Shown: in pieces, positions 1-64,000 of the stretch
How positions within the stretch are numbered: position 1 is the first letter of the stretch
Layout of the letters: the number at the start of each line of letters is the position of its first letter
Source of the DNA: Candidatus Marinacidobacterales bacterium
Lineage (GTDB): Bacteria; Acidobacteriota; Vicinamibacteria; Marinacidobacterales; SMYC01
Direction of reading: 5' to 3'
Length of the DNA: 64,000 nucleotides
NCBI GenBank assembly: GCA_965224085.1
Contig: CBDCYI010000005.1
Span: forward strand, 1,824,001 to 1,888,000
The notes under the pieces: generated by a model
What the model saw: only the letters and a program-made list of their open reading frames with translations
What the model was told of the DNA's origin: nothing
The model's database searches: none
Program-made: the position numbers and the translations under genes

Positions 1-1143
1 GTTGCTACTGGCACCGCTAAAGATCTCGAGCGTTATCCGGCTTCGGTGACAGGGCAGTTTCTCTCGGGCAAGCTCTCGATCCCGGTCCCTCCGGAGCGGC
101 GCAAGATCTCGCCGCGCTTCGTCGAGATTCGCGGCGCGAGAGCGAACAACCTTCAGAGCCTCGACGTGAAGATCCCGCTTGGCGTGCTCATCGGCGTGAC
201 CGGCGTCTCGGGTGCGGGAAAGAGCACGCTCGTGAACGAGATCCTCTACCCGGCGCTGGCGCGCGCTTTGAACCGGGCCGAGAAGCTACCCGGTGCCCAT
301 CGGCTTGTGCGCGGGCTCGAAAACCTCGACAAAGTCATCGATATCGATCAATCGCCCATTGGACGGACTCCACGCTCGAATCCGGCCACCTATACGAAAG
401 CTTTCGACGAGATCCGCGGGTTCTTCGCGCATCTTCCCGAGGCGCGCGCGCGAGGCTACAAGCCAGGGCGCTTTTCCTTCAACGTGAAGGGCGGCCGATG
501 CGAGCATTGCGACGGCGACGGTGTCATAAAAGTCGAGATGCATTTTCTCGCCGACGTCTACGTACCGTGCGAGGAGTGCCGCGGGCGCCGCTTCAACGAC
601 GCGACGCTCGAAGTGAAATATAAAGGCCTCTCCATTGCCGATGTGCTCGATCTCACGGTCGCCGAAGCAGCTGAGCTCTTCGAGAACCATCCTTCGATCC
701 GCCGCATTTTGAAGACGTTGATCGAGGTTGGACTCGGCTATATCCGGCTCGGGCAAAGCTCGCCCACGCTTTCCGGCGGCGAGGCGCAACGGGTGAAGCT
801 CTCGCGCGAGCTCGCGAAGCGGTCCACGGGCCGCACGTTCTACATTCTGGACGAGCCAACGACGGGGCTTCACTTCCAGGACATCGCGCGCCTTTTGAAA
901 GTGCTCGAGAAGCTCGTCGAAGGCGGGAACACAGTGCTCGTCATCGAGCACAACATGGACGTCTTGAAGACGGTCGACTACATCATCGATTTGGGACCCG
1001 AAGGCGGCAAGCATGGAGGCTATCTCGTCGCGACGGGAACACCGGAGGAAGTCGCGGCGGAGCCGAGCTCCCACACCGGACGCGCGCTACGGGAAACGCT
1101 CGACGCCTCTCCGTTCGACGTTCCGGTGAAGAAGACGAGCTAA
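1..1143 (+). CDS. uvrA: Excinuclease ABC subunit A, C-terminal part (5' end outside window)
   Basis: GVSGAGKST Walker [31 protein letters not shown] zinc finger, [20 protein letters not shown]. Confidence 0.97.
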
Positions 1144-1147
1144 GACC

Positions 1148-1331
1148 ATGCTCTGTGCGGCCGCCCTTCTCCTCGTCGCCGGCGAGCTTTGGACCGCCTC
1201 GGTGATCCGCGGACTGCGCGAGACCGAGGATGTTCGCGACGCACCCGCCATCGAGCAAGCGTTCGCGCGCCGCCTCGCCGAGCTAGAACGCTTTCCCTTG
1301 GATCTCGCCCCAACGGATCTGGAAGCCGAGC
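1148..1331 (+). pseudogene. 5' part of a hypothetical exported protein, truncated by IS6
   Basis: Hydrophobic N-terminus just after the uvrA stop; the frame runs into the IS6 end at 1332. Confidence 0.4.
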
Positions 1332-2138
1332 GGTATTGTCAAGTTGACGTTGAGCGAGCGAACCTATTGCGTCGAGCTGATTTCCTTTGCTCTCATCGGA
1401 CGGCACAGGTTACCTCCTGCCAGACGATGAAAGCGCGGTCTCGTAGCTCCCGATGATGATGCGCTTGCAACAAATGCCGTCCGACGCGAAAGAGGTTTTG
1501 CACGAGTCCATGCACGGTCAAGAATCGTTGCGCCTGCCCAGGAGCTTTAAACTTCCGCATCTGTCGTTCCCGTTGTCGCGTCGGTTCGTGCGAGACTTCG
1601 GCTAGGTTGTTTCTGTACTGGTCAGTGTCGTGGACGACGGACGGCATGACCTCGCGGTGAGCGGCGCTGTAGCTTCTCAGTTTGTCGGTGACCAGCTGCC
1701 AGGGCGGACGGCCTTGCCCTTTCAACAGCTTGCGGAAGAATCGTTTGGCGGCTTTCTGATCACGGCGAGGCTGGACGAGGATATCAATCACATCACCATC
1801 TTGGTCTACCGCGCGCCAGAGGTATTGGCGTTCGCCTTGTATCTTTATGAAAGACCTCGTCCGGGTGCCACGTGTCACCAAGGCGACCCTGCCGACGCTT
1901 CAGTCGCCGAGCGTATTCCGGCCCGAACTTGATGCACCAAAGTCGGATCGCTTCGTAGGAAACCGTGATGCCTCGCTGAGCAAGCAGCTCTTCGACGTTT
2001 CGAAAGCTCACGCAGAATCGGTGGTAGAGCCAGACGGCGTGGCTGATGATTTCCGGTGGAAATCGATAGCCGTGGTAGCTTGGCGCATCGGTCTTCATTG
2101 GACCATTCTGTCAGTCACCAGCTCAATTTGACAGCAAT
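1332..2138 (-). mobile_element. IS6-family insertion sequence, transposase frameshifted (ORFs 1793-2098 and 1393-1881)
   Basis: YHGYRFPPEIISHAVWLY, YLWRAVDQDG, LVTDKLRSY and NNLAEVSHEPTRQRER motifs; imperfect IRs GGTATTGTCAAGTTGA (1332) and TCAATTTGACAGCA (2123); the boundary near 2138 is approximate. Confidence 0.9.
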
Positions 2139-2139
2139 G

Positions 2140-2570
2140 GCACCGCCCGCGTGGGCGGAGGTCATCGGGGAGTGACCGAAATCGTTCGTTCACTCGAAAG
2201 TACCTCTCGAGTCCGAGCGCGCGGGTCGCCTCCTCCAGAAACATGGCTTTCCTGCCGTTCGCCTCCACGAGGACCCATTCGAGCATCGGACGGGCGATGG
2301 CCATCGGGGAGGGCGGGGCTCCCGCCCCCGGAGCCGATGTCGATGGACAGGCCGATTTCCGGTACCCAATTCAGGGCAGCGAGGGGCTCAGCGGAAATAG
2401 CGACGGACGCGCTCTTCGCTGCTACCAAAGCTCGTGAGCCCCGCCGCGCGGTCGAAACTCTTGACCAGAGCGTCCAGTATCTCTAGGCGCGTAAAACGCT
2501 TCTGCGCCGATTGCCGGTGTAGCTACCGCACCGAGAGCGTCGGTGATTTGCTTCTCGAAGGACGACGGGG
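2140..2570 (-). pseudogene. rsmG: 16S rRNA m7G527 methyltransferase, frameshifted and 3'-truncated by IS6
   Basis: IDIGSGGGSPALP followed after a frameshift by MAIARP..VLVEANGRKAMFL; position downstream of jag; start approximate. Confidence 0.75.
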
Positions 2571-2598
2571 TAGCGAACGTCAGGACGTGCTCGTGCTT

Positions 2599-3072
2599 CT
2601 AGTCGTCAGGAAGGATGATGACGCGCTTCATGATGCCCTCGCCCTCGCTCTCGGTCGTTACACCGTCGATTTCAGCGACCGCGAGGTGAACAACGCGGCG
2701 TTCGTAGGGGTTCATCCGACCCAGCTCTTCTTCCTCCCCGGTCCGCTTGACCCGCTCCGAGACGCGAGCCGCGATTTCCTGGAGCTCCACCTCCTTCCGC
2801 GCCCGGTAGCCGTCGCAGTCCACCACGAGCCGGCGATCGTCTAGATCGCGACCGAAAATACGATTCGCAAGATACTGAAACACGTCGAGGATCTCAGCCC
2901 GGTTCCGGATCATCAGGTCTCGGTCTTGGCCGGAAAGGTTGACGCAAAGCACATCCGGGTCCGCCTCCACGAGATCGACGCCAAGGTCCCAGTCGAGGTG
3001 CTCGACCATCTGTTCCATGAACTCTCGGACGTCGCCCGCGAGCGCATCTACTTCAGAGACTTCTTCCGCCAC
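2599..3072 (-). CDS. khpB: Jag/KhpB RNA-binding protein (KH + R3H, short form)
   Basis: VVDCDGYR and MNPYERRVVH R3H motif; follows yidC. Confidence 0.9.
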   Translation of the reverse strand: MAEEVSEVDALAGDVREFMEQMVEHLDWDLGVDLVEADPDVLCVNLSGQDRDLMIRNRAEILDVFQYLANRIFGRDLDDRRLVVDCDGYRARKEVELQEIAARVSERVKRTGEEEELGRMNPYERRVVHLAVAEIDGVTTESEGEGIMKRVIILPDD

Positions 3073-3078
3073 TGACTC

Positions 3079-4863
3079 TCAAACTCCCTGCTTCTCGCCC
3101 TTCTGGCGTTTGTTACTCTTGCCCTTCTTGACCGATTTCACGGCTTTCGCGTCCTTGAGCGCTTTCTCCTCCCGCTCCAACAGGAATCGGTTCGTCGTCA
3201 ACTGCTGCGCCATCGACACAAGGTTATTCGAGAACCAGTACAGCACCAAGCCTGACGGCGCCAACGCCAAGATGAACGTGAACATGATGGGCATGAACGA
3301 CATGATTTTCTGCTGCATGGGATCCGCGCTCGTCTGCGGAGTCATCTTCTGGATCGCCATCTGCGTGGCGCCCATGAGAACGGGCAAGACGTACACCGGG
3401 TCATAAACGGAGAGGTCTTGAATCCAGAAAATGAAAGGGGCCTGTCGAAGCTCGATCGACGACATGAGTAGGCGATAGAAGGCGAAGAAAAACGGGATCA
3501 TCAGCAACATCGGAAGACACCCGGAAAGCGGAGAAGCGTTGTTCTCCTTGTAGAGCGTCATGATTTCCTGATTCATGTGCTGATAGCGCGGATCGGTCGG
3601 CTTCACCTTCTTGTAGCGATCGCGGATTTTCTGTATCTGCGGCGCTAACTTCTGCATCCTACGCATCGAAACGAAGCTGTAATGCTTGAGTGGCACCAAG
3701 GCGACGTTGATAGCGACCGTCAAAAGAACGATCGCAAAACCCCAATTCCCAACGAACGCATAAATCTTCAGCAAAGCAGAGCGCAACAAAAGCGCGGGGT
3801 AGCGCATCCATGAGCCGAACTCGATGATCTGGCTCATGCCCGGCGCCAATGCCTCGAGCCTCTCGAGTTTTTTGGGTCCCATGTAAAGTGTAAAGATCGC
3901 CTTCGAGCTCGGCGCCTCGAGCGCCGCCGTGATCACTTCCCGCTCGGCGCGTTTCTCATCCTCCGTCGGAACCACGCCTGTCTCGAATCGCGACGCATAG
4001 AGGCCGTCGTCGGCCGGCAATATCAAGCCTGTGAAGTAATGCGACGCGACGCCCGTCGCCGTCACGCTCACGCCTGTGCCTGAGCCTTCGTCCACGTCCT
4101 GCGCGGTGAAAAGCTCCACCTCACCCCGCGAGACGACGACGCCTTTGTCCACCCCAACGTAGTGGCTCTTTGTGATCTCGTTCCCAATACCCCCGCCATA
4201 GAGAACCTGTTTGCCGACTTCCTCCCCGCGCTCCGATACCGATACCTCGACATGGATCCGATAAGTCGCACCCAAGAATGTCAGGTGCTTCTCAACGGCA
4301 AGGCCACGCCCGTCCGCCCACCTGAAGCTGACAGTCTTCTCTTCCCCGTCCGCGACCGACATTTTTCTCGGCGCGTCGGTCTCGAAAAGCGCCATCGACA
4401 CCGTTTCCGTGTCAAGAGGCGACGAAAGCCTCAGGTCCAACGGCCGAATATTTAAGTGCTCGGCGGCGCCCAGACCAACCATTTCATAGGGTTCTCGGGC
4501 GTTACTCAAATGTTCTTGCAGTCGCATACTCAAAAGCCGGGCACCGCGGTTGGAAAGAACCAGACGGTACAGGCTCGTTTCAACGACGACCTCGCGCTCC
4601 GCTGAAGCCGCTCGGATTTCATACTCCGACTCTTCTGCGCGCTCCGGCCGGTCCTCTGGCTCCCGTGACGGCGCTCTCTCTACAGACGGGGCCTGCTTAC
4701 TTGGAGACGCCGGCACGTCTGCGGGCGCGCTCAATCTGCTTCCGCCGTTTTCGACGAAAGGAGAAGACCCGTCTTCCGGCATCGGTGGCGGAGGAAAAAA
4801 TCGTGGCCACAGGGAGACGAGGAGGAACGTCGACCCAAAGAACAAGAGTAATCGTTTTTCCAT
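3079..4863 (-). CDS. yidC: Membrane protein insertase
   Basis: MEKRLLL N-terminal TM, GNWGFAIVLLT, PLSGCLPML, WIQDLS, PSGLVLYW. Confidence 0.97.
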   Translation of the reverse strand: MEKRLLLFFGSTFLLVSLWPRFFPPPPMPEDGSSPFVENGGSRLSAPADVPASPSKQAPSVERAPSREPEDRPERAEESEYEIRAASAEREVVVETSLYRLVLSNRGARLLSMRLQEHLSNAREPYEMVGLGAAEHLNIRPLDLRLSSPLDTETVSMALFETDAPRKMSVADGEEKTVSFRWADGRGLAVEKHLTFLGATYRIHVEVSVSERGEEVGKQVLYGGGIGNEITKSHYVGVDKGVVVSRGEVELFTAQDVDEGSGTGVSVTATGVASHYFTGLILPADDGLYASRFETGVVPTEDEKRAEREVITAALEAPSSKAIFTLYMGPKKLERLEALAPGMSQIIEFGSWMRYPALLLRSALLKIYAFVGNWGFAIVLLTVAINVALVPLKHYSFVSMRRMQKLAPQIQKIRDRYKKVKPTDPRYQHMNQEIMTLYKENNASPLSGCLPMLLMIPFFFAFYRLLMSSIELRQAPFIFWIQDLSVYDPVYVLPVLMGATQMAIQKMTPQTSADPMQQKIMSFMPIMFTFILALAPSGLVLYWFSNNLVSMAQQLTTNRFLLEREEKALKDAKAVKSVKKGKSNKRQKGEKQGV

Positions 4864-4883
4864 CTGGCCTCTTCAATTCCTCT

Positions 4884-5129
4884 TCACGGAACGCGGTCCG
4901 CCCCACCGGGATGGAACGGTTGGCAGCGTAAAAGCCGCGCGGCCATCAGCCACAACCCCCTCATGGCGCCGTATTTCGCGATCGCTTCGTCCGAATAACG
5001 TGAGCACGACGGATAGAAACGACACGCTCCACGGAAAACAAGACCGAGCGTCACCTGATACACGCGGATGGCCCATCTCAGCAGTGAGCCCAGAACCGCC
5101 CCATCGATGAACTTAAGGAATTTTCTCAA
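4884..5129 (-). CDS. yidD: Membrane protein insertion efficiency factor
   Basis: CRFYPSCSRY and RLLRCQPFHPGG; synteny. Confidence 0.93.
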   Translation of the reverse strand: MRKFLKFIDGAVLGSLLRWAIRVYQVTLGLVFRGACRFYPSCSRYSDEAIAKYGAMRGLWLMAARLLRCQPFHPGGADRVP

Positions 5130-5478
5130 GCAGCCTTCCTACGTGCTTCACGTAAGCCGCGTCAATGTCTCCGAAACTTGCTTCTTTGATCGGGCCCCGC
5201 GCGACGAGCACCATGTCCGCCGAAACATCCCGCGTCGGTTTCCTCTTTCGGAAGACTTCCCGGAGCAGACGCTTCGCGCGATTTCTCGTCACGGCACCGC
5301 CGACGCGGCGGCTCGCGACGACGCCTACCCGGAGCGGGCCCTGGCTTCTCTCCACGATGAATGCGACGAAGAAACGACTGACGATACGCCGACCCTCCTC
5401 GTACGCTTTTACGAACTCTCTTTTCTGCCGGAGACGTAAGTCTGCCGTCAACCGCTCATCACGACGCCGTCCGTTCAC
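5113..5478 (-). CDS. rnpA: Ribonuclease P protein component
   Basis: [25 protein letters not shown] motif; synteny. Confidence 0.95.
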
Positions 5479-5609
5479 GCCGCCAGGCGATGTCGCCCTT
5501 TGCGCCGCCGACGCGCCAGCACGGCGCGTCCTGCTTTGGAACTCATGCGAGCGCGGAACCCGTGCGTCTTCTTGCGACGACGGTTATTCGGTTGAAAGGT
5601 TCGCTTCAT
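5475..5609 (-). CDS. rpmH: 50S ribosomal protein L34 (44 aa, below the ORF-track cutoff)
   Basis: Manual translation [44 protein letters not shown]. Confidence 0.97.
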
Positions 5610-5864
5610 AGAAATTCCTTACTTCAAAAATCGGTTCCGCGCTCGCTAGAGCTAGATACGCCATGATAGCGCAGCCAAAGCGAAAACAATTATGCTACTC
5701 CGCGACTTGGGAGCTGTCAACCGCTCCTTCGTGCAAAAAGATCTCATCATTTCCATATTTTCGCTTGTCCACCAATCGAGCCCTATGCTAGATTACCCGC
5801 CTTGTCCTAAGTCGACAATGTTGAACACTTTTCCAGCGGGGATGGGGGTCCCCCGTATGGCGTA

Positions 5865-5896
5865 TTTTCCACACCTGTTGAAAAAGCTGTGGATAT
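5865..5896. promoter_or_regulatory. DnaA boxes upstream of dnaA
   Basis: TTTTCCACA at 5865-5873 and TGTGGATAT at 5888-5896, each one mismatch from TTATCCACA or its complement. Confidence 0.65.
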
Positions 5897-5979
5897 TTCC
5901 CGGCCCCACAAAGTTTGCTCCGGCGGTGCAGCTTTCTTGCTTTGTATCTATAACTTCTTTCTTGGCAACCATATAGGAC

Positions 5980-7329
5980 ATGAACCTCTGGGAAGAAGTA
6001 CTTCACAAGGTCGAGTCCAAGGTCAACCAGCATAGTTTCAACACTTGGTTTCGACCCACTCGCCTCCTTTTCGAGGCTGGAAATACGGTCGGTGTGCTCG
6101 TCCCTAATAACCACTTCCGCGATTGGCTCAACAAACACTATTCCGGCGTGATTCACGAGTCCCTCGACGAGCTCCACCGCCCGGATTTAGAAGTCGTTTT
6201 CGAGACCAACAAAGCTGGTGAGTCAGCATCTTCCCCGGAAGATGCTACCGATGCGCCCCTTGCCAGCGACACTTCAAAAGCCCGGGCTACGCGTAGCACC
6301 TATACGCCTACGACGCCGCCCCTCAATTTGAAATACCAATTCCAGAGTTATGTCGTAGGGACGAGCAACCAGTTCGCTCACGCGGCCGCCCGCGCCGTCG
6401 CTGAGGCGCCTTCGCGAGCCTACAACCCCCTATTCATCTACGGGGGGGTAGGTCTCGGCAAGACCCACCTACTTCACGCCATTGGTCACCAAATTCTCGA
6501 TCAACAACCATCCTTCGAGCTCGTATACATCTCGGCCGAGATGTTCATGAATGAGCTCATCAACGCAATCCGCTACGACCGCATTCTGGACTTTCGCGAC
6601 AAGCACCGCTCCTTCGACGTCTTGCTCGTTGACGATATCCAGTTCATCGCCGGCAAGGAACGTACTCAGGAGGAGTTTTTTCACACGTTCAACGCGCTCT
6701 ACGACGCCCAAAAGCAAATCGTCATATCTAGTGATTCCCCGCCCAGGGAAATCCCTACCCTCGAAGAACGCCTACGATCGCGCTTCGAGTGGGGCCTCAC
6801 GGCGGATATTCAAGCTCCTGACCTCGAGACCAAGATCGCCATCCTTCGAAAAAAGGCCGATGCCGAAGCCGTAGAGCTCCCGGACAACGTTGCCATCTTC
6901 ATCGCCTCACGTATCAAGTCGAATATTCGCGAGCTCGAAGGGTCCCTCATCCGCCTCATCGCCTACGCGTCTCTGACCGGCCGCTCCATCGATCTCGCCT
7001 TGACCCAGGATGTTCTCAAAGACTTGCTGCCGAGCGAGGACCGTCTCATCAACCTCGACGCCATCCAAAAGTTCATCGCCGACCACTACCGCCTAAAAGT
7101 TGCCGACCTCAAAGCGCGCAACAATGCTAAATCTGTCGCCCTACCTCGACAAATCGCTATGTACCTCGGAAAATCCTTAACCAAGGCAAGCCTACCCGAC
7201 ATCGGTAAGGCGTTCGGCGGAAAACATCACTCCACGGTCATCCATTCCGTCCGCAAGATCGCGAACCTGCGAAAGAGCGACCCTGAGTTCGACAAGGTTG
7301 TCCAGGGTTTTCTCAACTCTTTTCGCTAG
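5980..7329 (+). CDS. dnaA: Chromosomal replication initiator
   Basis: YNPLFIYGGVGLGKTHL, LLVDDIQF, QEEFFHTFN, RLRSRFEWGL, GGKHHSTVIH. Confidence 0.99.
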   Translation: MNLWEEVLHKVESKVNQHSFNTWFRPTRLLFEAGNTVGVLVPNNHFRDWLNKHYSGVIHESLDELHRPDLEVVFETNKAGESASSPEDATDAPLASDTSKARATRSTYTPTTPPLNLKYQFQSYVVGTSNQFAHAAARAVAEAPSRAYNPLFIYGGVGLGKTHLLHAIGHQILDQQPSFELVYISAEMFMNELINAIRYDRILDFRDKHRSFDVLLVDDIQFIAGKERTQEEFFHTFNALYDAQKQIVISSDSPPREIPTLEERLRSRFEWGLTADIQAPDLETKIAILRKKADAEAVELPDNVAIFIASRIKSNIRELEGSLIRLIAYASLTGRSIDLALTQDVLKDLLPSEDRLINLDAIQKFIADHYRLKVADLKARNNAKSVALPRQIAMYLGKSLTKASLPDIGKAFGGKHHSTVIHSVRKIANLRKSDPEFDKVVQGFLNSFR

Positions 7330-7598
7330 CCGGGTGCATCAGTGGAAATTTCCACAATTCCCTGTGCATAAGGCTGTGTAACTACTTACAATGCTTTGTT
7401 CATGCCCTACCCAACCCGGGTTATGGACATTTATGCACGAACATTAAACTGAGTCATCCACAGGAAATTCGAATTATAAATCATTTAAAATAAACAACTT
7501 AAACACCGTCGGGACTTTCTTTAACAGCCCCTTATTGATATAATTAAAAGGTATATATCTTTCTGATCTTAGAAAAGATTATAAAGGAAAGCGAACTC
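7330..7598. other. Replication origin oriC (dnaA-dnaN intergenic)
   Basis: AT-rich island in GC-rich DNA; DnaA-box-like TGTGCATAA 7363, TTATGGACA 7421, TTATGCACG 7431 and TCATCCACA 7454; then GCCCC followed by an AT-rich unwinding tract. Confidence 0.85.
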
Positions 7599-8708
7599 AT
7601 GGAGTTTACCGCCAAGAAGGATGAGCTACTTCGAGAGCTCGCGCTCATTCAAGGGATCGTCGAGAGGAAGAATACGATCCCGATTCTGGCCAATGTTCTC
7701 ATCGACGCCCATGACGGGTCGCTGGAGCTTGCGGCAACGGACCTCGATGTAGGTCTCAAATGTAAACTCCCGGCGACCGTGCACGAGCCAGGCGCCTTGA
7801 CGCTATCGGCAAAAAAACTCTACGAGATCGTTCGTGCGGTCTCCGAAAGCGAGATCCGGATCAAGGAGCTAGAGAATAGCTGGGCCACCATCGAGAGTGG
7901 GCGCTCCTTTTTCAAGATGGTGGGGCTCGGTAAAGAAGAGTTCCCCTCACTTGCGGAACCGCCATCCGACGGTTTCATATCTGTTCCCGGTGCCGTCCTG
8001 ACCGAGCTCATCAATAAGACGAGTTTTGCTATCACCGCTGATGACAACCGCTATTTTTTGAACGGCGCTCGCCTCGAGCTAACGGAGAGCGACATGCGTA
8101 TGGTCGCGACCGATGGCCATAGGCTTGCCTACATTTCGGCAAAGCGGACGAACGAGGATTCCGGCGCGGCTTGCGTCATCGTTCCCAAGAAGACACTTCT
8201 CGAGCTCGTCAAGATTCTTGGCGACGAGGAACGGTGTGTAGAATTTGCTCAAGGGGAAAACCATCTCTTCTTTAGGCTCGGCGAGCGCTTTCTCGTCTCG
8301 AAGCGCGTCGATGATCAGTTTCCCGCCTATGACAAAGTCTTGCCGCAAGGCAACGACAAGACCGTTATTTGCGGTCGAGAGGCCCTGGCGGGTGCTATCC
8401 GCCGTGTTTCGCTTCTGGCGAACGAGCGCTCGCGGGCCGTTCGCTTCGGCATCGAGTCGGGCCGCGTGGAAGTATCTTCCCAAAGTCCTGAGCTCGGAGA
8501 AGCTAAAGAATCTATCGAAGCTGGCTATGACGGAGACGAGATCCAAATAGGGTTCAATGGTCAGTACCTCCTCGATTTCTTGAATGCTGCGAACACGACG
8601 GAGATTCGCTTCGAGTTGAAGGACGATTCCTCTCAAGGGTTGCTCCGACCGGCGGATGAAGGTGATGAAAGGGATTACCGCTATGTCGTCATGCCGATGA
8701 GGCTTTAG
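7599..8708 (+). CDS. dnaN: DNA polymerase III beta clamp
   Basis: TIPILANVL, ATDLD, VATDGHRL, IGFNGQYL, VVMPMRL. Confidence 0.98.
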   Translation: MEFTAKKDELLRELALIQGIVERKNTIPILANVLIDAHDGSLELAATDLDVGLKCKLPATVHEPGALTLSAKKLYEIVRAVSESEIRIKELENSWATIESGRSFFKMVGLGKEEFPSLAEPPSDGFISVPGAVLTELINKTSFAITADDNRYFLNGARLELTESDMRMVATDGHRLAYISAKRTNEDSGAACVIVPKKTLLELVKILGDEERCVEFAQGENHLFFRLGERFLVSKRVDDQFPAYDKVLPQGNDKTVICGREALAGAIRRVSLLANERSRAVRFGIESGRVEVSSQSPELGEAKESIEAGYDGDEIQIGFNGQYLLDFLNAANTTEIRFELKDDSSQGLLRPADEGDERDYRYVVMPMRL

Positions 8709-8805
8709 ACGAAGCCAAAAAAAACGAATGAACGAAAGCCGGGCCTTGTCACCAGGACCCGGCGTCCCTTTAGCAAGCTACAGCTTGGGCGCGCTCGCCA
8801 GCTAA

Positions 8806-11298
<2,493 letters not shown>

Positions 11299-11354
11299 GA
11301 CCAGCGATCTAAAATCGACCCGCCCGATATTATTAGGTAATTCAGGAGTCAAGG

Positions 11355-13805
11355 ATGGCCACCACGGCTGAACGACTGCCCGTCAACATCGAAGACGAAA
11401 TGAAGCGGTCCTATATGGACTACGCGATGTCGGTCATCATTGGCCGCGCATTGCCGGACGTTCGCGACGGCTTGAAACCGGTCCATCGGCGGGTCCTCTA
11501 CGCGATGTACCGTGAAGGGCTCTTATCGAACCGGGCCTATTCAAAATGCGCGGGAATCGTCGGCGAGGTTCTCAAGAAATATCACCCGCATGGAGACTCC
11601 GCCGTCTACGACACGCTCGTCCGCATGGCACAGGACTTCAATCTGCGGACTCCGCTCATCGACGGCCAGGGAAATTTTGGCTCCGTAGACGGCGACCCAC
11701 CCGCGGCCTATCGATACACGGAAGCCCGTTTGACGGCGCTTGCCGAGAGCATGATGAGGGACATCGACAAGGATACCGTCGACTTCGTCCCGAATTTCGA
11801 TGGCAATACGGCGGAGCCCACCGTGCTGCCGACCGCCGCACCCAACTTGCTCGTCAACGGATCCGCGGGTATCGCGGTCGGAATGGCGACGAATATTCCG
11901 CCGCACAACCTCCGAGAAGTCGTGGACGGGATTCTCTACGCGCTCGAGAACCAGTCGATGGACGACGAGGAGCTCACGACGGGGCTTCTCGGGATCATCA
12001 AAGGCCCGGATTTTCCAACCGCGGCTTTCCTTCACGGACGTGGCGGGATCGAGCAGGCCTATCGCACCGGCCGCGGCTCGATTCAGCTGCGTGCCCGAGC
12101 GACGATCGAGGATACACGGAAAGACCGCCAGGCCATCATCATCACAGAAATTCCCTATCAAGTGAACAAAGCGAAACTCCAGGAGAAGATTGGCGAGCTC
12201 GTTCGCGACAAGAAGCTCGACGGTATCTCCGACATGAGGGACGAGTCCGATCGTCGCGGCATGCGGATTGTCATCGACTTGAAACGTGGCGAAGTCGGTC
12301 AGGTCGTCCTCAACAATCTTTACAAACATACGACGCTTCAAACGAGCTTCGGCATCATCCTTCTCGCGATCGTCGACAACCGCCCGAAGGTCCTCAAGCT
12401 CATCGAGGTGCTGCGTCTGTTCATCGACTTCCGTCGTGACATCGTTCGCAGGCGAACGGCCTACGAGCTCCGAAAAGCCGAAGCGCGCGCGCATATCCTC
12501 GAAGGCTTCGTCGTAGCACTCGACCATCTCGATGCCGTGATCGAGCTCATCCGTGCGTCGAAAGACCCCGCCGCGGCCCGTTCGGCTCTGATCGAGCAAT
12601 ACGAGCTCAGCGAGATCCAAGCCCAAGCGGTTCTCGATTTGCAGTTGCAACGGCTCACGGGGATGGAGCGCGACAAGATCATCACCGAGCACGAAGAGAT
12701 CCAAAAGCGCATCGCGGAGCTGAGGGCGATTCTGGCAAGTGCCACGAAGATCGACGCCATCGTTCGTGAAGAGCTCGAAGAAGTGAAAGAGAAGTTCGGA
12801 GAGGACCGTCGCACCGAGATCATCGCAAAAACGCAGGAGATCAGCGTCGAGGACATGATCGCCGAAGAGGACATGGTCATCACCGTGTCCCATTCCGGTT
12901 ATGTGAAGCGCAGCCCCCTCTCCGTCTACCGCAAGCAGAAACGCGGCGGCAAAGGCCGGAAGGGGATGCAGACGCGTGAAGAGGACTTTGTCGACCACCT
13001 CTTCATTGCCTCGACCCATGCGTACATCATGATATTCACCAACCACGGCAAGGTTTATTGGTTGAAGGTTCACGAGATCCCTGCGGTTGGCGCCGCCGGC
13101 AAAGGCAAGGCCATCGTGAACTTGGTCGCCATGCGGCCCGAGGAAACCCTCGCCGCCGTCTGTGCGGTGAAGGAATTCCCTGAGGACCGGTTCGTCCTTA
13201 TGGCGACAAGAAAAGGCACCATCAAGAAGACACCTTTGTCCTCCTTCAAAAACCCGAACGCGCGGGGCCTCATCGCGATCGCTATCGACACTGACGACGA
13301 GCTCATCGTGGCGGCGATCACCGAGGGCGACAGCCAGGTGGTTCTCGCCTCCCGCTCAGGTAAAACGATCCGATTCACGGAGACCGATGTCCGCATCACG
13401 GGGCGTACCACGCGGGGCGTGAGGGGCATCCGCCTCGGAGCAGGAGATGCTGTGGTGAGCATGGCGGTCGTAAACACCGAGGGAACGCTTTTGACCGTCA
13501 CCGAGAAAGGCTACGGGAAGAGGAGCCACGTCGAAAGCTACCGGTTCCAGACTCGCGGCGGCCAAGGCGTCATCAACATCAAAACCACGAAGCGCAACGG
13601 CGATGTTGTCGCCGTACCATTCGTGAACGACGAAGACGAAGTCATGGCCATCACCGCGCAAGGCATGATCCTCCGGCTGCGCGTCAAAGATTTCAACATT
13701 CTGGGCCGCATCACGCAGGGTGTACGGCTCATCCATCTCGATGAAGGGGATCAGGTGGTCGCGGTCGCAAAGCTCGCCGAGAAGGTCGACGACAACGGCA
13801 AGTGA
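11355..13805 (+). CDS. gyrA: DNA gyrase subunit A
   Basis: RALPDVRDGLKPVHRR, HPHGDSAVY, AAYRYTE, GyrA box QKRGGKG. Confidence 0.98.
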   Translation: MATTAERLPVNIEDEMKRSYMDYAMSVIIGRALPDVRDGLKPVHRRVLYAMYREGLLSNRAYSKCAGIVGEVLKKYHPHGDSAVYDTLVRMAQDFNLRTPLIDGQGNFGSVDGDPPAAYRYTEARLTALAESMMRDIDKDTVDFVPNFDGNTAEPTVLPTAAPNLLVNGSAGIAVGMATNIPPHNLREVVDGILYALENQSMDDEELTTGLLGIIKGPDFPTAAFLHGRGGIEQAYRTGRGSIQLRARATIEDTRKDRQAIIITEIPYQVNKAKLQEKIGELVRDKKLDGISDMRDESDRRGMRIVIDLKRGEVGQVVLNNLYKHTTLQTSFGIILLAIVDNRPKVLKLIEVLRLFIDFRRDIVRRRTAYELRKAEARAHILEGFVVALDHLDAVIELIRASKDPAAARSALIEQYELSEIQAQAVLDLQLQRLTGMERDKIITEHEEIQKRIAELRAILASATKIDAIVREELEEVKEKFGEDRRTEIIAKTQEISVEDMIAEEDMVITVSHSGYVKRSPLSVYRKQKRGGKGRKGMQTREEDFVDHLFIASTHAYIMIFTNHGKVYWLKVHEIPAVGAAGKGKAIVNLVAMRPEETLAAVCAVKEFPEDRFVLMATRKGTIKKTPLSSFKNPNARGLIAIAIDTDDELIVAAITEGDSQVVLASRSGKTIRFTETDVRITGRTTRGVRGIRLGAGDAVVSMAVVNTEGTLLTVTEKGYGKRSHVESYRFQTRGGQGVINIKTTKRNGDVVAVPFVNDEDEVMAITAQGMILRLRVKDFNILGRITQGVRLIHLDEGDQVVAVAKLAEKVDDNGK

Positions 13806-13919
13806 TTGGCTATCCGCCCATCGACTGATATACACTCGTCGCGATCGGGGTCCCGAGTGTCCTTACAGGGCACGAGGGCCCGCCCGCGCCGGCAGCAATT
13901 ACCACCGTATCGACTCTTT

Positions 13920-14805
13920 ATGGCCGCCTTTGTTCTGCGAGCAGCGCTCCTCTCGTTCGCCATCGCTGCAATCGGATGCGGCAGCCGCGGCGACCGACTC
14001 TTCGCCGAAGCCCAGCGAGCGATGGAGGACGACGACAGTCAAAAGCGCCGCGCGGCTCTATAAAGAGGTCACCATCCAGGCGCCCGAAAGCCCACTGGCC
14101 GCCGAGGCGCATTACGAGCTCGCTCGGATCTACTATCTACGCCTAAAGAACGTCGAGGCGGCCCGGGACAGCCTCATGACCGTCCTGCAGGATTATCCAG
14201 ATTCCACGCTCGGGCAACCTGCGCGGCACTTGCTGGCGCGGCTCTATGACGAGGTCTTCAAGGAGCCACAAAAAGCCTTGATGCACTATCGCGCCCTTTT
14301 AGCGGAGGACCTCGAGGACGACCTCCGGCGCGACACGCTTCTCGCGATAGCCCATTGCTACTATGCGCTCAACGCGCTCGACGCCGCCAAAGACGCTTAT
14401 CGCCGCGCGCTGGCTCCGAGCTATCACCCGGATACGGACGGCGCTTACTTGCGGCTTGCAAACCTCGAGTGGCTTTCCGGCGGCACCGACGAATCGCTGC
14501 GCTTGCTGCGCGATCTCCAAACAAAGACCGCGGACCTGGAGCGCCGCCGCGAAGCGATGTTGAGCGAAATCGAGATACTCCTGAGTTTGGGACGCTTCCC
14601 CGACGCTCATGCGCGGCTCCGTGAGGCCGAGAGAGCCTTTCCGCGCTCGACCGAGCTACAAGAGCTTTCTATCCGCCTTCAAGCCACGGAAACTCTCCTC
14701 GCCTCGCTCGACGGCGCCGGAGAGGAAGCCCTTTTGCAAGAACAGCAAAAGAAAATAAGATGGGGTGGTCGCCGCCGCCGAAGGCCGGCACCAAGAGAAC
14801 CCTAG
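13920..14805 (+). CDS. TPR-repeat lipoprotein, apparently frameshifted near 14041
   Basis: Signal/lipobox ..IAAIGC in one frame; TPR helices (AEAHYELARIY, AIAHCYY) in another, joined at an A-run; possibly a sequencing error. Confidence 0.6.
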
Positions 14806-15040
14806 TCCCCGCTATCAGTAGTTCGTCACGCAAATCTCGGGCCCTTTTGCGCGCTGGCGTCGTTGCTGCATGGTTTGCAGTTCGGCTTCGGGCCTGGCCC
14901 TCCAAAATAACCCAATGTACGTCATCGTCACGCCTCGCCAGCCCACAAAATGACCTCGAGCTTTATGCACGAGCCGCGGGTCCGAGCACTAGTGGCCCCG
15001 GTGGGCAAAACGTGGTCTGATCGACCCATATGGGGGAAGC

Positions 15041-15712
15041 ATGAAACGGCTCATGGTGTGCGCCGTGGCGGCGGCTCTTTCGGGTGTCGCCTGTGTTGGA
15101 CCGGAAGAAGAGATCCTCGAGCGCTACCTGCTGGCATCCCAGAGGGGAGACAGCCCCACTGTTGCCGCGCTCTCCATGGTGGCGTTTCCGGAGGACGACG
15201 TTCAATCCTGGAACATTCTCGAGGTCGGCAAGTTGCGCACCGAGCCGTACACCATCCCCGTGCTCCGGGAGACCGTCGGGCTGGCGGAAGACGAGCGTGA
15301 TGCGCAGTTCAAAGCCTTCGGCGACTTTCGAAGGAAGAACTACGCGTCGCTCACACGCATCCAAGCCCGCCTTAGAGAGGAGCCGGACTATCATTTCTCA
15401 GGCCGCCTCGGAGAGCTGCAGGATGAGTGGGATGCGTTTCGAGTCGAGCGCAGCGAAGTTGTCGCCAAGCTTCACGATGCGGAGATCGCCTTCGAGCGCG
15501 AGCTCCGCCGCGTGAACAAATCGTTGCAACGCGAATCGAGCCCCGAATATCTGACGGGGGAGATGCTTCTCAAAAACGCCCGCGTACGCGTCACGACCGA
15601 GGTGGGCGACGGACATTTCGACTTCACGCTGACGCAATACGCGTTGAAGAATCAGTTCGACGCGCTCGTGCCGGCGCGCTGGATCATCACCGCCGTCGAG
15701 AAGACGAGCTAA
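15041..15712 (+). CDS. Hypothetical lipoprotein
   Basis: MKRLMVCAVAAALSGVAC lipobox; purine-rich RBS GGGGGAAG. Confidence 0.7.
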   Translation: MKRLMVCAVAAALSGVACVGPEEEILERYLLASQRGDSPTVAALSMVAFPEDDVQSWNILEVGKLRTEPYTIPVLRETVGLAEDERDAQFKAFGDFRRKNYASLTRIQARLREEPDYHFSGRLGELQDEWDAFRVERSEVVAKLHDAEIAFERELRRVNKSLQRESSPEYLTGEMLLKNARVRVTTEVGDGHFDFTLTQYALKNQFDALVPARWIITAVEKTS

Positions 15713-17838
15713 CTCAAGATCTGAAGTTTCGCGTACTGGGCCACCAGCCGCTTCCGGCCCGCGTTTCGGAAAACGACCGTGATCTTGCGATCGGGTCCGC
15801 TGCCGGTGGCGTCGACGATTCTGCCCTCGCCAAACTTGTCGTGACGTACAAGTGCTCCCGGCCGCAGCGAGCCGCGGTGGCTCTTCGGGGAGCCAGGCCC
15901 GCTCTCGAGCGGGACGCGGCTCAGCTGCCCGCCATGCAGGTCACTGTCCGGGATTTCCGCCAAAAAGCGCGAGGGCTGTCGAGAGTTCGTCTGATAGGAG
16001 AATCGCCGTGACTCGGCGAAGCAAAGGTAAAGCTTACGCTTCGCGCGCGTCATCCCGACATAGAACAAGCGTCGCTCCTCCTCGAGGGCTTTGGGATCCC
16101 CGCTCGCCCGGATGTGCGGGAACAGGCCTTCTTCGAGCCCAGCGAGAAACACAACGTCGAACTCCAGGCCTTTGGCGGCGTGAAGCGTCATGAGAAGACA
16201 CGGCGCCGGTCCATCGACTGTGTCGATATCGGTGAGCAAACCCACACCGTCGAGAAAACCGTGAAGCGCCGGCGCGGCTTCGCGGGCTTCGTACTCTGCT
16301 GCTGCTGCGATGAGCTGCGCGAGATTTTCTTTACGCTCCCGCGCCGCGGCCTCGCCCTCGCGTTCGAGCTCCGCGAGAAGGCCGGCCGTATCGAGCGCAC
16401 CGCGGACGAGCTCGGAGGGTCTGCTCTGTGCAGCCTTTTTGGTCATCGTCAGAACAACCTCGCGAAATTGCGTGAGCCCGAGCCGAGGGCGTCCCGGCAA
16501 GAGATCGCCGTCGAGGACTTCGTGGGCGGCGTCCCAAAGCGAGCAGCCTGCCGCAGCCGCAGTGCGCTGGAGCATGGCGGTCGTGGCTTGGCCCACGCCC
16601 CGCTGCGGGACGTTGACGACGCGAACGAAGCTGGCGTCGTCGTGCGGGTTCGACACGAGACGGACATAGGCGAGAACGTCTTTGATCTCGCGGCGATCGT
16701 AGAAGCGCAGGCCACCGAGAACACAGTGCGGCACGCCTCGCGCGACGAGCTCTTCTTCGAAGATCCGCGTTTGCGCGTGGGTACGGAGCAAGATGGCCGC
16801 CCGCGCATTGGGCTCGTCGCGCCGCGTCCGATCGAGGGTGCGCGCCACGAAAGCTGCCTCTTCGCGATCGTCTTCGGCGCCGTGGAGCTCTGGTCGCGTG
16901 CCTTCGTCGAGGCTCGCGATCAAGCGCTTGTCTTTCCGCGAGCGGTTGTTTTGGATGACCGCGCTCGCGGCGCGGAGGATGGCCGCCCCCGAGCGATAGT
17001 TCACTTCGAGCTTTACGGTTCTGGCGTTTTTGAAGTCGGACTCGAAATCGAGGATATTCCGCAGGTCCGCGCCGCGAAAGCTGTAGATGGATTGATCCTC
17101 GTCACCGACGACGAAGACGTTCCCGTGAGGTGCAAGGAGGCGCAGAAGACGGTACTGGATCCTGTTCGTGTCCTGATATTCGTCGACGAGTAGGTGACGA
17201 AAGCGCCGCTCCGCGAATCCTTGCGCCCGCTCGGAGCACTCCATGAGCTCTACGCTCCGCAGCAGCAAATCGTCGAAGTCGACCGCACCTTGAGCGTCGA
17301 GCTCTTTCTGATATTGCGGCGCGACCATTTCCAGGACTTGGTGAAAGCGGGGATCTCCCGAGCGGCGCCCGGAAAAAGCGCGGAGCTTGTACTCGGAGAC
17401 CGCCGCTGCGATGCGCGCCAGCGGAAACTCGCGCTCCGACAGGTTCTGCGCGCGACAGATGCGGCGTAGCAAGGCTTTCCGGTCGTCGGTGGTGTAGAGC
17501 GTGAAACCCGAGCGCAGGCCGACATCCTCCCCGAATCGGCGAAGAAGCCGCAGCGCTAGCGCGTGAAAAGTGTGAATCGCCACGTCCTTTCCCGAATCGC
17601 TCAAGAGCGCGCGCACGCGGGCGCGCATCTCGTCCGCGGCTTTGTTGGTGAACGTCACCGCGAGGATCGTCTCCGGTGCGTTGCCACGGCCTTCGATGAG
17701 ATAGGCGATGCGGTGCACGATGACGCGTGTTTTGCCAGACCCAGCCCCGGCGAGCACGAGAAGCGCCCCGTCGGGTGCCGTTACCGCTTCGCGTTGCTGA
17801 TCATTCAAGTGATCGAGAAGGGCCTCGGGCATCGGCAC
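15709..17838 (-). CDS. uvrD: UvrD/PcrA SF1 helicase
   Basis: LAGAGSGKT, VDEYQDTN, VGDEDQSIY, NYRS, TLHAAKGLEF, EEERRLFYVGMTRA, C-terminal Tudor-like HDKFGEG. Confidence 0.93.
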   Translation of the reverse strand: MPMPEALLDHLNDQQREAVTAPDGALLVLAGAGSGKTRVIVHRIAYLIEGRGNAPETILAVTFTNKAADEMRARVRALLSDSGKDVAIHTFHALALRLLRRFGEDVGLRSGFTLYTTDDRKALLRRICRAQNLSEREFPLARIAAAVSEYKLRAFSGRRSGDPRFHQVLEMVAPQYQKELDAQGAVDFDDLLLRSVELMECSERAQGFAERRFRHLLVDEYQDTNRIQYRLLRLLAPHGNVFVVGDEDQSIYSFRGADLRNILDFESDFKNARTVKLEVNYRSGAAILRAASAVIQNNRSRKDKRLIASLDEGTRPELHGAEDDREEAAFVARTLDRTRRDEPNARAAILLRTHAQTRIFEEELVARGVPHCVLGGLRFYDRREIKDVLAYVRLVSNPHDDASFVRVVNVPQRGVGQATTAMLQRTAAAAGCSLWDAAHEVLDGDLLPGRPRLGLTQFREVVLTMTKKAAQSRPSELVRGALDTAGLLAELEREGEAAARERKENLAQLIAAAAEYEAREAAPALHGFLDGVGLLTDIDTVDGPAPCLLMTLHAAKGLEFDVVFLAGLEEGLFPHIRASGDPKALEEERRLFYVGMTRAKRKLYLCFAESRRFSYQTNSRQPSRFLAEIPDSDLHGGQLSRVPLESGPGSPKSHRGSLRPGALVRHDKFGEGRIVDATGSGPDRKITVVFRNAGRKRLVAQYAKLQILS

Positions 17839-18126
17839 AGTTTAGCTCATGCCGAAGACCGCGCTCCGATAAAAGCTACCCGACCCTATTGATCATTGTG
17901 GCGCGACTCTCCCCGCTCCGGAGACCGTCACCGACACTATCGGGTTTCCCAAGTACCGGACGACGCCCGCGCCCGCGACCTGACCGCTGAGGCTCTCGCG
18001 CACATTGTTCCTCATTCTTTTCCCCCCGAGCTAACTAACTAGTACCCGTCCTGACAGGTGTAAGAGGTTGAGAAAAAAGGGGTAATCGCAAATTTAGGGC
18101 TAGCCTTCTGAGGGAGTGTCGTTTAG

Positions 18127-18751
18127 TCCGCTAATAAACCCGCCGCCTCTGGCGGCGTGACCCGAAGAGCATCGAGCGATCCGGCGTGTGCTAGGTTCCC
18201 CCTCCGGGAAGACCCTGTGGGGCCTCCGAAAGGAGAACCTGCATGCACGAATGGAAAAGCCTGTCGCAAGTGCGATGGGAATGCAAGTACCACGTGGTGA
18301 TCATCCCCAAGTATCGTAGAAGGGTGTTATATGGGGACCTTCGGCGTCGCGTGGGGCGAATTCTTCGAGAGCTTTGTGAGCAGAGAGGAGTAGAACTGAT
18401 AGAAGGCAACGCGCAACCGGACCACATCCACCTGTGTATGAGCATCCCTCCCAAGTACAGCGTATCTCACACGATCGGTTTTCTGAAAGGGAAGAGTGCG
18501 GTACGCATCCACCGAGAATTGCTGAAAGAACGTCGTATGACGGGCTTGCATTTTTGGGCGAAGGGGTACTGTGTGAGTACGGTTGGGACGAGGAGCGAAT
18601 AAGAAAGTACATCCGGGAGCAAGAAAAGCTTGAGTCTCGCCAAGGTGATCTCGACCTGAGTTAACGAGAGACGGCCCCAAGCCTTCCCAACGTCATCGGC
18701 CCCCTCGGGGGGGCCTTCCTAAACCCACGCCCTATGGGCGTGGTCGGTTAG
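18127..18751 (+). mobile_element. tnpA: IS200-family element (625 bp), tnpA 18243-18664 with a frameshift near 18585
   Basis: CKYHVVIIPKYRR, HUH motif DHIHL, FWAKGYCVSTVG, IRKYIREQE; subterminal hairpins; ends fixed by comparison with the empty site in copy 2. Confidence 0.92.
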
Positions 18752-18811
18752 TATCGAGTCGACAAAAACGCAGATTCTAAACGACTTAACTCCAAAGGAG
18801 ACCAGCCCTAA

Positions 18812-20176
18812 ATGCGAAAAACGATCAACCCACAACCAAGCCTTCGCGAGCCCTGGCTGGAGCTGGAGCACGCACGCGAGCTCGAAACGATATCATCGCT
18901 GCTCGATGCCCATCCTAAGCTCAATGAGCTGGTACTGCAAGACCTGAGGTCGGTCACCCCATCGGCAGGGAGCGATGTTGGTCGTGGGGGAATGAGCGCG
19001 GAGCAGGTTCTCCGGGCGTTGTTGGTCAAGCAGCTGAATCAGTTCACCTATCGGGAGCTGGCGTTTCACTTGGCAGACTCTCGAAGCTATCGGACGTTTT
19101 GCCAGCTCGGCATCATAGAGCCGAGCCCGTCGAAGTCGACCCTAGCAGCAAACATCAAAGCCGTGAAGTTCGAAACGCTGGAGAAAATCAACCGAGAGTT
19201 GGTGAGTGTTGCCGAGAAGACCGCGATCGAAAAAGGAAGAAAAGTACGAGTGGACTGCACGGTAGTGGAGTCGAATATTCATTCTCCTACGGACTCCGAG
19301 CTTCTTTATGACTGCGTCCGAGTTCTCACTCGCCTCATGTGCCGAACTCGCGAACTGCTGGGTACAGTAGTGGTCTTCGGCAATCGAACGCGTCGAGCGA
19401 AGAGACGTCGACTGGGAGTTCTAAACGCGAAGGATAAGGAACAAAGGCGTCGCGTCTATCGAGATCTACTGAAGGTGTCGGAAGAAACCTATCGCTCCGC
19501 TCAACGCGTTGCAGACCAGTTGGACGAGTCCGGCTTGACCGAGCCGGTGAAGCGAGCGAGTGCGGAGAAGATCGCCGCGGATTTTAAGCACTTTCTCGTC
19601 CTCACCGAAAAAGTCATCAACCAAACTCGGCGTAGAGTGATTGATGAAGAGCGTGTGCCTGCGGAGGAAAAGGTCGTTTCGATCTTCGAAGAACACACCG
19701 ACATTATTCGCAAAGACCGGCGCGAGACTCTCTACGGTCACAAGGTGTGTTTGACTGGTGGCTCGTCCTCGATGATTTTGGATTGCGTGATCTTGGATGG
19801 GAATCCGTCCGATTCAACTCTCGCGGAAACCATGATCGACCGTCAAGTCGAACTCTACGAACGGGCCCCGCGCCAGGTTGCCTACGATGGCGCGTTTTCT
19901 TCAAAGGCAAACTTGGAAGCCATCAAAGGCAAGGGAGTTGAAGATGTTGCCTTTACCAAGGCTCACTTCGCGGTGACCGATATGGTCAAGAGTTCCTGGG
20001 TCTATCAACGCCTACGGCGATTTCGCTGCGGAATCGAAGGCGTCATTTCGTTCTTGAAACGAGTCTTTGGTCTCGACCGATGCACATGGCGCTCATTGCC
20101 TTCTTTCAAATCCTACGTATGGAGTTCCATCATCACCTGCAACCTGTTGGTAATGGCAAGGCACCTATTACGATAA
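18812..20176 (+). CDS. DDE transposase (ISNCY-type)
   Basis: VRVDCTVVE, AYDGAF, RFRCGIEGVISFLKRVFGL. Confidence 0.9.
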   Translation: MRKTINPQPSLREPWLELEHARELETISSLLDAHPKLNELVLQDLRSVTPSAGSDVGRGGMSAEQVLRALLVKQLNQFTYRELAFHLADSRSYRTFCQLGIIEPSPSKSTLAANIKAVKFETLEKINRELVSVAEKTAIEKGRKVRVDCTVVESNIHSPTDSELLYDCVRVLTRLMCRTRELLGTVVVFGNRTRRAKRRRLGVLNAKDKEQRRRVYRDLLKVSEETYRSAQRVADQLDESGLTEPVKRASAEKIAADFKHFLVLTEKVINQTRRRVIDEERVPAEEKVVSIFEEHTDIIRKDRRETLYGHKVCLTGGSSSMILDCVILDGNPSDSTLAETMIDRQVELYERAPRQVAYDGAFSSKANLEAIKGKGVEDVAFTKAHFAVTDMVKSSWVYQRLRRFRCGIEGVISFLKRVFGLDRCTWRSLPSFKSYVWSSIITCNLLVMARHLLR

Positions 20177-20356
20177 TAATGATTACTCTTACTGCGTTTA
20201 TAGCCATGGATTGCTGACGATTCGCCTCTCGTTTCGTCCAAGATTTTCATTCGCTTCCGAGCCTACGAGGTGCCGACTGAAAACGTATAATACCCACATC
20301 TTCGATAGGCCTCTCGTACACCACAAGTTATGGTGTTTCTGGACAGGAACTAACTA

Positions 20357-22040
20357 GTACCCGTCCTGACAGGTGTAAGAGGTTGAGAAAAAAGGGGTAA
20401 TCGCAAATTTAGGGCTAGCCTTCTGAGGGAGTGTCGTTTAGTATCGAGTCGACAAAAACGCAGATTCTAAACGACTTAACTCCAAAGGAGACCAGCCCTA
20501 AATGCGAAAAACGATCAACCCACAACCAAGCCTTCGCGAGCCCTGGCTGGAGCTGGAGCACGCACGCGAGCTCGAAACGATATCATCGCTGCTCGATGCC
20601 CATCCTAAGCTGAATGAGCTGGTACTGCAAGACCTGAGGTCGGTCACCCCATCGGCAGGGAGCGATGTTGGTCGTGGGGGAATGAGCGCGGAGCAGGTTC
20701 TCCGGGCGTTGTTGGTCAAGCAGCTGAATCAGTTCACCTATCGGGAGCTGGCGTTTCACTTGGCAGACTCTCGAAGCTATCGGACGTTTTGCCAGCTCGG
20801 CATCATAGAGCCGAGCCCGTCGAAGTCGACCCTAGCAGCAAACATCAAAGCCGTGAAGTTCGAAACGCTGGAGAAAATCAACCGAGAGTTGGTGAGTGTT
20901 GCCGAGAAGACCGCGATCGAAAAAGGAAGAAAAGTACGAGTGGACTGCACGGTAGTGGAGTCGAATATTCATTCTCCTACGGACTCCGAGCTTCTTTATG
21001 ACTGCGTCCGAGTTCTCACTCGCCTCATGTGCCGAACTCGCGAACTGCTGGGTACAGTAGTGGTCTTCGGCAATCGAACGCGTCGAGCGAAGAGACGTCG
21101 ACTGGGAGTTCTAAACGCGAAGGATAAGGAACAAAGGCGTCGCGTCTATCGAGATCTACTGAAGGTGTCGGAAGAAACCTATCGCTCCGCTCAACGCGTT
21201 GCAGACCAGTTGGACGAGTCCGGCTTGACCGAGCCGGTGAAGCGAGCGAGTGCGGAGAAGATCGCCGCGGATTTTAAGCACTTTCTCGTCCTCACCGAAA
21301 AAGTCATCAACCAAACTCGGCGTAGAGTGATTGATGAAGAGCGTGTGCCTGCGGAGGAAAAGGTCGTTTCGATCTTCGAAGAACACACCGACATTATTCG
21401 CAAAGACCGGCGCGAGACTCTCTACGGTCACAAGGTGTGTTTGACTGGTGGCTCGTCCTCGATGATTTTGGATTGCGTGATCTTGGATGGGAATCCGTCC
21501 GATTCAACTCTCGCGGAAACCATGATCGACCGTCAAGTCGAACTCTACGAACGGGCCCCGCGCCAGGTTGCCTACGATGGCGCGTTTTCTTCAAAGGCAA
21601 ACTTGGAAGCCATCAAAGGCAAGGGAGTTGAAGATGTTGCCTTTACCAAGGCTCACTTCGCGGTGACCGATATGGTCAAGAGTTCCTGGGTCTATCAACG
21701 CCTACGGCGATTTCGCTGCGGAATCGAAGGCGTCATTTCGTTCTTGAAACGAGTCTTTGGTCTCGACCGATGCACATGGCGCTCATTGCCTTCTTTCAAA
21801 TCCTACGTATGGAGTTCCATCATCACCTGCAACCTGTTGGTAATGGCAAGGCACCTATTACGATAATAATGATTACTCTTACTGCGTTTATAGCCATGGA
21901 TTGCTGACGATTCGCCTCTCGTTTCGTCCAAGATTTTCATTCGCTTCCGAGCCTACGAGGTGCCGACTGAAAACGTATAATACCCACATCTTCGATAGGC
22001 CTCTCGTACACCACAAGTTATGGTGTTTCTGGACAGGAAC
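20357..22040 (+). mobile_element. ISNCY-type IS, copy 2 (1684 bp), tandem with copy 1
   Basis: Near-identical to copy 1; transposase 20502-21866; TAACTA on both sides. Confidence 0.88.
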
Positions 22041-22370
22041 TAACTAGAAACAAATAAAGAGGTATTCCGTTACTTCCTCTCGAAGGCGCCCGGAGTGCTA
22101 TTCGGTCGCCCTTACAGAGAAAGGCGCAAACTCGAGGCTGGAACTGGCACCCACGACCCGAGAAAATTACCCTCTGCGTACCACCACGTTAAAGGTAGGA
22201 AAAATCAGGATTAGGCGGCGTGCCAGCCGATGAGTCGCAGGCTCCGTCTCACAAAAGCCGTGGGGTAAACGACTGCGCCCCGCTATTGTTATCTCGCCCG
22301 CTTCAAAGCTATCCCGCGACGGGCAGGGATATCACCGTCTACCGAGACCGAAGGCAGTGCTTCGAAAAAG

Positions 22371-24212
22371 CTACTCGACCGTGACCGACTTCGCGAGGTT
22401 TCTCGGCTGGTCCACGTCGCAGCCGCGACGTACGGCGATGTGATACGCGAGCAATTGGAGCGGCACGACGCTCACCATCGGCGAGATCGTGTCCGGATGC
22501 TGTGGGATTCGAATGACGTGGTCCCTATCGTCGTCCAGTACGGGGAGTAAGCGATCGTCGCCCTCGGTAATGAGCGCGATGATGCGGGCTCCGCGCGCTT
22601 TAGCCTCCTGGATGTTGCTCGCGATCTTGTCGTAGAGAGGGTTGTCGAGCGCGAGCGCGACGAGCGGCATACGGTCGTCGATGAGTGCTATCGGACCGTG
22701 CTTCATCTCGCCCGCCGGGTAGCCTTCGGCGTGGATATAAGAAAGCTCTTTGAGCTTGAGCGCACCTTCGAGTGCGATCGGGTAGAGATGGCCACGGCCG
22801 AGAAAGAGGAAGTTCCCTACGAGATAGAACTCGCGCGCAACATTCATGAGATCATCCGTGAGCTCGAGCGCCTGCTCCATGATGTGCGGTGTACGCGCGA
22901 GGTCCGCCAGGCGCTCGCGCGCCGCGTCGCGGTCCAGCCGTCCGAGCCGTTGCGCGAGGTGGATTGCGAGGAGATAGAGCGAGACGACCTGGGACGTGAA
23001 CGTCTTCGTCGCCGCCACGCCGATCTCCGGACCGGCATGGGTATAGAGCGTATCGTCGCAAAGCCGTGTAGCCATCGAGCCCATGGCGTTGCAGATGGCG
23101 AGGGTCTTAGCACCCGACTCCTTCGCGGTCTTGAGCGCCGCTAGAGTATCGGCGGTTTCGCCGGACTGCGTGATCCCAATTACGAGCTGATCCTCTCCGA
23201 GGATCGGGTCGCGGTAGCGAAACTCCGATGCAACGTCTACGTCGACTGGGATGCGGGCGAGCCCCTCGATATAGAATTTTCCCACCTGTGCTGCGAGCCA
23301 GCTCGTGCCGCAGGCCGCGATCGAGATGCGGCTCAACTTCGTGACGAAAGTGTCTTCGAGCTCGACTTCACTCAAGTGGACGAGCCCGGAATCGAGCGAG
23401 TAGCGGCCCAAAAGCGTGTCGCGGACGGCGCGGGGCTGCTCGAAAATCTCTTTGAGCATGAAGTGCGTGTAGCCTTGCTTTTCGACTTGAACCGGATCCC
23501 AATTAATCCGCTGAGGCTCTCGCTTCTGCTCGCGTCCGTTCTTGTCGACGACGGTGACCTCGCCCCGGTTCAATATCGCGACATCGCCATCGTCGAGAAA
23601 CACGGCCGAGCGCGTGTGGCTCAAAAAGGCCGGGACATCCGAGGCGATGAAAGACTCGTCTTCCCCGATGCCGAGCACGAGCGGCGGGCCGTAGCGCGCG
23701 CCGACAAGTACGTCCGGCTGTTCTGCCGTCAACGCAACGAAGGCGAAAACACCATCGAGCTCTTCGAGCGAGAGCTGTACCGCTTGGGCGAGATCGCCAT
23801 CGAAATGCTTTTCTATTGTGTGTGAGATGATCTCGGTGTCGGTCTCGGTCACGAATCTGTGACCTTGTTCCACGAGCTCTTGCTTGAGGGCGAGATAGTT
23901 CTCGATGATGCCGTTATGCACGACGACGATCGATCCCGTGCAATCGCGGTGCGGGTGCGCGTTCTCCTCGTTCGGCCGGCCATGCGTCGCCCAGCGCGTG
24001 TGACCGAGGCCGTAGGATCCATTCAATTTGCTATGGTCGAGCTGCCGCGCGAGGTTGTCGAGCTTCCCCTCGGAGCGAAGCACCTCGAGCCCTCGGGACC
24101 CCACGACCGCGATTCCTGCGGAGTCGTAGCCGCGATACTCCAAAGAGCGGAGACCTGCGAGTAGCATTTCGCTCGCGGGCCGCTCGCCCATATAACCGAT
24201 AATGCCGCACAT
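22371..24212 (-). CDS. glmS: Glutamine-fructose-6-phosphate aminotransferase
   Basis: [45 protein letters not shown]. Confidence 0.98.
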
Positions 24213-24215
24213 TGC

Positions 24216-25367
24216 TCAGCGTTCCCTTCGTTCCTTTCGTCCTGAGCTTTTTGGTCGGGCCCAGCCTTTTTTGTTGACTTGCCGGCTTCTCGCGAGCGCG
24301 AGCGCGTACGCGGGAACGTCCTTCACGACGCAGGAGCCGGCGGCGACGAAAGCGCCTTTTCCGACGCGCACGGGTGCGACGAGCTGCACGTCGCTTCCCA
24401 CGAAAGCGCCGTCGCCAATAACGGTACGGCTCTTCACCTTGCCGTCGTAGTTGCACGTGATCGTTCCCGCGCCGAGATTGGCGCCGCGTCCGACAGTCGC
24501 GTCCCCGACATAGCTCAAGTGGGACGCTTTGGCGCCGGCTGCGATCCGAGAGTTCTTGAGTTCGACGAAGTTTCCGATACGCGCCGCATCGCCGACGTCC
24601 GACGCCGGACGGATATGCGCGAAGGGGCCGATGGAAGCGTCCTTGCCGATACGGCTTTCGCGGACGAAGCAGTGATCGAGAATCTTCGTTCCCGCTCCAA
24701 TCGATGCGTCGATGAGGTGGCTGAAACTTCCAATGATACAACCCTTCGCGATGCGAGAGTCGCCCTCAATGATCACCCATGGCGAAAGCACTGTGCCCGC
24801 GCCGACGGAGATCTCGGGGTCGACATAGACGCTCGACGGATCCGGGACGAGGACGCCGCGCCGCATGAGGCTCTCGACTTTGCGCCGGCGCAGAACAATG
24901 TGGGCTTGGCTCCAAGCCTCTGCATTCTCGACGCGTAGCAAATCGTCGTCGGTCGCGGGGAAGACAGGAGCAGGTCGAAGGAGCTTCGCGAGCTCGTGAA
25001 GCGTCCGCGCGCGAACGCCCTTCATCGCCTGCGCTTCGGCTGCGAGAACCACAGGAAGACCGCCACCGCTTGCGAAAAGAGCGGCGGGAGCGCTGGCACT
25101 CGCTTTGCTCGCTTTCAGAAGCCGCTTCAGCGCGCTCGCTTCGAAGCAAGGGAGCTCGGCGGGAAGGCAAACAATCGTGTCGCGCATCGCTGCGAGCTCG
25201 CGTGTCGTCGCCGTGTCGACGCCGTCCGGAGCGCTCTTCCCGATCCATAGGACACGGCGCGGCTTGAGAGCTCGGGCCGCGAGCAGCGTGCGCTCCCAAA
25301 CGGCCGTCCCGAGTAACGGCGTGAAAGCGAATCGACTCTTGCCTGGCCAGAGCGCGATGATTGTCAT
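24216..25367 (-). CDS. glmU: GlmU-like protein: intact acetyltransferase LbH domain, degenerate N-terminal uridyltransferase domain
   Basis: C-terminal IGPFAHIRP, IGNFVELKN, HLSYVGDA, GAGTITCNYDG; no LAAGxGTRM..PK motif; likely start ATG 25367. Confidence 0.85.
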   Translation of the reverse strand: MTIIALWPGKSRFAFTPLLGTAVWERTLLAARALKPRRVLWIGKSAPDGVDTATTRELAAMRDTIVCLPAELPCFEASALKRLLKASKASASAPAALFASGGGLPVVLAAEAQAMKGVRARTLHELAKLLRPAPVFPATDDDLLRVENAEAWSQAHIVLRRRKVESLMRRGVLVPDPSSVYVDPEISVGAGTVLSPWVIIEGDSRIAKGCIIGSFSHLIDASIGAGTKILDHCFVRESRIGKDASIGPFAHIRPASDVGDAARIGNFVELKNSRIAAGAKASHLSYVGDATVGRGANLGAGTITCNYDGKVKSRTVIGDGAFVGSDVQLVAPVRVGKGAFVAAGSCVVKDVPAYALALARSRQVNKKGWARPKSSGRKERRER

Positions 25368-25371
25368 GGCG

Positions 25372-26391
25372 TCAAGGGGTAGTGTTAGTGTGCGCCATTC
25401 CCGCATGCGCGCGATGAAATATGGACTGAAGCGCGCCCGCGGTCTTCACGCCGTCGTGCCGCACGACGGGTCCAGGCTGGAGCAAGTCTTCGCTGACGAT
25501 CGGGCAAGGAAGCCTGTCGCCTCTCGAATGACGAACCGGCTCCGCGCCGTCTTCACGATAGTGCGCAAGTACCTTGGCGGGAACAGGAGCCGAATTTCTA
25601 AGCACGTGCGAAATCTCGAGCCCGGGCGCGTGCTCTAAAAGGGCATCGATGTGGTCGGCGACCGTGTAGCCGGTCGTCTCGCCCGGCTGGGTCATGACAT
25701 TCGCGAGATAGACGACGTCGGCGCCGGAGCTCGCGATGGCCTCGACCACGCCGGGAACGAGCAAATTTGGTACGAGGCTCGTATAGAGCGAACCAGGTCC
25801 TATCAATACGAGGTCTGCTTGGGAAAGTGCGTTGAGGGCGCCTCGCGGTGGCCGGCAGTCCGCTGGCTGGAGATGGACGCGTCGCACCCGCTGTGGCGAG
25901 CCCGTGATATTTGTCTCGCCCCGCACCAACGAGCCGTCGTCGAGCTCTGCGCGAAGCGAGACACGCTGGTTCGTCGAAGGAAAAATGCGACCACGTATGG
26001 CCAGGACTTGGCTCGCCGCCCGCACGGCTTCGCTGAAGTCGCCGGTCACGCCGGTAAGAGCGGTCAGGAAAAGATTCCCGAAGTTGTGCCCCGCTAAGTC
26101 TCCCGAGCCTTCGAATCGATACTGAAAAAGGGAAGACAAGAGAGACTCGTCGGCGGAGAGAGACACGAGGCAGTTGCGAATGTCGCCGGGCGGCAACATC
26201 TGAAACTCGTCGCGTAGACGTCCAGAGCTGCCGCCGTCATCCGTGACCGTGACGAGCGCGGAGAGGTCGGCGAAATAGACGTCGTCCTTGGAAGGTTCCG
26301 GCGGAGGGTCCATGAACTGCTTGAGCCCGGCGAGAAGCGCGGACAGACCGGTGCCTCCGCCAATGGCGAAGACCCTAAGGCCGTAAATCAC
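25372..26391 (-). CDS. yvcK: YvcK/GlmR family UDP-GlcNAc-binding protein
   Basis: AIGGGTGLS, VTVTDDGGSSGRLR, PPGDIRNC, GHNFGNL, IGPGSLYTS, NVMTQPGET, VRHD; likely GTG start 26391. Confidence 0.92.
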   Translation of the reverse strand: MIYGLRVFAIGGGTGLSALLAGLKQFMDPPPEPSKDDVYFADLSALVTVTDDGGSSGRLRDEFQMLPPGDIRNCLVSLSADESLLSSLFQYRFEGSGDLAGHNFGNLFLTALTGVTGDFSEAVRAASQVLAIRGRIFPSTNQRVSLRAELDDGSLVRGETNITGSPQRVRRVHLQPADCRPPRGALNALSQADLVLIGPGSLYTSLVPNLLVPGVVEAIASSGADVVYLANVMTQPGETTGYTVADHIDALLEHAPGLEISHVLRNSAPVPAKVLAHYREDGAEPVRHSRGDRLPCPIVSEDLLQPGPVVRHDGVKTAGALQSIFHRAHAGMAHTNTTP

Positions 26392-26404
26392 GAGACCGCG
26401 GCTT

Positions 26405-26964
26405 CTACGTGTCGGCGAGTAGCGCTGCCACCTCGGCCTCGCGGCGAACGCTATTGAAGTCCTCGTCGCCTCTCGCGTGGAATAGCGAGGTCGGGTCGCT
26501 GTTGATGGCTTGTTGGAGATATTTCGCGCTTGCCGGAGCGTCGCCCGCCAGCGCGTGCGCCGCCGCCAGGCAGTATTGAACATGAGAGCTCTTGGGCTCG
26601 AGCTCGATGGCCTTCGACAATTGTTTGATGGCTTGTGCGGCATCGCCTTCATTGAGATATCGCCTTCATTGAGATACATGACGCCGAAATTGACCATTTC
26701 CTCGGCCGACTTGGGACGGCGCTGCGGCGTGAGCTGCCGCACGCAAATCTTGAGATAGGAGTCGACTCGTTCGAGCAGCTCCTTTTCCTCGGGGTAGGTG
26801 GCGGTCAAGCGCTCGAGCTGTTCTTTCGCGCGTTGCGCATCTCCCTTGTAGAGTGCTTTGACGGCTTTCTCTAGCCCGTCAACGGCCTTGTTGTACTTCT
26901 CGTTTGAACCGCCCCCCTTCTTCTTGCTCTTTGCGGCCTTGGAGCGCGTCGTTTTCTTCGCCAA
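26405..26964 (-). pseudogene. Small TPR protein frameshifted by a 17-bp tandem duplication
   Basis: TPR helices in two frames; removing one ATCGCCTTCATTGAGAT copy (26642-26675) restores a 181-codon frame. Confidence 0.75.
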
Positions 26965-27068
26965 TGCAACCTCCTTTGAAACTCTAGCGATAGCGTCCGA
27001 CCGGGCACCGGGAATCGAGACGCGGCCGTCGCTGGGACACTCGTTGGTTGGAATACCAAATTATAGAA

Positions 27069-27518
27069 TCAGTTAGGGTCCCGGATCAACTTGAGCCGCT
27101 CGCGTGTGTCCTCCTCGAGGAGCGCATCGGGTGGTACACCCCGATCGCGCGCTCTTTCAAGGAGTTCCGTCGTCTTCATGCCAATGGCCCGGATGGCTTC
27201 GGGGCTTCGTCGCTCGCCTTCGAGAAGGAAGCGAACACCCTGGATACGGGCGCCCGCGTCGACGAGAAAATCGAGCGCATAGGTGATGCCTCTCGCCGTC
27301 AACGCGACGCCGGCCTCCGCCCCGGTCAAAATATTGTTGGCGGAGCCAGCGACGACGCTAGCCATCAGTCGCTTCGCCGTGTCGGTGTCGACGACGACGC
27401 CGATGGCGCATGGTGCGAAGAGCTCGAAGTCAACGTCGTAGATAGCGTCGGGAGGCACTTCACGAAAAGACGTCGTCTCTCGGAGAGCTTCGAGCGGAAG
27501 GATTTCTTCAACGTCCAT
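27069..27518 (-). CDS. Leu/Phe/Val dehydrogenase C-terminal domain only
   Basis: IYDVDFELFAPCAIG, VVAGSANNIL, GITYALDFLVDAG; no N-terminal catalytic domain. Confidence 0.6.
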   Translation of the reverse strand: MDVEEILPLEALRETTSFREVPPDAIYDVDFELFAPCAIGVVVDTDTAKRLMASVVAGSANNILTGAEAGVALTARGITYALDFLVDAGARIQGVRFLLEGERRSPEAIRAIGMKTTELLERARDRGVPPDALLEEDTRERLKLIRDPN

Positions 27519-28341
27519 GGGTCGCGAGCTCATTGTAGACGTCGCGCGTCGAGAGGCCATGCTCTTTGGCGAGCTTCTTGGCGGCATCGCGTGCCGACAA
27601 ACCGTCCGAGCGCAGCTCGGCGAAGCGGGGCGAGAGGCTAGCGATCGTAACGGGCGTTTTGTCACCGCCACGCTCACCGCTCACAACGATCGTGAGCTCT
27701 CCCTTGAAGCGACGTCCCAGCGCCCACGCGGCGAGCTCATGGAGCGTGTCGGCCTGGTGCTCTTCGTGAAGCTTCGTCATCTCGCGGAGGACACAGGCCG
27801 AGCGCGGCCCGAGCAGCGCTTCGAGATCCGTCAGCAACTGGGTGACGCGGCCCGGGGCTTCATAAAGCACGAGGGTGCCTGGAGCGTCTCGTAGCGCCTC
27901 GAGCACCTTTCGTCGCGCGCCGCCCTTGCGCGGAACAAAGCCGACAAAGGTGAAGCTCGATGTGGGAAGCCCTGCGACCGAGAGAGCTGCGAGAAGAGCG
28001 CTTGCGCCCGGCACCGGGCGCACCGTGATGCCCGCCTCCCGCGCGGCCGAAACGAGCCGGTAACCGGGGTCCGAGACGAGCGGTGTCCCCGCGTCGGAGA
28101 CGAGTGCTACGTTCTCCCCGGCCGCGAGGCGCTCGACGAGCTTCGGCGCACGCACGGCCTCATTATGCTCGTGATAGGAGAGCGTCTTGGTGGCGATGTC
28201 GAAGTGACGGAGGAGCCTCCGGGTCACCCGCGTGTCCTCGCAGGCGATGAGATCCACAGACTGAAGCACCTCCTTCGCCCGGTACGTCATGTCGCCTAGG
28301 TTCCCGATCGGCGTCGATACGACAAAGAGGGTACCCGTCAC
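27508..28341 (-). CDS. rsmI: 16S rRNA C1402 2'-O-methyltransferase
   Basis: LFVVSTPIGNLGD, ACEDTR, VSDAGTPLVSDPG, REMTKLHEE. Confidence 0.95.
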   Translation of the reverse strand: MTGTLFVVSTPIGNLGDMTYRAKEVLQSVDLIACEDTRVTRRLLRHFDIATKTLSYHEHNEAVRAPKLVERLAAGENVALVSDAGTPLVSDPGYRLVSAAREAGITVRPVPGASALLAALSVAGLPTSSFTFVGFVPRKGGARRKVLEALRDAPGTLVLYEAPGRVTQLLTDLEALLGPRSACVLREMTKLHEEHQADTLHELAAWALGRRFKGELTIVVSGERGGDKTPVTIASLSPRFAELRSDGLSARDAAKKLAKEHGLSTRDVYNELATHGR

Positions 28342-28431
28342 GGCGCACGATCGTATCAACTTTGCGCGCGATTGCACGCCTCAGGTGCCTGTGGTACGTT
28401 TTTTGGTCGCGCTATAGTTCAAAGGTATCCA

Positions 28432-29238
28432 GTGTCCCAAAGAGAGAACAGCCAAGAAAACCCCATCGAGCTTTCGGTGGTTTTCCCTGCCTACAACGAT
28501 GCCGGCACTATCCCGAGCATGGTCATCGGGGCACGTCTCGCCGCGCGGAAGCTCGCCGATAGTTACGAGATCGTCGTCGTCAACGATGGAAGCACCGACC
28601 ACACGGCCGAGGTGCTGTGCGAGCTCGAATCCGTGTTTCCCGAGCTTCGCGTCATCCACCACCCGGCCAACCGCGGCTATGGCGGCGCTCTGCGAACGGG
28701 GTTTCAGGCGGCGAAGAAAGACCTCATTTTTTACACCGATGGCGACGCGCAATACGATCCGCGCGAGATGTCGCGGCTGTTCGAGGCGTGGCATTCAGGG
28801 AGCGATTTCGTCAACGGTAGAAAGGCTGGGCGCGCGGATCCGCTGCACCGCGTCATCATTGGACGTCTCTATCACTGGAGCGTGCGCGTCGCTTTCGGGC
28901 TAAAGCTCAGCGATGTCGATTGCGATTTTCGTTTGTTCCGCCGCGCCATCTTCGAAAAAGTCGAACTCACAAAAGACAGCGGGGTCATTTGCGTCGAGCT
29001 CATGAAGAAGGTTCAAGATCACGGCTTTCGCGTCCAGGAAGTGCCGGTGCACCATTTCCACCGGGTCTATGGCAAGAGTCAGTTCTTCAACTTCCCACGC
29101 GTCGCGAAAACGCTTTTGGATCTCACGAAGCTGTGGCTCGATCTCGTCGTGCGGAAGACGCATCTCCGGACAGCCGAGCCGACTGCCGAAGCTTCGCGCT
29201 CCTCGTCCACGCGCGACCCCGAGCGCGTCGCGCGCTGA
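28432..29238 (+). CDS. Family 2 glycosyltransferase (polyprenol-phosphate type)
   Basis: LSVVFPAYND, VVNDGSTD, NRGYGGALRTGF, YTDGDAQY, DVDCDFRL. Confidence 0.9.
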   Translation: MSQRENSQENPIELSVVFPAYNDAGTIPSMVIGARLAARKLADSYEIVVVNDGSTDHTAEVLCELESVFPELRVIHHPANRGYGGALRTGFQAAKKDLIFYTDGDAQYDPREMSRLFEAWHSGSDFVNGRKAGRADPLHRVIIGRLYHWSVRVAFGLKLSDVDCDFRLFRRAIFEKVELTKDSGVICVELMKKVQDHGFRVQEVPVHHFHRVYGKSQFFNFPRVAKTLLDLTKLWLDLVVRKTHLRTAEPTAEASRSSSTRDPERVAR

Positions 29239-29271
29239 GCCGCGGTCTTTCGAAACCGCTGAAGTAAACTG

Positions 29272-30288
29272 ATGGACGACAAACGCCGCGAGCTCTATCA
29301 AAAGACCTTCGAGAATAAGAAAGTTCTGATCACGGGCGGCCTCGGCTTCATCGGCAGCAATCTAGCCCGCGCGCTCGTCCCCCTCGGCGCTAAAGTTCTA
29401 CTCGTCGACTCGCTCATTCCTGACTATGGAGGCAACCTGTTCAACGTCGACGGGATCGAAAAGAGCGTGCAAGTCAATATCGCCGACGTCCGCGACAAGA
29501 ACGGTATGCAATATCTTGTCCGCGGCCAGAATTTTCTATTCAACCTCGCCGGCCAGGTCAGCCACGTCGACAGCATGACCGACCCGCTGACCGATCTTGA
29601 GATCAACTGCCGAAGCCAGCTCTCCATCCTCGAGGCCTGCCGGCATGCGAACCCAGAGGTCCGTATCATCTATGCCAGCACGCGGCAAATCTATGGGAAG
29701 CCGGTCGAGCTCCCCGCGAGTGAAGACCATCCCATACGCCCCACCGACGTGAACGGCATCAACAAAGCGAGCGGCGAGAGGTATCACCAGATTTATTGCG
29801 AAGTGTATGGGCTTCGCACGACGTCGCTGCGGCTCACCAACACTTACGGGCCGCGCCAGTTGATGAAACACAACCGGCAAGGCTTTGCGGGATGGTTCGT
29901 ACGGCGCGTCGTGCTGGAGGAGGAGATCCTGCTCTTCGGCGACGGCGAGCAGAAACGTGACTTCAACTACGTGGACGATGTCGTCGACGCCTTTCTTTTG
30001 AGTGCTGCTTCCGAAAAAGCCTTGGGCGAGACGTTCAACCTCGGCGCCAACCCGCCTATCTCTCTGCGCACCTACGTCGAGCTCCTGTACAAAGTATCGG
30101 GGAAAGAGGCGACCTACCAGCTCGTGCCCTTCCCTGAGGAGCGCCTCCGCATCGATATCGGGGATTTCTACACGGATTATTCGAAGATAGAGCGGCAGTT
30201 GGGCTGGCGACCCGAGACCACTTTGAGCGACGGGTTGAGGAAGACGGTCGATTATTACCGCGAGAACATCGAGCATTATCTGAAGTGA
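29272..30288 (+). CDS. NAD-dependent epimerase/dehydratase
   Basis: ITGGLGFIGSNL, LRLTNTYGP, RDFNYVDD. Confidence 0.92.
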   Translation: MDDKRRELYQKTFENKKVLITGGLGFIGSNLARALVPLGAKVLLVDSLIPDYGGNLFNVDGIEKSVQVNIADVRDKNGMQYLVRGQNFLFNLAGQVSHVDSMTDPLTDLEINCRSQLSILEACRHANPEVRIIYASTRQIYGKPVELPASEDHPIRPTDVNGINKASGERYHQIYCEVYGLRTTSLRLTNTYGPRQLMKHNRQGFAGWFVRRVVLEEEILLFGDGEQKRDFNYVDDVVDAFLLSAASEKALGETFNLGANPPISLRTYVELLYKVSGKEATYQLVPFPEERLRIDIGDFYTDYSKIERQLGWRPETTLSDGLRKTVDYYRENIEHYLK

Positions 30289-31385
30289 GTGGCCGCACCG
30301 TTCGGTTCAACGACCTCCGAATCTGTGATACCGATCTCGCGCGCGAAGTTCGAACGGCGATCGAGCGCGTCGTGAGCTCAGGGTGGTACGTGTTGGGTCC
30401 GGAGGTCCAGGCGTTCGAGAAGGAATATGCGCGCGCGGCCGGGGCGCGCTGCGGCGTAAGCGTCGCTTCGGGAACGGATGCCATTAGCCTCTCTTTGATG
30501 GCGCTTGGCGTGGGCGCGGGCGACGAGGTCGTGACGTCTCCGTTGACGGCGATTTTCACCGCGCTCGCGATTAGCCGGCTCGGTGCTCGCCCTGTTTTCG
30601 CCGATGTAGACCCGGAAACCCTCACCCTCTCGCCCGCATCTGTGGAAGAGCGTATCACCGGCAGGACCAAGGCCATCGTTCCGGTCCATCTTTACGGGAA
30701 CGCGTGCTCAATGGACCCGCTGCTCGAGCTCGCCGAGACGCGAGGGCTCGTCGTCGTCGAAGACGCGTGTCAAGCGCATGGTGCGCGTTATCATGACCGC
30801 CCTCTCGGAGCTCTCGGCCGCGTGGGTGCCTTTAGCTTCTACCCCACCAAGAATCTCGGTGCACTCGGCGATGGCGGCTTCATCACGACGGACGATGATG
30901 AGCTTGCTACGACGCTCGCGCGTTTGAGAAATGGCGGTCAGCAGAGTCGCTATATCCACACGGAGGTGGGGATCAATAGTCGTCTCGACGAGATACAGGC
31001 GGCGGTCCTTCGCGCCAAGCTTCCGCATCTCGAGACATGGAATCGGCGCCGCCGCGAGCTCGCCGCCCGCTACGAAGAGGGGCTCGAGGGAACGGAGCTT
31101 CGCGCGACCGGCGTTCTCGATGGTGTGTTGTCGGCACGGCATCTATTCGTCGTGCGTACCCCCTCGCGGGACGCTTGGATGGAACGGCTCGCCTCGCGAG
31201 GCGTCCAAACGCTCGTGCACTACCCGGTGCCAGCACATCTCCAGCCGGCTTATCGCGAGTTGGGGCAGGGGGAGGGAAGCTGTCCGGTCGCGGAGGAAGC
31301 GGCGAGCTCGACTTTGTCTCTACCACTCTACCCATCGATGTCCGATGATGACGTCGACTACGTCCTCGAAAGCGTGCGCTCATGA
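30285..31385 (+). CDS. DegT/DnrJ/EryC1/StrS sugar aminotransferase
   Basis: PVHLYG, EDACQAHGA, FSFYPTKNLGALGDGG, NSRLDEIQAA. Confidence 0.93.
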   Translation: MSGRTVRFNDLRICDTDLAREVRTAIERVVSSGWYVLGPEVQAFEKEYARAAGARCGVSVASGTDAISLSLMALGVGAGDEVVTSPLTAIFTALAISRLGARPVFADVDPETLTLSPASVEERITGRTKAIVPVHLYGNACSMDPLLELAETRGLVVVEDACQAHGARYHDRPLGALGRVGAFSFYPTKNLGALGDGGFITTDDDELATTLARLRNGGQQSRYIHTEVGINSRLDEIQAAVLRAKLPHLETWNRRRRELAARYEEGLEGTELRATGVLDGVLSARHLFVVRTPSRDAWMERLASRGVQTLVHYPVPAHLQPAYRELGQGEGSCPVAEEAASSTLSLPLYPSMSDDDVDYVLESVRS

Positions 31386-31789
31386 AACACTCTCGTCGTG
31401 CTGCGCGCCCACGAGCGGCGCGGATTTCGAGCCTCTCAGCTCGTGCTCACCGGACCAAGGACGAAGGAAGAGCAAAGTATCGCGCGACGGGAGTCCGCGA
31501 CGCTCTGCCCTTCCTCATGCGCGTCGGATGACGACCCAAGAGAGAACGATCGGTCCCAACCTTGCTCGAATGCGTTCTTCTCGGGCCGCCATCACGGCGC
31601 ACCATCCATCCCCGCATCTGAACTCATTGCAACGGCGATGCCAGGCGCGCGCGCACACGAAAACACTGCAACCTCTTCCATGAGAAACGTTTAGGCCGGG
31701 AGCTCGAATCGTTGGGACTGTAGTCCCGACGGTCACATACGAGGCGAGCGAGCGCAATGTAGCGAAGCCCGCTACAGATCGGTGGACTC

Positions 31790-32280
31790 GCGCTCTTTTC
31801 TCGACCGCAGATTCTTGTGGATCAGCGTGCGGTGCATGCAAACTCCTTCGCCGCCCGGCTGATATTGCCATCCGTCTGCGCGAGTGCATAGTCGACGAAA
31901 CGGTCCTCGAGCTCTTGAGCATAGATCCCCGACAGCTCCTGAAGCTCATTCCGTCGCCTTTTGAGCTGCGAGTAGTCCTGTGGAACCTCAGCCATGATTC
32001 GGCGCAGAGGGTCTTTTGCGATCTTGAGGACTTTCTTCCGTGCTCCACTGAGCTCGGGCGGCAGGTTGTCGAGGGTAATGGGTCGCCCTCGATTCTCCAC
32101 GACGAGCCGGTGCATCACGTTCTCTAGCTGCCGGATGTTGCCCCGCCATTCGAAATTTTGGAGGCAGTCATAGACTTCGGTCGATCGGAACGACCCACAG
32201 CCGGTAATAGAGATCCTCTCGGAACTCGCCTTGCTGCACCATCTCCCGCAAATCCCGATTCGTCGCCGCGACGAAGCGGT
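31790..32280 (-). pseudogene. Fragments of a sigma-54 activator (AAA+ end and Fis HTH)
   Basis: [38 protein letters not shown] and TDGNISRAA in different frames with an internal deletion. Confidence 0.8.
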
Positions 32281-32323
32281 TGCATGGGCTCCTCTTTCCC
32301 TTCCTCGGCTCTCTCCCTCGGTC

Positions 32324-34573
32324 TCATTCTTCGACGATGCGCGCGTGGCAGGCGTGCGTAGCCTCGATGAACAGTTGCGCTTCCTCGATAAGGTGGTGCG
32401 CGTCGTCGGCGCTCAGACGGTCGAGCTCCTCTTCGTGGGCTCTGAACAGGTAGTGGGCGAACTTACCCTTTGCGAAGCGGTCGAAAAAAAGCCCGGTGTC
32501 GTAGAATCGACTTCGGAACTCGCCCACAATCCGCGCTGGCTCTCCGTTGTTGTCCGTGGTCTGGGTGTGCACCAGCGCTGCCGCCGCCGAAACCATGGCG
32601 TCGTACGCGCCCTCGGCCGCGCCACACGCATCACCACCCTCGAGTTTGAGCTGGGCCTCGAAGACGAGCCTTTCGCTCGCCGCGACCTCGAACGCGAACC
32701 GGGAGACGAGTTCACCCGCACACTCACCGCGCCCCATGTCCCCGATCGTGAACTCGCGCGGATCGCCCCAGTCGGAATAGAGAATCGAGTCTTCCTCGTA
32801 ACTGGGAACGACCATCAAGTCTTCGATTAGAGCGCGCACTTTTGCTTTACCCATGCTCCGAATCAACGCGGAGAACGTTTGCCCCGGCTGCGTCTCTCGC
32901 CGGTAGAGATCCGTGAGCCTCGTGACGACCTCAGGAATACGTTTCGACGGCACCGCCCCAATGGCCAGCCCGAACGATTTCGCGTTCTCGGTCCACTGGC
33001 CACCGAGAACGACCTGGAAGTGCGGGACCGTTCTTCCTTCGACCTGTCGACTGACTCCGTAAAAGCCGATGTCGGCAACGTGGTGCTGCCCGCACGAGTT
33101 GAAACATCCGCTCACTTTGATGTGAAGATCCTTCACGGCTTTATCGGAGGCGAGGTTCTGCCCCAGGAGACGGCTTCTGAGCTCGCCAGCGAGACCGCGC
33201 GATGACGCGATGCCGAGCTTGCAGGTATCGGTCCCGGGGCACGCGGTGACGTCGACGATCGTGCCGCCGCCGGGTTGACCGAGCCCGATCGATTCGAGCC
33301 GGGCGAAAAGCTCCGGAAGGTGCGCTTGTGCGATGAAGCGCAGCACGAAGTTTTGGTCCACGGTGGTGCGGAGGGGGTCGCCGCTGAGCCGGCGCGCAAT
33401 GTCGGCTAGCGCTCTTGCTTGGAACGCCGAGATGTCCCCGAGGGGGAGGGTGACGAGGGCTGCGGCGTAGCCCTCCTGGCGTTGAGGACGAACGTTCGTG
33501 GCCTTCCATGCGTCGAACTCTGCCGGCGCGTTCGCCTTGTCTCCGTCCGCCGTTAACGGCACCATCGTCGCGTTCTCGCCATCGTCGTCGCGCGCGTTCG
33601 AGTATTCCGTCCAGCGAGGATCCTGTGGCAATTGCTTCCGCTCTTCGAGGACGAGACGCCGGAGCTCTTCGATTCCCAGCTTGCCGACGAGAAACTTAAG
33701 GCGGGCCCGTGCGCGGTTCTTCTTCTCCCCGAGCCTGGCGAAAACGCGGCAGATAGCTTGGGCGGTGGGAAGGAGCTCCTCCTCGGGAAGGAACGGCTCG
33801 AACAGCTTCGCGGGATAAGGAACGGCGCCGAGACCGCCCCCGACATAGAGCTCGAATCCGCGGCGCGTGCGGCCTTCGCCGGTTCGGGTTCGGGCGATGA
33901 AGCCGAGATCGTGAAACGTCGTGAGTCCGCAAGGCTCGTCCTTGCAGCCGGAAAAAGCAATCTTGAACTTGCGACCGAAGTCCTGCGCGTCCGGATGACC
34001 GAGCAGAAAATAGGCCAGCGCCCTCGCGTAGGGTGTGACATCGAACGTTTCACCTTTGCAGACGCCGGCTAAAGGACAAGCGGTCACGTTCCGCACCGAG
34101 TTGCCACAGGCCTCGCGTGTCGTGATACCAACTGCGGCAAGACGCCGCATGACGTCGGGCGTATCCTCGATATGAACATAGTGAAGCTGGAAGTCCTGGC
34201 GCGTCGTGACGTGAAGCACACCGACGGAGTACTCTTCGGCGAGTTCTGCCAAGACGTCGAGCTGATCCGGTGTGATTCTCCCGAACGGTATCTTGATCCG
34301 CTGCATCCCGGGTGCGTCCCAAAGCGTTTGCGGGCCCTTGGTGAGCTCCCCGGACGGGTAGCCGAGCACGCGTGGCCGGTTGCCGTCATGGCGCTGGCCG
34401 TTGTCGTAGCGTTGCCCATAGACGCCGCGTCGCAGCCGGCTTTCGGCGAAGAGCTTCTCATTGAGCTTGTCTTGCCGGCGAAGCTCGAGCTCCGTCTCAT
34501 AGATGTCGATCTCACGCCCGAGCGCGGCCGGGATACGGCTCTCGAGCTGTTCTCTCCAGGTCGGGATACTCAT
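32324..34573 (-). CDS. Siroheme-dependent sulfite/nitrite reductase with C-terminal extension
   Basis: RLRRGVYGQR, VTTRQDFQLH, ACGNSVRNV, RKFKIAFSGC, ACPGTDTC, SGCFNSCGQH; RBS GGAG before ATG 34573. Confidence 0.92.
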   Translation of the reverse strand: MSIPTWREQLESRIPAALGREIDIYETELELRRQDKLNEKLFAESRLRRGVYGQRYDNGQRHDGNRPRVLGYPSGELTKGPQTLWDAPGMQRIKIPFGRITPDQLDVLAELAEEYSVGVLHVTTRQDFQLHYVHIEDTPDVMRRLAAVGITTREACGNSVRNVTACPLAGVCKGETFDVTPYARALAYFLLGHPDAQDFGRKFKIAFSGCKDEPCGLTTFHDLGFIARTRTGEGRTRRGFELYVGGGLGAVPYPAKLFEPFLPEEELLPTAQAICRVFARLGEKKNRARARLKFLVGKLGIEELRRLVLEERKQLPQDPRWTEYSNARDDDGENATMVPLTADGDKANAPAEFDAWKATNVRPQRQEGYAAALVTLPLGDISAFQARALADIARRLSGDPLRTTVDQNFVLRFIAQAHLPELFARLESIGLGQPGGGTIVDVTACPGTDTCKLGIASSRGLAGELRSRLLGQNLASDKAVKDLHIKVSGCFNSCGQHHVADIGFYGVSRQVEGRTVPHFQVVLGGQWTENAKSFGLAIGAVPSKRIPEVVTRLTDLYRRETQPGQTFSALIRSMGKAKVRALIEDLMVVPSYEEDSILYSDWGDPREFTIGDMGRGECAGELVSRFAFEVAASERLVFEAQLKLEGGDACGAAEGAYDAMVSAAAALVHTQTTDNNGEPARIVGEFRSRFYDTGLFFDRFAKGKFAHYLFRAHEEELDRLSADDAHHLIEEAQLFIEATHACHARIVEE

Positions 34574-35120
34574 GCAAGAACTCCTTTTGATGAGACATGC
34601 CCTTTCGATATGGGCTCGGCGAGGCGCACGACGTCTCCAATGACGATCACGCCGGGTGCGCCGGGGAGAGGCACGGCAACGCGGGAGAGCGCCGCGATCG
34701 TTCCGGTCCACACGGCGGCTTCGGGGGAGGAAGCGTTACAAGTGATAGCGGCCGGGGTCGTTTGGCTCCAGCCGCGCTCGATCAAACACCTGGCGAGCGT
34801 CGCCCGAGTCGCCAAGCCCATCAGCACGACGAGCGTCGCTCGGTGAGGGGTTACCGAGTCGAGTACTTCGACGAGAGCTTCCGTGCTGTGGCCCGACAGC
34901 ACGACGAACGCCGAGGTGACGCCGCGGTGCGTCAACGGCACCCCGGCGAGCGCGGGCGCCGCGAGCGCCGAGCTGATGCCGGGAACGATCTCGTAGGCTA
35001 CGCCCCGCTTCGCCGAGAGCGAGTGCTTCCTCACCGCCTCGACCAAAAACGAACGGGTCACCACCCTTCAGGCGAACGACACGGTCGCCTCCGCGGGCGA
35101 GATGGATCATGAGCTGATGG
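34570..35120 (-). pseudogene. Uroporphyrinogen-III C-methyltransferase domain (CysG/CobA), 5' part lost, frameshifted
   Basis: [18 protein letters not shown] then [22 protein letters not shown]. Confidence 0.85.
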
Positions 35121-35563
35121 ATGGCTCTCTACGCCGCCTTTGACACGAAGACGGGGGAAGTTTTTGGCAAGACCGTCCGCCGACATACCAGCCAGGAGTT
35201 TGTCGCCTTCTTGGAGCAGCTGGTGCGAGCCACAAGCGAAAGCGTGAAATTCACGTCATCCTCGACAATCTCTCGGCCCACAAAACTGCCAAGGTCACCG
35301 AGTTCCTCCAGGCCAATCCGAAACTCCAATTGCACTTCACACCCACCTACTCCTCCTGGCTGAACAAAGTCGAGCCCTGGTTCTCCAAGATCGAGCGCGA
35401 CCTGATCCATCGAGGAGTGTTCACCTCCACCAAAGACCTAACCCGCAAGATCATGCGCTACATTCGCAAGTACAACAAAGACCCTAAGCCCGTGAAGTGG
35501 ACCTACAACGATCCGTCACGGCGCATCAAAACTACTAAACGTTCAGCTGTTACAGTCCACTAG
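35121..35563 (+). mobile_element. IS630-family remnant (3' part)
   Basis: [32 protein letters not shown]; ends ACAGTCCACTAG. Confidence 0.85.
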
Positions 35564-36019
35564 TTGCCGCCACCGCCCGAGGTCGCGAGGGAGGAGCGCA
35601 TCGAGACCCTCGCGCAGCAGCCGAGACAATGCAGGCGCCGACCCATCCGTCGAGATACTCAAAGTGACACCCGAGCGGCGGAGAACAGCACCGGCGTAGG
35701 CGCTGCAAGATGCCTTGTCGTCCACGGCGATCACGAACTGATGCCGTCTCTCGGCGCCCGTCGCGACGAGGCGATTGATCTTCGGCGTTGCCGCAGCCAT
35801 CACGAGCCAAGCATCGTCGAGATCGTGAAAGTAGAAGGCGCGAAGACGCACGGTCAGGTTCGGGTGGGTCCAGAAAAAGCCCACCGACGGGGCGACAAGG
35901 GTGACCCGCGCCCCTGCGTCCAGAAGGCCTCTCGTCTTGGACTCCGCCACGGTGCCGCCGCCGCCGACAAGGATGTCGCGTCCGTCGAGGCCTAGAAAAA
36001 CCGGAAACATTGCCGGCAT
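35564..36019 (-). pseudogene. cysG: Siroheme synthase N-terminal dehydrogenase/chelatase part, cut by IS630
   Basis: MFPVFLGLDGRDILVGGGGTVAESK, ISTDGSAPALSRLLRE; RBS AGGAG. Confidence 0.82.
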
Positions 36020-36031
36020 GATCTTGCTCCT

Positions 36032-36074
36032 AAAATGAAAAAGGCCCAGCTCCCGAAAAGGGGAAGCTGGGCCT
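36032..36074 (-). terminator. Intrinsic terminator (attenuator) in the cysG leader
   Basis: Minus strand AGGCCCAGCTTCCCC-TTTTC-GGGAGCTGGGCC followed by TTTTTCATTTT, just upstream of the cysG RBS. Confidence 0.85.
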
Positions 36075-36097
36075 CAATCGCCGCGTCGATAACCGAT

Positions 36098-36226
36098 CTA
36101 CATAATTACCTGAAAGCTCGGGCTTGTCGCCTGGTCGCCCAGCGTCGCCCCGATACGATGCAGCAATTCCTCGAAAGGCCCAGTCCCACTGGGCCTGTTA
36201 CACTCGCAACCAAAGAAAATTGCCAT
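36098..36226 (-). CDS. Putative 42-aa Cys-containing leader peptide
   Basis: Manual translation MAIFFGCECNRPSGTGPFEELLHRIGATLGDQATSPSFQVIM*; GAGAG 7 nt before ATG; lies between a promoter and a terminator. Confidence 0.7.
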   Translation of the reverse strand: MAIFFGCECNRPSGTGPFEELLHRIGATLGDQATSPSFQVIM

Positions 36227-36251
36227 CGCCAAACTCTCGAATCAGAGATCC

Positions 36252-36280
36252 AATATGACCGAATGCATCGGCGTTGTCAA
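36252..36280 (-). promoter_or_regulatory. Sigma70-type promoter
   Basis: TTGACA (36280-36275), 17-nt spacer, CATATT (36257-36252). Confidence 0.65.
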
Positions 36281-36291
36281 GATACCGCCCT

Positions 36292-37854
36292 CTATTCTTG
36301 AATATAGCCGAGTGCCTTGAGCTGCTCGATGGCCGCCGGGTCGAGACCTTCGAGCTCGCCTTGTTCCCCGGCTGTGTTGGCGTCGCGGGCCGGATCTCCT
36401 TCCACCCAAGCGCGAAGTATCGGCACGAGCCTAAAAGCCTCACCGGGAAGCTCGTCGTAGAGGTTTCGGGACTCTTCTGGATCGCTCACGATGTCGTAGA
36501 GCTCGTAGCGGTCGCCATCGGGATGGGGGATCTTGATGAGCTTCCAGCGCTCGGTGCGAAGGCTCCGCCACTTGCCGCGGATGCCTTCGAAGTAGATGCG
36601 CTCCTGCTCCGGGAACATGCGGCGCTTCGGAGCGCTCTCCGCGAAAGCGCTCAGAAACGGCAGACTCCCGCCTTCGAGTAGGGGCGCGAGGCTGGTCGCT
36701 TCGACGCCGTCGAAAGGATCGAGCTCCGCGAGCTCGAGAAGCGTCGGCCCGACGTCCATGAGGCGGACTTGCTGCTCAATTTCGGTGCCGGGCTCGATCA
36801 CGCCCGGGTAGCGGATCACGAGCGGCACGCGCAGGACTTCATCGTAGAGCACGAAGTCGTGGGTGAAGGAAAGGCCGTGCTCGCCCAACGCTTCTCCGTG
36901 GTCGGCGGTGACGGCAACAACGGTCGACGCTTCGAGCTCGAGCGCGTCGAGCGCGTTCAGGATCCTGGCGAGGTTGTCGTCCGTATAGGCGATCGCGCCG
37001 TCGTAGAGATCGCGCACTTCGCGAACGTCGTTCTCTCGGTAGCTCCCGTCGTCGAAGAAGATGCTCCCACGCGAGCGCCGCCAAAAGGCGAGATCGAGAA
37101 GGATGGAGTTTTTGGCGTAGTAGGGAAAGACGAGGTCGTAATAGGGGCCACCGGAAATGTCCGCATAAGGTGTTGGCTGGTAGCTCGCGCGATCGAGTTC
37201 CATCATGGCGCGTAGATGCTTGACACGCCCGTCCGCGGCGTATGCTTCGTGGAAGAGCACTGCATACGGGTAGGCCGGCGTATAAGGAAGATGGGGGTCC
37301 AGAAAGTGGAGCCAGAGGAAAAACGGCTTTTCGGGATCCCGCGCTTCGAGCCAATCAGTCGCGGCGAGCGAGAGGCTCCGCGCGTCCAGTCCCGCGGCGA
37401 ACTTGTTGTTGTGATACGCGTCGAAGCCTTGGTCGAGCCCCGAATTTCGGCGCAGCCACGTGTGCCGCGTCATCGCCGCCGTTTGATAGCCCGCTTCGTG
37501 GAAACGCTCGGCGAGGGTCTCGATCTCGGTCGCGAGTGTTGCGGGGTGGTTCCGCACACCATGATGGGGCGGCGTCCGTCCCGTCATCAGTGAAGTCACC
37601 GAAGGCAGCGTGAAGGGGGCTTGAGCGATGGTCGTCGCGAAACGTGCGCCTTCGGCTGCCAAACGATCGAGGTTCGGCGTCGTGTTCCGCGAGTAGCCGT
37701 AGCTTCCGACGTGATCGGCCCTGAGCGTCTCGATGGTGACGAGCAGAACATTTGGCTGCGCCCGATGCATGGAGGTCGCGGCGCTTTCTTCCGACCGCGG
37801 TTCGCATGCGGCCGCGAGGAGAGCTAAAAGAAGGACGAGCCGGGGGAAGCTCAA
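36292..37854 (-). CDS. Sulfatase-family lipoprotein
   Basis: Lipobox LAAAC, PNVLLVTIETLRADH, TTPNLD, LHFLDPHLPY, TADHGE, LRVPLVI; probable TTG start. Confidence 0.85.
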   Translation of the reverse strand: MSFPRLVLLLALLAAACEPRSEESAATSMHRAQPNVLLVTIETLRADHVGSYGYSRNTTPNLDRLAAEGARFATTIAQAPFTLPSVTSLMTGRTPPHHGVRNHPATLATEIETLAERFHEAGYQTAAMTRHTWLRRNSGLDQGFDAYHNNKFAAGLDARSLSLAATDWLEARDPEKPFFLWLHFLDPHLPYTPAYPYAVLFHEAYAADGRVKHLRAMMELDRASYQPTPYADISGGPYYDLVFPYYAKNSILLDLAFWRRSRGSIFFDDGSYRENDVREVRDLYDGAIAYTDDNLARILNALDALELEASTVVAVTADHGEALGEHGLSFTHDFVLYDEVLRVPLVIRYPGVIEPGTEIEQQVRLMDVGPTLLELAELDPFDGVEATSLAPLLEGGSLPFLSAFAESAPKRRMFPEQERIYFEGIRGKWRSLRTERWKLIKIPHPDGDRYELYDIVSDPEESRNLYDELPGEAFRLVPILRAWVEGDPARDANTAGEQGELEGLDPAAIEQLKALGYIQE

Positions 37855-37861
37855 AGAAACG

Positions 37862-40354
37862 TCAGGTGTTGTGCCCCCGCCCCGACGCGGGAATGGGTTG
37901 CGAGGCGAGCGCGACCGCGGTGACGACGCTGTCGTCCTGGAGCGAGATGAGAACGTGGTCGCCCTTTTTGATGTCACCGCTGATGAGCTGTTGGGCGAGG
38001 ATGTTCTCGAGCTGTGCTTCCATCGCACGGCGTAGAGGTCTTGCACCATAGACGGGATCATAACCGTCAGCGGCGAGTTTATCCTTCACCGCGTCCGTGA
38101 CTTGAATCGCTAAGTTCTGCTCCGCGAGGCGCTCGTTCAAATCATCGAGCGACAGGTCGACGATCTGGCGGATGTGCTCCCTATCGAGTTGATGGAACAC
38201 GATCAGGTCGTCGATGCGGTTCAGAAGCTCTGGCCTGAAGACCGTTTTGACCTCGCGCATCACACGGTCTTTGATCTCTTCGTACCTTCGTGAGGAGACC
38301 GGGCTCGAAAAACCGATGCCGGCAGATTCGCGTGTGACGTCCTCGCTGCCGATGTTAGACGTGGCGATGATGATCGTGTTGACGAAGCTGACCGTGCGTC
38401 CTTGCGCGTCCGTCAAACGACCGTCTTCCAGAATCTGCAGCATCATGTGATAAACGTCGGGATGCGCCTTCTCGAACTCGTCGAGAAGGATCACGCTGTA
38501 CGGGTTGCGCCTGACTTGCTCGGTGAGCTGCCCGCCTTCGCCGTAGCCGATATAGCCTGGAGGCGAGCCGATCATCTTGGAGACCGAGTGGCGCTCCATG
38601 TACTCGCTCATGTCGAGCCGGATGAGCCGCTCTTCGTCGTCGAGCAAAAATTGCGCGAGCGCTTTGGCGAGCTCCGTCTTCCCTACGCCCGTGGGTCCAA
38701 GAAAAATGAACGATCCGATCGGTCGCTTGCGGCCCTTGAGGCCCGCGCGATTTCGCCTTATGGCGTCGGAGACCGCGTGGACAGCGTTCTCCTGGCCGAC
38801 GATGCGTTGGTGGATGTTGTCTTCCATCCGCGTGAGCTTTTGCGCTTCGGATTCGAGCATACGCGTGACAGGAATGCCCGCCCAGCCTTGCACGACGCGT
38901 GCGATGTCCTCGGTCTCGACTGTCGCATCCTGTGGATCGCGGCTTTCGCGCCATGTTTTCATCATTTGTTTGAGGTCGCCCTCCAGTCGCATGATGTTTT
39001 GCTGGCAGACGGCCGCTCGCTCGTAATCCTGTGATTGGTAGGCCTCTCGTTGCTGCGAGATCAGCTTGTCCCGATCGCGCTTGGCGCGACGGACCTCGGG
39101 CGGCGCATAGACGAGCTCGAGATGTTTGCGCGAGCCCGCTTCATCCAGAAGATCGATCGCTTTGTCGGGAAGGAATCGGTCCGCGATATAGCGCTCCGCT
39201 AGCTTGGCCGCGGAATCGACGGCGTCGTTGCTGAAGCTGACGTTGTGATGGACCTCGTAGTGTCGCTGAAGGCCTTTCAGGATGCGCACCGTGTCCGAAA
39301 CCGTTGGCTCTTTGATCATGATGCTCTGGAACCGGCGCTCGAGTGCTTTGTCCTTCTCGATGTGTTTCTTGTAATCCTCGAGCGTGGTGGCGCCGATGCA
39401 GCGGAGCTGCCCGCGCGCCAGCGCGCTCTTCAGCATGTTGGACGCGTCGAGGCCGCCTTCGACATTGCCGGCGCCGACGACGGTGTGGAGCTCATCGATG
39501 AAGAGGATGACGCGCCCCTGCGCCGCGAGGACCTCCTCCTTGATGGTCTTGAGCCGTTCTTCGAACTCACCACGAAACTTAGAGCCGGAGACCACTTCGC
39601 TCATCTCGAGAAGCAGAACGCGCTTATTGGCGAGCGTGTCGGGAACTTCGGCGGTCACGATGCGCTGGGCGAGACCTTCGACGATGACCGTTTTGCCGAC
39701 GCCGGGCTCGCCGATGAGCACCGGGTTGTTCTTCTTACGACGCAACAGGATCTGGATGAGGCGATGGATCTCTTCCTCACGACCGATGACAGGGTCGAGC
39801 GAGCCTTTGCGGGCGAGCTCGGTGAGGTCCGTCGTGTACTTTTTGAGCGTCTCGAGCTTCGTGTCGCCACGCTTGTCGTCGACGGTCCGGCTTCCACGCT
39901 GCCGGAGATAGGCGTCTTTCGTGCGCTCGTAGCGGAAGCCGAGGTCGCGCAGGATGCGCGCCGAGAGACCCGCGGGTTCGCGATGGAGCGCTAAGAGCAT
40001 AGCGCCGACACCGACGAAGCGGTCTCCCAAATTGTCGGCTTCCTCTTTCGCCATACGGAGCACTTCTGCTGTCTGTGGCGAGACGAGGATTTGGAGCGAG
40101 CCTTCACGGCGCAATTTCAGCTTGTTGCGTTGGGCCGAGAGGATCAGGTCGACGATGGACTGTTTCGTCTCATCCGCCGAGTGACCGAGATCCCCCACCA
40201 GACGTATCGTCTCGGAGTTGTCTTGCTCTAGAAGCCCGAGAAGGATGAATTCTGGCGTGAGCTCGTTCTGCCTCAGGTTGACGAGCTCCATGGAGCCGAT
40301 ATTGACGGCCTCGATCACACGCTCCGTGCAATGACGAAAGAGGACATTGTTCAT
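37862..40354 (-). CDS. clpC: ATP-dependent Clp protease ATP-binding subunit
   Basis: Clp-N repeats, [18 protein letters not shown]-like middle domain, [24 protein letters not shown]. Confidence 0.9.
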
Positions 40355-40506
40355 AGAGATCCCCTATAAATTGGGCAGCCGGATGAGGAGAAGCGCCGAG
40401 CGAAGCATAACACAAACTTGAATTAATAGCGGTTTGCAGGAATCGAGCGAAGCACGGCGTTACGCGAGGCACGATGCTTGTAGAGCGAGCATTCGTGCAA
40501 ACCGTA

Positions 40507-41936
40507 ATTGAACTAAGCCGCCCAGCTAGCGGCAACTATGCATAAATTGGAGTGAGAAGACGGTCGGACAGGAAGTCGGAGTTGGACGTCAGGGAGTTGC
40601 GAATCGACAGAGATATGGCGGGGAAGATAGAAGAAGGGCCTACCCGGTGCGGTAACCACCACGGTAGCGTTATGAGTTCGCGACGAGACACACGAGTCCG
40701 TTTCAACGACCGGTCGGCGTTGTGAGAGGCGGAGCGAAAGCATCGTGATCATGACTCATCTGGAGGGGAGCGGATCTGGAGGTTGATCCGTCGAAGCTTC
40801 GTGGAGAGAGGGCATCGGAGCATGCGACCTTTCTTGCAGCGGGGACAGATGGTGAGGTCGATGCCGGTGAGCTCCTTGAGCCGCTCGCGCCAGTCCTTGT
40901 CCTCGGTGGCACGCGAGCTGACTTGCACGTCGTCGGCGTCGGTCGTGGGTTTTGTTTTCTCATCGAGCAACTGGCGCGCGACTACGAGCTTGGTGGTCGC
41001 ATTGGAGGAGGCCATTAAGCCGAAATGGCGAATCTTGACGAAACCTTTCGGCAGTACGTGCAGGAGGAAACGGCGGATAAATTCCTCTGGGGGGACGGTA
41101 ACGGTATTACCATTCTTGGTGGCGAAGCAGACGCCGTAGTGGTCGATGCGAATGAGTCGGCGGTTGGAGATGCCGACCCGGTGGGTATATCGGCCGAGGT
41201 AGTTGAAAACCTGCTCTGGGCCACCGAAGGGTCGTTTGCTGTAAACGACCCAATCGATGCGGTAGAGCTTGTCTTTCAGCTCCCGGAAGCGAGGTGGGTT
41301 TCTGAGGTGGGAAGCGTTTGCGCTCAACTCAAGCTCATCTTGGTCGTAAGCGAGCCTAAGGGCATCGAGAAACTTGCTGCGAAAAAGCCGCGACATGGCC
41401 TTGACGGGAAACAGAAAGCGAGGGTTTGCGGCGTTCCACAGCTGCTGAGGGTGGTTGAGCCCGCCCCCGGAGACGATGCAATGCAGGTGTGGATGGAACA
41501 GGAGCTTCCGGGTCCAGGTGTGCAGTACGGCGGTGAAGGCAAGTTGAGCTTCGAGCCGGCTTTGGCCGAACTCCAATAGAGTTCGCGAGGCGGCGCGAAA
41601 CAGGAGGTTGAACATGAACTTGGGATTGTCTCGGGCGAGAGGCTTGAGTTGCTGCGGGAGGGTGAAAACGACGTGGAAATAGTGAGTCGGAAGAATCCTC
41701 TGAGCTCGCTGCTCCATCCACTTCGCCTGGGCTAGGCTCTGACACTTGGGACAGTGCCGATTGCGGCACGAGTTAAACGAAGGCGCCGCGTATCCGCAAG
41801 CGTTACACACGTCGAGATGGCCACCTAGCACCGCCGTGCGACAGTTCTCTATAGCCCACATCACCTTGCGCTGCTCGGCTGTCAGCGCATGGGTTTGGCG
41901 AAAGCGTGGACCATGTTCGCGGAAGATTTCCGCGAT
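40507..41936 (-). mobile_element. IS91-family element, 5' end truncated; transposase 40749 to ~41936
   Basis: CRTAVLGGH, NSCRNRHCPKC, HVVFTLP, LHTW..HPHLHC, YLGRYTHR, FLLHVLPKGFVKIRHFG; hairpin and GGCTTAGTTCAA end near 40507. Confidence 0.88.
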
Positions 41937-42259
41937 CTAGGCGGTTCGCTATGACCTTCACTTCGGTAGAGACAACGTCCAATTCTCCGGAAACGTGCCC
42001 AGTATAGAGTCGATTGAATTTCTCGGAAATGTCAACCAGCGTAATAGATTTTTGGGCCAATTCATCAGGCAGAAGGGAGATGTCAACCGTCGAGGTATGG
42101 AACACCTTCTTCAAACTCTTACGCAGATACAATTTCGTAATCTACTTAAACCGCTATACCGAGACGCTCATTACTTGCCAGCTGATCGGCGCCGGCATTA
42201 TGCACAGCCATAAAATGGCTGTGAGCACCTTCCTCCTGAACGCTACGAAGGCAGCGTTG

Positions 42260-42760
42260 CGTCAACCGCCAGCAGCAGGATGTGATTGATTACCTGCGAG
42301 AGGAGAACCGTGTGCTCCGAGCCGGGCTTCGGGGCAAGCGTCTCAGGCTCCTTAGCACCGGCGATGTTGGGTCGAGCCAGTCGTCGAAACGGTCGGGAGC
42401 GATGATTGCAGGCTGTCGATGGTGAATGCCGGCAAGCTCTGGAGAGGCCGTCGTCGTGATGATGGTGAAGGATTCGAGGGAGTTGTTGCCCTGACCTTAC
42501 CGTCCGGCTGCGCGCTCGAAGGTGCTTCCGCAGTCAAGTGTTGGTGGCCGCCGCGTAACCTATTCATGTGCTAGAGTTTCGCCTGATTTCGAGAGGCGCA
42601 GTTCTTTCGTCGATGCCGGCTGGGCCGAGTTTTGGCACAGGACGGGATGGCTCGGACGGCACTCGAACGTATCTACTCAGGCAGCCGCACGATAGTAATA
42701 ACGAAGTAGTAGGCCGCCGAATCGCTCGCGGCACTCGACGCTGTGCCCATCCGCGTCCTG
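42260..42760. mobile_element. Scrambled fragments of the integrase-core transposon (5' piece, 3' piece, end motif)
   Basis: Matches to the 56110-56200 region; a ..RYYYRAAA* tail; GAGTTTTGGCACAGGACG near 42627. Confidence 0.7.
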
Positions 42761-42965
42761 GGGGTGCTTCTGCCAACATTTGATTGCGGAAGCACCTGTC
42801 GAAACTCATGACGGAATGTCGGTTGAAGCAGCCAGTGAACTTCATCGGCTCAGAAACGGCAATCGCCAGTTAAAGCGTAGCTATCGATACACCCAAATCG
42901 GATCGCGGCTCTCAGCTTGCTTGCGAATTTCGTGATGGCAATTCTCAAGGCACTCGGATTCTTCC

Positions 42966-43814
42966 CTAAATGAGGTACTTGAAGCCGAGCACCATAGACC
43001 AGGGATTGATGCCACTGATTTCAGTGTCGCTCGGAATAGGAAGCGGATGCACCTCGTAAGGACTCGTGTCCTCAAGGTCATCGACCCAGATATAGGATGC
43101 CTTCACGCCGACTAGGAGCTTGTCGCCCAAACGATAGTCGACACCGACAAAGATCTGCTTGGAAAGCCCGCTGTCGGACAGATCGACGTCCTGCAGGCTG
43201 TTGTACTCCGCCGCGGGACGACCGTCGCACGGCTGATTGATGCAGGAATATTCGCTGCTGAAGTACAGCCCGGACAACTCCATGAAGGACAGCCCCAGCC
43301 CAACACCCAGATAAGGCATGATCCGGTTTTCCGCGAACGAGAAGTCGTGATAGGCGTTCAGGGACAGCGTGCGCACGGCCAGAGCATCGACTCTAGCTGT
43401 GCTGGTCGACGTATAGTTGCTGTCTTCGTTGGGTAGGACCGGAGACCCATCGAGCAAGGTGATGCCGGTGAATTCTTGCTCGACGTTGTTCGATCGCTGG
43501 GAGGCCGACACCTCCAAGCGCACTTCGCCGAAATCTCGACCGAAGGCAACTTCAAAGGCAGTACCGAGATCGGAGGGCAGGTCGTAAAACCACCGATAGC
43601 CCTCCGGCGTGCCGCTGCAAAGGTCGTTCGGATAACAGATGTTGTCCCGGTTATGGCCGGCCTGCTTCATGACGGGATTCGAGTTCGTACCGCCGCTTGC
43701 GCTCAAGTACCATCCGTAGGACCCCGGCTCTTGACCCGCGCTCCGTTCCGCTCCGCCGAGTACGGCGCAAATCGCAAGGGTGGCTCCGAAGGTCTGCTGC
43801 TTGGACAAATGCAC
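42966..43814 (-). CDS. Outer-membrane beta-barrel protein (OmpA/Msp2-like)
   Basis: Signal peptide, WYLSASGG, PYLGVGLG, C-terminal LGFKYLI; RBS GGAGGT. Confidence 0.75.
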   Translation of the reverse strand: MHLSKQQTFGATLAICAVLGGAERSAGQEPGSYGWYLSASGGTNSNPVMKQAGHNRDNICYPNDLCSGTPEGYRWFYDLPSDLGTAFEVAFGRDFGEVRLEVSASQRSNNVEQEFTGITLLDGSPVLPNEDSNYTSTSTARVDALAVRTLSLNAYHDFSFAENRIMPYLGVGLGLSFMELSGLYFSSEYSCINQPCDGRPAAEYNSLQDVDLSDSGLSKQIFVGVDYRLGDKLLVGVKASYIWVDDLEDTSPYEVHPLPIPSDTEISGINPWSMVLGFKYLI

Positions 43815-44129
43815 TTAAGTCACCTCCAGTTGAGTCCGGTCACCTTATTTGAGGCAACCAAGTTCCCAAGAATCCCGAGAAACGGATCTCACACTATGGA
43901 GCCGGTGAGGGGAGATATCAATCGCCCGACGGGGGGCAGGCCCAAGGTCCCATGATGTATGGTTCTCCTTTTCTGTCCCCATGACGGGGACGGGTTTGAG
44001 CTTGGGGAACCTACATCGTTTTTCTTTGACAGGAATCTTAAGACATCACCCGTTAAAACTGATGTAACCTATTGCACTACACAGTATTCTCCCTATGCCC
44101 GCAACAGTCAATGATGCCAGCACCCGTCG

Positions 44130-44335
44130 CGCAGCCGTCGGACCGCATCTGTGCGGACGGGACGATCCTCACGCGCAACACACGGCGGCGGGACAACGCC
44201 TGCTTCACCTGGGACATCCGGGTCTAGCGCCGCTTCGCGCTCCGCAACGGCACGGTCGTCGAGCCGATCGGCGAGGGGTTCAACCTGACCAACGCCGAAA
44301 ACTTCGTGGACACGACGGTAGAATCGCTCCTCTCG
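44130..44335 (+). pseudogene. 3' fragment of a TonB-dependent receptor-like gene
   Basis: Alternative frame reads RNTRRRDNACFTWDIRV*RRF..EPIGEGFNLTNAENFVD. Confidence 0.45.
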
Positions 44336-44339
44336 AGAA

Positions 44340-45006
44340 CCTCAAGCAGCACCTCGTGAATGGGGCCGGATTCTGCCGGAATTTATGGGAGGGCATCGGC
44401 ACCGGCCCGCCGCCGATCACGCAGATGATCTCCTCGATGCTCGGGGGGGACAGGTCGGCGGCAGACATACTTACGGAGGTCGACGGCGACGCCGAGAAGC
44501 TAGAGTATCCGCTCGGCGAGTTCTTCGCTGACGGGCACGACGACTGCGACACTGCCTGCTACCTGTGCCTGCTCCGTTACGGGAATCAACCGTTTCACGG
44601 CATCCTCGATTGGCAGCTCGGTGCCACTTTTCTCCGAGCGCTGGTTGACCCGCAATACCGCTGTGGCCTGGACGGCGACTTTGAGTTCTGGGGCATAGAG
44701 CGCTGGCCCGCCCTGGCACGGCGACTGGCCGAAGAAATGGCTATGCGTTTCTCCGGCGAGATCGCTGAGTTCGCCGGGATTCCCGCGTTTCGCGTGTCGA
44801 CGGGTCGAACGCTTAGCTCATGGGTCCTGGTGGCACACCCGCTGTGGGATTGGGGCGACGAATCCGAAATCGCGAGCGGTACCACCTTGTCGCGGGCCCG
44901 TGAGGACGCGGGAGAGCATGGGGAGCCGCTCTGCTGGGACACGTTTAATCTCTCAAGACGTCAGGTGCGCGTCCGCGAGTGGATTCGGACAACGCCCAGT
45001 GGCTGA
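44340..45006 (+). pseudogene. C-terminal DUF1998 (MrfA Zn-binding) part of a DEAD/DEAH helicase
   Basis: LVNGAGFC and CDTACYLCLLRYGNQPFHGILDWQLG; no helicase motifs upstream. Confidence 0.72.
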
Positions 45007-46229
45007 TGACCATGAAACCGTCGCGGCTCCCAAGTCCGCTCACGAAGATCGTGGTCCCTGACGAATTTCACCCATCGAGCTTCGCGCAACTCGAACATTG
45101 TCCGTTGTCGGTCTTGGGACTGCTTGGAGCCAACGTTGACGATCTCCTCGTCTCACATCCAGCCGTTTTCCTCGGTATGGTTCTTCATCACGTTCGACAC
45201 GAGGTTCTTGAGGGACGTTGGGCCGAGGCCGGCGATCCCCGACAAGCCGCGCTCGAAGTGTTCAACGAGACGGTAGAAGAAGCAGAAGCCGCTCTGAGAA
45301 GCGACGACGCCACCGCAGGCCTGGTGCCACTGCGTGAGTCGTTGGGTCGTAGAGACTGGAGGTCCAGGACGCGGGATCTGGAACGCTGGGCTGCCAACGT
45401 GACAACGAGCGGGACCAATGAGCTGGCGCGTCCACTGAGAATTAGACGGCGCCCTCCGTCAGCGGCTCCCAGCGAGCCGGCTCACGTCAAAACCGGCTCG
45501 GAAAAGATTCTCGTGAATCCCGACTTGCGACTACGGGGTCGACCTGACTTGTCTGCTCACGCCGACGAGGAGCGCATCGAGGTCGTGGACCTCAAGAGTG
45601 GGTGGATTACTGATGTCGACGGCCAGCTGCTCGACGAGTACGTCGTGCAGGTGCAATTGTACGCGCTGATGCTTGAGGCCGCCTTCCCCGGGACTCGGGT
45701 CACGCCATTCCTGGAACGGATCGAGCGCGTTGAAGTGCCTTGGGGAGAACGAGAACGAGTCCGCGTGACGGAACGGCTTCGGGAAGCTGCCAGCGCGCTG
45801 CCCGCTGGAGCAAGCCTTAAATCCCGAGACCTCGCCCGACCGGGGGTGCACTGCCGCGCATGTCGGCTACGACCGATGTGCCCAGCGTACCTGGACACTG
45901 CACCGACCTGGTGGCCGGACAGCCGCGGGAATCCGCGGCCCATGCCGCTCGACGTCTGGGGAGAAATAGTGAGTATCCAGGCAGAAGATGAGGGCGTAAG
46001 CGTGCGGCTCATTGATGTGGCAGGCAGGCGCGTTCGTGTCGACGGCATTAGTCGATCTCACGGTGTGGAAGTGCTGAGCGACGGTGATACCGTCTGGTTC
46101 TTCGATCTCGAAGCATCGGAGGACTTGAGCCAGCACGGCGCCCTGGTGCAGCCGCGCAACTTCCACGAGCGTCCACCCGGCCCGCGATGGCGACGAGCTC
46201 GGCGAGTGCGAGTCTTCTGCCCCGGATGA
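45006..46229 (+). CDS. PD-(D/E)XK nuclease, Cas4/AddB-like
   Basis: HPSSFAQLEHCP, LRGRPD..EVVDLKSG, QVQLYAL, CRACRLRPMC; TGATG overlap with the upstream gene. Confidence 0.8.
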   Translation: MTMKPSRLPSPLTKIVVPDEFHPSSFAQLEHCPLSVLGLLGANVDDLLVSHPAVFLGMVLHHVRHEVLEGRWAEAGDPRQAALEVFNETVEEAEAALRSDDATAGLVPLRESLGRRDWRSRTRDLERWAANVTTSGTNELARPLRIRRRPPSAAPSEPAHVKTGSEKILVNPDLRLRGRPDLSAHADEERIEVVDLKSGWITDVDGQLLDEYVVQVQLYALMLEAAFPGTRVTPFLERIERVEVPWGERERVRVTERLREAASALPAGASLKSRDLARPGVHCRACRLRPMCPAYLDTAPTWWPDSRGNPRPMPLDVWGEIVSIQAEDEGVSVRLIDVAGRRVRVDGISRSHGVEVLSDGDTVWFFDLEASEDLSQHGALVQPRNFHERPPGPRWRRARRVRVFCPG

Positions 46230-46519
46230 TCGCGCCGAACTCCTATCCGATGGTCGATCGCGTTTAACGCAACTATCGTTGTTTGTGAAGACCTGTCGAT
46301 CTCGACTCGTTTTCAGGCCGCACGAAAACCCGACTGGGCGCCGCACTCCTAAAGGCCTCCCGTAGAATCACGCCAACCGCCGATGAGACTTGCGCGTATG
46401 GTGCAAATAGTACGTCGAGCTCGACGTCGGCCTGTGGAGGGTCGATGACCGGATCTGCGCGAACGCGAGGATTCGATGGGCCGCCAGCCGAGGTCAATGC
46501 CACGACGATACGAAACCCA

Positions 46520-46760
46520 CGGGGCGGCTCGGACGGCAGTCGAACGTATCTACTCAGGCAGCCGCACGATAGTAATAACGAAGTAGGCCGCCGAGTCGCT
46601 CGCGGCACTCGACGCTGCGCCCATCCGCGTCCTGGGGAAAATCGTCTAGCAAACGGTTGCCGAGACCCTGGTGATTCCTCTCACGCAGATAATGGAGACG
46701 ATATTCGCGGAGAGCGCGTTCCAACGCATTCCGGCCAAACAAGACCATCCTGTTCAGGCT
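46520..46760 (-). mobile_element. 3' fragment of integrase-core transposase
   Basis: LNRMVLFGRNALERALREYRLHYLRERNHQGLGN..CRERLGGLLRYYYRAAA*. Confidence 0.8.
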
Positions 46761-47139
46761 GTGCTCCGCAAAAAAGTCGATCCAGCGTTGATTGCGCGGT
46801 TTAGACCTGCCATGTTTGGCTGCTTCGTGCCGCCCGCCTCTCCCGTCGGCGCAAACGCTCCTTTCGGAAATCAGGATTCGAGACCGAGACCGAAAATGAG
46901 GCTTGTTCCGCACTTCCTGCGCGTGTCGCGAACGGCACACTTCGGGTAAGAGCAGTCGCAAGGTTCGCGCACCAAATCGAGCAGTTTTGGTGTTGGAGGT
47001 TTCGAGCGCGGGTTGTCGCTGAGCCCGAGCGTGGAGGTTGGGTACTCCGAGACGGGAGCGGGTGTGGACATTGGCGCCAAGTAGTGACCGAGGCACACGG
47101 GCTGTGCGCCGGGGAAGATCCATAGGAGGTCCGGGCCCT

Positions 47140-47530
47140 GGTTGAGGTCCAATCCGAGACAAGTAAAGACATGAAGGACGCTCAGTCGCACCTGGACCAG
47201 AACGTGCTAGGGCAGCTACGCGGCAGTAGCCCTGGCCTCGATTCTGGACCCCTCGGGTGGGCCTCTTTTCCGACGCCGGACGGCCCTGTCAGCGGCCCGC
47301 TTCTCCCCTTTGGCGCAAACGTGGCACTCGAAAATCGGGATTAGAGACGAAAACCGAAAATGAGGCTCGTTCCGCCCTTCTAGCGCGTCTCTGGTGACAC
47401 CTATCTCCGTAAAACCCCGCCAACCGCGCGGAAAATCTCATCCGTCTCTGCAGTGCCACAATTGGCCAGACTGGGTGGCGGATGGTGCAGTCTGGAGCCA
47501 TCCGGTCTCGGCAAGAAGTGGTCCAGCTTG
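47140..47530. repeat. Dispersed non-coding repeat, copy A
   Basis: Clear similarity by eye to 47850-48240 and 56980-57220. Confidence 0.8.
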
Positions 47531-47744
47531 GGCGGAATGTTGGACCAGGGAATCAGTTGTCAATGGCGGTAATCACCCGCTGGCCCAACAAGTAGGTCAT
47601 CTGGCCTTCGTCGGAAGTCGCTTCTTTCCAGGCCGTTTCTTGGGCCAGCGGCCCGTGCGTACGATGGTCGGGGGGTGCTCGTTATTGTTTCGACAGATGG
47701 CGTTCGAAGTGATCGGCTTGCCTTGGCGAGCTTGGGCGACACGC

Positions 47745-48307
47745 TGTGCCTTCTATCTATTCATCCGCGCGCGCCGAACTTGATTAGTCTCCGCTCTGCC
47801 GGCACCATGCTGGCATGATTTCGTCGTTCGCTCACGCCTTGGCGGACCTAGTTGAGGTCCAATTCGAGAGCAAGATAAGGACATCAAGGAGGCCCAGGCG
47901 CACCTGGACCAGAACGTGCTAGGCCAGCTACACCGTGGTAGCCCTGGCCTCGATTCTGGGCCGCTCGGGTGGCCTCTTTTCCGCTGCCGCAGGGCCCGGT
48001 TCGCGGCCCTCTCCCTCCTTTGGCGCGAACTTGTCCCTCGAAAATCGAGATTAGAGACCAAATCCGAAAATGAGGCCCGTTCCGCCCTTCTAGCGCGTCT
48101 CTGGTGCCACCTAATCCTGGAAAACCCCGCCAACCGCGCGGAAAACCTCACCCGTCTCTGCAGGGCCACAATAGGCCAGACTGGGTGGCGGATGGTGCAG
48201 GTTGGAGCTATCCGGTCTCGGCAAAAGGTGGTCCAGCTTTTGGCGGAAATCCTCAAACAGAAAAGCCAGTGGAGATTCAGGAGGTTTCGAGTTTTTCCTA
48301 CCGTACA
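47745..48307. mobile_element. Non-autonomous element (~560 bp) containing repeat copy B
   Basis: Starts TGTGCCTTCTATCTATTCATCC and ends CGAGTTTTTCCTACCGTACA, both resembling family end motifs. Confidence 0.65.
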
Positions 48308-48319
48308 CGGGGTTCTTCG

Positions 48320-48712
48320 CTCACGTCGTGGCTGACCCTAGCACCCGGCAACAAGATCTCGGGCGGCCGCGTGCTGAGTTCGAAGTCGCGTCGGTCCTCG
48401 AATCGCGCCGCCGCGCTCTTTCGTATCGCTGCGGTGAACGTTGGGCGAACGCAGACCGCCCTTGGAGCATTCTACCGTCGAGTGGGCGCACGAGTCGGCA
48501 AGGCGAAGGCAGTGACCGCGACAGCGAGAAAGTTAGCAGTGCTGTTCTACAACGCCGTTCGCTTCGGACTCGCCTATGTCGATCCTGGCACCGACTACTA
48601 CGAGAGACATTATCAGGAGAGGGTCCTCCACAACCTCCAGCGTCGCGCTCGTCAATTAGTCTACACGTTGGTAGAGACGGCTGCATCGAGTCCGCACACC
48701 GGAGTTTCTTAG
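48320..48712 (+). mobile_element. IS110-family transposase, C-terminal remnant
   Basis: SWLTLAPGNKISGG, ALGAFYRR, KAVTATARKLA; ends GGAGTTTCTTAG. Confidence 0.85.
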
Positions 48713-49949
48713 GAAAGCCTCCGAGCTCCTGGGGATCCCCCTGAACCCGATCGACGACGACGATAACGATTGATCGTGGCGGCCGAGGAGCTGGCGGGTC
48801 GGATTGGACAAACGGCGGAAGCTTGCGAGGCGCTGGGCGTGTCTCGTTCCACGTTGTATCGTCGACGCCGACCGGTGACGTCCAAGCCGAAGCGCCGTCC
48901 TCGGCCGCAGCGAGCCCTCGACACGACCGAGCGCGAGAGGGTCCTCAGTGCATTGCATTGCGAACGGTTCGTCGACAAGGCGCCGGCCCAGGTGTGGGCC
49001 ACGCTTCTGGACGAGGGAATCTACCATTGTTCGATCCGCACGATGTACCGGATTCTGTCGGAGCACGGAGAGGTGCGTGAGCGCCGGAACCAGCTGCGGC
49101 ATCCGAACTATCAGAAGCCGGAGCTCGTGGCGGAAGCGCCGAACCATGTTTGGTCGTGGGACATAACGAAGCTGCGCGGCCCGGTCAAGTGGACCTACTT
49201 TTACCTCTACGTGATTCTCGACATCTTCTCCCGGTACGTGACCGGGTGGATGTTGGCTCGGCGAGAAAGCGCCGAGCTCGCCCGTCGTCTCATCAGCGAG
49301 AGCTGCCTCAAGCAGAACATCGAAGCCGACCAGCTCACCATCCACGCAGACCGCGGCAGCTCGATGCGAAGCAAGTCCGTCGCCTTGCTCCTGGCCGACC
49401 TCGGCATAACCAAGACGCACTCGCGGCCGTACGTCTCGAACGATAATCCCTACTCCGAGTCCCAGTTCAAGACGATGAAGTATTGCCCTGAATTCCCAAG
49501 CCGCTTTGGCTGTCTGGAAGACGGCCGCCTGTTCTGCGGCGGTTTCTTCGACTACTACAACAACGCGCACCGGCACTCGGGACTGGGGCTCATGACGCCG
49601 GCCGCCGTTCACTACGGTCGCGCCGACGAGCTCAACGCCGCCCGGCACCAGGTCCTTCTCGAAGCTCATCGGGCTCACCCCGAGCGCTTCGTGCACGGAA
49701 CACCTCAACCTCCGGTTTTGCCTCGTCAGGTCTGGATCAACCCGCCGCCCGAGAAAACGACGCCACAGGAGGCCCTAGGAGCCACTTTCTCGGGGCGCCC
49801 CATACCTGAGCTACCCCCGGATTCAAGCTATCCGGACGCGATCGCGTCGGAACCCAATCGCGACCGCACCGCGCTCACGCCCCGTCCTTCACTGATCGAG
49901 GCTCACTAAATGCAGCCTGCGGGTGTCTCAAAGTCGTTGACACGTTCCG
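48713..49949 (+). mobile_element. IS3-family element: orfA tail plus orfB (48770-49909)
   Basis: PNHVWSWDITKL, ILDIFSRY, IHADRGS, SNDNPYSESQFKTMK; end TGTCTCAAAGTCGTTGACACGTTCCG. Confidence 0.9.
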
Positions 49950-49950
49950 C

Positions 49951-50089
49951 CGGGCCAAGGGCGTGCAATTCCTACTCCTCGTTCTGGCTGGCTGGCTCAA
50001 CCGCCAGGAGCAGGATGTGATCGACTACCTGCGAGAGGAGAACCGTGTGCTCCGATCCGGTGCGCGCGGATGAATAAATAGAAGGCACA
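49951..50089 (+). mobile_element. Internally deleted derivative of the integrase-core transposon
   Basis: Transposase 5' sequence fused directly to the end motif GGATGAATAAATAGAAGGCACA. Confidence 0.75.
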
Positions 50090-50217
50090 GGTGCCATGGG
50101 TCAGGCGAAGATGTCCAGAGCCGCTTGGCGACGTGGGGCGTCTAAACCCGTTGTGATAAGCTCCCGGGTTGTAAATGAGTTCTCGGAAGACAAGGAGCGA
50201 TCAGGAGGTAAGACCCT

Positions 50218-50448
50218 TTGGCAAGACGAAGTAATGTTCACGTATCCAAGGACGGGGGACGGTGGAAGGTGACTCAGCGAGGCTCGAAGCTCTCGTCGCA
50301 CAACAAACAATCGAATGCTATACAGGCGGGCCGGCGAGAAGCGAGGCGTGATGCTGTCGACCTAGTGATCCACAGCCGAGATGGAAGAATTCGGTCTAAA
50401 GATAGTTATGGGCGGGATCCGTTTCCGCCAAGGGATCGAGAACATTAA
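50218..50448 (+). CDS. DUF2188-family small protein
   Basis: NVHV..GGRWKV..QSNAIQAGR..LVIHSRDGRIRSKDSYGRDPFPPR; RBS AGGAGG. Confidence 0.85.
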   Translation: MARRSNVHVSKDGGRWKVTQRGSKLSSHNKQSNAIQAGRREARRDAVDLVIHSRDGRIRSKDSYGRDPFPPRDREH

Positions 50449-50495
50449 GTCAGTCATCGAGGAGCTTTGTGAGAAGCTGCTGAGATGAGGACTTT

Positions 50496-50987
50496 GTGGT
50501 GTGGCGGCCTTTAGCCTCGGCGCGATCGCCACGCGGGCGACGCTCCAAGCTTCATCTCGATGAATCGGTTCCACGGAGTGTTGAGAGACTGCTCGACCAT
50601 CACGGTTACCGCTTCAGTACTTCCAGGCGGCGTCGCCTAACCGGACACTCCGACGCAGACCATGCAGCCCTGTGTTGGAGAGAGCGACGCACACTGGTCA
50701 CATTTGATTTCGATTTCTTCGAACCGCAGAAGGTTCCTCGCCATCGAACACCGGCAACCGTGATTCTAGACTGCGATCGCCAACGCGAACAGAAAGTGGC
50801 CTCCGCTGTAAATGCCATGGCCACCTACGAACGCCTTGTTGGTGCGGTTCAGCAGCGAACAAGATTGATCGTTAGGTCTGACGGGGAAGTGTCCGTTTGG
50901 AGAAGCGCGCAACCGTACGAGCCCCCCGACGAACGATATCGGTTCAGGCCGAATCGTCCACCCCTCATGTGGAGGAAATCGTCGTAG
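50496..50987 (+). CDS. DUF5615/VapC45-like PIN-domain protein
   Basis: KLHLDESVP, GHSDADH, RTLVTFDFDF; start uncertain. Confidence 0.7.
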   Translation: MVWRPLASARSPRGRRSKLHLDESVPRSVERLLDHHGYRFSTSRRRRLTGHSDADHAALCWRERRTLVTFDFDFFEPQKVPRHRTPATVILDCDRQREQKVASAVNAMATYERLVGAVQQRTRLIVRSDGEVSVWRSAQPYEPPDERYRFRPNRPPLMWRKSS

Positions 50988-51419
50988 ATGCGACCCCTTG
51001 ACTTGCCAAAGCGATGATCGCTTGGATTGTACAAGCGGAAACGAACGTTCAGAGTTTCAGGCATGACTGTTCTGGCTACACGCCGCCTCACTCCTCGACC
51101 CCTGTGGCCCTGACGATGAGAGAACTGTGTCTTCAGAATTCTGGTTCAAACTCTAGCACGCAGGCCAGTTACGGGCTGGCCGCCAACACTTAACCCTAAT
51201 CGCAAATAAACGTCACCGTGTCTGAGGTCTTTGGCCCCGTGAATAGCACCTTTTCCAGGTTCTGCATACACCGTGCAGAATCACCTATAGTGGCGGCGAG
51301 CGGGTGCCCCAGCACGAGCTTCTCGCCTGCGCCCAGTGCGGCTGTTTCGCGTTTTCGTGCTTCGAAGATTTTGCGATTAGGGTTAATTATCACAGGTAAA
51401 CCCCCGGCTGGTCCGGTTC

Positions 51420-51485
51420 GCAAACACAGATACTAAGCTGCTGATTTATAGTCTATTTCAAAAGGGCCGAGTTTTGGCACAGGAC
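51420..51485 (-). repeat. Isolated left end of the integrase-core transposon
   Basis: Reverse complement of GTCCTGTGCCAAAACTCGGCCCTTTTGAAATAG..CAGCTTAG. Confidence 0.8.
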
Positions 51486-52056
51486 TCCATCCTCTCAAGA
51501 GTTGGAGTCTCCGGGAAACCTGTGACGGTTCAATACACCTATCAGGGCGACCCTGTGCCATTGCCAAGAGGAGGCGTGGGTAGCATCGCCCAGCTAATGC
51601 ACCGCTCGGCATCATCAAGCCAACTTGCCGCACCGGGATCCTTAAGCAGGGGTAGTCCAAGCTTGACCAGACAACAAGGCAAGTCCAACTCCTCCGGTAG
51701 CTCCGTCCCCAACCAGCGCACGCCCTTTGCTGCGCCCTCAATCATCCAGGCTGTCACGCACTGAACCATGACCCGGTGCTCGGGTCCCTGGATGAGCCAG
51801 CCCACTGCGCCGAGCCAAGTGTTCCTGATGCTTAGAAAGTGTTCGGGGAATCCGGGTAACGGCACCGCATGCCCGCGGGTGGCCACCTCGATGTTGGACC
51901 GCGACGCAGCCAACGTCTCGGAGCGAATATCCGAGCGTCGCGTCTGGAACACGTGGCGCGTCGATAGGTGGTAGTGGTGCATCATCGACTCGCTGGCGAA
52001 GGACTGTTCAAGGGTAGCAACCCGTTCGCCAACATCTCCCTCGCCCGTTGGCACCT

Positions 52057-52117
52057 CCTGTGCTCCGCAAAAAGTCGATCCAGGCGGTACGCGATCTTCT
52101 TTTTTGCGGATCACAGG
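52057..52117. repeat. 61-bp inverted-repeat element (minimal MITE)
   Basis: CCTGTGCTCCGCAAAAAG..TTTTTTGCGGATCACAGG; the left arm recurs at 46759. Confidence 0.6.
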
Positions 52118-52164
52118 TTTCATGCACTAACGCCTATCCCCTGTCTCAGTTCTATTGCCGTCCA

Positions 52165-52905
52165 TTACTTTGCGCGGTCTTCCTGGGATTGCGAATCGCC
52201 ATCGTCTACCTCTGGCTCAGAAGTCTCCGGCTCAGCAGCCTCCGGCTCAGCAGCCTCAGGCTCAGCAGCCTCAGGCTCAGCAGCCTCAGGCTCAGAAGTC
52301 TCCGGCTCAGCAGCCTCAGGCTCAGAAGTCTCCGGCTCAGCAGCCTCAGGCTCAGAAGTCTCCGGCTCAGCAGCCTCAGGCTCAGAAGTCTCCGGCTCAG
52401 CAGCCTCAGGCTCAGAAGTCTCCGGCTCAGCAGCCTCAGGCTCAGAAGTCTCCGGCTCAGCAGCCTCAGGCTCAGCAGCCTCCGGCTCAGAAGCCTCTGG
52501 CTCAGCAACCTCTGGCTCAGAAGCCTCTGGCTCAGAAGCCTCCGGCTCAGAAGCCTCCGGCTCAGCAGCCTCCGGCTCAGAAGTCTCTGGTTCAGCAGCC
52601 TCCGGCTCAGCAGTCTCTGGTTCAGCAGCCTCTGGTTCGGCAGCCTCTGACTCAGCAGCCTCTGGCTCGGCAGCCTCTGGCCCAGCAGCCTCTGGTTCAG
52701 CAGCCTCCGGCTCAGCAGCCTCCGGCTCAGCAGCCTCCGGTTCAGCAGCCTCCGGTTCAGCAGCCTCTGGCCCAGCAGCCTCCGGCTCAGCAGCCTCCGG
52801 CTCAGCAAGAACAGTAGTAATTCGTGAATTTAGCTCATGCAGCTGCTTCTCCAACTGTGCTACAAACTCCGATATCAACTCGGCAATCATTCTATTGTCT
52901 TTCAT
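52165..52905 (-). CDS. Acidic low-complexity protein with ([10 protein letters not shown])n repeats
   Basis: RBS GGGAGG, helical N-terminus, then about 40 pentapeptide repeats. Confidence 0.65.
52210..52807. repeat. 15-bp tandem repeat, about 40 units
   Basis: Consensus GGCTCAGCAGCCTC(C/A/T) with a 30-bp higher-order block near 52280-52470. Confidence 0.95.
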
Positions 52906-52999
52906 TGAAACCTCCCAAGTTCCTGGCTTTTCTCAACTCCGTGGACACGTTGCATCGGTTTCCGGACCCAAGAATCTATCACGCGGATCGGTGCGGGTT

Positions 53000-53134
53000 C
53001 AATAACTCCGAGGACTCCTCAACATTGAACCCGTCGTTCATCGAGCGGTTAAATCTGACCATCCGGCAAAGCTCGGCATACCTTTCGAGACGAACGCTTT
53101 CCCACGCTCGCTCGACGGAGAGGCTCGATGAGCA
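53000..53134 (+). mobile_element. IS1-like transposase internal fragment
   Basis: NSEDSSTLNPSFIERLNLTIRQSSAYLSRRTLSHAR. Confidence 0.65.
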
Positions 53135-53798
53135 TCGGTCCGACCGGTACGCCATCAGTTGGAAGGGTATCGTCGCAGCCTCTGTTGGAAGGGAAGAAGG
53201 AAAACACGAAAGTGGAGCCTCTATGCGGCCGCGGGCACCGACTGGAATTCACTCTCGCGGGTGGAGACGGCCCAGACTATCTGGGCGAGTTTGTTGGCGA
53301 CAGCAATCGCGGCTTTGTTGTGTCCCCGCGAGCGGTGGACCTTCCGCGCCCAGGCGCGGAGCTTGTCGGGCGGGCTCTTGCTGACGTTGGCCGCTCGGAG
53401 CACGGCGCGTCCGCCCCGCGTGAGGAGCGTACGGAGGTAGGAGTCGCCACGCTTGGTGATGCGCCCGAGGCGGCGAATGTCACCACTGGAGTTCTCTTTG
53501 GGAACGAGGCCGAGGTAACTCGAGAAGCGGCGTCCCGATGGGAAGCGGCGCAGATCCCCAACGAAGCCGACGATGGCGGTCGCGGTCAGAAGTCCGATGC
53601 CGGGAATGGTGAGAAGTCGTTGCACCTCAGGAAGCTGCTTGGCGAGCGCCTTGAGCTCGTGCTCGATGCCAGCGCACTTGTCCTTGAGCTCTCGAATCTC
53701 GGAGCACGCATCACGCAGGTGCGGACGGAGCACGTCGGGCAAATCAGAATCAGCGTCTTCGACGAGCTCGGAGATGGCGGGCACGACGAAGTGAGCGC
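53135..53798 (-). mobile_element. IS110/IS1111-type transposase, C-terminal remnant
   Basis: LLTIPGIG..TA, FSSYLGLVPKENSSG, GRITKRGDSYLR, AIAVANKLA. Confidence 0.88.
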
Positions 53799-53976
53799 TG
53801 TACCTTCTATTTATTCATCCGCGCGCCCCAAACCTGATCGGTCTCCGATCTGCCGGGGCTATGCCTGCATGATTTCGTCGTTTGTTCGCGCTCGGCCCTG
53901 GGCACGGCCGCAAACACAGACTCTAAGTTGCTGATTTATGGGCTATTTCAAAAGGGCTGAGTTTTGGCACAGGACG
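53799..53976 (-). mobile_element. MITE A (178 bp)
   Basis: Contains both family end motifs and no transposase. Confidence 0.78.
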
Positions 53977-55204
53977 AGGTCGATGCCCTGCGACCGGGTG
54001 GCGAACGCGTTGGTGAAGAACCTGAATCGTTTCAGGTCGCGTGCGGCGTCCACACCCTGCGCCAGCAGCGCGTCGATCTCGTCATTCTCGAGAGTGAAGT
54101 TGCTCGTGATGCCGATCCGGTCCGAGACGTCGATGCGGAAGTAGTCGGCCGTGAAATTGAACAGCCCGGTATCGAAAACCACTCCGGCTGTGTAGTTGAT
54201 CGACGTTTCGGGACGCAGAGGCACACCGCCGCGAAGTGCCGCCACCGGGGAGTTCGACGGGATGGTGCCGTTGTTCACCAGATCGCCGAGCGCCGGGTCG
54301 AAGATGGTCGCAATGTTGAACCCGTTCTGCTGGCCTGGGGTCGGCGCGCGGAAGCCACTGCTCACGCTGGCGCGCACGAAGCCGAGCCGGCCGGAGACCT
54401 TACCGTTTGTCGTCGTGCCGAAATCTTCGAAGTTCTCGACCCGGACTGCGGCTCCGAGGGTCCAGCCGTCGTCTGGATCGTTCAGCTCCAGATCGCCGTA
54501 GACCGCTACGTTGCTCCGGTTCCAGGTGCCCGCGGCGAGCGGCCCGTAGCCGAAGAAGCCGTTGGAACCAGCCGAGAAGCCCTGCCCGCGTCCATAGGGA
54601 CCGACTGTCCACGATGTCGGATGACCCTCGGTAGTCTGGTACTGCTCGTCACGCCATTCCGCGCCAACGGCGAGGTTGACCATCTCGGTAGCGGCGTAGG
54701 AGACATCGAAGTTGACGCCGGTCTCCCGCTGCCGGTTGCTACCGAGATCGAACGCGGTCGGCGTGTCGGGACCGAGCGAGGCGTTGACGGTGTCGGAGAT
54801 GAACAGACCAGTCTCGTGAGCCCCGACCGAGCCGCTCACGTCCCAGACGAAGCCGGCCGCAGTGAAGCCACGGACGCCGACAACGAGTGACACGTCCGTC
54901 GCTTCGCCACCGAAGTTCGGGGTGAAACCGCCTGGAAACCGCTCCCGGAACGAGAAGCAGTTCGGGTCGTCGAACACCTGCTCCAGGGAGGCCGGGTCGG
55001 CGACGTGGTCGGTGATTGCGACCGTGGGGCAGTTCGCCGAGCCGGTGCCTGCCGCCATGAGCGCGTCGCCGATCAGCAGCGTCTTGCCGCCGTCGATGCT
55101 GAAGACACCGCCCCGCGTGTTCGGGTTCCGGAAGAAGAATCCCCCCGTCACTTTTTTGCTGGCGTAGTTTGTGTGGCTGTAGAACTGCACGCCGTTGGCG
55201 GCGC
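53977..55204 (-). pseudogene. Internal fragment of a TonB-dependent receptor
   Basis: FPGGFTPNFGG, NASLGPDTPT, GAEWRDEQY, RVENFEDFG, SSGFRAPT, DYFRIDVSDRI, FFTNAFATRSQGID. Confidence 0.85.
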
Positions 55205-55351
55205 CGTCCTGTGCCAAAACTCGAACCTTTTGAAATAGACCACAAATCAGCAGCTTAGACGCCCTTGGAATCCGCGCAGAATCCAGGGTATTTCGCGCCG
55301 CAGGGCTGACTTCCGACCCATGGGCTGGCGGATGAATAAATAGAAGGCACA
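55205..55351 (+). mobile_element. MITE B (147 bp)
   Basis: CGTCCTGTGCCAAAACTCG..GGATGAATAAATAGAAGGCACA. Confidence 0.78.
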
Positions 55352-55426
55352 ACCAAGAGCCCGAGACCTTTCGTAGGTCTCTGGCTCTTCGCAAGCAAGA
55401 ATCTGGTCCGCGTCGAGGGGTGGGGC

Positions 55427-55711
55427 TTACCGGCGCCGCCCGCCGCCACCGCGACCGCCGCCTTCGGTCCGGGGTCTGGCTTCGTTGACGTTCAATGTAC
55501 GACCACCGAGATCAGTTCCATTGACGCCACGGATGGCCGCTTGCGCGGCCGAGCTGTCCGACATCTCAACGAAAGCGAAACCACGCGGGCGACCGGTGTC
55601 GCGATCGATGATCACGTTGACTCTACTCACCTCGCCGTAAGTCGCGAAGACGTCTCTGAGCTGCTGCTCGGTGACGTCGAAGGAACAATTGCCTACATAA
55701 ATCGTACCCAT
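55427..55711 (-). CDS. RRM-domain RNA-binding protein
   Basis: IYVGN (RNP2), RGFAFVEM (RNP1), LNVNEARPR, Gly-rich tail; RBS AGGAG. Confidence 0.95.
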   Translation of the reverse strand: MGTIYVGNCSFDVTEQQLRDVFATYGEVSRVNVIIDRDTGRPRGFAFVEMSDSSAAQAAIRGVNGTDLGGRTLNVNEARPRTEGGGRGGGGRRR

Positions 55712-55930
55712 GAAATGAACTCCTGAACGGAAAGGGCCTAAGCGAGGGCTGACGGAGGTGTGGTGGAAGTCACCAGCAAAAAAATCTACAAAGAGCCATC
55801 GGATAGCCGAAGGCGCAATGCTGGACTATTTCCGGGCGCGTGTCAAACGCGGCATGTGCCGTGACTATCCACGGGCTGTTCTTGATTCACTGATACCTGC
55901 GACCTGCCCAGCATCCTCATTGCGCCATCC

Positions 55931-57308
55931 CGTCCTGTGCCAAAACTCGGCCCTTTTGAAATAGGCCATAAATCAACAGCTTAGCGTCTGTGTTTTGCGA
56001 CCGGGCCAAGGGCTGTAGGCTCTACAATCGTCTGGACCGAGGGTGTTGTCTTCAGCTCCATGATGACGTACCACGTGCGGTTCTTACTGCTCGTTGTGGC
56101 TGGCTGGGTCAACCGCCAACAGCAGGATGTGATTGATTACCTGCGAGAGGAGAACCGTGTGCTCCGAGCCGGGCTTCGGGGCAAGCGTCTCAGGCTCTCT
56201 GACGAAGACCGGCGCAGGCTTGCCGTCAAGGCCCAGGCCTTGGGCCGCGAGGTGCTGGCCCAGATTGCATCGGTTGCCACACCCGCTACGCTGCTGCGCT
56301 GGTACCGCTGCCTCATCGCAGCCAAGTACGATGGCAGCAAGAACCGGAGTCCAGGCCGACCTCCGACGGCGAAGGACATCCGTGAGTTCATTGTACGTGT
56401 TGCGCGGGAGAACCCGACGTGGGGCTATACGCGCCTGCGGGGCGCACTCAAGAACCTCGGACATGAACTCGGACGCAACACCATCAAGAGGGTTCTCGCC
56501 GAGCACGGTATCGCTCCTGCCCCGGAGCGGGGCAAGAGCATGTCGTGGAGCACCTTCCTCAAGGCTCATTGGGGCGCTATCGCTGCGACAGACCTGTTCA
56601 CCGTCGAGGTTGTGAACCCGTTCGGGCTCGTCCGCTACCATGTCCTGTTTGTCATCGATATCGCCACTCGCTGCGTATGCATCGGTGGGATAACCTCGGA
56701 CCCAAACGGGGAGTGGATGAAGCAGGTGGCAAGGAACCTCACTGACATGTGGGATGGTTTCCTCCTTGGCAGGCGAACCTCATCCACGACCGGGACCCGC
56801 TATTCACCGAGGCGGTACGTGGGCTGTTGAGAGATTCAGGCGTGAAGCCCCTGCGCCTTCCCGCAAAAAGTCCGAATCTGAACGCCTACGCGGAAAGATT
56901 CGTTCTCTCCATACGTCGAGAATGTCTGGACCGCTTCGTACCTCTCAGTGAGCGACACCTACGGACAGCAGGCACGGCTCTGTCAGCGACCCGCTCCCCC
57001 CCTTTGGCGCAAACGTGGCACTCGAAAATCGAGATTAGAGACCAAAACCGAAAATGAAGCCCTTTCCGCCCTTCTAGCGCGTCTCTGGTGCCACGTGATC
57101 CTGCAAAACCGCGCCAACGGCGCGGAAAATCTCACCCGTCTCTGCAGTGCCACAATTGGGCAGACTGGGTGGCGGATGGGGAAGTCTGGAGCTATCCGGT
57201 CTCGGTAAAAGGTGGTCCAGCTTTTGGCGGAAATCCTCAAACAGAAAAGTCAGTGGAGATTCAGGAGGTTTCGAGTTTGCGCATTTCGAGAATTTTGGAA
57301 TGCGTACG
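55931..57308 (+). mobile_element. Integrase-core (rve) transposon; transposase 56060 to ~56970 frameshifted and 3'-truncated; includes repeat copy C
   Basis: [48 protein letters not shown]; the right boundary is inferred. Confidence 0.82.
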
Positions 57309-57454
57309 CACAGGTTTTGCGAGAAGGTCGTTTTACGCGCTCTCGGGTTTCAACCTTGGTGCCCACGTCGTTCTATCCTATTTTTCTACAGTGATTTAAC
57401 GGCCGCCGTCACGTGCTGGTCCCCGCACGCATCATCGACGGGTGGTCGTTCGAG

Positions 57455-58541
57455 TGCCTTGGTGCACAACTCCGATAGAGGCCGAGAGCTCGCTTGGCCC
57501 CGACTCCCATCATCCGATCATCTCGCTATCAGGCATCCCGAGCGCCGTCATGGTGTTGAGAATCTTGCACCCGGTCCTTGCCTCAACTCTCTGTGCCGCC
57601 AACCCTCTCGCTCGCATCGCTGAGCCCACGATAGCCTTGTAGCGATGGAACGTTGTCTCGACTTTGCTCCGTTTGCTGTAGCCCGATTCTGTGTGCCACT
57701 TTCGTTTGCCGAGCCGAGCTTGTGCTGCAATGTTGCGATTACGCTGTCGGCTGCTCGCCGGCCCCGATGCGAGCAGGGCGCCCTTGCGCGGCGGTATCAG
57801 CACCCTCGGCGAGCGATGAGCGCTGTGATTCTCGATTGCCTCATAGACGCCGCTGGCGTCGTATGCGGTGTCAGCTCTGGCCGATGAGATGGGACTGTCG
57901 CTCTGTCCGACAAGCGATGCAACCCGCGATGAATCGTGGGCTCTTTTGCTCGTCAGCTCGCCGGCGACGACTTCGCCACTCTGCTCGTCGACACACAGAT
58001 GGAGCTTGCGATAGTCCCTGCTCTTTTGTGCTCTGCGCAGCTGGCCGGCGTGGACAGCGAGACCGCTGCTGTCGATCAAGATGTGCAACGGCGTCTTCTG
58101 CTTGTCTTGGTAGAAGGGGACCTTACCCAGCTTCACCTTGCGCCTCGAGATCGTGGTGTGATCGGGCACATCATTGTCTAGCTTCATCAGAGCGAACAAC
58201 GACCGCAGCAATCCCTCGCTCTGCCTAGATGACAGATGAAACACCATGCCCAGGGTGACAGCCGTCTCGATGGCGTGGTTCGACTACTTGCGTTGACGGC
58301 CCGGTTTCCTCCTCCTTGGCCGGGGCGCGTCCCAGTTCACAAGCTTGCCGGCGGTGAGCGAGATCCAGACGGTCAGGCTCCCGCGGTTGCGTAGACCCGC
58401 CTCATATTCACGCCAATTCCTCACGCGATAGGCCTTCTTCACATACTTCCGCTGAGTGCGTTTGAAAATGCTCATGGGGAACCTCGTATCCGCGAGTACA
58501 GGACAATTATGGACCGAGATCACGAGTTGTGCACCAAGGCA
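57455..58541 (-). mobile_element. IS5-family (IS903-like) element; transposase 57510-58476 has an in-frame TAG at 58284
   Basis: Perfect 18-bp IR TGCCTTGGTGCACAACTC; YRVRNWREYEAGLRNRGSLTVW, VPDHTTISRR, IDSSGL, RKLHLCVD, ADTAYD, RSKVET. Confidence 0.9.
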
Positions 58542-58544
58542 GAA

Positions 58545-58770
58545 GTGAAGAATCGCAGATGTCTCAATCTCGCATGTCCGTTGCGGGGCAAAGTCAGTTC
58601 CGGAAACATCGTTCGCCACGGATTCTACCGAACCAGGTCCGGGAAACGCCGTCGATACCGGTGCGGCGAGTGCGGAAAGACGTTCTCCTCGACGAAAGGC
58701 ACGCCCTACTACCGTCTCCAACATCGAAGAGCTACTTTCGATGTGGTCATCGCTCTCAGAGTAGCGGTGC
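58545..58770 (+). mobile_element. IS1-like transposase N-terminal zinc-ribbon fragment
   Basis: CLNLACP..NIVRHG..RYRCGECGKTFSSTKGTPYYRL. Confidence 0.7.
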
Positions 58771-58842
58771 AACAACGCCTCGGGAGCTACGAGACCTGTC
58801 CTGGGGCCACTCGTGGAGGGCAGGCGGTATTGTCGCACCCTT

Positions 58843-59688
58843 CTACTTTTTCTTGCGCGTCCCGGCGCGAGCCGTCGGCTTCCTGAACGGGGTAGAACGT
58901 CTACCTGGTTTCCTTCCGGTCTGCCCAGCGCGCCGACTCTTCTTGGCAAGCGGCGCAAGATCGTCATCAGAGACCCCACCCATATCGATGTCGACACCGA
59001 AGACCGATGACAGCCTGTCGGATTTGAGCACCCTGCCACTCCGGGACTTGTCTCCAGTCGGTGGCTGGTCGACGGCGGCCTCCACCATCTCGGCTGGGTC
59101 GACACCTCGCAAGGTGAACAGTAGCTCCGGCTCGTGGTCGAGGCGTGCGCCTACGCCGTAGAGCGTCGCCGCCACGTGCTTGCACATGGTCGCCCAGTCG
59201 GGGCACGAGCAACTCAGCGAGATCTCCCGGGGGGCAGGAAACAATCCCTCTCCCTTGCAGGTCACGATCTCCATCACGCCCTTGGAGATGGAGCCCTGCA
59301 GCAGCTCGACCAGCGAGTCGATTTTGCCTGCACATTGGCCCTTGATGTCGGTCCAGTGCTTCTTCGCCAGGCTTTTGATCTGGGTGTCCACCTCATAGAT
59401 GTCGGAGCCGCTGACGAGAGATCGCACACGCCCCGCCTCGATCTGAAGATCGATCACCGAACCGTTGTGCACGTAGGTTCGGCCGCGAGGCAGGCGGTTC
59501 GAGTAGTCGCTGTACGACTCGAGGTTCTTGCACCAAGCATCACCCCAGAAGGTGGTTGCGATCTTGCGGCCCACGATCTCGATCGGTGAGATCTTGCGTC
59601 CGGCTTTTTTCATCTTAGCGACCGTCTTCGCGGCATGACGGCGGCGCGCTGCCACGGAGACGTAAGGGCGCCACGAGTACCAGCCCAT
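58843..59688 (-). CDS. SWIM zinc-finger protein
   Basis: TFWGDAWC, NRLPRGRTY, CSCPDWATMCKHVAA. Confidence 0.9.
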   Translation of the reverse strand: MGWYSWRPYVSVAARRRHAAKTVAKMKKAGRKISPIEIVGRKIATTFWGDAWCKNLESYSDYSNRLPRGRTYVHNGSVIDLQIEAGRVRSLVSGSDIYEVDTQIKSLAKKHWTDIKGQCAGKIDSLVELLQGSISKGVMEIVTCKGEGLFPAPREISLSCSCPDWATMCKHVAATLYGVGARLDHEPELLFTLRGVDPAEMVEAAVDQPPTGDKSRSGRVLKSDRLSSVFGVDIDMGGVSDDDLAPLAKKSRRAGQTGRKPGRRSTPFRKPTARAGTRKKK

Positions 59689-59733
59689 GAGCTCACCTCA
59701 CGCTTTCTTGTGACGAGCGCGTTCGTGCATCTT

Positions 59734-62472
59734 CTATTCCTCCAAGGCGCTGCTCAAGTCGAGGGACACCATAGAGATCAAATCCTCGTTGCTCATCTCC
59801 GTCAAGGCCGACTCCGCACCACCTGAAAGGAGCTTGCCTGCGAGCTTCTGCTTCCCGGCGATCAGTTCGTCGATGCGCTCCTCCACCGTGCCCCGGCAGA
59901 TGAACTTGTGAACGAGTACGTTCTTCTTCTGGCCGATGCGAAAGGCGCGATCCGTGGCCTGGTTTTCAACCGCCGGGTTCCACCATCGGTCAAAATGGAT
60001 GACATGGGACGCCGCGGTCAGATTGAGCCCAGTACCGCCAGCCTTTAGAGAAAGGACCATGAACGGTACCCGGTCGTCCTCCTGAAACCTGTTTACCAGC
60101 CCTTGGCGCTTCTTGACCGGCGTTCCGCCATGCAGCACGAGGCCGCCGTGACCGAAGACCTCGGTCAGAAAGCGAGACAGCGGCGCCGTCATCTCGCGGA
60201 ACTGGGTGAAGACCAGCACCTTATCCTGGCGCGCGGAGATGGACTCGCAAAGCTCGCGCAGCCGGGCGAGCTTGCCGCTGTCTTCGGCCTCGTAGCTTCC
60301 GTCGCCGAGCCAATGGGACGGGTGATTGCAGATTTGCTTGAAGCGCATCAGAAAGACCAGGACCATACCGCGCCGCTCGATGCCTTCCAGCTCCTCGATG
60401 ACCCTCTTCATCTCATCGACCGACTGCTTGTACAGGGCGGCCTGGCGCTTGCTCAGCAGGCAGTAGGCATTGACCTCGGTCTTGTCGGGCAGATCGGCAA
60501 TGACTCTCTTGTCGGTCTTGAGCCTTCTTAGAATATACGGTTGCACCAGCCTGCGCAGCGGCGCGTAGCCTCCTTGCTTACCCGACGCCATGGATTTGCA
60601 CAGGCCATTGAAGGCCTTCGCCGAGCCTAGCAGCCCCGGATTCAGGAAGTCGAAGATCGACCACAGGTCGCCGAGGCGATTCTCCACCGGTGTGCCGGTG
60701 AGAGCCAGGCGCCACCGCGAGTCCAGTGCTTTGACCACCCTGGTTTGCTTGGCGCTGGGGTTCTTGATGGCCTGGGCCTCGTCGAGGATTACGTTCCGCC
60801 AGGCATGCGACTTCATCCACTCGGTCCGCATGGCGGTGCCGTAGGTGGTGATCACCGCGTCGTGGGCATCCACCTTCTCCTTTGGCAGCTTCTTGAGCTC
60901 GGGCGAGGGGATGCGCGACGGGTGGGCGATGAGAAACTTCATATGGGGCGCGAAGCGTTCAATCTCCAGGCGCCAGTTGTCGACGAGCGAGGCCGGCACG
61001 ACCAGGAGGTCGGTACCCTTCTCCTTGTTGCGCCGGCTCATGGACAGCACACCGAGCACCTGGATGGTTTTCCCCAGGCCCATATCGTCGGCAAGGCAGC
61101 CGCCGAGCTCCAGGCCACGCAGGGTCCAGAGCCACTCCACACCGAGCTTCTGGTAGGGACGGAGCTCGCCCCGCAAGCCCGCGTCCGAGTCGATCTCGGC
61201 CCGTAGCTCAGGCGAGCGCAGCGCGTCGAGCCTTGACGAAAGCCATTTTCCTGCGATGACCTCCGACCATTCCTGTCGAGCGTCCTCGGTGCCGTTCGAG
61301 TCGTCGCCATCGAGCTCGGCGCCAGCCAGCATGCGCATGGCCTCGCCGAAGCTGACTCCGCCGGCCTGGGCCTGCTTTTGCACGTCCCGCCACTGTTCGA
61401 GAACCGCGCCGAGCTTGTCCTGGTCCACCTCGACCCACTTCCCCTTGACCAGCACCAGACCCTCGCTGGCTTCGAGCAGCATCTCGATCTCCCTCGTCGA
61501 CAGATTCTTGCCGTCGAGGGTCAGCTTGACGTCGAAGTCCAGGAGCGCGTCCATACCCAGCGTCGACGGCGCCTTGCCGCCCACCAACACGGAGACCTTG
61601 GGACGGGGGTGACTCTTGGCGCCCCACCAGTCGGGCATGCGCACAACGAGACCGGCTTGCTCGTACAGTGCGATCTCGCAGAGGAAGTGATGCGCTTCCG
61701 CGGGTCTCCAGGACAGGGGGTGGTAGATGTCGCCGGAGTCGACCAGCTCGCGGATGAACGCGCTCTGCCCGGCCGCGCGCGACAAGGGAGAGAGCAGCGC
61801 GAGTAGTTTCTGTCGGCTCTTCGCCCCGGCGTAGTCCTTGAGCGCTCGCCCGAGGGGCAGGTGCTGAGGCTTGGCCTCCTTGGAGACCTTGTGAACATAG
61901 GTCGCGATGAAGGCGAAGGGATACGAGGGGTCGCGTTTGTTCTCGGCCAGGTGGAAACAGACCCGGCCGACCACGTTCCATACCGAGCCCTGCTTCTTCA
62001 GGTATCCCTGGACGCCTAGCTCAAACCGTGCTGCTTCGGTGGTCAGGGCCTTCCCGATGTCGCGCCACAGCTCGCCGAGCATCGAGGGTGTGATCAGCTC
62101 GGCGCCCTGCATGGGAGGGGCCGCCTGGGTGAAATCCGAGAGCTCGTCCGGGGCGGGCTCGGGCACGACCAGAGACGTTGGGTCGGTTGGATCCAACCCG
62201 CCACAGACCCTGACCACCAAGGCCTTCCCGATGTCGCGCCAGTACGAAAGCGTAGGGTGAAGGTCGGTGCTCAGCTCTCCCACTCCCAGATGCAACACCC
62301 CATGCCCGCGCCCCACGTTGAACGCATCGATAATGCGCCGTTGCACTGCGGCGGACAGGCCCGTGCCCTCATCGGGCGAGCCGGGGTGGACGTCAATGCG
62401 GCCACTCGGGGTCAATCCGCAAAGAAGGGTGGCGTTGGCCCCGGTGGCACTATCGTGGAAAAGCTGCCTCAT
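59734..62472 (-). CDS. SNF2-family helicase
   Basis: LRPYQ, LADDMGLGKT, LDEAQAIKN, LTGTPVEN, GGTGLNL, WWNPAVENQATDRAFRIGQ. Confidence 0.95.
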   Translation of the reverse strand: MRQLFHDSATGANATLLCGLTPSGRIDVHPGSPDEGTGLSAAVQRRIIDAFNVGRGHGVLHLGVGELSTDLHPTLSYWRDIGKALVVRVCGGLDPTDPTSLVVPEPAPDELSDFTQAAPPMQGAELITPSMLGELWRDIGKALTTEAARFELGVQGYLKKQGSVWNVVGRVCFHLAENKRDPSYPFAFIATYVHKVSKEAKPQHLPLGRALKDYAGAKSRQKLLALLSPLSRAAGQSAFIRELVDSGDIYHPLSWRPAEAHHFLCEIALYEQAGLVVRMPDWWGAKSHPRPKVSVLVGGKAPSTLGMDALLDFDVKLTLDGKNLSTREIEMLLEASEGLVLVKGKWVEVDQDKLGAVLEQWRDVQKQAQAGGVSFGEAMRMLAGAELDGDDSNGTEDARQEWSEVIAGKWLSSRLDALRSPELRAEIDSDAGLRGELRPYQKLGVEWLWTLRGLELGGCLADDMGLGKTIQVLGVLSMSRRNKEKGTDLLVVPASLVDNWRLEIERFAPHMKFLIAHPSRIPSPELKKLPKEKVDAHDAVITTYGTAMRTEWMKSHAWRNVILDEAQAIKNPSAKQTRVVKALDSRWRLALTGTPVENRLGDLWSIFDFLNPGLLGSAKAFNGLCKSMASGKQGGYAPLRRLVQPYILRRLKTDKRVIADLPDKTEVNAYCLLSKRQAALYKQSVDEMKRVIEELEGIERRGMVLVFLMRFKQICNHPSHWLGDGSYEAEDSGKLARLRELCESISARQDKVLVFTQFREMTAPLSRFLTEVFGHGGLVLHGGTPVKKRQGLVNRFQEDDRVPFMVLSLKAGGTGLNLTAASHVIHFDRWWNPAVENQATDRAFRIGQKKNVLVHKFICRGTVEERIDELIAGKQKLAGKLLSGGAESALTEMSNEDLISMVSLDLSSALEE

Positions 62473-62599
62473 TGGGTGTTGACCCGCGAGTGCAGCCGAC
62501 TCTCGGCAACGTCGGGCAACCCCGCGAGGAAGATGACTTCCGTTCGGTGATTCACGTAGGCCTGGAACATGAACTCAGTCCAGTAGTCTCTCATCATTA

Positions 62600-62853
62600 T
62601 TGATCCGGATTAGGACGAGCCAGTGGGTGGATTCGCTATCAAGACAGTCGATGTCTTCAAAACCCTCAGGGACGAGTTCAACAAAGGGGAGAACTCGCCT
62701 TCGGGACTCGGCGAGCAGGAGAGCTGTAACGGCCAGCTGGTAGCGAACGCCGGCGACGTTCCGAGCGCCATGGCGCAAGGCGCTCCATAGTGGTCCTTCA
62801 AAAGGTGCGGCGACAGGAGATTGGCCAGAGGTTCGCCTCGTTGGTTTATTCAT
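62600..62853 (-). pseudogene. N-terminal fragment resembling a DUF4297/Cap4-type nuclease domain
   Basis: GARNVAGVRYQ..VPEGFEDID; breaks where QxK would be expected. Confidence 0.45.
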
Positions 62854-62923
62854 GCGCTACGAGAAGCAGGCACTTCGCGCGATCGGGATTGTCTGCTGCT
62901 TCTTCTTGCTGACATTGGTGTTG

Positions 62924-63073
62924 TGAACCGTACCGGGTTTCCCGGAGAGTGTTTTAGTTGAGTCTCGCCATCTCTAGGAGCCTTCCTGCGACCGATAGTA
63001 GTTCATCTCGTACTCGACCGGGGGACATTTCCGATCGGCTCCAAGAGTCGTTGCGTGTTGTACCAATGCACCT
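62924..63073 (-). mobile_element. IS3-family 3' end remnant
   Basis: IR TGAACCGTACCGGGTTT; VHWYNTQRLLEPIGNVP. Confidence 0.75.
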
Positions 63074-64000
63074 CGTCCTGTGCCAAAACTCGGCCCTTTT
63101 GAAATAGGCCATAAATCAACAGCTTAGTGTCTGTGTTTGCGCCGGGGCCAAGGGCCGTAGGCTTTACAATCGTCTGGCCCGAGGGTGTTATCTTCAGATC
63201 CATGATGACGTACCACGTGCAATTCCTACTGCTCGTTCTAGCTGGCTGGGTCAACCGCCAGCAGCAGGATGTGATCGACTACCTGCAAGAGGAGAACCGT
63301 GTGCTCCGAGCCGGGCTTCGGGGCAAGCGTCTCAGGCTCTCGGACGACGATCGGCGCAGGCTCGCGGTCAAGGCCCACGCTTTGGGCCGCGAGGCGCTGG
63401 CCCAGATTGCGTCCGTTGCCACACCCGCTACGCTTCTGCGCTGGTACCGTCACCTCATCGCAGCCAAGTACGATGGCAGCAAGAACCGGAGTCCAGGCCG
63501 ACCTCCGACGGCGAAGGACATCCGTGAGCTCATTGTGCGCGTGGCGCGGGAGAACCCGACGTGGGGATATACGCGCCTGCGAGGCGCACTCAAGAACCTA
63601 GGACATGAACTCGGACGCAACACTATCAAGAGGATCCTCGCCGAGCACGGTATCGCGCCTGCGCCGGAGCGGGGCAGGAGCATGTTGTGGAGCACCTTCA
63701 TCAAGGCTCATTGGGGCGCCATCGCTGCGACAGACCTGTTCACCGTCGAGGTTGTGAACCCGTTCGGGCTCGTCCGCTACCATGTCCTGTTTGTCATCGA
63801 TATCGCCACTCGCTGCGTGTGCATCGGTGGGATGACCTCGGACCCCAACGGGGAGTGGATGAAGCAGGTGGCAAGAAACCTCACTGACATGTGGGATGGT
63901 TTCCTCCTTGGCAAGCGATACCTCATCCACGACCGGGACCCGCTATTCACCGAGGCAGTACGTGGGCTGTTGAGAGATTCAGGCGTGAAGCCCCTCCGCC
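63074..64000 (+). mobile_element. Integrase-core transposon, second copy; transposase from 63202 runs off the window
   Basis: Same left end and coding sequence as the 55931 copy; GKRYLIHDRD is in frame here. Confidence 0.88.

What the first reader, a model, noticed from the sequence alone, without database searches (positions are those of the whole stretch)
22371..26391. yvcK(glmR)-glmU*-glmS operon: GlmU lacks its uridyltransferase motif and GlmR may substitute
Seen: three genes only 3-4 nt apart. The GlmU-like protein (~383 aa) keeps the acetyltransferase motifs, but its shortened N-terminus reads IIALWPGKSRFAFTPLLG where LAAGxGTRM..PK should be, in an open frame. Established: GlmU is normally bifunctional; Bacillus GlmR binds UDP-GlcNAc and stimulates GlmS, and Listeria GlmR has been reported as an accessory GlcNAc-1-P uridyltransferase. 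Inference: this may be a split UDP-GlcNAc pathway in which YvcK is the main uridyltransferase and GlmU is acetyltransferase-only, a non-orthologous replacement in an essential pathway.
Basis: partly seen in the sequence, partly recalled or inferred. Interest (0 to 1): 0.72.

Follow-up and report, generated by a model that had tools for sequence, protein, structure and literature searches.

The report
GlmU without its uridyltransferase half
In this acidobacterium the essential cell-wall enzyme GlmU keeps only its acetyltransferase half, so another protein must make UDP-GlcNAc, more likely an archaeal-type enzyme elsewhere in the genome than the neighbouring YvcK.

Summary
yvcK (26391..25372), a 383-aa GlmU-like gene (25367..24216) and glmS (24212..22371) lie 4 and 3 nt apart on the minus strand. 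The GlmU-like protein keeps every acetyltransferase motif. Its N-domain is a folded remnant that has lost the nucleotide and sugar-binding blocks. No canonical GlmU was found in this genome or in any of 41 genomes of its order.

yvcK-glmU-glmS is an old acidobacterial operon: yvcK sits beside a full-length GlmU in at least 36 other genomes. Across the phylum sample YvcK is rarer where GlmU is defective (5 of 46 against 92 of 155). It was not found in 24 of 24 genomes of a sister family with the same gutted GlmU, and it carries an internal deletion in a congener.

A better candidate lies about 816 kb away: an ST0452-like nucleotidyltransferase with intact transferase motifs but no acetyltransferase histidine. 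It occurs in 40 of 41 genomes of the order and 0 of 80 outside it, and its nearest outside relatives found are DPANN archaea. The one genome without it has a NagU-like gene.

Reading: two half-dead bifunctional enzymes complement each other, and YvcK is regulator or accessory enzyme. Activities are untested.

The parts
22371..24212 (-). glmS, glutamine--fructose-6-phosphate transaminase, 613 aa, complete
   Evidence: TIGR01135 811 bits (cut-off 418), GATase and two SIS stretches. It lies directly after glmU, as in most genomes of the class.
24216..25367 (-). glmU* : GlmU-derived glucosamine-1-phosphate N-acetyltransferase with a vestigial N-domain, 383 aa
   Evidence: TIGR01173 matches model positions 222-450 only, 288.6 bits below the cut-off of 366.85. 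No nucleotidyltransferase Pfam hit. hhalign to canonical GlmU gives probability 100 from residue 16 onward. At least 120 homologous clusters all lack PF00483 and PF12804.
24258..24860 (-). left-handed beta-helix acetyltransferase domain of glmU* (about residues 170-370)
   Evidence: All 22 family members keep R253, K271, H283, Y286, N297, N306-Y-D-G309, K312 and S325. These align with invariant columns of canonical GlmU. Mean pairwise identity is 71%. dN/dS is 0.075 against a congener.
24888..25367 (-). vestigial nucleotidyltransferase-like domain of glmU* (about residues 1-160)
   Evidence: AlphaFold pLDDT is about 87-94 over residues 1-160. Foldseek's top hits are whole GlmU structures, followed by small IspD/FbiD-type nucleotidyltransferases. 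The LAAGxGTRM..PK loop, the QxxLGTGHA block, the PYGYGR..EERDA..EIN.GIY block and the NAQGEYYLTD block are replaced or deleted. Mean identity is 40%. dN/dS is 0.16, so the domain is still under purifying selection (one pair only).
25372..26391 (-). yvcK/glmR, 339 aa, GTG start
   Evidence: TIGR01826 340 bits (cut-off 196). E 5e-81 to B. halodurans BH3568 (2O2Z/2HZB), with DDGGSSGR and PNLL conserved. It is 46-53% identical to the YvcK that sits beside canonical glmU in other Acidobacteriota.
26405..26964 (-). TPR-like gene upstream of the operon, frameshifted here by a 17-bp tandem duplication (26642-26676)
   Evidence: An intact homologue lies upstream of glmU in G017 and G045, with rsmI upstream in G045. 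It belongs to the conserved neighbourhood rsmI-TPR-(yvcK)-glmU-glmS.

Best explanation
The window holds the ancestral acidobacterial yvcK-glmU-glmS operon, in which GlmU has become an acetyltransferase-only enzyme. Its beta-helix domain still makes GlcNAc-1-P from GlcN-1-P and acetyl-CoA. Its N-domain is a folded, selected but catalytically dead remnant of the uridyltransferase. This state is fixed across the whole order (apparently Ca. Marinacidobacterales, Vicinamibacteria). The uridylyl transfer, GlcNAc-1-P + UTP to UDP-GlcNAc, is therefore done in trans. The most likely enzyme is a 382-aa protein at G000:C5:1031719-1032867, about 816 kb from the operon, called AgU here. It is an ST0452/archaeal-GlmU-type sugar-1-phosphate nucleotidyltransferase. 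Its transferase motifs are invariant, but its beta-helix has lost the catalytic histidine. The native GlmU and the archaeal-type analogue have thus each kept the opposite half. YvcK, inherited with the operon, most likely acts as in Bacillus: a UDP-GlcNAc-sensing activator of GlmS and perhaps an accessory uridyltransferase. Shown: gene anatomy, loss of motifs, phyletic patterns, synteny. Inferred: all enzyme activities and AgU's sugar specificity.
For: GlmU* is acetyltransferase-only. See (motif blocks deleted; acetyltransferase residues invariant in 22 of 22; N-domain fold kept).

No canonical GlmU. Own genome, 95% complete: 12 matches, none over the cut-off. Own order: 0 of 41 over the cut-off; 40 of 41 have only a C-terminal match, and G046 has only a 3e-11 match.

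AgU's character. Its best solved relative is ST0452, E 3e-30 over residues 1-364. Foldseek ranks 1-4 are ST0452.

AgU's motifs. The nucleotidyltransferase motifs are invariant in 9 of 9 orthologues: A-G-x-S-x-R, PKPL, RGTADA, NGDD, EKP, RGELELPD. The position of the ST0452 histidine in P-H-L-S-Y is A, E or D in 9 of 9. All 6 archaeal relatives keep H-L-S-Y or H-F-G-Y, and 5 of the 6 (not L084) keep N-(T/A)-G.

Phyletic fit. Orthologues (at least 43% identity, full length, E<=3e-67) occur in 40 of 41 order genomes and 0 of 80 genomes of other orders in the class. The one genome without it (G112) lost it cleanly from the syntenic site and carries a PF01704 NagU-like gene.

Reciprocal constraint. 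GlmU*: N-domain 40% against C-domain 71% mean identity. AgU: transferase domain 56% against beta-helix 41%. Canonical GlmU: 50% against 59%.

Context. AgU sits in a housekeeping neighbourhood (lptFG, metK) conserved between families f1 and f2, not in a glycan island.

Elimination. The genome's six PF00483 proteins are AgU, a GMPP-like enzyme, GalU, a truncated MurU-like gene, and two I did not scan and call RmlA-like and GlgC-like only by likeness of score and frame length to the G017 proteins. PF01704 finds nothing.

Origin. In a small tree AgU (100/100) groups with 5 DPANN archaeal sequences, support 91/92. It stands apart from the class's own GMPP-like, MurU-like and GlmU sequences.
Against: No activity has been measured. 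AgU's sugar specificity cannot be read from sequence. AgU scores below the curated Arch_glmU cut-off (237 against 292 bits).

The residue equivalent to GlmU Asn169 is Ser in all 9 orthologues. In S. aureus GlmU, a Ser at that position lowers uridyltransferase efficiency (preprint section 11). AgU may therefore be a weak GlcNAc-1-P enzyme or use another sugar.

The AgU/GlmU* co-occurrence is a single evolutionary event, since both are traits of one clade. It is not independent evidence.

Family f2 has both AgU and a NagU-like enzyme in 24 of 24 genomes, so AgU could serve another pathway.

Eleven genomes of other orders in the class have GlmU cut down to the beta-helix alone. None has AgU or a NagU-like gene, and only one has YvcK. 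The class therefore has some further uridyltransferase, which could serve here too.

In G112, which lacks AgU, the NagU-like gene is split by one frameshift while yvcK is intact.

The archaeal affinity rests on a pattern-limited scan and a 23-sequence tree with 91/92 support.
Confidence: 0.5

Rival explanations
1. One reading: YvcK/GlmR is the main GlcNAc-1-P uridyltransferase here and has non-orthologously replaced the dead GlmU domain. A uridyltransferase already present in the operon would have allowed GlmU's own domain to decay.
For: [quoted passage not shown] D40/D41/N198 (Listeria) and D38/D39 (Bacillus) are reported as needed (passages read). This YvcK keeps DDGGSSGR and PNLL, as do all 14 order sequences aligned. 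yvcK is 4 nt from glmU*. Families f1 and f3 lack a NagU-like gene, G112 excepted. G112 lost AgU, its NagU-like gene is frameshifted, and its yvcK is intact.
Against: yvcK-glmU adjacency is ancestral. It occurs with canonical GlmU in at least 36 genomes outside the class. YvcK is rarer, not commoner, where GlmU is defective: 5 of 46 against 92 of 155 (related genomes are not independent). f2 has GlmU* and no YvcK in 24 of 24 genomes. G076, of the same genus, has an in-frame deletion of about residues 47-193 of YvcK, including DDGGS. Its GlmU* and AgU are intact and it has no NagU-like gene. Ten of the 11 genomes with a beta-helix-only GlmU lack YvcK. In the organisms studied GlmR is described as accessory to GlmU.
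Confidence: 0.17
2. Another nucleotidyltransferase found across the class supplies the step. The candidate is the GMPP-like transferase/beta-helix protein (G000:C11:1457658-1458731, 357 aa) or an enzyme of that kind with relaxed specificity. AgU would then serve a different sugar.
For: Eleven genomes in other orders live with a beta-helix-only GlmU. None has AgU or a NagU-like gene, and only one (G045) has YvcK. Their remaining candidates are GMPP-like and MurU-like enzymes. The GMPP-like protein keeps Asn in N-A-G-V-Y. It scores 91 bits on the GlmU model N-terminus.
Against: Its best family is mannose-1-phosphate guanylyltransferase, 319 bits. It is present in genomes with canonical GlmU as well, so nothing ties it to the GlmU defect. 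The MurU-like gene of this genome is truncated to 136 aa.
Confidence: 0.15
3. The remnant N-domain of GlmU* still has uridyltransferase activity through a re-built active site, so the enzyme is still bifunctional.
For: The domain is folded with high confidence. It is under purifying selection, dN/dS 0.16 in one pair. It keeps a few invariant residues: L18, G20, W24, L80.
Against: The glycine-rich loop with Arg, the Lys of PKVL, the uracil-binding LGTGHA block and both sugar-binding blocks are deleted or replaced. The Asp of G-D-V-P is Glu in 18 of 22 sequences. The invariant residues are mostly hydrophobic. Related lineages have deleted the domain entirely.
Confidence: 0.03
4. A canonical glmU exists but lies in the roughly 5% of the genome that was not assembled.
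For: Estimated completeness is 95.3% in 12 contigs.
Against: 0 of 41 genomes of the order, many of them single contigs, have a match over the cut-off. The degenerate gene occupies the conserved glmU slot before glmS.
Confidence: 0.02

Closest known systems
Bifunctional bacterial GlmU (TIGR01173; E. coli, S. pneumoniae and M. tuberculosis structures)
   Same: The gene sits in the same slot before glmS. The linker helix and beta-helix acetyltransferase domain are the same, with all catalytic motifs. The whole model superposes on GlmU structures.
   Different: The N-domain has shrunk from about 225 to about 160 residues and lacks every nucleotide and sugar-binding motif. The score is below the family cut-off.
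Truncated or impaired GlmU working with the eukaryote-like uridyltransferase NagU (Fong et al., bioRxiv 10.64898/2026.06.23.733835; abstract and sections 11 and 15 read)
   Same: The logic is the same. GlmU's uridyltransferase is weak or missing, a separate enzyme supplies it, and GlmU remains needed for acetylation. Sister family f2 (24 of 24) and G112 do carry a PF01704 gene.
   Different: This genome and its family have no PF01704 gene. The GlmU N-domain is kept as a dead fold rather than cut off. The candidate partner is a PF00483 archaeal-type enzyme. In the phylum sample only 4 of 46 genomes without a good GlmU match have PF01704.
GlmR/YvcK of Firmicutes: UDP-GlcNAc-binding activator of GlmS and accessory uridyltransferase (PMC10128056 and PMC13046274, passages read; PMC7525490 and PMC6171935, abstract openings seen only in the search listing)
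   Same: It is a clear family member (340 bits) with the DD and N residues kept.
   Different: The operon is different: it sits with glmU and glmS rather than in yvcJ-glmR-yvcL. The phylum is different, and the GlmU beside it has no uridyltransferase of its own.
ST0452 of Sulfolobus tokodaii and the archaeal GlmU type (TIGR03992; PDB 2GGO, 5Z09, 5Z0A)
   Same: AgU has the same two-domain layout and nucleotidyltransferase motifs. ST0452 is its best sequence and fold match.
   Different: AgU lacks the histidine of the P-H-L-S-Y acetyltransferase motif and has Ser for the Asn of N-A-G. It scores below the family cut-off. That ST0452 uses GlcNAc-1-P, and that this histidine is catalytic, is recalled knowledge. 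The PDB titles give only 'dual sugar-1-phosphate nucleotidylyltransferase' and 'GlcNAc binding form'.

Membership tests
GlmU, bifunctional (TIGR01173) | Whole-protein score over the curated cut-off of 366.85 bits | tested here: not met
   288.6 bits, and the match covers model positions 222-450 only.
GlmU, bifunctional (TIGR01173) | N-terminal uridyltransferase signature: L-A-A-G-x-G-T-R-M loop and the Lys of P-K-V-L | tested here: not met
   The first 15 residues read MTIIALWPGKSRFAF and do not align. Homology begins at residue 16, model position 22.
GlmU, bifunctional (TIGR01173) | Uracil and sugar-binding blocks (LGTGHA; G-D-V-P Asp; EERDA..EIN.G; EYYLTD) | tested here: not met
   Three blocks are deleted. 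The Asp position is Glu in 18 of 22 sequences.
GlmU, bifunctional (TIGR01173) | C-terminal beta-helix acetyltransferase with the H-L-S-Y-x-G-D histidine, N-Y-D-G and the Arg/Lys/Ser residues | tested here: met
   Invariant in 22 of 22 family members and aligned to invariant canonical columns.
GlmU, bifunctional (TIGR01173) | Enzyme activities (acetyl transfer and uridylyl transfer) | not testable with these tools
   Needs an enzyme assay.
YvcK/GlmR (TIGR01826) | Score over the curated cut-off of 196 bits | tested here: met
   340 bits, covering model positions 1-308.
YvcK/GlmR (TIGR01826) | Asp-Asp and Asn residues reported as needed for uridyltransferase activity | tested here: met
   DDGGSSGR and PNLL are aligned with BH3568. 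The residues are named.
YvcK/GlmR (TIGR01826) | UDP-GlcNAc-binding residues (B. subtilis Y265, R301) | not tested
YvcK/GlmR (TIGR01826) | yvcJ-glmR-yvcL operon context of Firmicutes | tested here: not met
   The neighbours are the TPR-like gene and glmU*.
Archaeal-type GlmU / ST0452 (TIGR03992), for AgU | Score over the cut-off of 292.1 bits | tested here: not met
   237 bits, although the match covers the full length.
Archaeal-type GlmU / ST0452 (TIGR03992), for AgU | Nucleotidyltransferase motifs | tested here: met
   Invariant in 9 of 9 orthologues, except that the N-x-G Asn is Ser.
Archaeal-type GlmU / ST0452 (TIGR03992), for AgU | Acetyltransferase histidine of the H-L-S-Y motif | tested here: not met
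   A, E or D in 9 of 9 orthologues. It is present in 6 of 6 archaeal relatives.
NagU / UDPGP (PF01704) | Any family member in this genome | tested here: not met
   No match at E<=0.001 in G000. It is present in f2 (24 of 24) and in G112.

The most novel reading that the evidence does not exclude
The dead N-domain of GlmU* is kept because it is a docking module. It would recruit a uridyltransferase acting in trans, so that a non-covalent bifunctional complex channels GlcNAc-1-P. The partner could be AgU, perhaps through mixed beta-helix trimers.
Probability: 0.1. Interest if true: 0.8.

Novelty: new variant of a known kind. Interest (0 to 1): 0.6.

Why it matters
UDP-GlcNAc is needed for peptidoglycan and lipid A, and GlmU is treated as universal and as a drug target. 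A 2026 preprint showed that some bacteria pair a weak or truncated GlmU with NagU. This case extends that picture in three ways.

First, a whole acidobacterial order has a GlmU whose uridyltransferase half is dead but retained.

Second, the likely partner is a different, archaeal-type enzyme that has lost the complementary half. That would be reciprocal loss of function between a native and an apparently acquired enzyme in an essential pathway.

Third, about a fifth of the sampled Acidobacteriota lack a good GlmU match, and most of those have neither a NagU-like gene nor YvcK. The question of who makes UDP-GlcNAc is therefore open for much of a major soil and marine phylum.

There is also an annotation consequence. 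The sources name some members of both half-enzyme families 'bifunctional GlmU', though most carry no name.

Tried and rejected
The tool answered that its queue was full each time (some searches were not sent on). It never ran, so whether this YvcK binds GlmS stays open.

3. I looked for a stand-alone GlmU N-domain gene. None was found in G000 or in the beta-helix-only lineages.

4. I tested whether glmM or a glycan cluster sits beside AgU. It does not. glmM lies at C5:1686282, and AgU's neighbours are lptFG, metK, a tandem-GNAT protein and DUF4175/BatA/MoxR genes. The GNAT neighbour is not conserved in f2, G055 or G088, though it lies by the empty AgU site in the f3 genome G112, so I dropped it as a pathway clue.

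5. I asked whether the order's YvcK carries a special insertion. The loop before DDGGS is variable in all acidobacterial YvcKs, including those beside a canonical GlmU. Rejected.

6. I tried to identify the uridyltransferase of the beta-helix-only lineages. In G017 only RmlA, GlgC, GalU, GMPP-like and MurU-like candidates turned up. Unresolved.

7. Literature: searches for GlmU + Acidobacteria + uridyltransferase, for ST0452 + GlmU + bacteria, and for ST0452 + acetyltransferase found nothing relevant. The primary ST0452 papers are not in the library.

8. My first dN/dS script failed on an unaligned indel and was redone with a codon alignment.

Full report
WHAT IS THERE.
On the minus strand of the window lie three tightly packed genes.
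- yvcK: 26391 (GTG) to 25372, 339 aa.
- A GlmU-like gene, here called glmU*: 25367 to 24216, 383 aa.
- glmS: 24212 to 22371, 613 aa.
The gaps are 4 nt and 3 nt. GlmS and YvcK are ordinary family members: TIGR01135 811 bits against a cut-off of 418, and TIGR01826 340 bits against 196.

The 530-aa ORF that seems to extend yvcK upstream is an artefact. The TPR-like gene at 26964..26405 carries a perfect 17-bp tandem duplication at 26642-26676, which shifts it into the yvcK frame. Upstream lies rsmI (28377..27508). Downstream of glmS are two tandem copies of an insertion sequence.

THE GlmU-LIKE PROTEIN.
It matches the GlmU model only at model positions 222-450 and falls below the curated cut-off (288.6 against 366.85 bits). 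No Pfam nucleotidyltransferase family hits it even at E<=1.

It is not a broken gene. The 120 best homologous clusters listed (46-89% identity) have the same length and the same lack of PF00483 and PF12804. The few that carry names are called Vicinamibacteria or Acidobacteriota.

In 22 aligned members the acetyltransferase residues are invariant: R253, K271, H283, Y286, N297, N306-Y-D-G309, K312 and S325.

A profile-profile alignment with 12 canonical GlmUs of the same class gives probability 100 and runs from residue 16 onward. It shows what has gone:
- the L-A-A-G-x-G-T-R-M..P-K start is replaced by M-T-I-I-A-L-W-P-G-K-S-R-F;
- the Q-x-x-L-G-T-G-H-A block is deleted;
- G-D-V-P-L has become A-E-L-P-C;
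- the P-Y-G-Y-G-R..E-E-R-D-A..E-I-N-x-G-I-Y block is deleted;
- the N-A-Q-G-E-Y-Y-L-T-D block is deleted.

The remnant of about 160 residues is still predicted to fold with pLDDT of about 87-94. The whole model finds GlmU structures first, then small IspD/FbiD-type nucleotidyltransferases. Between this genome and a congener, dN/dS is 0.16 for the remnant and 0.075 for the beta-helix (one pair).

This is a GlmU whose uridyltransferase half is dead but retained.

IS THERE ANOTHER GlmU?
None was found. In the window's own genome (12 contigs, 95% complete) the best of 12 matches is the window gene, and none passes the cut-off.

In a sample of 121 genomes of the class, 65 have a canonical GlmU. None of the 41 genomes of the window's own order does (families f1, f2, f3). 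Forty have only a C-terminal match, and G046 has only a 3e-11 match. One of the six f3 genomes, G109, is unpublished.

Eleven genomes of other orders (genera g17, g26, g28, g42) have gone further. Their GlmU is the beta-helix alone, about 228 aa in the two loci read (G017, G045), in the same TPR-glmU-glmS slot.

(1) The operon is old. In a phylum sample of 201 genomes, 82 genomes outside the class have YvcK.
- In 36 of them yvcK lies within about 0.6 kb of a glmU match that passes the cut-off (two of these, G165 and G254, are unpublished).
- 3 more lie 1.8-4.3 kb away.
- 4 could not be judged.
- 39 are far apart or on other contigs.
These counts are my reading of the coordinates. Of four such loci fetched, three read yvcK, full-length glmU, glmS, and one read yvcK, glmU. 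Their YvcK is 46-53% identical to the window's.

(2) YvcK is rarer where GlmU is defective. It occurs in 5 of the 46 genomes whose best GlmU match was weaker than 1e-105 or absent, against 92 of the other 155. The tool's own tally gives 43 genomes without a match over the cut-off. Related genomes are not independent, so I take only the direction from this.

(3) Within the order, f2 has GlmU* but no YvcK in 24 of 24 genomes. Four single-contig f2 genomes are blank even at E<=0.01.

(4) G076, a single-contig genome of the same genus, has yvcK with an in-frame deletion of about residues 47-193. The deletion removes the DDGGS motif. Its GlmU* (93% identical) and AgU are intact, and it has no NagU-like gene.

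- GlmR of Listeria, S. aureus and Bacillus does make UDP-GlcNAc in vitro, and the Asp-Asp pair matters in vivo (passages read).
- This YvcK keeps those residues.
- Within the class, yvcK is adjacent to glmU only in f1 and f3: 15 of 16 intact copies, against 0 of 40 genomes of other orders where both genes were located.

A BETTER CANDIDATE.
The second-best GlmU-model hit in the genome is a 382-aa protein about 816 kb away, at G000:C5:1031719-1032867 (locus L002, 1501-2649). I call it AgU.

Its character is archaeal:
- It has a nucleotidyltransferase domain plus a beta-helix.
- Its best family is the archaeal GlmU type, though below the cut-off (237 against 292 bits).
- Its best solved relative by sequence (E 3e-30) and by fold (ranks 1-4) is ST0452 of Sulfolobus tokodaii.

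In nine orthologues the transferase motifs are invariant. The position of the ST0452 histidine in P-H-L-S-Y is A, E or D, the same motif that carries the invariant His of GlmU. All six archaeal relatives keep that His, and five of them (not L084) keep the Asn of N-x-G.

Orthologues (at least 43% identity over the full length) occur in 40 of 41 genomes of the order and in 0 of 80 genomes of the class's other orders. A scan of species genomes found them only in Vicinamibacteria/Ca. Marinacidobacterales records. The next hits were DPANN archaea at 31-33% identity over nearly the whole query; the sixth archaeal relative, L084, is 28% identical (a pattern-limited scan).

In a 23-sequence tree AgU (100/100) groups with five archaeal sequences (91/92). 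It stands apart from the class's own GMPP-like, MurU-like and GlmU proteins.

AgU sits among lptFG and metK in both f1 and f2.

The constraint pattern is reciprocal:
- GlmU*: 40% identity in the N-domain, 71% in the C-domain.
- AgU: 56% in the transferase domain, 41% in the beta-helix.
- Canonical GlmU: 50% and 59%.

The single genome without AgU (G112) lost it cleanly from the syntenic site. It carries a PF01704 NagU-like gene, although that gene is split by one frameshift.

All 24 f2 genomes also carry a NagU-like gene. GlmS was not found in 20 of the 24.

WEAK POINTS.
- Nothing here measures activity.
- AgU has Ser where GlmU has Asn169. The NagU preprint reports that this change impairs S. 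aureus GlmU.
- AgU and GlmU* mark the same clade, which amounts to one evolutionary event.
- f2 has both AgU and a NagU-like gene.
- The beta-helix-only lineages manage without AgU or a NagU-like gene, and 10 of 11 without YvcK. Some other enzyme of the class must be able to do the step.

WEIGHTS.
- GlmU* is acetyltransferase-only: about 0.9.
- AgU is the main uridyltransferase: about 0.5.
- YvcK: about 0.17.
- Another nucleotidyltransferase: about 0.15.
- Residual activity of the remnant domain: 0.03.
- A hidden canonical glmU: 0.02.

COMPARISON WITH WHAT IS KNOWN.
The logic matches the NagU story (bioRxiv 10.64898/2026.06.23.733835; abstract and sections 11 and 15 read). That preprint reports truncated GlmU forms in NagU-bearing species, mainly in the PVC group.

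The differences here are these:
- this family has no NagU;
- the dead domain is kept rather than removed;
- the candidate partner is an archaeal-type PF00483 enzyme that has itself lost its acetyltransferase site;
- in the phylum sample only 6 of 201 genomes have PF01704, and only 4 of the 46 with a defective GlmU.

Three library searches found no paper on acidobacterial GlmU. The preprint's supplements were not available to me.

I file this as a new variant of a known kind.

Noticed in passing
window 26642-26676 (within 26405-26964, minus strand): A perfect 17-bp tandem duplication (2.1 copies) frameshifts the TPR-like gene upstream of yvcK and creates a spurious 530-aa ORF fused to yvcK. It is either a real pseudogene or an assembly error. 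Homologues in G017 and G045 are intact.
   Followed up: partly
window 18743-22122: Two tandem copies of an insertion sequence lie just downstream of glmS. Their 454-aa transposase ORFs (18812-20176 and 20502-21866) are identical, and the start-to-start spacing is 1690 nt.
   Followed up: no
L009 (G076:C1:8859212-8862583), about 1465-2004: A single-contig genome of the same genus carries yvcK with an in-frame internal deletion of about residues 47-193, including DDGGS. glmU* and glmS next to it are intact.
   Followed up: partly
L010, L011 (G001, G031): Sister family f2 (genomes of 2.7-4.9 Mb, as rounded) has re-modelled the pathway. GlmS was not found in 20 of 24 genomes. The gene after glmU* is a SIS-only protein resembling the C-terminal half of GlmS. 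A NagU-like gene occurs in 24 of 24, and yvcK in none.
   Followed up: partly
L012, L013 (G017, G045): Eleven genomes of other orders (g17, g26, g28, g42) have GlmU reduced to the beta-helix domain, about 228 aa in the two loci read (G017, G045). None has AgU or a NagU-like gene, and 10 of 11 lack YvcK. Their uridyltransferase is unknown.
   Followed up: partly
L105, L106 (G112): G112 has lost AgU cleanly from its syntenic site. Its PF01704 NagU-like gene is split by one frameshift into ORFs of 309 and 199 aa.
   Followed up: partly
L005 1501-1908 (G000:C5:1019719-1020126): The MurU-like nucleotidyltransferase gene of this genome is open for only 136 aa. Its G017 counterpart is 325 aa. It may be a pseudogene.
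   Followed up: no
(phylum sample): By my reading, about 46 of 201 sampled Acidobacteriota genomes have no good GlmU match (43 by the tool's tally). Ten of them show two separate matches, perhaps split genes. Only 4 have PF01704 and only 5 have YvcK.
   Followed up: partly
window 27069-27677 (minus strand): A 202-aa ORF overlaps the end of rsmI. By eye its C-terminal half resembles the C-terminal part of an amino-acid dehydrogenase. It was not scanned against any family library.
   Followed up: no

Follow-up and report, generated by a model that had tools for sequence, protein, structure and literature searches.

The window analyzed here, a stretch of 64,000 nucleotides from a Candidatus Marinacidobacterales genome (Acidobacteriota), contains on its minus strand an intact gene for a NirA-family sulfite/nitrite reductase hemoprotein, preceded by what is left of a sirC-like gene and of cobA and, further upstream, by a leader carrying its own promoter (table 1). 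On the basis of its genomic context, this protein is read here as an assimilatory sulfite reductase. The original prediction had placed the leader in front of a cysG–sulfite reductase operon; the reductase was correctly recognized, but the presumed cysG is in fact split into the sirC-like gene and cobA, both of them broken. The sirC-like gene begins with an ATG at 36019 and has a counterpart of 189 amino acids in a related locus (L001), in which cobA is intact (250 amino acids). In the window, a fragment of a transposase gene replaces the 3′ end of sirC and the 5′ end of cobA, and homology to L001 and to a second relative (L002) is broken at 35566–35127. Because the first two genes behind it are disrupted, the window leader may be under relaxed selection. 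Behind the leaders of the relatives, the operons read sirC-cobA-sir or cysH-sirC-cobA-sir, the cysH (PAPS_reduct) gene being part of the operon in a third relative (L014).

Table 1. Features of the leader and of the downstream genes (window positions)
Feature	Positions	Strand	Details
Sigma-70-like promoter	36252–36280	−	−35 TTGACA 36280–36275, 17-nt spacer, −10 CATATT 36257–36252; 10/12 matches
Small 5′ hairpin	36234–36247	−	4 bp; holds SD-like GAGAG (36238–36234)
Leader ORF	36098–36226	−	42 codons + TAG; Cys7 36208–36206, Cys9 36202–36200
Segment 1 (anti-antiterminator)	36188–36196	−	5′ arm of hairpin 1; begins 3 nt after the Cys9 codon
Segment 2 (antiterminator 5′ strand)	36176–36187	−	loop GGG + 3′ arm of hairpin 1 (36184–36176)
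Spacer-closing helix, 5′ strand	36160–36168	−	consensus fold; partner 36084–36076
Spacer-closing helix, 3′ strand	36076–36084	−	consensus fold; directly 5′ of terminator
Intrinsic terminator	36032–36075	−	segment 3 36074–36062, loop 36061–36055, segment 4 36054–36042, U-run 36041–36032
sirC-like gene with its RBS; N-terminal domain of siroheme synthase	35543–36031	−	RBS AGGAG 36031–36027; truncated, 158 aa; NAD_binding_7; cysG_Nterm
DDE_3 (IS630-type) transposase gene fragment	35144–35560	+	PF13358, E = 3.8e−17
cobA (uroporphyrinogen-III methyltransferase) remnant	34570–35126	−	lacks about the first 70 residues; frame changes
NirA-family sulfite/nitrite reductase hemoprotein	32324–34573	−	749 aa, intact

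The promoter, ribosome-binding site, ORF, hairpin, and terminator announced by the original prediction were all recovered on the minus strand, at the positions given for them. The promoter is the sole promoter-like site of the TTGACA-17-CATATT type in the 1.3 kb between 35500 and 36800 (mean of 0.2 in shuffled sequences). The predicted transcription start is some 7 nt downstream of the −10 box, which would place the leader ATG behind a 5′ UTR of about 19 nt. The SD-like site, which is weak, lies 7 nt 5′ of this ATG; the hairpin that holds it shows one compensatory change (U-A to C-G) in L001 and is absent or unalignable in L014. A megablast search of plasmids with positions 35000–37500 gave no match, and the idea of a plasmid origin was dropped.

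Translation of the leader ORF agrees with the 42-residue peptide described previously, in which Cys occurs at codons 7 and 9 only. The same leader is present in three other Ca. Marinacidobacterales MAGs: L001 and L002 were the only finds of blastn and tblastn searches over 80 loci, L014 was spotted by eye, and an nhmmer profile made from the four DNA copies (the window and these three, all from one order) detected no further members in the 80 loci or in the window. Searches with a peptide profile matched only P0001, P0002, and P0003, three database peptides, the first two of which differ by whole-codon indels whereas the third is a frame-shifted form. L001, L002, and L014 all keep the promoter (as TTGACA-17-CAGAAT in L014), the start codon, the Cys7-x-Cys9 pair, the open frame, hairpin 1, and the terminator. 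The ATG is thus conserved in the four DNA copies, and the frame is open from this aligned ATG to the aligned ATG-TAG end in all of them (42, 46, 47, and 43 codons), despite indels and an unalignable middle section. Both Cys codons, whose conservation had been proposed as a check, are invariant in the six readable copies (four DNA copies plus P0001 and P0002), whereas the other codons drift, with variation at codons 2–6 and at the single codon separating the two Cys. The putative sensor therefore consists of only two, nonadjacent, Cys codons in an unusually long ORF (42–50 codons), which extends across the first two segments and the entire spacer and ends 23 nt before the terminator in the window and about 23–28 nt before it across the copies. 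The ORF of L001 carries an internal −1/−2 indel pair; this, the frame shift of P0003, and an A·C mismatch in the L002 terminator could reflect sequencing errors or relaxed constraint.

Retention of the ORF in all copies, the conserved C-x-C-x-R-P-x-G-x-G motif, and the calling of two copies as genes in public data would also suit a small protein with a function of its own, such as a metal- or redox-active C-x-C peptide, to which the RNA structures would be secondary. We hold this to be extremely improbable: the R-P-x-G-x-G stretch coincides exactly with the part of the ORF from which hairpin 1 is made, and those of its residues that differ in L014 do so in step with the compensatory base changes; conservation is lacking at residues 2–6 and throughout the C-terminal half; a frame shift inside the ORF is tolerated in L001; and word-index and exhaustive profile searches with the peptide revealed no peptide family.

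At the RNA level, hairpin 1 is, as had been described, a perfect 9-bp helix with a 3-nt loop that starts just after the second Cys codon, and its arms have an 8-nt sequence in common with those of the terminator. Segment 2 is a near copy of the terminator 3′ arm, with one base missing, and can form an antiterminator of about 12 bp with segment 3 (duplex energy of −23.3 kcal/mol in the window). The claim that the 3′ arm of hairpin 1 can pair either way therefore holds, except that the antiterminator strand comprises about 12 nt (the whole of segment 2) rather than 8. The terminator stem (36075–36041) has 14 pairs, nine of them G-C, and an energy of −27.2 kcal/mol; it is present in the four copies, and in the window 10 nt separate it from the RBS of the next gene. 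Across the copies, energies range from −11.8 to −17.3 kcal/mol for hairpin 1, from −19.9 to −26.4 for the 2:3 duplex, and from −24.6 to −29.7 for the terminator. The window contains nine copies of the arm octamer where 1.82 are expected, none of 100 shuffles reaching nine; four of these copies are inside the leader and five in coding-like sequence. A genome-wide REP-like repeat was ruled out, as the five copies outside the leader are not in hairpins, and the third occurrence of this motif, at 36143–36137, was dropped, being not conserved in the relatives.

The alignment of the four copies bears on which of these pairings is under selection. The 2:3 antiterminator is paired in 100% of the lettered cells in the four sequences. 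In L014, arms 1, 2, and 3 have changed jointly (column 75:220 from U-A to C-G, together with 67:75 from A-U to G-C), so that the 1:2 and 2:3 pairings are both preserved, while segment 4 keeps its U and forms a G·U pair, the terminator itself having no need of a change. The terminator otherwise shows one C-G to G-C replacement, in L014, and the A·C mismatch of L002. Compensatory changes in the arms, which had been suggested as a further check, were thus found in the form of one concerted change affecting both 1:2 and 2:3, in a single lineage; the covariation score, reached by 22 of 500 and 43 of 500 shuffles, is weak with four sequences and reflects this one compensatory event.

These data are also relevant to the possibility that the terminator is constitutive or controlled in trans (by a protein, an sRNA, or Rho/NusG), perhaps serving in part to end the transcript of the sulfatase gene upstream, with the two hairpins arising from a local duplication and no sensing of Cys. 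The sulfatase gene indeed ends 12 nt before the −35 box without a terminator of its own, the arm sequences common to both hairpins are what a duplication would leave, and the terminator prevails on thermodynamic grounds in all full-length folds. Nevertheless, we find this explanation unlikely. The upstream context of L001 and L002 is different, their homology to the window starting at the −35 box; none of the copies has a U-run after hairpin 1; and the changes in arms 1–3 of L014, with arm 4 unchanged, favor selection on the 1:2 and 2:3 pairings. Furthermore, the terminator sits directly against the RBS of a biosynthetic operon and leaves no space for a promoter in between, which implies conditional readthrough. 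Hairpin 1 was likewise rejected as the terminator of the sulfatase gene, because it lacks a U-run and is separated from that gene by the promoter.

The leader as a whole (226 nt) folds better than shuffled sequences (z = −3.28; one of 200 shuffles equally good). A spacer of about 90 nt separates hairpin 1 from the terminator; the helix that closes it is kept in the window, L001, and L002, and in L014 a helix is found at the same place with other bases. Such folding, the stable spacer stems closed by a conserved helix, and several conserved blocks outside the hairpins might indicate a riboswitch or another RNA-only sensor, for instance of a sulfur metabolite, in which ligand binding to the spacer would set the choice between terminator and antiterminator and the frame and its Cys codons would be incidental. 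A GC-rich frame of 25–30 codons is, moreover, often open by chance: for one sequence, the interior remained open in 468–929 of 2,000 shuffles (23–46%), to be multiplied by one-third for the frame. We nonetheless judge a riboswitch very unlikely. The spacer is the least conserved part of the leader, with a 12-nt indel and no possible alignment in L014, so that the conservation expected of a ligand pocket is not visible, and this reading would leave unexplained why the Cys-x-Cys codons are invariant and why all four copies retain the ATG with the TAG in frame. In addition, a search of Rfam 15 over 35900–36400 returned no credible match at E ≤ 10, as the original prediction would have it, the best scores (14–15.5 bits, E = 1.4–8.9, against gathering scores of 35.8–54.5) being at chance level. 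Finally, the orthologous gene is preceded elsewhere by unmistakable poly-Cys leader ORFs (see below).

We consider it likely, from these sequence features, that the window leader is a classical ribosome-mediated transcription attenuator sensing charged tRNA-Cys. In purely geometric terms, a ribosome holding Cys9 in its A site, with a footprint of 28 nt that extends to +15 from the P site, would cover seven of the nine nucleotides of segment 1. When nascent RNAs were folded with a ribosome mask at Cys9, the 2:3 helix formed in the four copies; without a ribosome, segment 2 was sequestered in three of them, the exception being L002, whose nascent RNA makes the 2:3 helix even then. Masking of the first arm, a fold that had been proposed as a check, thus yields the anticipated antiterminator in nascent RNA but not in the full-length minimum free energy structure, where the terminator stays. 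As this structure retains the terminator under every ribosome mask, a thermodynamic switch was rejected, and the switch must be kinetic.

From the elements, conservation, alternative pairings, and single compensatory change observed, we infer that the ORF is translated, that the ribosome can stall at its Cys codons, and that both the kinetic order of folding and the spacer helix matter, in the following manner. A ribosome would load at the GAGAG and ATG of the 42-codon ORF. With plentiful Cys-tRNA, it would run toward the TAG, and segments 1 and 2 would form hairpin 1 behind it, as they would if the ORF were not translated; segment 3 would then be free to pair with segment 4, and transcription would terminate at the U-run. 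Were Cys-tRNA scarce, the ribosome would stall with codon 7 or 9 in its A site and cover segment 1, leaving segment 2 single-stranded; the untranslated spacer could then fold, its closing helix bringing segment 2 beside segment 3, and the 2:3 antiterminator would be in place before the synthesis of segment 4, allowing readthrough into sirC-cobA-sir. The leader would thus most likely turn on the sulfite-reduction genes when cysteine is low.

A similar arrangement exists before orthologous reductase genes. Using as a criterion a small ORF (sORF) with at least three Cys in five codons located at most 350 nt upstream of the reductase, we found a Cys run in 38 of 75 other loci, mostly from Acidobacteriota and including two labelled Chloroflexota. 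The same count was 3 of 75 on the antisense strand, 0–5 of 75 for other residues with two codons, and 81 of 5,004 (1.6%) in background windows. These poly-Cys sORFs have 16–45 codons, with runs of three to six Cys, and a promoter-like TTGAC motif; a hairpin and a T-run stand before the gene in all 38 loci. They are probably leaderless or nearly so, because they start 6–13 nt after a −10-like hexamer (21 of 25 loci). In 18 of 20 loci, 24–38 nt separate their stop codon from the terminator arm, compared with 23 nt in the window. When the 20 poly-Cys leaders that have a strict terminator were folded, the terminator arm paired upstream whether or not a ribosome mask was applied, so that the masks did not discriminate between states. 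Ten poly-Cys loci searched against Rfam gave no match at gathering scores, and the 42 loci without a poly-Cys sORF adjacent to the reductase, when scanned further upstream, yielded nothing convincing except L001. Sequence similarity between the poly-Cys leaders and that of the window was not detectable by blastn, tblastn, or nhmmer; the likeness consists of the same gene, mostly the same phylum, the TTGAC promoter motif, a Cys sORF, and a hairpin with a U-run. Together with the retention of Cys7 and Cys9 and the 2:3 pairing in all four copies, the poly-Cys leaders lend sequence-based support to the attenuator logic first proposed for the window.

On a broader reading, which we find somewhat more convincing than its opposite, the window leader belongs to one lineage of a phylum-wide and apparently undescribed "cysteine ribulon" of Acidobacteriota (plus the two Chloroflexota-labelled MAGs), in which assimilatory sulfite reduction in about half of the sampled species appears to be placed under ribosome-sensed Cys-codon leader ORFs with intrinsic terminators. 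Marinacidobacterales would have an architecture of their own within it, the C-x-C being the sole sensor, the ORF of 42–50 codons having to be translated through the whole spacer, and the spacer-closing helix giving the antiterminator kinetic competence only while the spacer is free of a traversing ribosome. Acidobacteriota are an abundant but poorly cultured phylum of soils and sediments, whose regulation is, to our knowledge, almost uncharted. If real, the window and poly-Cys leaders would provide a simple, factor-free rule linking cysteine supply with both sulfite reduction and siroheme synthesis; they would also mark the NirA-family reductases behind them as sulfite rather than nitrite reductases, and flag unannotated small ORFs.

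Attenuators of the trp/his/leu type have a promoter-proximal ORF with codons for the end product, mutually exclusive 1:2, 2:3, and 3:4 pairings, a terminator just before the first structural gene, and a stalled ribosome that masks segment 1. Five corresponding features are found in the window leader, namely an ORF with an RBS near the start, conserved Cys codons, a terminator, an exclusive antiterminator, and a geometry suited to the masking of segment 1. In enterobacteria, leader-peptide transcription attenuators are described for the trp, his, leu, thr, ilv, and pheA amino acid operons (10.1101/834739). The window leader shares with them a short ORF with pathway codons, the four segments, the terminator, and the masking of segment 1, here predicted. 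It differs from them in sensing Cys through two codons set one codon apart, in an ORF of 42–50 codons that runs through the spacer, in the conserved helix closing this spacer of about 90 nt, and in its phylum; it has no sequence or Rfam relationship with them.

Attenuation by Cys codons is already published, for mycobacteria and for the cysS gene of Rhodobacterales, so that the novelty implied by the original prediction, set against these accounts, was overstated; in Acidobacteriota, this type of attenuator appears to be undescribed. The uORFC-8-2 motif of Rhodobacterales cysS is a predicted ribosome-mediated attenuator (Brewer et al. 2021, PMC8632094) and, as presented there, resembles the window leader in its conserved AUG, its pair of conserved Cys codons, and its intrinsic terminator. 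According to its description, which sets the window leader apart from this motif, its Cys codons are in tandem at about positions 14–15, inside the first stem, before an alphaproteobacterial gene for cysteinyl-tRNA synthetase, whereas those of the window leader are the C-x-C codons 7 and 9, located 5′ of the first stem, and the genes are for sulfite reduction and siroheme. In the mycobacterial polycysteine leaderless sORF attenuators (Canestrari et al., 10.1101/834739), pausing at upstream Cys codons is reported to relieve repression of cysteine-related operons, as in the model proposed here, and two Cys codons are reported to be enough, or to be usual, in known cases (10.1101/834739; PMC8632094). 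The mycobacterial case tested in that account is translational, acting through RBS sequestration, with a leaderless sORF and consecutive Cys codons, whereas in the window leader the ORF follows a 5′ UTR containing an SD-like site, the Cys codons are nonadjacent, and a terminator is present; as far as this account goes, the window leader resembles that class at the sensing step without being a member. Comparative genomics has also suggested candidate Cys leader peptides for actinobacterial cys operons (Seliverstov et al. 2005, PMC1262725). As outlined there, these are likewise short ORFs with Cys codons before sulfur-assimilation operons, but their Cys runs are near the stop and no terminator is recognizable, whereas the window leader has the full terminator/antiterminator set. 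Relative to these accounts, the window leader and the poly-Cys leaders, if real, would extend Cys attenuation from the translational control of mycobacteria and the predicted cysS motif of Alphaproteobacteria to classical control of termination in another phylum.

The original prediction, made from sequence alone, had placed a promoter, a ribosome-binding site, a 42-codon ORF, a hairpin, and a terminator on the minus strand, and all of these lie where it put them (see table). The promoter-like match is the sole one within 35500–36800 (mean of 0.2 in shuffled sequences), and the leader fold is more stable than those of shuffled sequences (z = −3.28). An 8-nt arm sequence is common to hairpin 1 and to the terminator. 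This octamer occurs nine times in the window against 1.82 expected (at least nine in 0 of 100 shuffles), an excess explained by the leader alone, which holds four of the nine copies; the remaining five lie in coding-like sequence devoid of hairpins. A 4-bp mini-hairpin at the extreme 5' end of the leader encloses the Shine-Dalgarno (SD)-like GAGAG and may tune initiation at the leader ORF; it shows one compensatory change (U-A to C-G) in L001 and is absent or unalignable in L014, two related loci described below.

Positions of the leader elements, of neighboring genes, and of example short ORFs (window coordinates unless a locus is named)
Feature	Position	Strand	Remarks
Promoter-like TTGACA-17-CATATT	36280–36252	minus	
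5' mini-hairpin	36234–36247	minus	
SD-like GAGAG	7 nt 5' of ATG at 36226	minus	
Leader ORF	ATG 36226; TAG 36100–36098	minus	42 codons; Cys at codons 7 and 9 only
Hairpin 1	arms 36196–36188 and 36184–36176	minus	perfect, 9 bp
Loop GGG plus hairpin 1 3' arm	36187–36176		segment 2
Spacer-closing helix	36168–36160 with 36084–36076		
Terminator	36075–36041	minus	14-pair stem and U-run
AGGAG	36031–36027	minus	3' of terminator
ATG of next gene	36019	minus	3' of terminator
DDE_3 (IS630-type) transposase gene fragment	35144–35560	plus	frame-shifted
cobA remnant	~35126–34570	minus	frame change near 35000
Reductase ORF	32324–34711	minus	795 aa, over-extended 5'
Sulfatase ORF, as listed	36292–38061	minus	
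ClpB-like ORF, as listed	37862–40354	minus	
IS91-type Y2_Tnp transposase gene	40749–41864	minus	
DDE_Tnp_1 transposase gene, L001	9422–10411	minus	near operon
DDE_Tnp_1 transposase gene, L001	10880–12910	plus	near operon
Poly-Cys short ORF, L020	5806–5886		
Poly-Cys short ORF, L028	5821–5907		
Poly-Cys short ORF, L061	5817–5897		

The two hairpins had been predicted to share eight bases, but the likeness is longer: the loop and 3' arm of hairpin 1 (segment 2) equal the terminator 3' arm (segment 4) minus one base. Segment 2 can therefore pair with nearly the entire terminator 5' arm (segment 3), in a slightly bulged antiterminator (2:3) of about 12 bp. Folding energies range from −11.8 to −17.3 kcal/mol for hairpin 1, from −19.9 to −26.4 kcal/mol for the 2:3 duplex, and from −24.6 to −29.7 kcal/mol for the terminator. 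The 5' arm of hairpin 1 (segment 1) begins 3 nt past the Cys9 codon, and a standard ribosome footprint with Cys9 in the A site covers seven of its nine nucleotides. In folds of the nascent RNA, truncated at the terminator loop, such a mask yielded the 2:3 helix in all four copies of the leader (the window, L001, L002, and L014); without the mask, segment 2 paired with segment 1 in three of the four, L002 making 2:3 regardless. Full-length RNA retained the terminator in every fold; in this model, the choice between the two structures must therefore be a kinetic one, as it is in classical attenuators. The spacer of ~90 nt is enclosed by a conserved helix that stacks beside 2:3, and L014 has a helix at the same place with other bases. 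The enclosing helix would unite segments 2 and 3 only while the spacer is free of a translating ribosome, and the length of the ORF would then have a function.

By using the reductase as query in a genome scan, we obtained 80 loci (L001–L080). The nearest reductase relatives (81% identity) belong to metagenome-assembled genomes (MAGs) of Candidatus Marinacidobacterales, an order of the class Vicinamibacteria, phylum Acidobacteriota. In L001 and L002, leaders 74% identical to that of the window over ~275 nt lie immediately 5' of an intact sirC-cobA-sir operon. The homology starts at the −35 box, and promoter, leader, and operon therefore act as one module, beyond which synteny is absent in what appears to be a rearrangement-prone neighborhood. 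A third Marinacidobacterales MAG, L014 (66% reductase identity), has a more diverged leader copy, which precedes cysH (PAPS_reduct) and then sirC-cobA-sir. An nhmmer search of the 80 loci and the 64-kb window with a four-copy profile found no further copies, and peptide-profile searches matched only the database peptides P0001, P0002, and the frame-shifted P0003.

Between the aligned ATG and the likewise aligned ATG-TAG end, the reading frame stays uninterrupted in each of the four DNA copies (42, 46, 47, and 43 codons), even though L014 cannot be aligned over the middle third and the other copies differ by 3-nt and 12-nt indels. For a single sequence, the interior stays open in 468–929 of 2,000 dinucleotide shuffles, to be multiplied by one third for the frame. 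An open frame in one sequence would thus have only a moderate probability of arising by chance, and the weight lies in its recurrence across lineages and in P0001 and P0002. These two peptides differ by whole codons, a comparison biased by the ascertainment of both as ORFs. In L001, indels of −1 and −2, 12 codons apart, leave the frame restored; they may be an artefact of sequencing or a shift that the leader tolerates. All six readable copies keep Cys7 and Cys9 (L001 and P0001 have a further Cys at codon 6), and codons 2–6 and the codon between the two cysteines (Glu or Lys) are variable. The R-P-x-G-x-G conserved after Cys9 is no more than the coding image of hairpin 1.

In the four-sequence alignment, 85% of cells are paired for hairpin 1, 100% for the antiterminator, and 97.9% for the terminator. 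L014 differs from the other three copies at column pairs 67:75 (hairpin 1; G-C instead of A-U) and 75:220 (antiterminator; C-G instead of U-A). Pair 220:240 (terminator) is A-U, A-U, A.C (L002), and G.U (L014); a second terminator pair, 222:238, changes from C-G to G-C in L014. Arms 1, 2, and 3 of L014 changed in concert with arm 4 unchanged, the change in arm 3 weakening the terminator pair and keeping the antiterminator pair. This concerted change, one event in one lineage, is the strongest individual evidence for the 2:3 pairing. In sets of 500 shuffles, 22 and 43 reached the observed covariation score; these controls are weak.

Behind the leader, the window encodes a sirC-like protein (siroheme synthase N-terminal domain), a cobA-type uroporphyrinogen-III methyltransferase, and a NirA-family sulfite/nitrite reductase haemoprotein. 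These genes differ in detail from the original prediction: in place of a cysG there are the sirC-like and cobA-type genes, both damaged. Relative to L001 and L002, the DDE_3 transposase fragment takes the place of the end of sirC and the beginning of cobA: sirC ends at 158 aa, versus 189 aa in L001, and cobA lacks about its first 70 residues and bears a frame change that could be a true frameshift or an assembly error. In the window, both genes are pseudogenes. The reductase gene is intact, and its true start is probably the ATG at 34573, overlapping the cobA stop, because alignments with relatives begin only near residue 47 of the ORF. Its product scores below every curated NCBIfam equivalog cut-off, with the NirA family as best match, and the presence of cysH in the operon of L014, together with the Cys leaders, leads us to infer a role as sulfite reductase. 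Upstream of the leader are genes for a sulfatase, a ClpB-like ATPase, and, close to the operon, an IS91-type transposase. The sulfatase gene ends 12 nt from the −35 box without a terminator of its own, so that read-in transcription into the leader is possible. The listed sulfatase and ClpB-like ORFs overlap by about 200 nt, and the sulfatase start therefore probably lies further downstream.

Cys-codon leaders also precede the orthologous reductase elsewhere. A crude finder placed a strict terminator less than 160 nt 5' of the reductase in 21 of the 80 loci, 20 of which have a short ORF (sORF) with a Cys-codon run immediately before it. We then took the 75 loci whose upstream sequence was 350 nt or longer and counted sORFs of at most 80 aa with three or more Cys in five codons. 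Such poly-Cys sORFs occur within 350 nt upstream of the NirA-family ortholog in 38 of the 75, against 3 on the antisense strand, 0–5 for other two-codon residues, and 81 of 5,004 background 350-nt windows (1.6%). The 38 loci (ranging from L006 to L080) are mostly from Acidobacteriota, with two labelled Chloroflexota. They carry runs of 3–6 Cys codons, and in every one a relaxed finder placed a stable hairpin and, after it, a T-run between sORF and gene. Many loci without a poly-Cys sORF have a same-strand gene directly upstream. A TTGAC-N16-18-YAnnnT motif is present in 25 of the 38, and the start codon lies 6–13 nt past the −10-like hexamer in 21 of these 25; these sORFs thus probably lack a 5' UTR or have only a very short one, like mycobacterial polycysteine sORFs. 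The distance from sORF stop to terminator arm is 24–38 nt in 18 of 20 loci, versus 23 nt in the window.

In a subgroup of 13 poly-Cys loci (L019, L024, L037, L043, L052, L056, L064, L080, L034, L035, L055, L018, and L061), the last sORF codons always include a G/U-rich stretch complementary to CCCACC, a conserved part of the terminator 5' arm, and a ribosome at the stop codon would mask this antiterminator strand. Both blocks are invariant in the subgroup, leaving no readable covariation, and ribosome-mask folds of the poly-Cys leaders did not tell the states apart. Across the 80 loci, these leaders have no sequence similarity to that of the window, and the ten poly-Cys loci compared with Rfam gave no hit at gathering scores. 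We take them as functional analogues rather than proven homologues, and they look like a widespread unannotated class of Cys attenuators.

At the sequence level, the window leader, a member of no Rfam family, shows all the defining features of a classical leader-peptide attenuator. Our results support the Cys-dependent attenuation originally proposed, its antiterminator being stronger than first seen, and we consider a ribosome-mediated mechanism probable. Full-text searches of openly accessible papers found no report for Acidobacteriota or for terminator-bearing sulfite-reductase operons. Three publications describe related systems: in Actinobacteria, Cys-codon leader ORFs without terminators have been predicted in front of cys operons (PMC1262725); those of Mycobacterium smegmatis were shown to be cysteine-responsive translational attenuators, in a study that states that uORF-mediated attenuation for cysteine was undescribed earlier and that as few as two Cys codons may be enough (10.1101/834739); and a uORF upstream of cysS in Rhodobacterales, which combines a tandem pair of Cys codons with an intrinsic terminator, has been described as a likely ribosome-mediated attenuator (PMC8632094). 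The window leader falls outside the leaderless mycobacterial class, and we regard it as real and useful, mechanistically unsurprising, and part of a much wider pattern of Cys leaders in Acidobacteriota.
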